DNA from: Peribolospora baueri
Taxonomy: Eukaryota
NCBI GenBank assembly: GCA_029717555.1
Contig: JAMDHS010000046.1
Span: forward strand, 124,001-176,332
Direction of reading: 5' to 3'
DNA length: 52,332 bases
Below are positions 1 to 52,332 of this stretch, one piece after another (the stretch's first letter is position 1; each line of letters starts with the position of its first letter). Under the pieces are notes generated by a model that worked only from the letters and a program-made list of their open reading frames with translations, was not told the origin of the DNA and made no database searches. The translations under genes were made by a program, and so were the position numbers.

Positions 1-1574
1 ATGCGCGAAAAATCGAGCCAGGGTTGGCCGTTGGCGAAAGAAAAGTTGGGGTGGGCGGCGCGCTCAAAGGCAAAAAGGGCACGGAGGATGAAATCGGAGG
101 AGGCACCGATGTCGTCTTGGTGGCGGGAGACTTCGGCTCTGGAGAGCGGAGGCGAGAAAAGACGGGTTAGGTCGAAAGTCGGGAATGCGCAGGACGGTGG
201 ACGGACAATCCAGGGGCTCACAGTTGGAGAAGGGTGTCGATGTGCCAGGGGAAAACTCGTAGTAGTGCGACGAGCGTGTTAGGGTCTGACCATCATTCGA
301 TGACCGCCAAAGAAGTAGCACACACGCCATCAGTATGACGCCCCGACGAATCGAAGGATAAAGGAGACGATGAGGAGACCGCTCACCGTAGCTGCCGACA
401 GCACCCAAAAACTGATATTGAGCCTCCTTGTATGCCCTACTGTGTTTGTACGTGTACACTCTGCCCGCACCGCCGTCGCTGACGACCTCCATACTCAGGC
501 CGGTGACCGTGCTCGCGATGGGCGGCCAAGTGTCCTTGGGCTTGACGAGCACGCTCCGCACCCGCGCGTTGGGGTTGGACGCCGCGCCACCCCTCCTCCG
601 AGCGCTGGCCGCGATACTGGAGGCTTGGGAAGCTTCGAAGGACTTTACGACCGATGCGCCAAAGAGTCGTCGGAGCTCGGTGTCCGGGTCGAGCGCCTTG
701 GGGTCGACGGAGAGGAGGGAGCGGAGCTGAGCAGTGACGGAGGAGGAAGAGGCGTCGTTGTTGGAGGCCGAGCGTGTTGGGTGCCGCGCAGAGGAAGTAG
801 AGGCGGAGGCCGACGGCCCAAGCTGGTCGAGCATTCGGCTAAGCTCTTCGATGGTCAGGTCGTCCACGCGCGCGCCTTTGGCCTTGGCGCCGCCCTTGCG
901 CTTCCCCTTCTGCTTGGCAGACGACCTGGACGCGACACCGCCGGGCGTCTCAAGGGGCTTAGGAGACGACAGAGGTGTCGTAGAGCTTTCGACGCCCGGA
1001 GACGAAGAGGCGACCGTCATCTCCACAGCGCCATTACCCTTCTTCTTCTTCTTTTTCTTCTTCTTCTTTTCCGAGCTGGCCTTGCCCGAACCGGAAGCGG
1101 TAGAGACGTGCTCGCGACTGTCGTCCTCCTCCTCGTCCGCCGCGTCGTCCGCATTCAGCTAGTATAAAGATAAATGAGGGGAAAATGGGACAAGAAAGAG
1201 GGAAGAAGGGTAAGGAGGAATTACATATGGCAGATATGGAAAAGACCACATGGCGGTCCGAATCGAATCGAATCGAGTCGGCGTCGTCTAACTCAACAAA
1301 AACTCACAGCAGCGAACATGCCACCTGCGCTCGGGCCCGATCGCAGCCCCCTCGCCTTGGCGCCCGTGTTCCGGCCGTCCTCCTCCTCCTCCTCGTCTCC
1401 TCCCTCCCCCGTCGCCTCATCCTCCCCTCGTCCTCGCCCGCCGCCATCCTCAGAAACCCCGCGATCGTTGCTGGACGTGGGCACGCCCTTGCCACCCCTA
1501 ACCGAGGCGGCGGCAAGGATGTCGGCCAGCTCGTCTCGCTCGCGCGCCTGGCGCCTAGTGAGCCTTTTCGACAT
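1..1574 (-). CDS. RQC1: Ribosome quality control protein Rqc1/TCF25 (spliced; 3' part runs off the window)
   Basis: ATG 1574 (MSKRLTRRQARERDEL); intron 1307-1159 (GTGAGT..TAG) joins in frame to ORF 64..1026. It contains a K10 tract and LDPDTELRRLFG, LVKPKDTWPP and YTYKHSRAYKEAQYQFLGAV, followed by spliced exons DPNTLVALLRVFPWHIDTLLQL and FILRALFAFERAAHPNF, which are TCF25/Rqc1 motifs. Confidence 0.85.
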
Positions 1575-1887
1575 GTGCGGTGGGGCCGATCAAGGAGAAG
1601 TAAGAAAAGGAGGCCGATCAAAGAAGAAGTAAGCAATTCAGTTAAGAGGGCGGACGGAAGGATGATCCAAACAAAGAACGTAGCGAGCGAGCGAGCGAGA
1701 GCGGTCTATGCACTACCAGAAGCGCGAGCCATCCATTGTCTCGTATAATATGAATCGAATCGCGAAGCTTACGTGAAAGAACAAAGCAACCGATCCGTTC
1801 ACATCCGCCTATCTCCGGCTTTTGACCACATCGCCTCTCCATCCCTCAAAACTGGATCGCCGCCCCCACTCGCTCTCTAACTATGTT

Positions 1888-2010
1888 ATCTTTGTGCATG
1901 GGTTAGCGGCTCTCACAGTGAGGTTTTAACCGAGTGGAGCCAATTTGCTAGTTGCAAACAAACTATCCTTTACGTGCGCCTCTGTATAGAGGTAGCCAAT
2001 CTTTGGAAAA
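1888..2010 (+). ncRNA. U4: U4 spliceosomal snRNA
   Basis: 5' ATCTTTGTGCATGGG (U6 stem II partner); 5' stem-loop GGCTC..CAGTGAGGTTTTAACCGAG..GAGCC with kink-turn GA steps; TTTGCTAGTTG (U6 stem I partner); 3' hairpin GCCTCT-GTAT-AGAGGT; Sm-like site AATCTTTGG at 1998-2006. Order and length (~120 nt) match fungal U4. Confidence 0.85.
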
Positions 2011-2300
2011 CGACCCCCCCAAATCCTATGGGTGGACGGTGTAGACAATGTTTTTTATTTTCCTTCATTTTTACTCTCTTCTCTTCTTTCGGAGAGGGGT
2101 TACTGCCTTTTTTTTCTTTAAATTTTACTCTCATCAGAGAGGGGTTGCGGCAGCATCCTCTTGAGTCGTCGTCGCCGTCATCTTCGGTCAGGATTGGCTC
2201 GAAATGTACAATGGTATATTACTCGTAGCCAGACTAGCCAGCTAGCGCTCGCTACATCGGCGACGAAAGGCGAACGCAGGACTGGGAGAGATGCACATAA

Positions 2301-3090
2301 GGGACGGGACGGGACGGGACGGGACACGTAGATCGGACTGAGCGCTAGCTATGGGTACGACTCTGCGAGGCGGCTACGAGGTATGGGTACAGGACGGGGC
2401 AGGGCTAGATCGGGATTGGGATGGAAGCGGCGCCTTGGGGCAGCGCCGAGGTTGGGGCTGCGTTGGGGTTATGTGGCTGGGGTTGGCTAGGCGGAATGGG
2501 ATGGATGAAGACGGGGAGGAAGCGGACAACACAAAGCAACAAAGAGGTATCGTGAAATGCGTGTCGAACTGAACTGATGACGGAAGACGGACGGGGACGG
2601 ACGGACGACGGGCTGCGTGCGGTGCATGCAGACGAGAGTGGCAGAATGTGAGAGTGGCAAGGAACCGGGAAGAGAGAGAGAGAGGAAGAGAGAAGAGAAA
2701 GAAAGAGATGAAATGAAAAGTGAGGGAGACGTGGGAAAAGGAAGACGAGAGACGAGAGACTAAAGCGAACGGCTCTCGGACGACAGGAAGAGAAAGGAAA
2801 TAGACGAGCGACGCGGCCGAAGAAGCAGGAAGGATGATAGAGAGCCCACGAGAAGGCGAGGGGGCGAGAATACGGACGAGAGCGAGGAAAGGGGCTGGGC
2901 ACGAGAAGGGAGATTGGAAGGGAAGGGAGAAAGGAGGAAACGTCGGGCCGTTGGACGAATCGTGATGTGATATGATGTGATGTGTGTACGTGCTGGACGG
3001 TGTACGAGCAGCGCAAAGGCCGCACTGCGGTCTGGCTGCTTGCTGCTTTGCTGCTGATGGCTACTGCTGCTACTGCTGCTACTGCTGCTG
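2301..3090. repeat. Simple-sequence repeats downstream of the dehydrogenase: (GGGAC)n at 2301-2325, GA-rich tract at ~2670-2710, (GCT/ACT)n at ~3035-3090
   Basis: Tandem short repeats visible directly in the sequence. Confidence 0.8.
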
Positions 3091-3167
3091 GTGAGTGCTG
3101 GGTGCTGCTTGACCCGGTGCTACTTGCTGCCTTTCAAAGTCGGATCGAGAGGTAGGGTGTGGGGCGA

Positions 3168-5686
3168 TCAAAGCCCCTTTTTGTTCACGGCCTTGGTGGG
3201 CCGGATTCGCATGCTGCCCTTGAGCCACTCGCTGGCGTTTCCGATCACCTCTTCTTCCGCGCGGCGGAAGGTGCCGCTGGTGTAAGCGGCGGCATGCGGT
3301 TGGACGAGCACGTTGGGGTGCTTGGTCAACGCCGGGTTGACGAAGGGCTCATGGGGGAACACGTCCAGAGCGGCACGACAGACGCTACCCGTGCGGAGCG
3401 AGTTGACCAGCGCGGCCTCGTCGATGACTACCAGATGGGGATTGGGAGAGGCGTCATAAACGGGTGAGTCGAAACGGCCAGTCGAGAGGAACATGACAAA
3501 ACATGGACTCACCGGCGCCCCGGGAAGTATTGATGAGAAAAGCGCCCTTCTTCATCATGCCAAACTCGCGCGGGCCAAGGAGGCCCTTTGTCGACGAGGT
3601 GAGCGGACAGTGGAGGGACTGCGAGATGAGACCAGAGTACGCAGAGAACATGCGGGCGCGCCTCAGCGGAAAGGGAAAAGAAAAAAGAAAAAAAAAATAG
3701 AAAAGGGGGCGGAGGGGGAGGGGGCTCACCACCACGTCGGACATTTTGAGGAGTTCCTCCAAAGTCGGGAGGTAGGTGGCCAGGTTCTCGTCTAGAGGAG
3801 TGCCAGCGTGACAGAGAGGGTACGGTCAGCGGGCGACACCAAGGAAGGAAAAGAGCGTTGGATCGACGACCACCACTGACCGTTCTCGACCCTCCTGCGA
3901 TTATGATAGACGACGTTCATGCCGAATGCGGCCATCCTGCGCGCCACTCTGCGGCCGATGGCGCCCATGCCGATGATGCCGAGCGTGAGGCCTTCGGGGT
4001 CGACGCCGAGCGTGGGCTCGGGGACGACGGGCATTCCCTCGTAGAAGCGCGGCTCGAGCGAGTTGTCACAGTCGTTTTCCTGGACGGACAGAGTGGGCAC
4101 GGGAAGGTAGGGCAGCTTGGCCTCGCCGTCGTTCGGTAGCTTAACGTGTTGGTGGTGACCGACGGCGGCGTCGGAAGTGGGGAGCTGGTCGACGGCGTCG
4201 CGGAATGGGCTGGAGACAAACTCTGGCGAGGGCAGGTCACGCGTGTTGCGGTGGTCGGGCGTACACGGGCCGCTGCCGTCTTCGCTGTCCGAGGGCCCAT
4301 CGGTCGGGGCGGAGGTGTCGAGGGTGTCGTCTCTGGAGAGGGAGGAGAGAAGGGAGGATTCGAGTTGGGACGGCGAGTCGTCGGACGAGGAGGAAGCTGC
4401 GAAGGAGCGCGAGGAGGCCCAGGTGGGGCGCGCTGTGATGCCGTTTTCGACGACAACAGAGGAAGGGGAAGAGGCGGAGGCGGCGGCGCCGGCGAGAACG
4501 TCGGAGGTGAGATGCAAGACGCGCGAGGTGGGACGGGTGGAGAGGCCGAGGGCGGTGGTGGGGTCTTGGGCGACGGGGTCATCGGCGACCGAGGGGGAAC
4601 AGAGGAGGTTCATGTCTAGACTGTGAGTGACCCGCCGATGGGGGTTGTCCTCCTCGCTCTTGCCCTCGGACCGCGCCCATTCTCCGCAGCGGACGAAGCG
4701 GGCATTGGAGTCAAAGTCCCGGAGACAGGCGAGAATGAGCATGACGGTGGCGGTGGCCGTCGATTCACTGCGCATGGGGGTGTGTGTGTTTCAGTCGCTT
4801 GCGACCATGCCGAGATGAGAAGAGTCACCACTCACGTAACGGCGGTGGGCGTGTTGCAATACCAGGCGCCGACGCTGTCCATCCAATCGACGTCGACGTC
4901 GTCGTAACCGGCGCCGCCGCCGCTGAAGAAGCGACACCGGCGGCTGAGACCGGGCTCACAAAGGGGCTTGAAGAGGGAGGGTCCGAAGGGAGAAAAGGCG
5001 CCGTTGGGCAAGAACCTGGGAGATGATCAAGGATGGACAAGAAGGTCAGGTCGGGTCGGGTCGGATCACCCATCATCGATTTCGAACACGTTCGTTCGTT
5101 GCCCAGGCAGCGCGAGGCGCGTGGGAGGCGACATGGCCGGGCCCGAGCGACGTGGCCCGCGCGATGGATGGCTCGAGAGTTTAAAGACGGGTTGCGAACC
5201 CTGCGCCGGTCCGATCGCGTCGGCCGCCGATGACGGCGAGAACACACAGACGCACCATATGCAAGCATCGAAGCCGCCCCAGTGCTCGACGGCTTGGGCG
5301 ATTCGGTTCGCAGTCGTGGCGTGGTCGGCCGTCTCGAGACGGACGAGCTCGGCGTCGGAGCGCAAAGCAGCGATGGCCTGCGAAGGGATCGAGAGGCGGG
5401 GCGCGACGACAACGGCTGGTCAGCCAAGCTGGCCGGCACCGCACCGGCAAGTAATTGGCTCTTCGGCGAGTTTTTCATTTCTTTTTTTTTTTCCCTTTCT
5501 TTCTTTCTTTTCAAAAGAAGGAAAAAAGCGTAAAGAGGGAGGAGAGCGCACCTCAGCGGCGTACTTGGGCCAGCCGAGGACGAGGATACGAGGCCGCTCG
5601 GCGTCGCGGCCTTCTGTTTCTCCGGGCGGGGGGAGGACGGGTATGTTGACAAAGTCGCCGAGGGACTCGTCGATGGGCATGGCCAT
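3168..5686 (-). CDS. D-isomer-specific 2-hydroxyacid dehydrogenase (glyoxylate/hydroxypyruvate reductase-like), spliced, with a large low-complexity insertion
   Basis: ATG 5686 in ACCATGG context. Spliced exons give PRILVLG, FSGGGAGYDDVDVDWMDSVGAWYCNTPTAVTESTA, Rossmann motif LGIIGMGAIG..YHNRRR, SLHCPLTSST, LINTSRGAVIDEAAL, ALDVFPHEP and QPHAAAYT (catalytic Arg/Glu/His present). Stop at 3168. Confidence 0.9.
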
Positions 5687-5913
5687 GGTGGGCAAGGAGG
5701 GGAGCGCGGGAGAGCGAGCAGTCGGGCGAGGGCGAGGCGACGGGGGGAATTGGGAGCGCCGAGCGAGCGGTGAGCGGAGGATGGCGAGCGGAGGAACGGG
5801 GTGGGGGCCCTGGAGGAGGGAGGCGACGGAGGGGAGGGGAGGGGAGAAGAGAGGGCGGGGGGAAGGGAAGGGGAAAGGGAAAAAGGGTCGAGGTGGGCTG
5901 GTCGGGCTGGCGG

Positions 5914-5919
5914 TTTATA
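5914..5919 (-). promoter_or_regulatory. Putative TATA box of the dehydrogenase gene
   Basis: TATAAA on the minus strand, followed by a CT-rich tract, ~230 nt upstream of ATG 5686. Confidence 0.5.
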
Positions 5920-5989
5920 TGGAGGAGTGGGTGGGTGAGATGAGGATGAGAACAAGGGTATATGTGTAATGACGGTGTCCGTGTCTATC

Positions 5990-8900
5990 ATGTCAGGGCT
6001 GGCGCTGGGCTGACCAGTGAGCTGGAGCGGGGGGCGTCGGGGCTCGGCTGGCGAGAAGATGGGTGAGGTGACAGGTCGTGACTGACTGACGGCTGGCGGC
6101 TGGCGGCTGGCGGCAGCGGCGGCGGAGTGGAGGCGGCGGAGGCGGCGGCGGCTGTGGCATGGACTGGACTGGACTGGACTGACTGGGCGGACGCGGCGGC
6201 CGTCGTCATCCAATTTCTCCTTTTTCCTCTTTTCTTTTTTTTTCTTCTCGTCGATGGTGGAAACAGGTGAGCAGTGAGGAGTGAGGAGGCGAGGCGTCTG
6301 TCTCTGCTGTGTCCGTCCGTTCGTTCGTCCCGGGTGTCCGGGTGTTATGGCGTGTGCGGACACGGTGGAAGGGGAGGGGAGGTAGGAAGGACGAAGGAAG
6401 CAAGCAAGGACGGGGAAGGGGAAGGGAAGGGAAGGGAAGGGGAAGAAGGGGGAGGGGAAGGAAGGGGAAGGGGTTAGGAGAGGAGCCGAGAGCCGACCGA
6501 CCGACAGACCGGATTCGGGTTGTCGCTCGCTCGCTCGCTCGCGCACGGTCCCCAACTCTACTCAACTCGGACCCAAGCCCAAGCCAAAGCCCAAGCTTTG
6601 GTCGCAAGCACGGAGATGGGCGAGTGGGCCAACCTAAAACCATCAAAAGCGCGGGAGCGAAAACGGAGCTGGTTTGCGAGATGCATCCCCGTTCCATTCT
6701 CTCGCCGACGCCTCGATGGACGGGCCGGGTGAACGAGTGAGTGCAGGAGACTGTCTAGACAGAAGATAGATAAATAGACATAGATACACATACACACCTA
6801 CATCATCGTACATACGTGGGCGACGTGAGATGAGACGGCGGGGACGCGACACAGGACAAGAGCAAAGAAAGATCGGTGGAGCGGAACCGGCGGCTCGCAC
6901 TCGGCCACGCTCACACACACGTTCGCGTCTGCAACCCCACGTCCGTCCGTCGTCTCGTTCACCGCCCGACCCGTTCGCCCGTCATCGTAAATCGGCCCCC
7001 GTCAGCGCAGCCCCGTCATCCGTCTCAGCGGCCGGCCAGCCAGAAAGCCAGAAAGCCGCGGTTCCGGGTCGGCAAACGGCCCAGCCAGCCAGCCAAGCCA
7101 AGCCCAGCGGAGCGCGCGCTTTCGGTCCCTTTCCTTGGTCCGTCGCCTCGGCGCCGTCGGCCCCCGGCACCGACCGGCGGTGGGCTGGCGCGGGCGGACG
7201 GGCGGGCGGACGCACTCGGGGTATGGGTTGGGTGGGATGGGCACGGGAGGTAACTAACTGACCAACGGAACGGTCAATGGATGGATGCGGTCGGTGCTCG
7301 ACTCGACCGTGGGTGCGTTTCGTGGGTGCGCCGGCGGCGTGGCTCAGTAGCGTGGCGGCCGGCCGAGGAGAATGAAGCGGCGGTGCGGACGAAGGAAAAG
7401 CCGGGGCGTGATTCCGGCGAAGCAAGGGAGGGAGGAGGAGGGCGACGGAGGGAGCAAGGAAGCGAAGGAGGGAACGAGGCTAGCAAGGAAAGGAAAGGAA
7501 GCAAGCGGACGGATGAGAAGAACGCAGCCGTGCCTTTCGTCGCCCGGCATGCCATCATTCCGTCATTCCGTCATTACGCCGTCAGTACACAATTCCACAT
7601 TAGCCCCGCTTCTATCTAGCGATTTCTATCACTAACCACCTACTCCACTACTCGAGGAGCTAGCTAGTCACGCTAAGGTAGCTGCGTACCCCGCTCCGCT
7701 CGCCAAGCCCAGCCCAGCCCAGCCTGCCCCTCGCGTCTCGCCTCATTTTTTTTATCCCCTCCGCCCTCCGTTCGTCCCCGGGGCGAGCGAAGAAGGATGG
7801 GGGGCACGGGAAGTGAAGAAAGGGGAGGATCGTGGGGATCGTGGGACGGGACGCGGTGCTCTGTCATGCCATTCATCCATTCATTCATCCATCCGTCATC
7901 TATCCGTCATCCATCCGTCATCCATCCCTCCCGCAGCAGATGGAGACAGCCGGACGGGCACGGGGGGACCGACCGACCGACCGACGAACGGACCGACCGA
8001 CAGACCGACAGACAAGCAGACAGGCAGACGGGATCGTGCCGACGGATGCATCTGGCATAATAACAACTACATACGGCACTTGTGCTTGCATCGGCCACTC
8101 GCTCCGTCCACTCGGTCTCGGCGGAACTCCGTCGGTATGTTCATCTCGGAAAGCGTGCGAACAAACAAAGCCACTGGCCATGCGGCGGCGGAGGCAGAGC
8201 GAGAGCGAGAGACGGAGGGAGGAAAGAAGGGCCGCTTGCTACGTTCTATGTCCATCCACACCCAAAAAAGAAAAGAAAACACTAGGTACACAACGCGTCG
8301 TCCCTTGGTCCATTCCCGCTCGGCCGCCATTGCGCCACTCGCAAGCGAATTACCGGACTACCACTTGCCGGACATGCATACGTTACAGTCAATAACCGCT
8401 CCGTCGTTCGCCGACCCCAAAGCGAGGCTCGGCTCGGCCGGCCGGCCGGTCGGTCGGTCGGTCGGTCGATCGGCTTGGACCGATGGACTGGACGCGGGCC
8501 AGCGCCGGCTGCAGCCAGATGGGCCAGGCAACAGCAGCGGCATGTCGCGCTGGACGTCAAGGTTGCGTACGTTTCTGTATGGTGTATATGTAAGTATATA
8601 TGTGTGTATGTATATATACATATATATGTGTGTGTGTGCGTGTATGGAGGTGGCCACGTAGCTATGTAGGGATGTAGGGATGTGAGCATGCAAGTGTCGG
8701 TGTACAAGTTGCGCGGGTGACAGCGTGATCGGAATCACCGCGGCACCGCCTCGATCGGTCGCCATCCCTGCGCTGCGCCTGCTCCCGTCGTCCCCGTCTC
8801 TTTGTTTTCTTTTCTTCGTTCTTCGTTCTTCGTTTCCTGATGCCAGGGGTTGAGGGGTCGGTTGGTCGGGGACCATGTCGGGCGCATTTGCACCGCGAAT

Positions 8901-11640
8901 CGGCTCCATCTCCGAAAAGCAGGGGGTGGGGGAGGGGGGTTGGGTGGGCACACACACGCGTACTTGGGTCGCATCGTCGAATCCTAATCCATTGAAACCC
9001 CTTCTGGGCCAACTCTGCCGCCCGGCTCCGTGGCGGCAGCGGCGGGGATGGAAGAGTCGGATTGGGCTCCATGCCTCCCTCAGCCAAACGTGCACGTCAC
9101 GACGCGACGACGCGGAGCCAGCCAGTAGGCCGAGCTGGCCATCTAGCTACATAATCAGTCAGCCGAGGAGGGTAACTAGCTCAGCTCGCTCGCCCCCGGC
9201 CGGACCCGTCATTGCCTTCTTCCGTCGTCCATCCACCCTGTCGGTCCTCATCCGTCCAGGGGGCGCCATGCGCATCTTCCGTCCTCCTCCCTCCTTCGCG
9301 TCCGTCCTTCCTCCTCCCTCCCCTGCGTCCATCTTCCGCCTCCGCCGTCCCTCTTCGCTCGCAGGTCGGTCGACGATTCTACGTTACGTCGCCGCTTATC
9401 GGGAGAGCGTCAACGGGCTCGAGTCGAGTCGAGCCCAGTCGTCGTCCGCCCAGCGGATCAGATAGCGAGCGCTTCTTCGTGGTCCAGAGTGTGGATCCCG
9501 GCTCTTGTTTCCGAGCCCATGCACGGCCGCAGCTCGTCAATGACCACACATACATACATACTGTACGTACTGTACATGCTCACTCCACCCAGCTCGCTGG
9601 TGCTGCTGCTACTGCTGCTCCAGGTGCTGCTCAGCACCGCCAGCTCGAGCTCCTTAGCACCACCACCCACGCCGCCTTCTTTCTTCCCTCGCTCGGCCTC
9701 CTCTTCTCTCCTTTCTCACTCTGCTTCCTTCCCTGTAAGCCTCGGGGAGACTTGGTTCGTCGTCGACCTTGGCCGACCTTTCCGATTCGCCCCTTCGTGT
9801 TTGCTTCCCTTCTTTCCACACCCATCGGCTCGCCCCCGGCTCCCCTCCCATCTCATCTCGCCAAACAACCGCTCGCTCCCGTCCCCGCTTCTCACCCACT
9901 CGCGCACGTGCCCTCCTCTCTCTCCTTCCCTCCTTTCTCTCCCACCCACTTTGCCTGTCGCCGTAAACCGGGGACATCCGTCTCAAACTCTGTCGCCCTC
10001 CTCCCGCCGCCGCGTTGCCGCTGCACGCTAGGTACAGCCGAGCCGCACCGCCGCACCACCCGAGATGCGTTGCGAATGCGGCCCATCACATCGCGGCGGC
10101 GGCGGCGACTCGGGCGCGTGCGGTGCGGTGCGGTGGTGCGGTGGTGCGGTGGTGCGGTGCTGTATGTAGTTGGTTTCCAAGTGGACTGCGTAAATGGACA
10201 GTTAGGTCACCCACGCACCCACGCACGCACTTGCACCGACGGATGGACGGGCGGACTCCACATGACTGCGACGCCGAGCTCGCCTCCACTCGACGCCGCA
10301 CGCACGGGGACCGAGCGGGTGGGTGTGTGTGCGTCTGACCAGACCAGACGAGACCAGATCCGATCCGATCAGACCGTGCCCAGCAGGGCCGGGCCCCGTT
10401 GGCCGGTACGGTGGGTGGGGATGGGGTGCGATGCAGTGCAGTGCGACCCACTCCGTTCCTTCGCTTCCTCCGTTTAGATTCATTTTCCCCTCGTTTCCCC
10501 TTCGCGCCTCTGTCGCTTTGTCGCTCGCTCGCTCGCCGCGCCCAGCTCGGACCTCGGGCCGACTAGTTCGACGTTAGCGCCAGCCCAGTTGTCATCATAG
10601 TGTACAGCATGCATGCATGTCGTTGGCCGACATGGGCCCAAGCGAACGAGCGGGCTACTGCCGGCTAAGCACCGTCCCGAAGGGGTGGTTGGGGATAGCG
10701 TTTGGACGAGATGAATTTGTTGACAAGAGAATTATTGACGAGGCGAGGCACGCAGCGACGCAGCGAAGCGTCTTTTAAGGCGCCGACATCGCTTAGCCGA
10801 TTTCTGGTCCGCTTAGGTCGGGCGCCCAAAGCAAGGACTCGCTCTAGGGACGCCCACGCGACGCAACGCGACGCGACGCATCGCAACCCAACGCAATGCA
10901 GTGCAACGCAACGCGGCGCAACGGAGCGCGTCGCGGCGAGCGGCAAGGAAGGACGTTCTCGTCCTCGTCCTTGCTTTAAGCACCGCACCGGGCAAAGGCA
11001 TGGACGGACTCGCTTGCTGCTGGCCGCTCACCTGCTTGGGGTGTCCAAGCGACCCAACCAAAAAACCAACCAACCACTCGCAACCCCAACTCGCTTGCTG
11101 ACGAGACGACGACGACAACGGGCGCACGCTCTACTTGGCCTCGCTCGCGCCTTACCGTGCAGTCCCGCGACTCTGCCGAACCGCTGAGAGCGTTCTCATG
11201 CAGCGCCGACCCAGATCCCAGATCCCGACGCACACGCGCCCGTCGTACCCGTGCGGCGGGCGGCAAGGATCTCGCCTGCCAAGCGGCCTACGTGCGGTGC
11301 GCAAGCGGGGAGACAGACAGAGAATCTTGCACGTCGCTCACCCTCTCTTTCCCTTCATCCTTCATGCCTCGACGCACGCAACGGGTCGCGACTGAGTGTT
11401 CTCCGGTGCTCGCTAAATGGACCCACGACAACCCATCTCGAACTCGTCAAATGCAGCCGGTTGGTTGGTCGATTTCATCAGACGCACAAACACACACACC
11501 CCTACTTTTCCTTCCCCCGCTTATGACCTCGACCTCGCGCGCAGTCAGCCAACCGCCCGCGCTCTTCGCGACTCATTTCGGCTCGCCTCGAGATGGACCG
11601 ACCGCTGCTCTCGCCCGAAGCCCGCCCGCTCGCCTCGTTC
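5990..11640. repeat. ~5.7-kb GC-rich non-coding region dense in 2-5-mer microsatellites
   Basis: (GGACT)n ~6161-6185, (GGAAG)n ~6410-6470, (CCGA/CAGA)n ~7966-8025, (GGTC)n ~8447-8468, (TA/TG)n ~8580-8645, (GGTGC)n ~10117-10160, (ACGCR)n ~10855-10920. The ORFs here are low-complexity with no recognisable motifs. Confidence 0.75.
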
Positions 11641-11660
11641 GACAACGCACACCCACCTAG

Positions 11661-13468
11661 TCAGTCCTGCAACTCGTCCGCGCCGCCCCGGTACTGACCC
11701 CGCGCAGCCTCGCTGCACCACCTCGCCATCTGCACGAACCGAGCCTGCGCCCCCTTCCAGTCCCCCTTGGCCCATTTTTTCATCGCCGCCCCCTGCAGCG
11801 CCCGCCCGTAGGAGAAGGACAGGTTCCAAGGGTACTTGCGACGGTCCTGCGACGCCAGTACGTTTACCGCGTTCAGATACCACAGCGCCTTGGCGTCGGT
11901 GAGCCCGCCTGCGACGGCGATAGAGAGAGAGAGAGAGAGGATGAGGATCATCCTCGCGTCCTTCGCCCAGTCCTCCTCCTCACTCACCGCTCAGGAAGAC
12001 GACACACGGGATGGCAGGCGGCACGACTGGTCGCGTCGAGCGCAGCGGAAAGGTGCAAGACAGACAGGTTAGACTCGGTCCGTCGTCGGGTGGACGGACA
12101 AACACCTGGAAGCCTGGCCATGACCTCAGCCGCGTAGCAAGATAGAGATAATGATCCGCTCACCTTTGCTCAGCACGTGCAGCGTGGCCTCGGCGACGGC
12201 CTGCTCCGTCACCGTCGTCGCCTCCGCGTTCCTGTCCCCCGGCATCACGAACGACGCCTTGAGGACGCACCCGGCAAAGTCGACCTGGCGACATGACGCA
12301 CCCATCGGGGTTCGTCCCATACATGTCTGTCGCATCAGCCAAACGAACACGAACGCCACTCTCCGACTCCCCGTCTGTCTCTCGTCGTTACGGTCCGTCG
12401 GTCGGTCGATGCACGCACCTTGTTAAGCTCGAGCTTCTTGATCACCATCGCGTACGAGGCGATGTGCGCCTCGACGGAGCGTGCGAGCGTGTAGTCGCCC
12501 GTCATCAGCAGTTCTGCAGCCCCACCAAGGTTTTTTCGACATGAAGACGACGTCAGTCAGACCGAGGCCGGTACGGTACCTTACGTTACGCTCGACGACC
12601 ACGCTCCCCTTTCTTTCCTTCTCCCTCACTCACCCGGCTCCACGATCGGCACCAGCCCCTCGGACTGACTGATCGCCGCGAACCTCCCCAGCACCTCCGC
12701 ATTGTCCTCCCGAGCGAGCTCCGTCGGCGTCGTGTCGGAAATGACGTACTGCGCTCGCCACTTGGTGAACCTCGCCCCGCGCTCGTAGTACGCCCTCGAC
12801 CGCGCCTTCAGGTTGTCCAGCCCTTGCGTCGTCGTCTCTTCCGGCTCCGTACGCGGCAGCGGCTGCAGTCCCATATCCGTCTTCACCCCCGGTAGGATCT
12901 CCCGGTCGAGAAGGACGCGGATGAACGGCTTGCCCTGTCCGTCGACGACACGACACCACACGAAGCGACGCGACGAGACGACCGGCGCCAGTCATTCAGT
13001 CAGCTAATCTGTCCCTCCGTCATTCATTCAGACAGCCCTGCCTGCTTGCTTCAAGCATGCGAACCAGCGCACCCGCGCGCTCACCTTCCATTCCCCCATC
13101 TCGCTGCCGTGTTTCATCAGCGTCTCTTCGAACATGATCACCCCGCTGAGATATTTGTCGATCTATAGCCCAAGCGTCGCACCGAAAAAGCCGTCGGTCA
13201 GTCCGTCGGTCCATCGGTCAGTCAGCCAGTCATCTCCGCCACTCACATCGGGGCTGCTCAACAAAAGATCCCTCCAGGCCCTCCTGTTCTCCTCCGTGTT
13301 CTCCATCCCTACGCTTTCGAACCGCTTCTTGATCGACCCCAACGATTCGTCCGCCGCCAGCAACCCCTTACCCTCCCACGCGATGTGCCTCGCCGTGGCG
13401 TGCAGCTCGGCCGCGAAGGGGAGCGGGTGGGATGGCATAAAGTACTGGGGAACGTTGAGGGTGCCCAT
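11661..13468 (-). CDS. Class I (Schiff-base) fructose-bisphosphate aldolase, spliced
   Basis: [68 protein letters not shown] (Schiff-base Lys), a short exon [14 protein letters not shown], and [12 protein letters not shown]. The introns checked are GT-AG and in frame. Confidence 0.93.
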
Positions 13469-13954
13469 GGCTGTCGTTGTCAAAAAAAAAAAATTCCAAT
13501 CGACGGTTGCCGCTGGCTCTTCACCTTGTGCGTGAACCCCTCTGCCCTAGACGTTCGTGCTGTGCTTTAAGGGCGCTCTCGATTCCCCGCACTCTCCTTG
13601 ATCGCGCTCTTCCTGCTGACTGAGACGCGGGGCGGGATATGTCTCGCCACTCGTCAGCCAAGCTTCTACGCAGCGGCCGTACCGAGATGATGGTCTGTGA
13701 TAGGTTGAGCTAAATTCGCGCCCCGGACGGGGTGAGATGGAGCGAGACACGCTTTCAGAGCAAATGCAGTTAGTGAATTCAATTCGACGAGCAACCTCGA
13801 TCGCCGGACGACGACGAGACAGGGACGATAAACGAAGCAAGCGAGCAGGACATCGGAGAATACAATTCTGATACTAACACACTTATGTTTCTTAACTCGA
13901 GAGACAAGCAAGCAAAATAACGAAATATAGTAAGAGAGCAATAGCGCGTCACCT

Positions 13955-16900
13955 TCACAGCACGCTCCCGCCATCGCTTGAGGTGGAGCCAAGAATTTCA
14001 AAATCATCGTCACTGTCGACGATCTCGGCGTCCTCGAACGGATCCGAGCTCACGCCGGCGTCCGTGTCGTCGAGGGTCATGTCTGAGACCGCACTCCCGC
14101 CGTTCGACTGGCTTTGAACAACGGAGTAGGACTTTGACGAGTCCACCGACAGCACGTCGGACCCAGATCCCGAGAGCGTGTTCGCCGGCGTCGTCAAAGG
14201 CTCGGTCTGGCGCTTGACATCGGACGTGTCGATGGTGGGATATCGAATGGACGAGGCGGACAGTGACTCGTCCGACTTGCGCATCGTATCTTGTTCGTCC
14301 ACGACATTCACACTGGTTCGGGGAGCCAAATCGAGCGAATCAGCTCGTGGAAACCTCCATACGTGTCGGCGAGATCATCGTCACTCACTCGATCCAGAGC
14401 TGATGCCCGAAAGTCTTCGGATCGTCCGCCGTGCGCAGACGGAAGAAGCCGACGCTCCTACCCGGCACTGAGGGTACCACGAGGTCGTCCGCGCGAATCG
14501 TAACCTCTTCTCCAGGCAGAGCGGCGCCGACAGCAAAGCCGCCGTGGTCCTTCCGTAGACCAAATCTGTCACCGCCGACGTGGACGAGTCGGACGCCATC
14601 AGGCCAAGCGACGGCCGACGTATTCTTGATGACCCAAATCTTGTTGAAGTTACACCCTGCCACGACGGCCGCCTGTGAGGAGGGATAGAATGGGGACGTT
14701 CGTTCAGGAGGGGTACAATCGTGACAGATCGCGCATTGCACACTTACGCCGTCTGGAAGATTGACGTCGCGGACGAATGTCGCGGACAAGCAGTCACCGT
14801 TCGACGGTCCCCGCGTTTCAACGGTGGGGACACTGGAGGGCGAATCGGCCACCAGGTTGGGCGACGACGCCTCAGTATGCACCTCCGGCGTCTGCAGAGC
14901 CGGCGACGGCGACTTTGATTTGCTTGCGTCCTCGGTCGTCCCCCTCTCAGAGAGGAAGCAGCACAATTTGCCGTACAGGGCTGGACTCATATCGCGGTCT
15001 AGGTCGAATTCGACGGCCGCCTTCGACACTTCACGCTGGAGACAAAGTCGGGGCCGCAGGCGGTAAGAATTCGCGTCCGTCTGAAGTGTCTTTTAACTGC
15101 CGACTCACACTGTAGTTCTCGTCTGCTAGAATAAGCTCCACTGCTTGTCGGACTTTCTCAGGACGCAGGCTGAGTAGCTTGCCGGCCAATTCGCTCTTCT
15201 GTGCGAATGACACACTCGAACCTTGCGGCGCAGGCTCAGGTACCCATTCCAGTGAAACGTGAGTGGCGGCCTTGTCATCGGATGCCGGAGCAACCGCCTC
15301 GCCAGTCGCTGTGGCCGTGGTGGACTCCTTCTGTGCCTCTGGCCCCTTCACCACGATTGCCTTATCTGTGTTTCCATACGAAGGCGCCGCCGCAGGAACC
15401 ACATCATAACCGCAAATGTTGCGGCTTCGATTAACAGCAGCCGAGACGTTGGGGCGACTCTGGGGCTTATTGATCTTCAGGAAAATGTGCGACGGATCGT
15501 GGCTGTTGGACGGCGAAGCCTCGCAGCGGGCGCACAAATCGAAATCTGCAAAATGAAGGATCCGGAGATCAGTTGGCTCGCACTTGCGCGACGTCTGGGA
15601 AGGCCTACTGACCTGGGCAAGCCAGCGAAGTGCACTTGAACCTTGGGCCAACGATGGCCCCGTAGCAACCGTCGCAAAAAACATGGCTAATAGAGCAGAC
15701 GCAACACGAGATCAGGGCACGACAACATCAAGCGGAAGACCAGCGGTACCATACTCACGGATGCTTCACCATCAGTTGAGTGTTCACGTCCTCGGGACGA
15801 TTGATACGGTACCATGCATGACCCGGATGGGTCGACCCTACATTCTCGAAACACCTTGAGCATGCGTCGAAGTCGTGGCAGTGGAAGCCTGCCCAAGAAC
15901 AAGTCGAGCACCATTCCCCCATTTCAGCTGGTGCAATGGCTGATTGAGGGAGGATATGAAGATGACCGAAAACTTACACTTCCACCTGATACCATGAATG
16001 GTCAGCCCGCAAAAATCGCAAAATGCCGCATGTGTCGGTTCCTCATTTGGGGCTTGTGTAATAGCTGAGGGCACTTGGCTAACAAGCGGGGACGTTGCAG
16101 AATCGCACGGTGTCTGGGGCTTCGCCAGAGGATGGTCATACTTGGCGAAAACGTGCAGATGATCGTGAAAGTTGGCTCGCGAGTCGTAATGCTCCGAGCA
16201 CTGGTCGGTCAACATAAATTCAAGCGGTTAGACAACCGCTACAAACGTATAATCCAGCACACGACGGGAGAAAGCACTTACCAAATCATAATCTTTACAA
16301 TGAAGACACTTGAAGCGCCAGCCACGGATAGGAGAACCGCACGAAGGAGCATCGCAGAACACTCCAAGATAAGGGGCTCCTTCGTTGACCTTTTTAAGAG
16401 GCAAAGCGGGCATGGCGGCAGGAGGCCTCGCGTCTGCCTCAGTGGCGGGATATGACCCAGGCAATTGGAAGGCCGCGCGTCCATTGCAAGTCACTCCATT
16501 GGCCGCCGATGTAGGTGCTGCCTCGCGTCTCTCACGCACACTGCCGTACTTGACGGAGATGTCCACAAAGTCGCTACCCAGGTTGGCCGAGAGGGTGTTA
16601 TTGAGATTGACAAGGAAACCGTCAAGAATCTCGCGAATTTTGTCTCCGGTCAAGGGCTTAGCTGTCTCGGAAGCTGGTTTGGTGGCGACGCGGTCAGGTA
16701 ACGTGGTGCTGACGTGCGTGGGAGACTTCTGCCAGCCCTTTTTAACATCCTTGGTGACATTTGATGCGCCGTGACGTGCTACCTGCTTGTCTTCAATGCG
16801 CAGCTTCATAGACTTGTTACTCTCGATGCACTCTTGCAGCATCCGCTCGAAGACAGGGTCCCTGTCCGAATCTGGGGAGGGGGTGAAAAGGAGTTGCCAA

Positions 16901-17494
16901 AAGAGTGAGCTGGAATCACGCTCAGCATAAGAGTCTCTCTTATACCTCACAAGTAGATGCTGTCGTCCCCATATGCGACGGCTTCTTGAAGTAGACATCG
17001 ACGCTTCTGTCCATCGGGATGTGGAGATGCTCCTTCACCATCTCCTCGAGCCTACGACGGAACTCGGATATGGTGCGGTCCACAAAAATGTAGGGTAGGG
17101 CCCACGACCGATGCGGCGACGACTGTTTGGTGGAGTTGCGAGTCATATACTGGGCTTCGATGGAGAGCGTTGCCAGCGATCCCGTCATAGAGTTGGCTTG
17201 TAGATTGACGGGGTTCCTAGGGTCCTTGACCTTATAGACTTTTACAATCAGGCTTCCATCGGATAAAGACTCGAGGAAATCGGGAAAGCTACCGCCGAAG
17301 CGGGGAAAAATGGAGCTCCAGTACGGAAAGCGATTGTGGCGTGTTTCGACAAGGACGTCAGCATCGCCGCCGTTCCAATGTATTTCGTTCAAGATTTGTT
17401 TGTCGAAGTCGGCCTTGGTCAATTTGCAAGAGATCGAAACTTCCTGAATAATGGCGCCGGGGTAGCTCAGCACGACGCAGAGCACCGACGACAT
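13955..17494 (-). CDS. NBR1: NBR1-like selective autophagy receptor (PB1-like N-terminus, 3 ZZ zinc fingers, ET-like domain, FW domain, C-terminal AIM/LIR)
   Basis: ATG 17494. ZZ1 CDAPSC..KCLHCKDYDLCSEH, ZZ2 CDFC..WKCFHCHDFDACSRC, ZZ3 CDGC..FKCTSLACPDFDLCARC..HDPSH; FW domain ATFVRDVNLPDG..FNKIWVIKNTSAVAWP..FRLRT..FGHQLWIE; DDDFEIL near the C-terminus; no UBA domain seen. Confidence 0.85.
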
Positions 17495-17716
17495 CTTGGA
17501 CGCTGGCGAGGTGACGGGAGAAAAGCAAAATAGATCGAGACGGTGGCTGGCTTGTCTGGCGTCGGGCCTCGTCACCCCACAATCGGCGGCGTTTTGCGGC
17601 GATAGCGGCGATCGAGGCAACGCGACGCTCTCGATTGATGGCAGCGACGCACACAAACGGCACCATCATCCGTTTCACACCTTCCTCCGCGACCCGAGAT
17701 GGACGCACGACCCGAG

Positions 17717-20700
17717 ATGGATGGCGTCGACGGCTCGATGCCGCCGGCGGCCTCGCAGACCTTGCAGGCGAACGTCAACGGCGCCGGCGAGTACGTGCCT
17801 CGTCACATTTTCCTCAAGTTGGAAAAGGAGGAAATCCCTATCGACCTCAATGATCTTCCCGACATCGGCGATATTCTCCTCCTCATCGAGGAAGACAAGC
17901 CGCAAGTTGAGGGCCCGCTTCAGATCGCAGACGAGTATTGGGTGACTGGAAAGAGGGATCTGGCGGAGCAGCTTGTGAAGGCGGCCATTCGGGGTAAGAT
18001 GTCCTTCTGCTCGCTGAGCCGGCTGCGTCTTAGGCTGGCTAGGCGACTTTCACTGAAAAATACACCGCATCTGCATCTCATGGCTCTCTATGCACAGTCT
18101 ACGCTGCAAATCCTTCTCTGATTTTGCCCTTCCTTGCGTTGCAAGCTAGTTTCAATGTAGCCAAGGCCCGGACGGCGCCGAAAACTATCTTCAAGGAAGC
18201 GCGTGCGTCATCTTCTTACATCTTCCTCTCCCCGGTCGAGCAACTGTCCGCCTTGCGCGTTCCTCAACCTCCTCGCCCTTATGTCTTCTCGTTTGTTTGT
18301 AAAGGTCACAAGGTCCTCGAGGGCGAGCCCACGAAGAAACACTACCATCAGGAAGCCACTGCCTGTTACAACGGGGCCGACCGAATCGACCCCAGAAATG
18401 TGGTCACTCAGTTGGGCAAAGGTGTGGCGCTCGTTTGGAATCGGTTCACTGGCTAAATACCTCCTTTCATGCTCACGTTAAGCGGGCTATCCTGCATCAG
18501 GAATTTTGCATCTTGCTATGGGTGGCGCAGACCAAGCATTGAAGATCTTTGAAGCAATTCTCAAGCAACGGCCCACTAACATCCTTGCGCTAATGGGCAA
18601 GGTGAGACTTCAGTTGGACATGCATGACTTGAGATGTGTCCTCACTAACTTTCGGTATTGAACGTCGACTTCTGTTGTCTTTCACTGCGTGTGGACTAGG
18701 CGCGCATTTTGTTCTCGCGTTCGAAGTTCAAGGAGGCACTCGTTTTGTACCAGGCCGCACTCCGTCTTCTGCCTCCTCCTGGCTCATCGGAGTTTATTTC
18801 AGCGGAATGGGGCTCAAGAAGAGAAGCCCCGGACCCCCGAATTGGTATTGGCCTCTGTCTCGCCAACATGGGCCGACTTGAAGATGCCCGGCGTGCTTGG
18901 GAGCGCAGCCGTCAAATTGCGAGTAGTGCTGTTGTCCAAAGCTATATTCACGGCTTTTTCTTTCTCCATCGGTGTTGCTCATGCTGGTCGGTGGTTCGGT
19001 TTGATAGTTTCCCAACTCGTATGCGGCCTATCTCCTGCTCGGCCTTTTGGACCTCAACGCTTCCAAGGATCCTTCGTTGCCACGCGTCGTCCAAGCTGGC
19101 CATTATAGGGCCGGCATCGAGAATCTCCAGCGGGCTTGGAAGATCAACAATGCGAACGCAGCGGCAGCAAATGCTCTGGGCGAACATTTCATGAACAAGG
19201 GCGTATGGACGACCGCGCAAAAGCTTGCCGAGCACACGATTCAATACGCCGACACTCGTCTTGCCTTGGCTCACGGATACCTGTCTTTGGCAAGGACTTA
19301 CCATCGCTTAGGGGATCTTGCAACTGCGCAGCGACTCTACTCGACAGCCGCTGCAGTGGTCTCCACGGCTCCTGCTGGTCCCATCGGAGCCCTTGCAACG
19401 CTCGGTTGTGCGCAGATCGACATTCAAAAGGGCGAGACATTATCTGCTATGAACGCCTTGGACGACTTGTGGACTAAGTCGCGAGAGAGTATCGCAGAGG
19501 TTGGGACCATTCTGGCCTCTTTGCGAGCCAGAGGCCACGCTGGTGCCCGGAAGGAGGAAGCTATGGCAGACAGGGAAAAGGCCAGAGTCATCTTCGACCG
19601 TACGAGCAAGATGTTGTCCGCAATGGCTAGCTTCGAAGGCAGTGTCCGCCCCGATGTCGGCCCCAGCAGCGACATTCTCAAACTGATGCATGAGCCTCAA
19701 TCACTGATTGAGATGGGCAGGCTTTGGCACAACATCGACCTGGATCGCAGCCGAGACGCCTATCTCGCCGCCCTCGACGCTGTCCGCTCTGGAGCTTACT
19801 CTTCGACGACGGCATCGGACATTGCGAAGCTGTTGTCCAACATCGGGGCTGTCGAGCAACTGCTTGGACAGTCCGAGAGCGCACGTGCTCGCTATGAGGA
19901 AGCGATGACCGAGTTGGCTCAAGCAGCCATTTCAGTCGCGACGAGCTCGGAAACTAACTCCCACGACGCCCTCGTAACCATCATCACATACAACCTCGCC
20001 CGCGCGTACGAGGATGTCGATGATGCGGCCGCTGCCAAGCAAGCCTATGAGCGTCTCCTCAGCAGCCATCCCGAATACGCTGACGGTGAGTAACCAGAAA
20101 TTCCAATATCATTTTCCTTGGTTTTCTGATTGACGAAGTATTCTATCCGTTCCTTGTGACCGACAGCCAAGGCAAGGCTTGCTGCTCTAGCGCTCTCATT
20201 TAACCGCCAGAACGATGCACACGAGCTACTTAAGCAGGCCTTGACAGCTCAAAGCGCGAACCCGAATCTGCGAGCGTTCTACTCTCACTTCCTGGCTTCG
20301 AACAACTCCTGGGCAGTCCTCAAGGACTTTTGCGCCGCCACTCTCAAGGATGTGTCTAGCCATGACGTATACGCCCTTGTGGCATACGGATGGGCTTGCT
20401 ACAACGTGGGTCGAAATTCCAGACCACCCCCTGGATCTGGGCCGGCTGGTGAACAGTCGGCCGCGAAGGAGAAGAGCAGAAACTACTTGCGTGCTGCCGA
20501 GTTCTTCGAGAAGGCCCTGCAGTACGATCCCAAGTGCGCAGTCGCAGCGCAAGGGATCGCCATCTTGATTGCGGAAGACGCTATGTCCATCGCCGCCGCT
20601 GGCGGGGGTTCTGCCGCTGTTATGGCAGCGAGTCAAGATGCATCTACGCGGGCACGAAACGCGCGTGATGCGATCACGGTCTTGGGCAGAGTCAGGGAGA

Positions 20701-22108
20701 CCTTAACCGATGGGAGCGTTTTCATCAATCTCGGACATTGCTTCTACAATCGCGAAGAGTATGACCGTGCCATCGAGAACGTGAGTTTGTTCGGTTGTGT
20801 TTTAGCACCTGGGCAGGGACTAGCTGTTGACGTCTGTTGTTCTTCCGCTAGTATGGGCTCGCTTCCAAACGATTCTACAACGGACAGAACGTATCTGTCT
20901 TGCAGTACCTGGCGAGAACCTGGTTCGCCCGTGCCAACCGCGAACATAGCTATCCTGCGTTGAAAACGGCGCTGAGGTTTTGTCAACAAGTGAGAGAAAC
21001 ACCAATTTTCGGTTTCGTTTCCAACATTGGATGTCAATATCTCTCATGCAATCGCTCGCTTTCTGTTTGGCCCCATAGGCTCTATATCTTCAGCCGCAAG
21101 ATCGGGGCATGCTCTTCAACGTTGCGCTTATTCAACAGAAGATGCTTGAATTATTGTTCTCATTGCCTCCTCCCAAACGCAAGCTTTCCGACATGCAAGC
21201 CGTCATTGAAAGTGCTATGCATTCGCAAAAGTAAGCTCGTCTGGGGGGTTGACTTCGGTCATCCACATTTTCCTGTTGACGTGTCCCGACATTCCCTGCT
21301 AACTGTTCGTTTCTGACATGGTTTCCTGTGCCTCTCCCGCTCGCCCGCTCATGTCCGCAGACTGTTCACGACCCTGGCGTCAGATAAAACTGCCACGCCA
21401 GCGCTTGGGTACAGTGCCGAGGTGGCCGACCAACGCCGTCGTTATGGCGAAACGCTACTCAAGCGTTCTAGCGCTGAGGTAGAAAAACAGGAGAAGCACG
21501 AAGTCGAAGAGTCAGCACGACTTGAGGCCGCTCGCCGCAAACGGCAAGAGGACATGGACAGGCAAGAGGCGGAGAAGCGGAGGAAGCAAGAGGAATATGC
21601 TGCGAAAGCTGAAGCGCTTCGCAAGCAGAGGGAGGAGCAGAAGAAGGAAGCTATGGAGTTGATGAAGGCGCAACAGGAACGACTTCAGATGGAGGAGGAG
21701 GAAGAACGGAGAAAGAAGGAACTTCGGGGCGAGGGAAAACAAGCGAAGGGCAAGGGCTCACGTCGCAAGAAGGTCCAAAAAGAAGACGACGAGGAGGATG
21801 CCTTACCCAACGACAGCTCCGAGGGCTCCGAAGAGGCCGCGTTCAGCAGCGATGGGGGCGCTACTTCCAGCAAGAAGCGCAAAAAGTTGAGGCGGGTAGT
21901 CAACACCGACAGCGAGGGAGAAGGCGCATCCGACGGCGGTGTGACGAAGAAGCCGAAGAGGGTGAGATGCCTACCGAGGTCGTCCTCGTACCCTTGGCAG
22001 CCGTTGGTTGACTCCTGTTCCTTTTCTTCGCCTACACAGCGGATTGTGCGTGAGAGCAAGAAGAAGTACAAGTCTGCAGAGACTATTGAGTCGTCCGAAG
22101 AAGAGTAA
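17717..22108 (+). CDS. CTR9: Paf1 complex TPR subunit Ctr9, spliced
   Basis: N-terminal IPIDLNDLP, PDPRIGIGLC, TPR-like repeats, YERLLSSHPEYADA, FFEKALQYDPKCAVAAQGIAI, VLGRVRETLTDGSVFINLGH, ADQRRRYGETL, and a charged C-terminal tail ending KYKSAETIESSEEE. Confidence 0.88.
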
Positions 22109-22213
22109 TGAGATGGACTGTGCCTGTCCTGCGGTTTCTGGGCCCTCACTGTCAAATGTTCGTTTGCCTGCCGATACTAGTGTACACGAGATAGTTACTT
22201 CAACCGGGATATG

Positions 22214-23812
22214 TCAAGTCCAACCGGCGCCGTCTGAGCTGCCCCATCCATTTTGTGGCGCGTACGGATTCGGGCCGCCCCCGTCGAATCTTTGGTTCGC
22301 ACCATAATCCATGCCAGGACGGAAACCGTTGGAGTCGTTGGCTGGCCCGTTCCCAACATAGCCATTCGGTGCAAAACCGTCGGGCTCGGGCTCGTGGGTC
22401 GTGCCACCGGTCTCCTCCTTCAAATGCAGAAGGACGGCGCCGACTCGATCGGAGAGTAAGTCGAGTCCCTGACACATGACGTTAGGAAGGCGCAGAAGTA
22501 CAAATGAACGATAAGCTCACAAAAAAAAGGGGGAAGAAAGTGGGAGAAAGACGCTCACCGATATGACCACCTCTTCGGGCGCCATACTGCCGACGGTTTC
22601 TACCTCGAAGTAAAACTTGTCCGCCTTCTTTTGGTAATCGAACGGCGCGTCTTCAGGCGGAGGCTCCTCATACTGAGCGTTCTTGCTCAAAGGCCATTCC
22701 GATTTAACGTCGGTCTCGAACCAGTACGATGTGTGTCGCAGTGCGTTGTGCGGATCGTATTCGAACGCTACTGCTGAGCACGGAGACCATTTGGCATGTT
22801 CTTTCGCAAAGCCCTGTAGAAGCAGCAACAACAGGAACAATCATATCGTCAGAGAACGATCAAAATGCCTTGAAAGGGTAGGGACACGCACTTTCCTCGC
22901 AATGCACTTCAACTTCAACTCCTGCCCCTTCCGAAGCTTGGCGATAAGGACACCGGGAGGAAGTTCTCCAGCTCCGTCTCGGTCTGACTCGGCTATATAC
23001 ACACAGAAGTCAAGATAGGAAGGTAACAATCGTCAGGCGGACGTAGGGGCGATGCTGACAATGCTGACCAAGCACCGATGGGAACTCACCAGTACCGACG
23101 GGGAGACCAAAATTGGGATGTTTGCTCTGCAACGGCTCCTCGCCATCCATCTCCTCAAGACCGCTGGCGGGCTCCCCAGCGGTTGCCGACCGGATGAGAT
23201 TTTTGCTGGTGACCTCCATAGTCCCCGGGCCAGTACAGCGTGCTTCCAGTGTCAGCTCTACCGAGCAGTTGTCGCAATGAGATTCACAGAAGCAGTCCTA
23301 TGCATGGATACGGAAAGTGTCAGCCCAATCATTCGAGCCATCCAAGGAGGAAGGAACAACATGGAAACTGTGCATCCAAAGTCAAAAGGCTAGCTCACTC
23401 GGTTGTCTCGCAACACTTTACTCGTCTCCATGCTGTATAGCGGCACCATGCCCAGTCGATGGGCTATGAATTCATCTGGGAGAACGGTAGTGTTTGAAGC
23501 GATCTCGACCATGTCGATGGCTAGGAAGAATGGAAGCAAAGGAGACACAAGGAGAGCTGGTCAACCCTTTGTAAACAGTCCACACCCCGGAGGCCCTCAG
23601 CTGCCTCACCTATGGTCGGAATATCTGCCATCATGATCCTGCGGAGCGAATTGGCAAATCTAACCGACCCACAAAGACGAGGTCTCAAATAAGTTAAGCC
23701 GGCACGGATTGGGGAAAACTTGAACGGCAACTACTTACGCCAGGTCCACGCCCTCCAGGATGAAGTCGGCCTTATCCTGGGTAAGCTGCCGGACAGTCAC
23801 TCGCGGCTCCAT
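22214..23812 (-). CDS. RPB3: RNA polymerase II subunit Rpb3, spliced
   Basis: [104 protein letters not shown]. Confidence 0.95.
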
Positions 23813-24113
23813 GATGCGCAGACGCGAGCTGGGTCAGCGTGGCAGCTTGCGAGCTGAGTTGTCAGTTTGGAAAGTAGATGATGACGAGCGACTGAAGGAA
23901 GGATAGAAAGAAGTGACATCTCGACGAGGCTACGGCTGAAAGGGTGGCGATCACTGCCGCAGTATTCCACGAAGTCGTGACTGTCTTCCTTAAAAGTTGC
24001 CCAGTCATCGATCGCTACGCTTTCGATCTCCTTTCTTACCAACTCTCTACCCCCTGTTATTAGCTTCTCTGTCGAGGCTAGTAGATATTGGGATCCGACC
24101 GAAAGGATAGACA

Positions 24114-26406
24114 ATGGCTTTCTCTGGGGCACTGGTGCGTACTACCTGTTCCAGGACTCAGGTGTCCCTGTTCGATCACACCTCACCCTCCTTTTTGCCA
24201 CATGTCGGTCGCCAGGCGCTCTCGGATCTCAACGACTTTCTCGGGCCTTCCCAGGCCTGTATTAAACCAGTAGAGCAATCGAATGCCCTCCCAGAGCTCT
24301 CTCCTGAGGAAGGCGCCGCTGCGGTGGGTGCGCGGCGATGGTGGTAGATTGGTTGTCAACCACAGGCTCATCCCATCCCTTCTCGCCTCACAGACCGAGA
24401 TTCGTCTTGATAGGGACGGCTCGTACTACGAAGCACAACGCCTATCCGACACTGTGACTTCGGCTTCAGCACCTCGCCCCAGGACCAAGCTAGAGACGGC
24501 GCAGATCACTCTTAATGACTGCCTCGCCTGCTCTGGCTGCGTGACGAGCGCTGAGAGCGTCCTGATCACCATGCAAAGTCATGAGGAGGTGTACAAAGTG
24601 GCAGAGGCGAATAAGGTGGGTCAAGCAAGCTTCCAGGCGAATCAGTGCAAAGGTCAGCCCTGGCTGAGCCGTGCCGTCGTTTTAATTTCAGACGAAAGCC
24701 GGGCCGCCTCGTGTTCTCGTCGCTTCCATATCTCCCCAATCCTTGTCATCTCTGTCCGCTCGTTATGGCCATATTCCACTTCCCAACGTGTTCGTCCGCG
24801 TCTCGCACTTCCTCAAAACTTCTTTGGGCTTTACCGCCGTTCAAGACACCACCTTTGCACGGCACATCGCTCTAGTCGAGCACGAGCTGGAATTTTTCGA
24901 AAGGCAGGACGCCCGGGCGAAGGCGATGGAGAAAGGCAAAACCAATGCGGAAGCCGACGCAGAAGCCGGCCTGCCCATGTTAGCCAGCGCGTGCCCTGGA
25001 TGGATCTGTTATGCGGAGAAGACCCACGGAGAGTTGTTGCCTTTTATCAGCAAGACGAAGAGCCCACAACAGATTGCTGGTACTCTGGTCAAGGAGTGGA
25101 TGGCGCGAAAGATAGGTTTGAGGTGAGACTTCCCTTCTTAGTAAATGTACATGAACCTACTCTGTACATGGACCTACTCTGTACTCATTGTGATTTATCT
25201 TTTTCATCCAGCCCGAATCAGGTGTATCACGTCACCGTAATGCCGTGTTATGACAAGAAACTCGAGGCATCTCGGCAGGACTTCTACAATGATGTCTTTG
25301 CCACCAGAGACGTTGATTGCGTTCTTACGACCGGGGAGCTCGATCTAATGATGCGAGAACACAGCTTCGACCTGTCTTTGCCTTACTCTGCCGAGACAGA
25401 GGACATCAGGCGCCTCACCGACGGAGTCATCGAGCTCTCCGTCCCAGCAGCCATTGAGCAAGCCAAGGATACAAGAGATGAGTCAGCAAGCCTACAAATT
25501 TCGACGCATCTTCATTCCCTGAAAGTGCCTTCGTTGGTCCAACACGCTGGCACTTCGAGCGGAAGCTACCTGTTCTCATTGATGTATTCCGCCTTGAGAC
25601 GGTCACTCTCAGTGAAGTCTGACTCTGATTCGTTCGAGCCGGAGGTCAAGATCAAGACCATACGCACGTCCGACTTCACCGAATACACGCTATCCACCTC
25701 TTCGACCACCTCAAAGGATGCGGAGTCGGGGTCTTCACGGAAGATCATCTTCCGGGGTGCACGTGTTTACGGTTTCCGCAACTTGCAGAACCTCGTTCGA
25801 AAGGTTGGAAAGCAGACCGGCGTGAGCGTCGGACGCGGTCCTGCTCTACAAGACGGACGAAGGAGAGGAGGGATGGTCCGGCGGGGAAGGACGGCCGATG
25901 CCGCCAAGATGGATGACGGCTATGACTATGTGGAGGTCATGGCCTGTCCAAGTGGCTGTGTTAACGGCGGCGGGCAACTTCGACCAGTAGCAGCGGACGA
26001 CCACATCGATCCGGAGGGGTTTCAAGACGGTTGGGCTAGGGCCAACAAGTCGGAGGACGTGCCAGTGCGAGAGCCCGTTGGAGGTTGGCAGGGCACTGCA
26101 AAGGAGTGGGTAGTAGAAGTTGAGAAGGCATATTGGAGCATAGTGCCATCAGACGCTCCTGGTTCTGTGAGCGTCGCTCCGGATGACATCCAGGCCACTA
26201 CCACTTCAGCCCTTTTGCAATCTCGGCCGCCCCATTTGACTTCGGCGGACAACATTGCCGCCCAAGTCATCGAAGAGATTTTGCAAAGCGTTGACGATGA
26301 CTCTTTCTCGCCCGACAAAGAGAGGGCAACAAGGCACCGTCTTTTCAGAACTCAGTACCGGGCCATACAGAGTGAGGAGGTGAATGGGCTGGCAGTCAAA
26401 TGGTGA
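24114..26406 (+). CDS. NAR1: Cytosolic Fe-S assembly factor Nar1/CIAO3, spliced
   Basis: MAFSGAL|ALSDLNDFLGPSQACIKP, ITLNDCLACSGCVTSAE, LPMLASACPGWICYAEK, VMPCYDKKLEASR, YGFRNLQN, YVEVMACPSGCVNGGGQ, ending KW. Confidence 0.95.
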
Positions 26407-26957
26407 CGAAGTGCAACTGGTCTGTCTCCCTCGGAAGGGTTGAGCATCTCAATGTATTACTACTTAACAAGGTAGACGCTACAGTCAAACTTTGGGGTCT
26501 GGTCTGCGTAGGCTTGGGTGTGGTCGAGGAGGCCGCCTTGAGCCATGACCATAGTCATGGAAGGGTGGATATATGCTGGGGGTCAGGGCCGGAAGGTGAA
26601 ATGTAGGCGAAGGCGAGTCCCGAGAGGGGTGGGAGGGAGGACTTCCGAGGTGAGTGGGAAGCTTGGGTCACATTCGATGCATGTGTACTATGCGGAAGGC
26701 CGCGGTTTGTGGGTTCCTGGGGACACCGGATATTTTGATCCACCGGGTTCGCAAATCCCAGTCGCTTGTCGCATCGCCTCTTCGCCCTCACCTGGAAATG
26801 TCCGCGCCAAAAAAAAAAAGACTTTCTCTACAGTCGGGGGCTCTTGGATGGAAGCTGGCGTTGCGTTGCGTTGCGCAGGCTTACCGTGAGCTAAGATCCG
26901 GCCAGGGGTGCCCCAGGGAGAGCATTCAAAGGTGGTGGCGTCGCTGACCGCCTTGGA

Positions 26958-27205
26958 CATTGGCGGTGTGACCATCGTGAAGGATCTCATCAAGGAAGAA
27001 GGCATGACTGCGTTCTTTAAGGGTTTGACACCAAAGGTGAGCTCTGCTGGTTATTGCCCGGTCCGTCCTTACACACAGATCCACCATTCTGTGCTGGTGT
27101 CATCTTCCTCCCCTTGTCGTCCAGATTCTTGTAGTCGGCCCCAAGCTGGTCTTCTCCTACACCCTCACCCAATCACTCATCCCGTGGTTCGGCAAATACG
27201 TTTGA
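26958..27205 (+). pseudogene. GGC1: 3'-terminal fragment (last two exons) of the mitochondrial GTP/GDP carrier
   Basis: GGVTIVKDLIKEEGMTAFFKGLTPK, intron 27038-27124, then ILVVGPKLVFSYTLTQSLIPWFGKYV*, which is the Ggc1/Yhm1 C-terminus. No upstream carrier repeats lie between the NAR1 stop (26406) and this fragment. Confidence 0.75.
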
Positions 27206-27641
27206 ACAACATCCCTTTCCTGCCCGTGTTGACTCCCACTCCCCACTCCGTCTACGTACAGATGTCTTGCTGCCCCCACATTCTGCGGTCGGACGCAATA
27301 GATCTTTCCATGCTGGATTCGAATTGCTTTCCACCAGGAGACATGCTAAATACATAGCAGAAAAGCGAATTCGATTCAATTCGGGAAAGAGAGCTGAGGA
27401 ATAGAGTGCGATGAACATGTTCAACCCCGATCCTGATCTCCTTAGTCTTCCTTCCCTATCTCGTTCTCAACCTTGATCTTAACTCTTACCTCGTTCACGC
27501 CTCGACCTCGCTCGGCCTGACTCCCAGCCTTTCTCGTCACTCGTCCATACCTTCCTTGCTTGCCCTGCAACCTCGATCCCGTTCGACCCCCCCGTTACAT
27601 TTTCACGAATCCACCCGTCAGGCACCGAGTCAGCAATCACC

Positions 27642-28009
27642 ATGTCCGGCGCAAACGACCTCTTGGACCTCCAAGTCAATCAGATCCTCACCAGTCTACG
27701 GGATCTGCACATCTCCGGCCACGACACCGACGACGCCAACAGCCGTCAAGAGCTTGCAACATCATCGCCCCGATGGTCGCTGCCATCCGCCACGAAGCGA
27801 CACCCGCCTCATCAAGGCTCCCGAAGCCGCCGCAACCCAACCGATTCTCCGGCGCCAAGAGGTCGCACGCCGCTACGGAGGGATTCGTCGCTTCCCTCGA
27901 CAACTATTTTAAATTTTACTAACTTTCGGATGAGCAGAAAATTGATTTTGCCATCACTTGCTTCGAGGGGGACGCCGCTCAATGGATCCGAAACTTGCAT
28001 CTAGTCTAG
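27642..28009 (+). mobile_element. Degenerate Ty3/gypsy-like retrotransposon gag fragment
   Basis: KPPQPNRFSG..FVASLDNYFKFY*LSDEQKIDFAITCFEGDAAQW fits the retrotransposon gag pattern (P..FSG..YF..SDE.KI.FA..L.G.AA.W). There is a frameshift near 27760 and TAA at 27920; no pol or LTR was recognised. Confidence 0.65.
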
Positions 28010-28356
28010 AGGCCAGCCTTCCGCCTTCTTGTCGTCCATCAGGAATGGGTCAGGTCAGAGAATTTGACCTTTTTCAGCTCATTGTAGCCCGCCATCTGTT
28101 TCTTGCTTCAGCACTGATCTACAAGATTGGTTTAGGTCGCCACGCCGGTCTCAGCGCACGAGAACGAGTCGGGTCCATCGGATCGACGTCTGACTTGATC
28201 GCTTTCGCTCTTACTGCAGGCGGCGTGTCATCTCCGAACTCTATCAGCTTGACGCTTGTCCCTTCATCGTCAGTGTTCGCATCCTTTCCGCCACCTGTTC
28301 GCCTCCAGCGGCGATCAACACCGCATTCTCGGCATTTTTGGACGCTCTTCTTGGAC

Positions 28357-30302
28357 ATGTCCGCCAACGATCTCAGCGCGGGCCTCCAGGGTCTCTCTAT
28401 CCAGTCTTCGCCCGGCCCCGACGATGCGGGCAACGTGCATCCGTCTCTGCGCCCAAAGCGCTCGATGCCACGTTTCAATCACGGCAGTATGAACTCGTCG
28501 CCGGAGCCTCCTTTGCCCAATCCGGGATATGGCAGCGCCGTCTCCATGTTCGCGCCCCAAGCAAACTATTCCACCGGTAGCTCGCCTCAGCTACAGGGCC
28601 GCGACGGACACTCGCCTCCGTCCGCGTCCGCGCTATTCGAACGTCTGTTCGGAAGCGACTATTCGTCGCCTCCGCCAAGCCAGATGCCGAACTTCAACAA
28701 CTTTGGGCCCGGATACGGCGTTCCGCAAGGAGGGGTTGGAGTGAGTAGTCGCAGCGGCGTCTATGTTTAGAAGGCGGTTGGTTGCCATCAACTTAACCGC
28801 GCTGTTCATGCTTTGCTATATGCGCCAATAACCTGTTTAGCCGTGGACCGAGTCGCTTTCGGGCACCGCTTCGCCATCCCAGGGATATGGTCAGCCTTAG
28901 GAAAGCTTTTTCCCCCCTTCGCAGCCCGGTTCTGGGTTCATGGGCGCTGTGGCCCAGGGCAACGACGAGTGAGTGACCAACTAGCGTTTTTCGGCAAAGT
29001 GTGCGTGCGTTGACTCTGCCGTGGCTTTGTTTTCGTTTCAGGGTCATCCCCATCGCCATCGTCATTAAGAACATTAGCTTCAGCGTTCAGAAAGAACAGC
29101 TGCTTCAGGTTATCGTGAGGAACCCGGCAACTCCGGAAGGAATGTTCACGTGGGCTAAATCTTTCCTTTCTTTATCCCTCATCACCATCACAGGAGGATC
29201 TTCACATTCCCATTCCGTACGCTTTCAACTACCACTATGACAACGGCGTGTTCCGTGGACTTGCCTTTGCCAACTTCCGCTCTTCCGAGGAGGCTGACGC
29301 GGTAGTGGCGGCTTGGACGGTTATGATGTTGCCGGTCGCAAGTTGCGGGTGGAGTACAAGAAGGTGCTTCAAGCTGGCGAAAAGGAGCGTATTCAGAAGG
29401 AGAAGGCCATTAAGCGCATGCAGAGCATGCAGCTGGAGAAGGAGCGTCAGCGGCAGGCTGAGGCTCAGGGCCAAGGCCAATACGCGGCCAATTTCGGCGG
29501 TGCGCACTCGCAGGGTCCAAGTTCGGATGCCTTGACCGACGATGGATACTGCAACACACAAGTGCGTTCTCGGGCTCTGTGCCCCTGACTGCTGCTTAGG
29601 GGCCTTCCGGCTGCCATGAACGTATTTGAGGCTGGCGCTCTCTCCGACAAGTCAGGCGGTGGTGGATACAGGAAAGATGGTGAGACATGATGATTACCTC
29701 GCAGACACTTTCTCGCTATATCTAGGGCTGATCTGTTAACGTCTGTGTGATGCTTTGCACGACTTTGTATGAAAAAGTCGGCACCCGACATGAAGCGCGA
29801 GCGCGATACCAGTTACACCTACAGCAATTCGCCTAGTGGCCATCTGGCTCCAGGGTCGTCAGCCTCTCTGGCTGGCAGGAGGAGCAACTCGAACCTCCGC
29901 GATGGATATTCCGTCACTGTCGGCTGCCGGCCCCAGGCGGGCGGCATCGGAGGAGCCGCTGGGCTCGCAAGCATGTTCAATTCACCTTTTGGAGAAGGCT
30001 CTGATGTGCCCCCCCTCGTGCCGTCGTTGCCTCTGTCTTTCGACGTCAGCAACAACTCTTACCGCTGGAGCCGCTAACCTTGTTCGCCAGCCTCGAGGTC
30101 CTCCTGCCGCCGGCTCGCCTACAGAAAGCAACTTTGCGCTGCGCTCCCGTGTGCAGGTCAGCTCCCCCAACAACAACGCAGCCGGGTCCGCCCACTCTGA
30201 TGAAGCCACTCCAAGCTCTGAGCCCGGTTACACTGACGGTGCTGGTGGAATGGGCCGCGACAACAACCTTAACTTCCAGTCTCATGAGCCCCTCGAGTTT
30301 AG
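28357..30302 (+). pseudogene. PIN4: Disabled Pin4/Cip1-Cip2-like RRM RNA-binding protein gene (intron-containing)
   Basis: RRM VIPIAIVIKNISF..PYAFNYHYDNGVFRGLAFANF..GRKLRVEYKKVLQAGEKERI, plus RQPRGP and QSHEPLE. Lesions: in-frame TAG at 28898, frameshift at ~29313, frameshift at ~30058; no R3H domain seen. Confidence 0.75.
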
Positions 30303-30585
30303 GTCCCACATGCTCATCTTCTTTCATTCTTCTTACAACCAACCATACTTCTTGTACCATTGTCATCGGGCATGGTGTGCCTTAGTCAAATCGCATTCCT
30401 ATGATTGCCTTAACCTAGCTACTCGTTCCCACCTCGGTTGTTGTCCGTCGGACGTCAGTTACCTCACACGTGCTTTGGAAACCTTTGAGCATCTAAACAG
30501 TGTAACGACTTAAGAGGCTCTGTGTATTTCAAGGAAACAACCCGGATGCTGGTGATGACTACCCTGGCACGTCAGACACATCGTA

Positions 30586-30607
30586 CACGTGACTGGGATC
30601 ACGTGAC
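30586..30607. promoter_or_regulatory. Two tandem CACGTGAC E-box (bHLH/Cbf1-type) motifs beside a poly-T tract
   Basis: CACGTGAC at 30586 and TCACGTGAC at 30599; T-run at ~30626-30641. Function is inferred only. Confidence 0.3.
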
Positions 30608-33074
30608 TCAGGCCCAGAATCACGGTTTTTTTTTTTTTTTTGAAATGGGTGAGCCACCGTAGCCTCAGCATCAGTCAACTGCCAAGTAACGCACGTTGTC
30701 CCATCGGTCTAGTTTTTCAAAACGCAAGGTTGCCAGAATAGGCGTAGACCAAAAGGACAATAATCAATAAAACGTACTTACTGATGAAAAATCACCAAAT
30801 GATCTGCATTGATCCCAGATCGATTCAACGCACCGAAAAAAACCCAAAATTTCCAATGGTAACCTTCTCCAGGATTAGCGTCTTGTTCAAGGGTACAGAC
30901 ATCGGCTCGTCAGTCAGTTTTGAGATGAGCTCCCATCCACGTGAAGCCTGGTTTTGAGATATTCTTTTCACGGTCAGTCTGCGCATGTTGGCAAAGCCTA
31001 TGGGTACAATGAAAGAAATTATTTGAGTGACTGGCACTTCTTTTATGGGCTTTACCAATCATTCGTTTTAAGATTTAGTAACACAGACAGAACGGTCCAC
31101 TCCAAGGACCTCATGTCCGTCGATCGTTCTGCACTGCACGTATGTAGACCATAACTTGGCAATTTATTACAACTTTGCGTGTTTACAGTGTCAGGTTGGC
31201 TGACCGCAGACAAAGATCACATGGTCCGTCTCCCACTGAAATGATTTTTCATGGTTGTTCCCAAATTTTAGAAGCTCCATTATCTTGCAAAATCTCGAAA
31301 GGAGACAGACCTACCTGTACCCAGCCAGGTAGGCACTTAAAAATATCGTATGAAAATCTGGCATTTTTTGTGCTGTCAAAATAGACACTACGTTGCCTGT
31401 CTTGCAACGAAAAAAGGTTGATCCTTCTTTTACCCTAGCTAAGAATGATCCTGCCTTGCACGGTCCACCTGCTGAGATGCTTTCATTGTGGACGTAATTG
31501 TTGGACTGGAGCAAGATTGTAACCAACATCGCGCTATTTATGGCTAAATTGGAGAAAGAAAGGAATTTGCCGCCAAAAGGATGTCACCGGGAAGATGCAT
31601 ACGTGGTATCTGGAAACTGTTGCGGCTGTGTTGCATTGTTGACCTTCTAGGCTGACACTGTTTTCCAAAAAAAAAGAAAAAAAGATTTCATCTCTTCTGG
31701 CATGGGCTGCCCCGCATTGTCTAAAGTCTGTCGAGGCTTCGGTCATGGCCGTGACTCGTCGCGGGTCACTTGTCGATCTCGGTATCAGTCTGTCCGTCGG
31801 CGCCACGCATGTTGCGAAAAACGCACCACAACATCAACAGGTTATGACGTCACCAAAAGTCGAGAGTGGACTTCCATGGAGATAGATCTCTCATGTGGAG
31901 ACTGCGAGGTTATTCCGCGGTAGGCTCGCAGATGGCCTAGCATTCGGAGACGCCAGTATTGATCCAGCCCATTCTTAACAAAACCGATATCCATTGGCCT
32001 TCCGGTACAAGACGGGAACAGTCTTCCTCGGCGTAACGATTATGGCTCAAGAGTCATCACGCTTACCCACGGCAAAGGTCCGCATAAACTGTGTGATCTA
32101 AGTCAGTCTGTGTCAAACGTTTCGTAAGGGTTTGCACCTCAACGAGCGACCTTGAGAGGGAAGTTTGGATTTGATAGTTTGAGGCGGAAAGTACACCGAA
32201 AAGACGTACCTGCGCTAAGGACGAAGTAATACCATTGAGGAAAAGGTTGGGGTAGAGGCCCTTTGCAAGGAAGAGAGAGTCGGATACGATTGCGAAAATC
32301 GTTGGCTGGAATTAAGAGTCAGTCTACTATTAGCCTCAGAAGGTGCGCTTTTTGCATCTTCAGGATACTGATGGGTGACCTGGACCATAGGAAGAGATCA
32401 TGACCGAACCGCACACGGGTATCAGCACGGCAGGAGAACCTGTAATCATCACAGGAGCGCTGCATCCAGTTGCAAAAACCTAGCCAAGCAGACTTACATT
32501 GTGGAAAAACATTATCCGGCTATCCCTGATCATGCTGAGACGATGATCCGAACGTGAGGTCCATCTCTACTGACTTACGTCGTTTGCACTGCCTTGAAAG
32601 TGCATGGTGGGCAATGCTACTGACACTGTTTTATGGCAAACCGGAGGGAATGATTATGTAATCTCATTCTGTCACGTGATTGGGTTACCTGTCGTCGCCA
32701 GCCTGTACGCGTAGGCTTCGAAAGCATCGTCCACTTCCTACGCAATGGGCATTCTTCCTACCATCATCTCACAGCAGCATACCAGACGGATGCGGTAGTC
32801 GGGACATGGAAATGCGTTAATCGGCCCACAATATTCGCTTTCATCTGGTGATGGCAGCCTAGTTCAGTTTCACCTGGCTGTGGAGCCGACGTCGACCCTA
32901 AAGCGGACGGCCGGAAAGGTTGAGATGGTGCGACAGAGGGTTGGGGTATTGGCGCCATGAAGAAACCGTTGCGGAGAGAACCGGTCTTCTTATATCTTAG
33001 GCGGTGAGGCTGTCCATAGCGCCCTCTCTATTCTCCTATCTAGACTCGTTTCTCATCTAAACCATCCACCAACA

Positions 33075-34088
33075 ATGTTTGCGGAGGAGCTGAAGGCTTT
33101 GCGCAGGATGGGCGTGCGCGATGTAAGTGGCCTCATTTCAGTTGCACAGACGAAGAATACTTGCTCGTATCACTTTCGGTCTACTGGCGTCGCGCGTGGC
33201 TGACAAGACCCAAAACAGGCCGTCCTCCAAGTCCTCAACTTCGTCACGGTTCTTTCGACGGCCCTAGCGATGTGGAAGGGCCTGAGCGTGTTGACGGACA
33301 CCGAAAGTCCCGTTGTTGTTGTGCTCAGGTGCGTCAGGTCGCCGATTCGCATTTGAGGGGACGTCAGTCCTGGTCTTCCCAGTTGCCAAGACGGCTGAGC
33401 TTTCCTGTGCTGTCTGCTCTTCCAGTGGCTCGATGGAACCGGCTTTTCAGCGCGGAGATCTTCTCTTCCTCTCTATGCCCAGCGGTCCTCTTCGTGTGGG
33501 CGACATCACGGTCTATAAGGTGCCCGGGGCCGACATTCCAATTGTGCACCGCGTCGTTGAGACGCACGACCGGTGAGTGAATGCGCATTGTACAAGGATG
33601 ACGGCATGTCAAAAGTCGCGTTCGATGGTAGCAGAACTGATTCGCATACATCTTTGGCTTTTGGCTTGTCAACTGACGACCCTGCGATTGCAAAAGACCT
33701 GATTCCGACGAGCAGCTCTTGTTAACCAAAGGCGATAACAACAGAGACGACGATATCAGCCTATACAACGGGCCTCTCTGGTTGAAGCGGTCGCAAGTTA
33801 TCGGAAAAGTACAAGGGTGAGTTTGCAGGGTCATCTTCGCATGGTGTCGTGCTAGTCACTGGGATAGATCTAGCCAGTCTCCTGGGGGGACATTCCCCAC
33901 TATATTCTTTATGTCAGAATCAAATCTTCTACGGTCTTCTTACGGACATATCACTTTTGATGCCGTTTAGATACCTTCCCTACGTGGGCTACGTCACAAT
34001 CATGCTCAACGACTACCCCAAGCTGAAATACGCCGTTCTAGGCTTGCTTGGGCTTTCCCTTGTTTTCCAAAAGGATCATGCAATATAG
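33075..34088 (+). CDS. SEC11: Signal peptidase complex catalytic subunit Sec11 (copy 1), spliced
   Basis: [85 protein letters not shown]. Confidence 0.95.
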
Positions 34089-34486
34089 TATGATTGATCG
34101 ATCTATTCGGTGATCGTCAGCAGATAGATAGCTTCTAACCGAGAGACTCTTGGCTCTCTTTACCTGGTACCGACGAACCCTGTAGATCATCGAGGTGTAA
34201 GTCTGGCTCAGACCTTGTCTTCCAACGATTCGTTGAGGATATAGGAGACGATATATGACACATAAAAGAACTCGATTCCTCTCCCCTCTGTGATGTGACC
34301 GGCCACTCTGTGACGGCACTTCGGGGCCCGGATTACCCATGTAGAACCGATCACGTGTAGACTAGGCCACGTGCCGGGGCTGCCAAGCTCCTTTGTTGCC
34401 AAGCTGGCCACCATCACGGAGGAATACCATTTCTTTCGCTATCATTCAGCTAGTTGGCACCATTACACCCTCCTCTCCCAAGTCCA

Positions 34487-35500
34487 ATGTTTGCGGAGGA
34501 GCTGAAGGCTTTGCGCAGGATGGGCGTGCGCAATGTAAGTGGCCTCATTTCAGTTGCACAGACGAAGAATACTTGCTCGTATCACTTTCGGTCTACTGGC
34601 GTCGCGCGTGGCTGACAAGACCCAAAACAGGCCGTCCTCCAAGTCCTCAACTTCGTCACGGTTCTTTCGACGGCCCTAGCGATGTGGAAGGGCCTGAGCG
34701 TGTTGACGGACACCGAAAGTCCCGTTGTTGTTGTGCTCAGGTGCGTCAGGTCGCCGATTCGCATTTGAGGGGACGTCAGTCCTGGTCTTCCCAGTTGCCA
34801 AGACGGCTGAGCTTTCCTGTGCTGTCTGCTCTTCCAGTGGCTCGATGGAACCGGCTTTTCAGCGCGGAGATCTTCTCTTCCTCTCTATGCCCAGCGGTCC
34901 TCTTCGTGTGGGCGACATCACGGTCTATAAGGTGCCCGGGGCCGACATTCCAATTGTGCACCGCGTCGTTGAGACGCACGACCGGTGAGTGAATGCGCAT
35001 TGTACAAGGATGACGGCATGTCAAAAGTCGCGTTCGATGGTAGCAGAACTGATTCGCATACATCTTTGGCTTTTGGCTTGTCAACTGACGACCCTGCGAT
35101 TGCAAAAGACCTGATTCCGACGAGCAGCTCTTGTTAACCAAAGGCGATAACAACAGAGACGACGATATCAGCCTATACAACGGGCCTCTCTGGTTGAAGC
35201 GGTCGCAAGTTATCGGAAAAGTACAAGGGTGAGTTTGCAGGGTCATCTTCGCATGGTGTCGTGCTAGTCACTGGGATAGATCTAGCCAGTCTCCTGGGGG
35301 GACATTCCCCACTATATTCTTTATGTCAGAATCAAATCTTCTACGGTCTTCTTACGGACATATCACTTTTGATGCCGTTTAGATACCTTCCCTACGTGGG
35401 CTACGTCACAATCATGCTCAACGACTACCCCAAGCTGAAATACGCCGTTCTAGGCTTGCTTGGGCTTTCCCTTGTTTTCCAAAAGGATCATGCAATATAG
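34487..35500 (+). CDS. SEC11: Signal peptidase complex catalytic subunit Sec11 (copy 2; native promoter/5'UTR not included in the duplication)
   Basis: Same exons as copy 1 shifted by 1412 nt; one visible change G33120 vs A34532 (D16N). Confidence 0.75.
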
Positions 35501-36300
35501 TATGATTGATCGATCTATTCGGTGATCGTCAGCAGATAGATAGCTTCTAACCGAGAGACTCTTGGCTCTCTTTACCTGGTACCGACGAACCCTGTAGATC
35601 ATCGAGGTGTAAGTCTGGCTCAGACCTTGTCTTCCAACGATTCGTTGAGGATATAGGAGACGATATATGACACATAAAAGAACTCGATTCCTCTCCCCTC
35701 TGTGATGTGACCGGCCACTCTGTGACGGCACTTCGGGGCCCGGATTACCCATGTAGAACCGATCACGTGTAGACTAGGCCACGTGCCGGGGCTGCCAAGC
35801 TCCTTTGTTGCCAAGCTGGCCACCATCACGGAGGAATACCATTTCTTTCGCTATCATTCAGCTAGTTGGCACCATTACATCCTCTTCTCCCCAGTCCAAC
35901 TATCTTCCACAACATCAAGGAGGGGATACTGTTACAGAGCAACCAGCACCCGGCCGAGGCAACTACTGTATAGGCGATTCCCACGGGATTTGGCCACGTG
36001 GCAAAGGTGACCCCCCTAACACCGCCTATGTCCGTTACCTCCTTGCGGGGATACCGCAGCGATCGGGTCACTCACCCCGTTACACCAGCGGCAGGAAGAT
36101 CAAGAAGTCTCGGGCACTCCTCGAATCTGAGGCTTCCGCAGAAGCCTTCGGCATCGGCAGTGTAGGACGCGCTATGGGCAGCTACCAACGCCAGAAGGAG
36201 TAGGCTCGAGTTCGAACTCGGCAATCGACTTGGGCACCTTGTTGAGAGCTCAGCCCACGCACAATTGGAGCATGTGCTAGTGGCTCGTAGGAGAGATTAC

Positions 36301-37686
36301 CTACACCAGCCATCCCACGCATTCCCCTTTCCTAAACCATCCGTGTGGTCGTCTTGTTGATCCAGCTTGCGCGGACGTCCTCCTATCCAGGGCCTCTGGC
36401 CACTGCACAATGAAGCGATCTACCAAAGGTCTCAGAAGCCGGCCAGAGAGAGACAGCGACTGAACTCGTGCGAAGGACTCGATGTAGACCACACGCGGGG
36501 AAGGAACACCGAAGAACTGGCAGGAGAGGAGGGGAGAGCGGAGCTTGGAGTTAGAAAGAGCAGTAAAGTGTATCATGGGCCCGGCCCGAAACGTAGAAGA
36601 GAAGGGAAGCTGAAAAGCCCACCCGTAACACATAAGCAGCCATACAAACGCCCACACAGGTGCCTGGACCGTTCAGGAGGATGACCTCTGCGAACAGCCG
36701 CCGCCTTCGCCTAGTTGTAGATCTCCTGGTACCGCTATCATTGTTATCGAGAATTTCTGGAGAGGTCTTGCCATCATAATCCTCAGCTGGTTTGGGTTTA
36801 GCCTCCCGAGGTTGGGACACAAGCAATGGGCGGGCTGCAATGTGCCAGACACAAAACAGAAAGCTGTATGTCAGCGTAAATGGTGCAGTCCACAATGGCT
36901 GATGGACTTTTCGAGCTCGAGGGATGGTGAGCAACGAGTAAGAAGAGGACTTGCAATCGGAAATGTGAAGAGCGAAGGTGTGAAGAACGAAACACGTAAG
37001 CAGAGACTCAAGGGGAGACACGTAGAGTCACACTTTTCGGTCGATGCCTCCGTACGCTGGCTGGAGGTGACACTCACATCCTTGTCTGCGCAGTCATTTC
37101 CAAATCTCCCCATTATCTGTTCCGCCGACCTATCCGGCACGACATTCACACCTTGCGCCTTCTGCCTCTCCAATTCGGCGGCCTTTTGGGCACTGAAAGC
37201 ATCGCCCTCGGAGACAATGTACGTTCGCGGAGTGTAGCGAGAGAAATCGAGAGCTGACAAGAGTAGCAGCATCTCCGTTGTATGTCCGCCTGGATGAAGT
37301 TAGAGTGGAGGATCTTTGTCAATAAGATAAACCTCGTTGCGACGAGTTCCTAGCTTATCTCGCAGCGTGCACTCTCGCATGGAGTTCTTCCGTAAGCTCA
37401 TGCTCGTGCAATACTTCCTGAAGTGCTGTTTTCAACACTCCATACCCACAACAATGGGTCCACATAGTTCACATCCATTGTACCCACCGCTACCCAAAAA
37501 GACGGCGACCGAACATGTGTCCTCTCTGGGTCTCAATCCCTGCAGCCGCCGTTGCCTGTACCTGCCACCGCTTTCGCCGGTCGGAAGGATGGCCAAGAGT
37601 CGCCACGTAAAGAGGGCGGCAAGCAGCCCTAAAGCAGTGATAATGACCCCCACATTGGAAGATCCGAAGCCAAAAAGATGAAGCAT
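36301..37686 (-). CDS. ALG14: UDP-GlcNAc transferase subunit Alg14, spliced
   Basis: N-terminal TM segment, VAVFLGSG|GHTTEM, YTPRTYIVSEGD, IPRARKVHQ, LLNGPGTC, VYIESFARVQSLSLSGRLL..DRFIVQWP. Confidence 0.95.
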
Positions 37687-38151
37687 CGGAGGGGAGGTGG
37701 TATGCAGTAGTAGTGGCGACGCGAAGCCTCCTGCTTGAGTGATCGGTGCGATAGCCGGCCGCAGCCAGCTCGATGGTCGCGGCGCTTGGACGCCCGAAAC
37801 GAAACATGTAGCCACTCGCCATGGATCACCGCCTTCCCCTGCGTGCTCAACAGATGGTCTAGGAAGCAACACACTTAAGCTTGAATCATCGCGGACAGAG
37901 ATGCTTTTGGACTGATCACGTGAGATGTGACCTTATTGGATTAGGATTGAGCGCAGGGTCAAACGAGTTGGATTCACACGGAGTTGACAAGGTGACGAGT
38001 GCACTCGACCTCTCCCACAAACGTGCTGCATTGACGGTAACATCCGAAGGTACATCCTAAGGCCCGCACGCGGCAGCGTAGGCAGTCCCGCATTTCAATT
38101 TCACCCACGTCACTTTTTTGGTCTCAATCGTCATGAGCTCAAGGCGACGGT

Positions 38152-39979
38152 TCATGGCTTCGTGGGCGCTCTTGGTGAGGTGGTGAAGATGCCTTGAGCT
38201 TGGCAAGGCTTCTCCTGGTCGTATCGAAGGTCCTCCAAGCTCCACTTTGCCCGGTGTTCAACGTCCAAGGAATCGAATAGGCCTCGTGCGTATCGCATCT
38301 GTGCCACCCAGCCAATCATCGCCGCGTTCTGAGGATAAAGGACAAAATACAGATAATCAATAAAATTAGTATGGTTCAGTCTACTCGTAGACGTGACAGT
38401 CTTCAAAGCAGGACTTGCTACTTACGTCCGTGCAAAGCTGGACGGGCGGGAACATTAGAGGAAGGTCGGGGAGACCGATGGAATCGAGGCGCTTTCGTAA
38501 TCTAGTGGCAGAGGCGGTAAATAATGCGCCAAGAAAGATGAACAAGGTACAAACTTGTCCCATGGCTATCCTGGATCTATACTCACCTTTCTCTCAAGAA
38601 GGCATTGCTTGCCACGCCGCCGCTGACCACCACTGCCCGGACTTTCCCGGCCCCTCCCTCCTCCTGTATGTCCTTTTTCAGAGCCAGTGCCAATTTTTCC
38701 TCCAATTGTCCAACCGCAGCCCCTTGGAAGCGTCTCGCTACTTCCCTGAGCGCCTCTTCCGTCATACCATCTACGCCGCCGAGCTCGGTGAGGCGCGAAC
38801 GCAAGGCCGACTTGAGACCGGCAAAGGAAAAGGACGGTCGGCCCGGGACTGCAGAGGGAAAGGGCTCGATGATGAGGTCTTTCGCGATTCCTTCTGCCAA
38901 CCTTGATCCGTCGGTTGGTGAAGAACGTGGGGCAGAAGGTAGACGAGCGCCAGCAGCAAAGCGTTCTAAAGCTCTGCCTGGTGTGCCATCGCCGATGGAC
39001 CATGGCAATGCTAGGTCTCTGCATGCTTTGTCAAAGGCGTCCCTACCGAGATGGGAAAGAAGAAGCTTGAGTAACCGGGAGCGGCCCGTTCTGAAGGACG
39101 AAGTGAAGAGCTCACCCTATCGAATCATCCAATGTCGTGGCCAAAACTTTGAAGTCCGCCCAAGACCTGGCGAGGACGAGCATTGTATGTCCTCCAGATA
39201 TCAAAAGCGTTAAGAACGGGAATTCTGGCGGCGTAGGCTCGGTCAGGAGAGGGGTCAGAGCATGGGCTTGCTAGAAAAGAACCCCTATCAATACTCTCAT
39301 CTTTGTTTTCCTCAACCGCTCCAATCCAGTCGTGCGGCAATGGAGGAGCTCACCATGTGATGAACCCCAATCAGAGGCTTGTTCAGCGCTGCCGCAAGGC
39401 TTCTCGCTGCAACAGCACCGACGCTAAGAGAGCTGTTCATCTGGACCAGAATTTGGTATAGAGAGAGGGACGAATGAGCTTAGCTCGAGTGCTTGTTCGT
39501 GGCACGATACCCTACATGCAAAGAACATCCATCTTGCGAGAAGACCGCTCACCCCCGGACCTCTCGTAAAAGCTACGGCGTCCACCTCGGTCATGGCCAA
39601 CCCCGCCTCAGCCAATGCGCTCTTGATAGCCATGGGCATGTTGCGCTGGTGCTTGTGCACCGCATACCAGGGGTGAATGCCTCCCCATTTCTCGTGCACG
39701 TCGTCCTGTCGGACCACTACGTTCGAGAGGACCTCGCGGTTGGAGGATACGACGGAGGCGCAAGTGTCGTCGCACGAGCTGAAGTGGTGCGTAATGAGAA
39801 AACTAAGCCAACTGCATTAGGCTTCCAGCAGACGCAGAGGGCATAACTCACGTTTCCAACGCCAGAATCTTGGTCGACCTCCCGCCTACTCGAGAAGTGG
39901 AAGAAAAAAGTCTTGCTCGCCACGGTCGAGCCCATGCTTGGGGCTGGAAAGCCCGCGCACAGACCGAGGTGGTGTTCAT
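38152..39979 (-). CDS. QRI7: Mitochondrial tRNA N6-threonylcarbamoyltransferase (Qri7/OSGEPL1/TsaD family), spliced
   Basis: Arg-rich presequence (MNTTSVCARAF..RARLFSSTSR), ILALET|SCDDT, HEKWGGIHP, VAFTRGPG, PLIGVHHM, LLISGGHT, FSFAGLKS, VVSGGVASN, NAAMIGW. Confidence 0.92.
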
Positions 39980-40158
39980 GAGATATGTTCACGATGGGAC
40001 GGCGATGAGCGAACCTGGTCGAGAAGAACCCGTCGGTCGATCCCATCTTCGGCTATTCGCGGCCTACGCGTTTCACGACCTCGTGGTATGATAGCCGACG
40101 CCGACGGACAGGCGCGACTTCCACCACCACCTCGTCCAACGTCGGCAGTCCACCAAGC

Positions 40159-42485
40159 ATGTCCTCGCCGCCCTCGGAACCCCAGCCTTTCACCCTCCTT
40201 GTGACCGACTCCGACTCAGGCGACCGAATCGTCTTCCGTGACGAGCTGCCTTCGCCTGCCGCTGCTCCGACCGCTCGCGTTGCCCCCCCACCTCCCTATC
40301 ACGCCTCCAGAGATGCCTTCGGCCGTGCGAGCACCGAGAAGAAGCCGAGACTAAGGCAGACGTGGAGGACGGCGGCACAAGTTAAGGACGACGACGTGAG
40401 AGAGACGTCGACCTCGACGAGGAAGGAGCGCTCGTTTGGATCGGGGGTCATTCTTGGGGAGGACGCCACGAGGAAGGCAAAGCCTGTGCTCGTGAGTGAA
40501 CAGGATTTACACAGAGTCTGCGGATCGTCAGCGCCGAAGTCTTATCTCTTTTCCTTGTAATTCAGGCTCGCAAAGTTGTCGCCTTACTACTCGGTCTCCT
40601 TCTTTTCTTTTACGCCGTCCCCGTTACGAATGTCTTCCGGACGACCCTTTCCAAGACATTCCGTCGGAAGTCCCAAGGCATCAGCAACATAGCGAAAGCG
40701 CCAGACTTCTCCCACCTCGCCGCCCACTGCGCGCATCTTGAGCCTCTCCCTGCTTCCTCGGTCCTCCGCCGCCAGTCCATTCTCGCTGAGGCGTTGCTCA
40801 ACCTCGGAGGTGCGGCTTACGTCGTCGAGCCGGGTCCCAATGCCCTCTACTATGCAAACGTGACGAACGGGGACGGAGGGTGGAGCCTGACTGAACGGCC
40901 TCTCCTTTTCGTCTTTACGCCTGTTGGCGGGGCGACGGTCGGGCGCGAGAACTCCACCACGTCCGAAGTCTCAGGCGTAGCAGCCAAACTCTCGATCATC
41001 ACCCCGTCGTTCGAACTCGCCCGAGCCAAGCTGCTACCGCTCCCGAATGATCTTGACTCAATCACCTTTGTGGAATGGGAGGAAGGCGGAGATCCCTTCC
41101 GTGCTACACTGGAGGCCATCGGTGCCGCGCTCGAGGACGGCTACGTGGGCGACAAGGTTTTCGTTGATGAAGAGGCCAGGAATTTCGTCAGCCACGGGCT
41201 CGAGCAAGCGGCCAAAGGCATGAACGTTAAGGACGAGGGCTCCGGAAGTGTTACAACCACGAAAAGGGAGCCTGACCTTGGGGTGTCAGCTATTCCTCCA
41301 TTCAAAGAGGAAGCACCCTCGTCAGTGTCTCTCGCAGAGCCCCATGGGCAGGAAGTCATGGCGAGACGCTTTGACGTCCTCTTCGTTGACGACAAAATCC
41401 GGCTTCTTCGCGAGAGGAAGACGAAGGAAGAGATTGGCCTCATGAGGTGTGCTGAGGAGGTGAGGCTTCCGACTTCGCTAGCCTTCGCGTATACTTTTGC
41501 CCAGCCGATGATTCACCGACTTCTCTTTCTCTCGTGCGTAGGTCACCCTCTTGGCTGTCCGTTCTGTGCGCTCTCACCTCCACGTTGGCATGCGCGAGTC
41601 GGAGGCAAAGGAGCTTACCAGGCAAGCCCTGACTGCAGCGGGATTAAAGGACCTCGAGCTGCTCGTCATGTTTGGTGGTGCGTGTTCCTGCCTGGGAAGG
41701 CCGCCGTTTTGCCCTCAACTGATGTGCATGGCCACCTGTTTCTTATCTGCGCAGAAAACGCGGCCCTACCTCATGGTTCTGGTACTGACAAGATTTTGCG
41801 GGCAGAGGATTTAATCCTGGTAAGTTTAGCTCTCCTACTAACCGGGCACCACACGAGCTAGAGGTGAATGAGAGGTCTGAACCTTCGATTGATTCTGCTC
41901 ACGGATACGTAGATCGACTGTGGAGGCTCGCTGCACGGCTACAACTCTGATTTGACGCGTACTTTCGCCCTGCCCGAATCTGAGCGCATCCCTGCCGAGC
42001 ACCTTCATATCTGGGACACTGTCCGCGCGGCCCAAAATGCTGCTCTTTCCGTCTCAGTGGAAGGAGCCGCGGCCGGAGAGATCGACCGCGCTGCTCGCGA
42101 AGTCATTCGTTCGGCCGGATACGGAGAATACTTTACCCACAGACTCGGACATGGGATCGGATTGCAGGTCCATGAGGTACCATATCTGGTGAAAGGCAGT
42201 CCTTACAAGCTGGTGACTGGTAACACACGTAAGTCTCGACGGCCCCCGGGCGAGTCCCCAAGGTGTTGATGTCTTTTCTGCCTGCTCTGCTTTGGTCTCT
42301 TAATATTCTGACTCTTTCTTCATAACTCACTTTTCATGAAAGTCTCGAATGAACCCGGCGTCTACATGCTTGGGAAAGTTGGCATCCGTCTGGAGGACAC
42401 TTGGGTTCTTGATCCCGCAGACGGCAAAGGGCATCTTCTCACCGAGGGCGTAGGTGGGGCGGCGCGGAGCCCATGGCACCCTTGA
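40159..42485 (+). CDS. M24B Xaa-Pro dipeptidase/aminopeptidase P-like peptidase with an N-terminal membrane anchor, spliced
   Basis: TM VVALLLGLLLFFYAV, YVVEPGPNALYYAN, LRERKT, ENAALPHG, DCGGSLHGYNSDLTRTF, FTHRLGHGIGLQVHE, SNEPGVY..GIRLED; stop at 42483-85. Confidence 0.9.
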
Positions 42486-42738
42486 TCTACTCAGTAGGCT
42501 TTCAAGGTCGTCCCAATGAGACTTGAGAATGCGTTGTGTTACCTTTTTTTTTTTCCTTCATTTGGCCTTCACGTTGTTCTCCTGATCCATGTGGATATGT
42601 CGGTAACGGACATTTTACGTCACACTGTGAAGATGGTTTCCAGGAGAGACGAAACTACTTAAACCAGATGACCTGAGCCAGACATACGTTTACAAAGTCG
42701 AGCCGCAGAGAATGATTTCGTCTCCTCATCGACTCCTT

Positions 42739-45700
42739 CTACACGGTGGTCGCACGGTCTTCAAAGCATTTTTGCAGAATGCTAACGATCTCGCGCTGGA
42801 GCTCTGCTAGCCACCTCACAAGATCGCTGTCCGAAAGATTTGATGCTTGGTAGCCTTGCTTCAGCTGGTCATGAAGCTGCAAAGGACAGGACGGAAAGCA
42901 GAGATGCTGAACGAAACTGCCGGTGAAGTTTGTTGACGGGCAATAAGGCAGCGCGAAAGCTCACTCTGAGCATGATCTTGCGCCTCTTGACAACTTTACT
43001 GCTTTCTGCTGCCTGAGCTCGTTGTTTCTCCAGACGATTGAGCTCCTCCGACACGCTTTTGGCAATGATGAAGACGTCCCGAGGCAAGCCTGCCAACTTA
43101 GCGAGCTCCAAGCCTGTGCTTAAATTGAATGTCAGCGACGCGTCTGAGAGTCTTAGCAAAAGGCTTGGTCCAGGGCGAAGGCGACTCGCCATACTGTTCC
43201 TCTTTCGAATAGCCCTCGAGAACGCGATGGCTAAAGACCGTGGAGAAATGCTCGGCTTGCTTGTTGACCTGCATAAGTACGTTGGTTAGTTGTAATATCA
43301 AATAAGCTTTTGCAGCAAGCGCGAGCCAGGGATTAAGCTCCTCGACACAATGCACCTGAACATGTAGATGCAGGTTTACCACGCTGGGAAATGCCGCGAG
43401 CGACGTCGTCAACTCTTTGAAGTGTGTGGCGAAGAAGACGAAGGCCTGAAGAAGTAGTGGGTCAATGCATCTAATCTTAAGTATGGAAATAAGAGGTTTT
43501 TAGATATCGCTTACCCTTGACTTGATCAGATCTTCAGCTATGGCATAGCTGATGCCGATTCCCTCGTAAGGCGCAGTTCCTCTGCCCATCTCATCGCAAA
43601 GAACGAGACTGTTTTCGGTAGCGAGCGACAGGATGAATGCTGCTGACCTCATCTCTTGAGCGAAAGTCGACAAATTTTGCTCGATATCGTCATCGTTGGA
43701 CAGACGCGTGAGGATAGCGTCGTGCAGCCTGAAAGACGCGTATTGGGCGGGAACGAACGATCCGACCATGGCCATGACTTGAAGAAGTGCAAGTTGACGA
43801 AGGAAGGTGCTCTTGCCTGTCGTCGTAAGGATTTCAATTAGTTTGGTGTCACTGACCGCTGCACCATAGTATGGCAATGGACTTACCGCTCATGTTCGGG
43901 CCGGTCACAACGTAAAAGCTGGCGTGCTCGGCTGCATACGCGTCGTTCGGTACCACGCTCGCGCCATCAAAACGGTCGAGCAGAGGATGGCGTCCCCCCT
44001 TGATTGCTAGCGTACCCGTGAACTCCGGTCTCACTGCAGCATTCAATTTGCTCCTGTCAGATTGAGCGGTTTGACATAAACTGCTCGGAACCTGTAGTTC
44101 CCACCATAGTCGTGCACCGTGGCTAGATATGCGAAGGAGCCAAGCATGTCCAGGAGGCCTAACCCCTCGGAAACTTGGTAAATTGAGGATATGTGTCCGA
44201 TGACCTCTTGGAGGAGAGCCTCGACGATCCTGTATCGCGATTCAACTCTCTCTGTTTAGTATCTGGACATTCAGTGCAACTCCTACACGATAACTGGCTT
44301 CTAAAGCTCACTGGTCGCTCATCAAAAAGACTTCCATCAAAGAGTCGTCGATTCTTTGGTTGATCTTCTTCTGTACAGCGAAAACGCGGAAAAAAGATGC
44401 CTGATAGGCATATAAAACTCCAGAAGAGAGGCATCGCAAAGACTGGTTACGCACCAGCTCTAAAGTGGTCATATGGATTTTGTTTCTTCCCCTCTTGATT
44501 ACGTTGGTAAATTCCGCAGGCATGTCCCTTATTTTGATGTCATCCGCGGCGAGCACAAGGACGAAGTTGTTATTGACGTAAGTCAGGCTGAGAGGGAGAT
44601 TGTAAACCTCTATAGCCAGCGAAAGTAAAAAAAAATTGCGGTGCTCCAATCGAGTGAGTAACGAGCGCTCGCATATGAACCCTGATGGCTGAATGCTCTC
44701 TCAGAGACAAGGAATGGACTAACCGGTATAGCGCGTGCAAAGGTCGACAGCATCGCTGTAGGAACAAGCGTCGACAACAGCAGATGGCGTCATCTCATCA
44801 GAAGCCTAATAAGTATTTGACTGATCAGCGCGTTGCCTCACCCAACGTTCTCTTTGTACGTTTCCCGTGCGACGTCGAGGAACGGGTTGTGATTTGCTTT
44901 AACTGCGTATATTCGCGCATTCCGAACGGCCAGGGGGCCCTTTTTCATAATCGCCGCATCCTCGTTGATTACGGAATCCACCATTACTGCAATGCTTTCG
45001 ATCTCGGGCTGGTCGGCGATCTACAGTAGGTGGTGGAAGGAGTCAATATGGGGAGTTGACCTGGCGGGTCGCACTGCCATTTACCTTTTTGATGTGCTGA
45101 AGGAGCTCCTCCTGAACGCCTTCCAACGCTTGCTTGACTGGCTTCACAGCGCGCACTGCTGACCGCAGATCGAGCAATTGCCTGATTCGACTTTCCGTTC
45201 TCTCAATGTCGGCTGCTCTTCTATCAAATCGCACAAGAGACGCTGCCAGCTTGTCGAGGTCAATATTGGCCAGTGGACCGAGAGCCTTGCGGATGGCGTC
45301 GAAACGCTCCTGTTCCAAGTCGAACAGTGAGCATGCATGTTACGCAAAGGGAGATCCGCAAGTCTACTTACCTCCGTTTGAAGAAGTTCTATATGGTCGG
45401 AGCAAATGACGCTCGTCAGCGCAGTAAAGTCCGGAGTACCACGTTGAGGCCAGGGGACAAACCTTCCACGACGTCGAGCCTCTTGTTGATGGTCGCACGG
45501 TCTGAAAGAAATGGACGAACACACAAGTGGCCGTCGGCTGATAGAATACTCGGTGACGTACACGACGGACTGGTCTATATTCTCACCAAGCAATGGCTGG
45601 AGGATATTCATGCGCAGCAGACGCTCTCCCATGGGCGTAATGCACTGGTTCAATAAGCCTGAGAGATATGGCAGAAGTGATAGTGCTCATCAAGTCAACG

Positions 45701-46968
45701 ACAGCAGGAGTCGCTGGGTGATGCTACTGTGGAACTCCGTGGTTAAGCTAATTTAATCTCACCGAAGAGCGAGGCCTTTGACTTCTTGTTGATCATGTTG
45801 CCAACAAGTTCCAAATTTCTAGCGCTCTCCGGGTCGATAAACATTGTACCTATAGCCAATGTGAACGGAACGTTTGCATGGTAAGCGAGATCGGAAAACA
45901 GAACGAACTGTCTTGAATTGCCAACGTGCAGCTTCCCGAGAGCGACGCTCACCGCCCGGAGCAACATATTTGATGAGCAGCGATTTGGGTGTGAAGACCA
46001 TGTGATATGCGGTTTCAAGGTACCTGCGAAAGGAAAATTTCAACTGCTAGTCACCATAGCGAGACTTCAACGGCAGCCCAAAGACAAAGACTGTATGCAC
46101 TTGAACAGAGCGGCAAAAGCACTCATGGCGTAGTACTTCGACCTAATTGCGGTCAATGTTGCCGTGCGTTCATCCTCATCCTCAACGACAAGACGGCCAA
46201 CGTATTCGAATCCTAGAAAAGGCGAGATGGAAACGAAGGGAGGAGTGAAGACATGTTCTAAATGGCGGGCTACCGTACGCAGTGGATTGACCATTTTGAT
46301 CATTCCAGTAATCTCTGTTGATCGGCGTGATCTCCGCGTCAGGGAAGCTCTCCGCGATGCATCCCAGTAAGATGGTGCTCTGTGCGCGAGTCGATCCGGG
46401 CGCAGGCTTCTGCATTGGAACAGAGGGAGCGCCTCTGCGCCTAAAGCGATCAGCCATGGCGGAAGAAGCATCACGGAGACTATCGGCACCAAACGAGCTT
46501 GCGGGTAAGAGGATCACGGATGGAGGATGAAGGGAGAGATGGTGAGTTGTGTGGACATATGTCTGAGTGTCTGCAAGCTGCAGTGGGAGGAGCCAAGAAG
46601 AAACGGTAGTATGACCATGCAGCCCATATTTGGAACACTCCGGGCAGCTGTTCATCATAGCGGTTTACCTGCGTCACAAAGCAGGCGCCCGTTTCCCTAT
46701 CCATTCCGGCAATGCCGACCTCGCGACCTATGTCTCTCGCCTCCAGGACGGCAACGATGAAGCCGCCTTGGGCGCCAGTGAACGAGGTAGCCGTGTGGGC
46801 GCGCGAGGTGGACGTCGCGGTCCCGGGACGACAGTTGTCCGCAACGGATGTGCCACTCCTCGAGCGACCGCCGGCAGAAAAGGAGCGTGAAGAAGGCAAT
46901 CCAGGTGTTGAATGCGACATGGAGGCGCAAGGATGGGAATGTCCTGACTTGTAGAGTCTGCTGGCCAT
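42739..46968 (-). CDS. MSH4: Meiotic MutS homolog Msh4, many introns
   Basis: RPGTA N-terminus with no mismatch-binding domain I, IVAVLEARDIGREVG, MFIDPESARNLEL, TPMGERLLRMNILQP, GGRHPLL, VTGPNMS|GKST, STFAQEM, DEMGRGT, FFATHF. Start could be 46968 or 46920. Confidence 0.9.
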
Positions 46969-47143
46969 GGCTCGGATCGCATCGACGTTGTCTCTGGGAC
47001 GAGCGAACCGAGAGGTGGCGCACTGCGGCCCATCACGTGGGGTCTGCCGCAGTCATTTATGATGGATCTTGCGTTTAACTCTCCGCTGACTTCCATGCTC
47101 ACACAACTTTCACACATTGACCTGTCCCAAACAGTAAGGTGCG

Positions 47144-48443
47144 ATGGCAGACAACGATCACATCCAGGCGGACGACGATCACCGCAAGGTTACGCCATGG
47201 GAGAACAAGGTGGAGATTGTGAGTGCAGTGTTAAGGGAAAGTCGAGTTGAAGAGTGGAGGACGCTCGAGAGCAGGGCATTTCCTTTGGAGAATAGAGGCT
47301 GCCGTTTTCAGAGAATGAATCGGCATTTTTGGATCGTCATCGTTATCGTCTTTGACCTCAGGATTGGAAGTCGTCGCGCTTTAACGAGCTTATACGGGCT
47401 TTCTTACCGCTTCATGCTTTCCCGCTTCGTCCCGGCTCTCCTCCCGCCCTTCGCCTCCCGTGCACGCAGCTCAAAGGTGCAGCCCCAGACATGTCCGCCG
47501 CCACGTTCTGCATCTATGCAGAGGACCACACGCTCGGTAATGCATTGCGATGGGCGATCATGAAGGAGTGAGTGAGTGGTTCTGCAGGCTCGCCGAAGAA
47601 GCGAGATAGTCATTGGTGTTTTCAACTTGTGCTTGGCGTGGGGCAATCACGCTTTCGTGCGTCCGTTCTGACATAATTTCCATCCTTGACTCCTTGTCTG
47701 TGCGCTTTCAGTCCGCAAGTCGAATTTTGCGGATACACGTGAGATGCAACTCTCCATCTCGATCCTGACCGTCCATCGATGGAATTGTTTGACGCTGAGT
47801 TGACCGGAAAACGCGAGCCCTTTCGCTGACGCCTTTGCTCTCATTTTGTAGCGTCCCTCACCCTTCCGAGCAAAAGATCCACTTGCGAATACAGATGTAC
47901 GGTAAGTTAGCCAGGGAGCCTTGGCTCGTTTCTTTTTTTCTTTCGCTCAAGCCGGAGTTCCATCCTCGGTGGTTGTGAACTTCCGTCGGTCCTGCGAAAA
48001 CTGACGCCGATGTTCGACATGCCTGCTTGCTCGCTTCCTGGTAACGTCTTTCATCCTTTGCTTAGACAACGCCTCGACGATCGGCTGTCTTTATCGAGCG
48101 CTCGACAATCTCGACGACGTTTGCTCATCCGTCCTGGAAGCCTATAACAATGACTTGGCGCGAGGGGAATACGAGCGATGGGAGGTGAGTTGGACGAATT
48201 TAACTTCTCGTCTTCCCTCAAGGCTGAATGGCGACCTCATATTTGCGATTTTGTCCGCGTTTCCTTCAGGACCCGAAACTCGACCTGGACGCCATCAAAG
48301 CAAGGAAGGCAGGAACCCAGCAAGGGGAAGGTGAAGGGAAGACGGCAGGGACGACGAAGGCAGCACCAGCTACCACGTCTCCAACCGCCTCAACTTCGAC
48401 GGCGCGCAAACCCCGGAAGACTTCCAAGTCACAAAAGGGTTGA
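47144..48443 (+). CDS. RPC19: RNA polymerase I/III shared subunit AC19 (RPAC2), spliced
   Basis: Manually spliced exons: MADNDHIQ..KVEI|LKGAAPDMSAATFCIYAEDHTLGNALRWAIMKD|PQVEFCGYT|VPHPSEQKIHLRIQMY|DNASTIGCLYRALDNL..; EDHTLGNAL and FCGY.VPHP are Rpb11/AC19 signatures. Confidence 0.92.
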
Positions 48444-48632
48444 TATGTATAATATGAGGGCAAGTGATAGGAGTGGGGATGCTCTATTAATACATAGATA
48501 TCGCGTCCGTACGTCGCCGTGATCGGGAAGATTTGACTGCCTGTTTTTCCGTGCTATCAGAGCTCGTCGACTCGTCTCCTTTCCGTTATCTCACTCCTTT
48601 AACACACCTCTCTCTATCCGCCGAACCTCACC

Positions 48633-50285
48633 TCACGCAGCTTGTAAGCGTTGCTGCCCCATGCGCCAAAGCAGGATGCTCTCGAACATGGTCCAACCGA
48701 TCGCAGAGCTGAGTGCTTTGCGGGCCGCTCGAAGAAAGATGCCGTCGAAGAAGGAGAGCGCGCCTGAAGTCTGAGGGTATAAAGGGGTAGGGAATGAAGA
48801 TAAGAGGGAGACGGAGGAGACGCGCCCATTCGAACACCAGCCGACCTCCTTCGGAGACTGACCTTGAGAACGCGAGCGATACTCTGACCAACGGTGCGAT
48901 ACCGATCAGGATCGATCTGCATCCGTGTCTTCAAGATGTCGGCTGGGTGGGTGACGAGCGTAGCTAGGGTCGCTGCGATCATTCCTGTGGGGGACGGGTA
49001 CGGCAAGGGCAGCAAGGGAGAGTTGGGAAAAGGAAAGGGAAAGGAATAGAAACGAATGACCGAGGCCAGCAAGGACATGAGAGACTCGTTTATGTGCTGT
49101 GCCCCGTTCGCTGGTCAACCTTGCTCACCCGAGGAGGAATGTACCATTCCAGTTCCCAAAAGCCCTACGTCGTCTTTGCTCTTTCCAGTCGTCAACCGTC
49201 CTCCACTATGGCGCCCTCCAAAAGCAACCCTCCCCAATCCTTCCTTACAACCTTCGTAAATGGCGAGGTAGATGCCAGCATACGGAGCATCTCGGATGGC
49301 GGTGGGACCGAAGCCCTTGAAGAGGCCTCGGACGCCTTGGGTCGTGTAGATGTGGCGAAGCGTGGAGGAGATGGTAGGGTAGAGATCGCGGCGATGGGTG
49401 GAGGACTAGTAGGATAGAGAGATATTTTATACGGGCGTATAGAAAGAAAAGCGTCAGTCAGGACTAAGCAACGGGCGCCGCGCTAACAGACAATATGCCC
49501 GTCCTCTTCAAAGTGAAGGGAGAACAGAAGCATACAGACGCTATGTGCCCTCACGCACCTCAAACCGCGCCTTGACTATCGTAATCGGACTCAACAAGAA
49601 CCCGACCCATACCCTCGCCACTGCACCCGTGAGTAGATTCCCCGTCGAGGAGAGCTTGGCCATGTGCGAGGTCGTCGCGGTTGAAGACAAGGCGGGTCTA
49701 GATACTCTGTCGGCACTGGACGACATTCCCGGTGGGGACGTGACGACGGACAATACAGGCACCTGCGCCGACGCGAGACGGCCGCGTAGGTCTTGAATGG
49801 TAAAGAAGTAAAGCGCCACCCCGGGAACGTTCCTGGGCGAGGGAATAGAGAGACAACGGTAAGGAAGCGGGGGAGGCATTGAAATGAGGGAGAAGAACGT
49901 CTGCTAAGCACGGATACCAAGTCAAAGCGCGGGACAAACAAAGGGAGCCACCATGGAATGGTTGAATTTACCTCCATACCGTCGGCACAGTGCCTCTCCA
50001 AAGGCCCAGGACGCCGTCGGTTTGAATGACGGCTTTGGCCGTCCTCCAAATCCTTCCCTTTTTCGTGGATGCCGTTTTGATGTCCAATCCCTTCTCTGCC
50101 AGCCCTCCCCTCTCTTTCCCCTTCACGCCACGCTCCTCTGGTCCGTGGCGCTCCTCCTGTTGTAGACGTGTCTTAAGCAGGTCGATGGGCTGTAAAAGAA
50201 CACATGATGCTAGGCCGGAGCAGGCGCCTGATATGAGGTTGAGCTGCGGGGAGGGCCTTGACCGAGATGGACCGGATGTGGCCAT
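48633..50285 (-). CDS. HEM25: Mitochondrial glycine carrier (SLC25A38/Hem25), spliced
   Basis: LLQPIDLLKTRLQQ, GLWRGTVPTVWR|NVPGVALYF, GAVARVWVGFLLSPITIVKARFE, AIRDAPYAGIY, THPADILKTRMQ, FFDGIFLRAARKALSSAIGW. Confidence 0.9.
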
Positions 50286-50560
50286 GGATGAGAGTGGAGC
50301 GGAGGAACGTGTCCGCGCCGTCCGTCCGAGTTACTCCTGTTTGTCGCTGTCGGTGATGAGGATGAGGAGACGGTCCACCGACGTCGCCACGGCGAGGGGA
50401 CGAGAAGAACAGAAGGAGATGACGTAAGGCTGACCAAGGCCAAGCCACGTGGGCCAGCCATCTAAGCCCCAGCTTGCCATAAATCGTTCCGCTCATCTCG
50501 TACGATCTTGCGATCGGTTCTTTCCCATCCAGCAACGACCGCCTCGAGCCGAGCTGGCAC

Positions 50561-52177
50561 ATGTCGGTCGCCATCTCGCTCCGAGGACGCGCTGCTTGCC
50601 TTTCGCGGCCGTCTGGTCGGCCATGGCTCGCAAGCATGCTCCTCGCCCTCCTCGCCGCGGCGGCCGTCTCGTCGCTCCCCGCTCTCGCCGCCGATTCGAG
50701 CGCGGGGCACGGTACGACGACGATGAGTCCGGACGCATCAACGACGGGAACGAGGACATCTTCATCGTCGGCACAGACACCGCCGCCCACTCTGACCCAC
50801 GTCCGCGATCCTCCCGTCTCGCCCTCGTCCTCCACCACGCGCCCGCCGTATCCATTCTATAATGACCGCCACGAACAACCTACTTCTCCGAACCCTCTCG
50901 CATGGCCTGCGGCGGCACTCGGATTAGGAACCGAGTCGGACGAGCTGGTCGTCTGTTTCGTCCTGCGTGCGGAGGACGTGCGTAGCACCAGGCTAGGAAT
51001 TGGGCCTGCTGCGAGCCTGGCCGACGATGCGCCGGCCCAGCAGAGCGGCGGCGGATGGGCCGACTCGACGACGGAGGAGGATCGCAGAAGGAGGACGACG
51101 ATCAGCATCACACCACATGCCACTTTGGGTTGGAGCGTCGCTTCCGACTTGTCTTCTGCCCTAAGTGCATCGAGCCACACCATTTCATTCCCTACCGGCG
51201 TCCCATCAGACGGTGCCGACTCAAGGGCAAACCTGTACGAAGCGTCACAGACAGCCGCAGCTTCCCCTGACGCTCGCTCTCCGCCTTTAGAGCACCGGGA
51301 AGGAGATGCTTTGAGAGTCGTTGCAGAGGGGCCGGTGGACGCGGACGCGGACGCCGCATTCCTTTCGTTTCAAGAGTGGAAAGAGCGCAAGATGGCCGAA
51401 GAAGCGGCCAAAACGTCTCACTCGCCCGTGGGCCAGGCTCGGTCCCACGGGACGGCGCAACGCAAGGACGGAGAGGGAGATGGCCGAACCGGGTCTGGGA
51501 CGGAGCGTCAAGACGCCCAGCAGGAAGGCGGGAGAGGGGCTGGTGTCGGCTCAAACGAGCCTGGAGGTGACAAGTCAGGCATCGATGGCTTGCGACCGGA
51601 AGAGGTGGGATCGAAGCCCGGACTCGAAGGGCGGGCGACGGGCGATGGTGTAGCGCACGAGTCGGTCCCGTACACCACCAACTCCGACGACGCGTCGGAC
51701 ACCCTACCTTCTCCGGCTCCTGGCTCTGAGCCTCATCTGCCTCCTTCCGAGGGGTTGTCCGTCTCGCAAGAGACAGTTCCGGTCCCGCAGAAACTGCACC
51801 ACCCGAGTCTGCACCGCACGGTGGCGGACCTGAAAGACCGCTGGAACTTTGCCTCTGACGATTGTGCTGCGGTCGTGCATCGGAGCAACCCGTCAGCGAA
51901 ATTCACGTCCTCGATTCTCTCTGAGAAGAAGGATCGGTATATGCTCTCACCCTGCCCTGAACCCGCGACGCCTCAGAATCCACACCCGGAGAAACAATTC
52001 GTGATAGTAGAGCTGTGCGACGACATCACCATCGACACCATCGTCCTTGCTAACTACGAGTTCTTTTCGAGGATGTTCAAAAGGTTTAGGGTCTCTGCTA
52101 GCGCTACGTATCCCGGGAGGAAGGATGATTGGAAGGATTTGGGGACTTTTAGAGCCAGGAATCAAAGAGGAATACAG
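50561..52177 (+). CDS. SLP1: Mid-SUN domain ER protein (Slp1/SUCO family), first exon; gene continues past the window
   Basis: Signal-peptide-like LLALLAAAAVSSLPALA (alternative ATG 50636), FLSFQEWK, RWNFASDDCAAVV, ILSEKKDRYMLSPC, FVIVELCDDITIDTIVLANYEFFS; donor GTATGC at 52178. Confidence 0.88.
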
Positions 52178-52275
52178 GTATGCGATTGATTTTTCTTTTT
52201 AGTCGTGTTGACCTAAGACTTCATTTCAAGCTGATCGATCGCATCGATTGGTGGTCGCCCTCCGTTCCGTCTGTC

Positions 52276-52276
<1 letters not shown>

Positions 52277-52328
<52 letters not shown>

Positions 52329-52332
52329 CTTT
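52277..52332 (+). repeat. Poly-T homopolymer at the window end (in an SLP1 intron; possible contig break)
   Basis: A run of more than 50 T is visible directly. Confidence 0.9.

Follow-up and report, generated by a model that had tools for sequence, protein, structure and literature searches.

Cargo recognition by fungal Nbr1 uses pockets of ZZ and FW that bind N-termini, and it serves vacuolar hydrolases and peroxisomes; descriptions of extra-terminal (ET) domains place them in nuclear proteins of the BET and YEATS families. The plan given for fungal Nbr1 in the literature consists of PB1, ZZ, CC, FW, LIR, AH and UBA elements (PMC9582228, in part). In fungi the N-terminal PB1 is often degenerate. 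YEATS-type ET domains (Taf14, AF9) have the same fold class and strand-pairing mode as the BET type found in Bdf1/Bdf2 and BRD2/3/4 (PMC7442819, in part).

The window analysed here, 52,332 nucleotides of a Peribolospora baueri contig (JAMDHS010000046.1, positions 124,001 to 176,332), carries an Nbr1 gene on its minus strand. An earlier note on this DNA had proposed that an NBR1-like autophagy receptor in the window holds a BET-type ET domain between its third ZZ finger (ZZ3) and its FW domain. In our gene model, removal of eight GT-AG introns of 67-89 nt each leaves a single open frame of 975 residues. Its features, in window coordinates, are as follows.

13955-17494, minus strand: Nbr1 gene, 975 amino acids, 9 exons, modelled from sequence
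17494-16951, 16871-16282, 16200-15978, 15888-15759 and 15686-15613, minus strand: Nbr1 exons 1-5
15545-15109, 15035-14748, 14672-14389 and 14312-13955, minus strand: Nbr1 exons 6-9
16860-17494, minus strand: N-terminal region with one or two probable PB1/ubiquitin-like folds
15470-16365, minus strand: three ZZ zinc fingers, all interrupted by introns (Pfam ZZ pieces)
15109-15216, minus strand: first ET coding piece, with helix 1, helix 2 and the start of the loop (Pfam BET, 19.3 bits)
15036-15108, minus strand: phase-0 intron of 73 nt, GTGAGT..CAG, in the helix 2-strand loop of the ET domain
14946-15035, minus strand: second ET coding piece, with strand AVEFDLD, helix 3 and a one-residue insertion
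14300-14777, minus strand: FW (NBR1 Ig-like) domain with two introns within it (Pfam PF16158, E 8.7e-20, above cut-off)
13991-14017, minus strand: C-terminal acidic Atg8-interacting-type motif DSDDDFEIL, residues 956-964 (pattern scan)

As judged from its sequence, the host gene is an intact basidiomycete Nbr1 with the standard fungal plan plus the ET domain. The ZZ fingers lie upstream of an FW domain with the strong match listed above (E 8.7e-20), and an acidic F-x-x-L motif stands at the C-terminus; the earlier reading of the host gene as Nbr1 is supported. Four exon translations match Pfam ZZ (E 1e-4 to 0.2, one piece above the cut-off), the ZZ region is 33-39% identical to that of named basidiomycete Nbr1 proteins, and identity to Sporidiobolales Nbr1 is 30% over 600-680 residues. 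Like CtNbr1 of Chaetomium thermophilum, S. pombe Nbr1 and Sordaria NBR1, the protein has several ZZ fingers and an FW domain with pocket residues, seen by eye as Phe, two Asp and His-x-Leu-Trp, of the N-terminus-binding pocket (PMC9233695, in part). It also shares with fungal Nbr1 a C-terminal LIR/AIM-type motif, a putative Atg8-binding site whose F-x-x-L tail has similar counterparts in homologues P0089 and P0197, and the lack of a UBA, for which the last exon has no Pfam match. The N-terminus may be PB1-like: an Atlas search of this region gave PB1-like clusters at 0.89, with the family on 11-13% of members, and a low-confidence model (pLDDT 40) has the order beta-beta-alpha-beta-beta-alpha-beta. 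The region gives no Pfam match. The host is not itself a gene of the BET family, as no exon translation matched a bromodomain, and a search of the 975-residue protein for a classical NLS found none. What distinguishes the window's protein from described fungal Nbr1 is the ET domain that follows its last ZZ and precedes FW.

This ET segment comprises 66 residues, Nbr1 residues 631-696. One exon encodes the end of ZZ3 together with the first ET piece, another the second ET piece together with the start of FW, all in one frame, and the segment is complete, with no stop and no frameshift. The intron that the earlier note had placed at 15108-15036 (GTGAGT..CAG) is upheld by the reading frame: its length of 73 nt is not divisible by three and an unspliced frame runs into a stop at 15031-15033, so that FW and the tail can be translated only after splicing. 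The region has 155 GT-AG pairs that keep the frame, of which two combine a consensus-like donor with a YAG acceptor, and both use donor 15108, giving either this 73-nt intron or one of 217 nt that ends at acceptor 14892. The other introns of the gene span 67-89 nt, and by eye their branch-site matches are stronger than that of the ET intron. If the in-frame distal acceptor 14892 were used, the ET domain would lose its strand and helix 3 with FW kept, making an ET-less isoform possible. Base composition is close to that of the ZZ region, with GC of 0.54 and GC3 of 0.62 in the ET segment versus 0.54 and 0.59.

As the earlier note had proposed, sequence comparison supports an ET domain of the Bdf1 (BET) type in the stretch from ZZ3 to FW, as opposed to a UBA/CUE bundle. 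Against Pfam BET (PF17035), with the exon pieces scanned separately, the first piece scores 19.3 bits (E 0.0012) where it aligns, at positions 2-32 of 64, below the curated cut-off of 24.5 bits, and the second piece alone has no Pfam match. The whole domain was tested on two local profiles. The broad profile started from 109 metagenome loci fetched with a consensus ET motif, from which 37 contiguous, non-redundant loci were chosen by eye; Pfam BET was confirmed in all ten of these that were checked. Picking the family on a strand motif shapes the profile, yet is independent of the window's sequence. Here the spliced segment scores 20.7 bits, ungapped over positions 7-57, against 16.6 bits for the first piece, 15.7 bits for the retained-intron form and 6.5 bits for the best of 5000 shuffles. 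When the first half was held fixed and the second shuffled, the real score was reached once in 5000, and a BLOSUM test of the second half alone gave 4 of 2000.

On the fungal ET profile (20 sequences) the spliced segment reaches 25.6 bits over positions 9-68, compared with 19.7 bits for the first piece and at most 6.6 bits in 5000 shuffles. The match spans all three helices and the strand, with helix 3 aligning after a one-residue insertion, and the second piece contributes 4-6 bits to the profile score. In a six-frame scan of the window, a single segment of 1485 scores as ET, in the frame of the first piece (E 0.0055; next 4.8). Profile-profile comparison of the ET segment gave a probability of 22% with P 2e-4. 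Searches of solved structures and of the Atlas with the first piece alone found no match, and the two exon-encoded pieces, predicted as a complex of separate chains with no alignments, received a score of 0.19 and a mark of 0.34.

As in BET-type ET domains, the helix-helix-loop-strand-helix elements are in register and the cleft hydrophobics are present. The BRD3 ET cleft residues L592, V596, I599, I616 and F618 (bioRxiv 2020.09.21.306696, in part) map to V, V, I, F and L in the window's domain, all five hydrophobic. Yeast Bdf1 ET has four alternating acidic residues, and losing three or more of them is lethal (PMC13373324, in part); three of the four positions are kept here (A/E/D/D, by our own mapping), and by eye the acidic strand register fits the BET type rather than the YEATS type. 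In the first half, all ten of the most conserved columns score positive, and these columns were not used in selecting the family. Column conservation and the match score of the window's domain are correlated (Spearman 0.58), and conservation is strongest at core and binding positions. The domain departs from BET-type ET in its identity of about 31%, in the replacement by Ala of two acidic residues right before the strand, in a loop more basic than that of Bdf1, and in a Tyr that aligns, after the one-residue insertion before helix 3, to a conserved helix-3 Leu. Given the lost acidic residues and the helix-3 Tyr, specificity or affinity may differ, and binding may be weak or changed. The largely kept binding-surface residues fit a working docking module, one that is housed in an autophagy receptor and, unlike BET proteins, stands without bromodomains.

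The closest ET domains are those of metagenome loci L071, L013 and L032, with 20-22 identities over 68 residues (about 31%); L071 in turn matches the solved ET domains of BRD2/3/4. We infer the metagenome loci to be fungal. A tree built from 50 ET domains groups the window's segment with L071, L013 and L032 (UFBoot 96), and the four together sit inside the fungal-type group (UFBoot 96), on a tree where the window's branch of 3.3 substitutions per site makes long-branch effects possible. Intron position offers a second line of evidence. For 20 of 21 interrupted ET loci an intron could be modelled, in every case in phase 0, and in the 12 clean loci used further it lies 7-9 codons past the hydrophobic pair that comes last in helix 2; the window's ET intron, also phase 0, lies 7 codons past that pair. 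The loop position in these loci follows from how they were chosen, which does not apply to the shared phase. With three phase-0 introns in 975 codons, chance placement of one in the ET loop comes to a few percent by our arithmetic. The shared loop and phase favour a copy at the DNA level and suggest that the ET domain was acquired by copying part of a Bdf1 gene. Since the domain has no flanking introns, this would not be a clean exon shuffle, and by eye the resemblance to Bdf1 is limited to the 66-residue domain, with flanks unlike those of Bdf1.

Among homologues, the ET insert was seen in the window's protein alone. Precomputed PF17035 annotation was found in none of 94 Nbr1 homologues, a Pfam scan for BET gave no match in the 120 proteins scanned of 252 stored, and with both local ET profiles none of the 138 other proteins with ZZ followed by FW has an ET domain. 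Across all 252 proteins the best score on these profiles was 7.8 bits, versus 19.4 for the window's full model. In a tree of ZZ plus FW, the window's protein pairs with P0223 (92) and the two group with Pucciniomycotina (83; both values from the raw tree). P0223, the nearest homologue sampled and the only close relative in a sample without named smut Nbr1, lacks the domain. Within the main texts searched, which covered few subscription journals, we found no description of an Nbr1 carrying an ET domain. The ZZ-ET-FW architecture is therefore uncatalogued as far as these 138 proteins and this literature reach, as the earlier note had expected; what that note had offered as its best candidate for an undescribed system is better regarded as a variant of a known receptor, an Nbr1 family member with a BET-type ET insert.

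The slot between ZZ and FW differs widely in length and content among homologues, and another of its occupants offers a parallel. P0131 and P0246 are Agaricomycete-type Nbr1 proteins of the ZZ-PAH-FW plan, with PAH above the Pfam cut-off (in P0131, residues 234-277, E 1e-13), and the solved structures closest to these PAH segments are Sin3 PAH domains. P0070, from an Auriculariales species, has PAH (residues 46-73) and FW, lacks the ZZ part in its model and is 59% identical to P0131. No PAH was found in 33 other, mostly Agaricomycete homologues scanned, and literature searches covering few subscription journals found no description of NBR1 with a PAH domain or with Sin3. In mushrooms, PAH may be mobile. 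As in the window's protein, a small helical docking domain of nuclear co-regulators occupies the slot; the donor differs, Sin3 and not Bdf1, and so does the lineage. With ET here and PAH in an Agaricomycete lineage, such a domain has entered the same slot independently twice.

Microbotryomycete Nbr1 proteins (P0089, P0062, P0151-P0181) have a conserved unnamed module between ZZ3 and FW, formed of a helix, a beta-hairpin with alternating Asp and hydrophobic residues, a short helix and a strand. It weakly resembles the second half of ET, with a profile-profile P of 0.07 against the broad ET profile and of 0.002 against the fungal one, the latter over 21 columns and post hoc. None of 14 members matched BET, the model of the module has a pTM of 0.28, and ET was not among the fold-search matches listed. 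We have left this module uncounted as a decayed ET domain. In P0209 (Hydnum) there are five ZZ fingers and a C-terminal RING where FW would be.

That the ET domain is an added cargo-docking arm of Nbr1, directed to basic-hydrophobic strand motifs, is a reading to which we give an even chance. An ancestor would have copied the ET-coding part of its own Bdf1 gene, intron included, into the ZZ3-FW linker, and the copy would have persisted as a folded domain for peptide docking. ZZ and FW, which bind N-termini (PMC9233695 and bioRxiv 2021.02.07.430097, both in part), would hold cargo by its free N-termini, while Atg8 would be bound through the C-terminal motif. To these the ET domain would add a third recognition mode, in which its acidic/hydrophobic strand pairs with internal hydrophobic-basic-hydrophobic-basic strands, in keeping with the internal hydrophobic-basic strands bound by ET domains (PMC7442819, in part). 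Cytosolic proteins with such motifs, for instance subunits of transcription or chromatin complexes that are in surplus or have not been assembled, could then be carried to the vacuole. Of this, the sequence supports homology to Bdf1-type ET and the keeping of its binding residues; the DNA-level copy, folding, binding and the cargo role are inferred.

Several points count against a cargo arm, among them the altered residues, the low profile-profile probability and the lack of a classical NLS noted above. ET-bearing Nbr1 is known from one genome only, known ET ligands are nuclear whereas fungal Nbr1 acts in the cytoplasm (PMC9233695, in part), and the PAH parallel concerns a different domain in a different lineage. 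ET-binding motifs are moreover so common, with 1253 yeast nuclear proteins carrying them (PMC13373324, in part), that no cargo can be named. If the cargo arm is true, it predicts ubiquitin-independent turnover of proteins bearing co-regulator docking motifs. The captured ET, together with the PAH in the matching slot of a second lineage, would then show a way in which domain capture widens cargo range, and it suggests that docking domains taken from other proteins can bring autophagy receptors new cargo. We hold it unlikely, in a wider form of the idea, that basidiomycete Nbr1 repeatedly captures nuclear docking domains in the ZZ-FW slot as bait that routes transcription regulators or parasite mimics to autophagy, much as plant immune receptors use integrated domains.

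The kept binding residues would also serve if the ET domain works in something other than cargo capture, by docking a regulator or scaffold, by self-association or by binding a strand within Nbr1, which we consider doubtful. Some ET domains, such as that of Taf14, promote clustering, but those of BET type phase-separate weakly (PMC7442819, in part). Nbr1 has one internal hydrophobic-basic core that could serve as the bound strand, at residues 203-207; however, it looks like the last strand of a PB1-like fold, and by eye P0223 has a similar core without having an ET domain. On these two grounds we rejected the 203-207 motif as evidence of self-binding.

The domain might also be a tolerated passenger, the functionless remnant of an old fusion drifting in a permissive linker. 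Its very long branch, its identity of about 31% to the closest ET, the sub-cut-off Pfam score of its first piece, its absence from P0223 and the variable slot would all be expected of such a remnant. A complete domain free of stops and frameshifts, in which conservation is concentrated at core and binding positions (the Spearman value of 0.58 above), would not, and we regard a passenger as distinctly unlikely; were it one, a rare lineage-specific fusion would remain.

Returning to cargo, the earlier note had named retroelement integrases as possible targets. In its fuller form, the ET domain would be an integrated decoy that baits retroelement or mycovirus proteins whose motifs evolved to hijack Bdf1 and sends them to the vacuole. 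MLV integrase binds the BRD3 ET domain through such a motif (bioRxiv 2020.09.21.306696, in part), Atg19 is a precedent in delivering Ty1 particles, as is plant NBR1 in targeting viral proteins (PMC9582228, in part), and the fast divergence and lineage restriction of the ET domain would fit. Beyond this mammalian BRD3-MLV integrase precedent, the integrase idea gained nothing: literature covering few subscription journals gave no link between Bdf1 ET and a retrotransposon integrase, no candidate ligand was identified, and a motif scan of viral contigs returned one match, at chance level. A decoy is quite improbable. An artefact is highly improbable, whether the contig is mis-assembled or the splice model is wrong and a whole domain is never made: searches of limited reach found no close relative to confirm the join, acceptor 14892 is in frame and the branch site of the ET intron is weaker by eye, but the ET pieces share exons and one frame with ZZ3 and FW, their GC and GC3 match the ZZ region, and both halves match ET in register.

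One further gene lies on each side of the receptor gene. Fungi usually use class II fructose-bisphosphate aldolase, and the gene directly downstream of Nbr1 (window 11661-13546, minus strand) encodes a class I enzyme (PF00274). A long TPR gene (17639-22108, plus strand), which resembles the Paf1-complex subunit Ctr9, is divergent from Nbr1 across a short intergenic gap.
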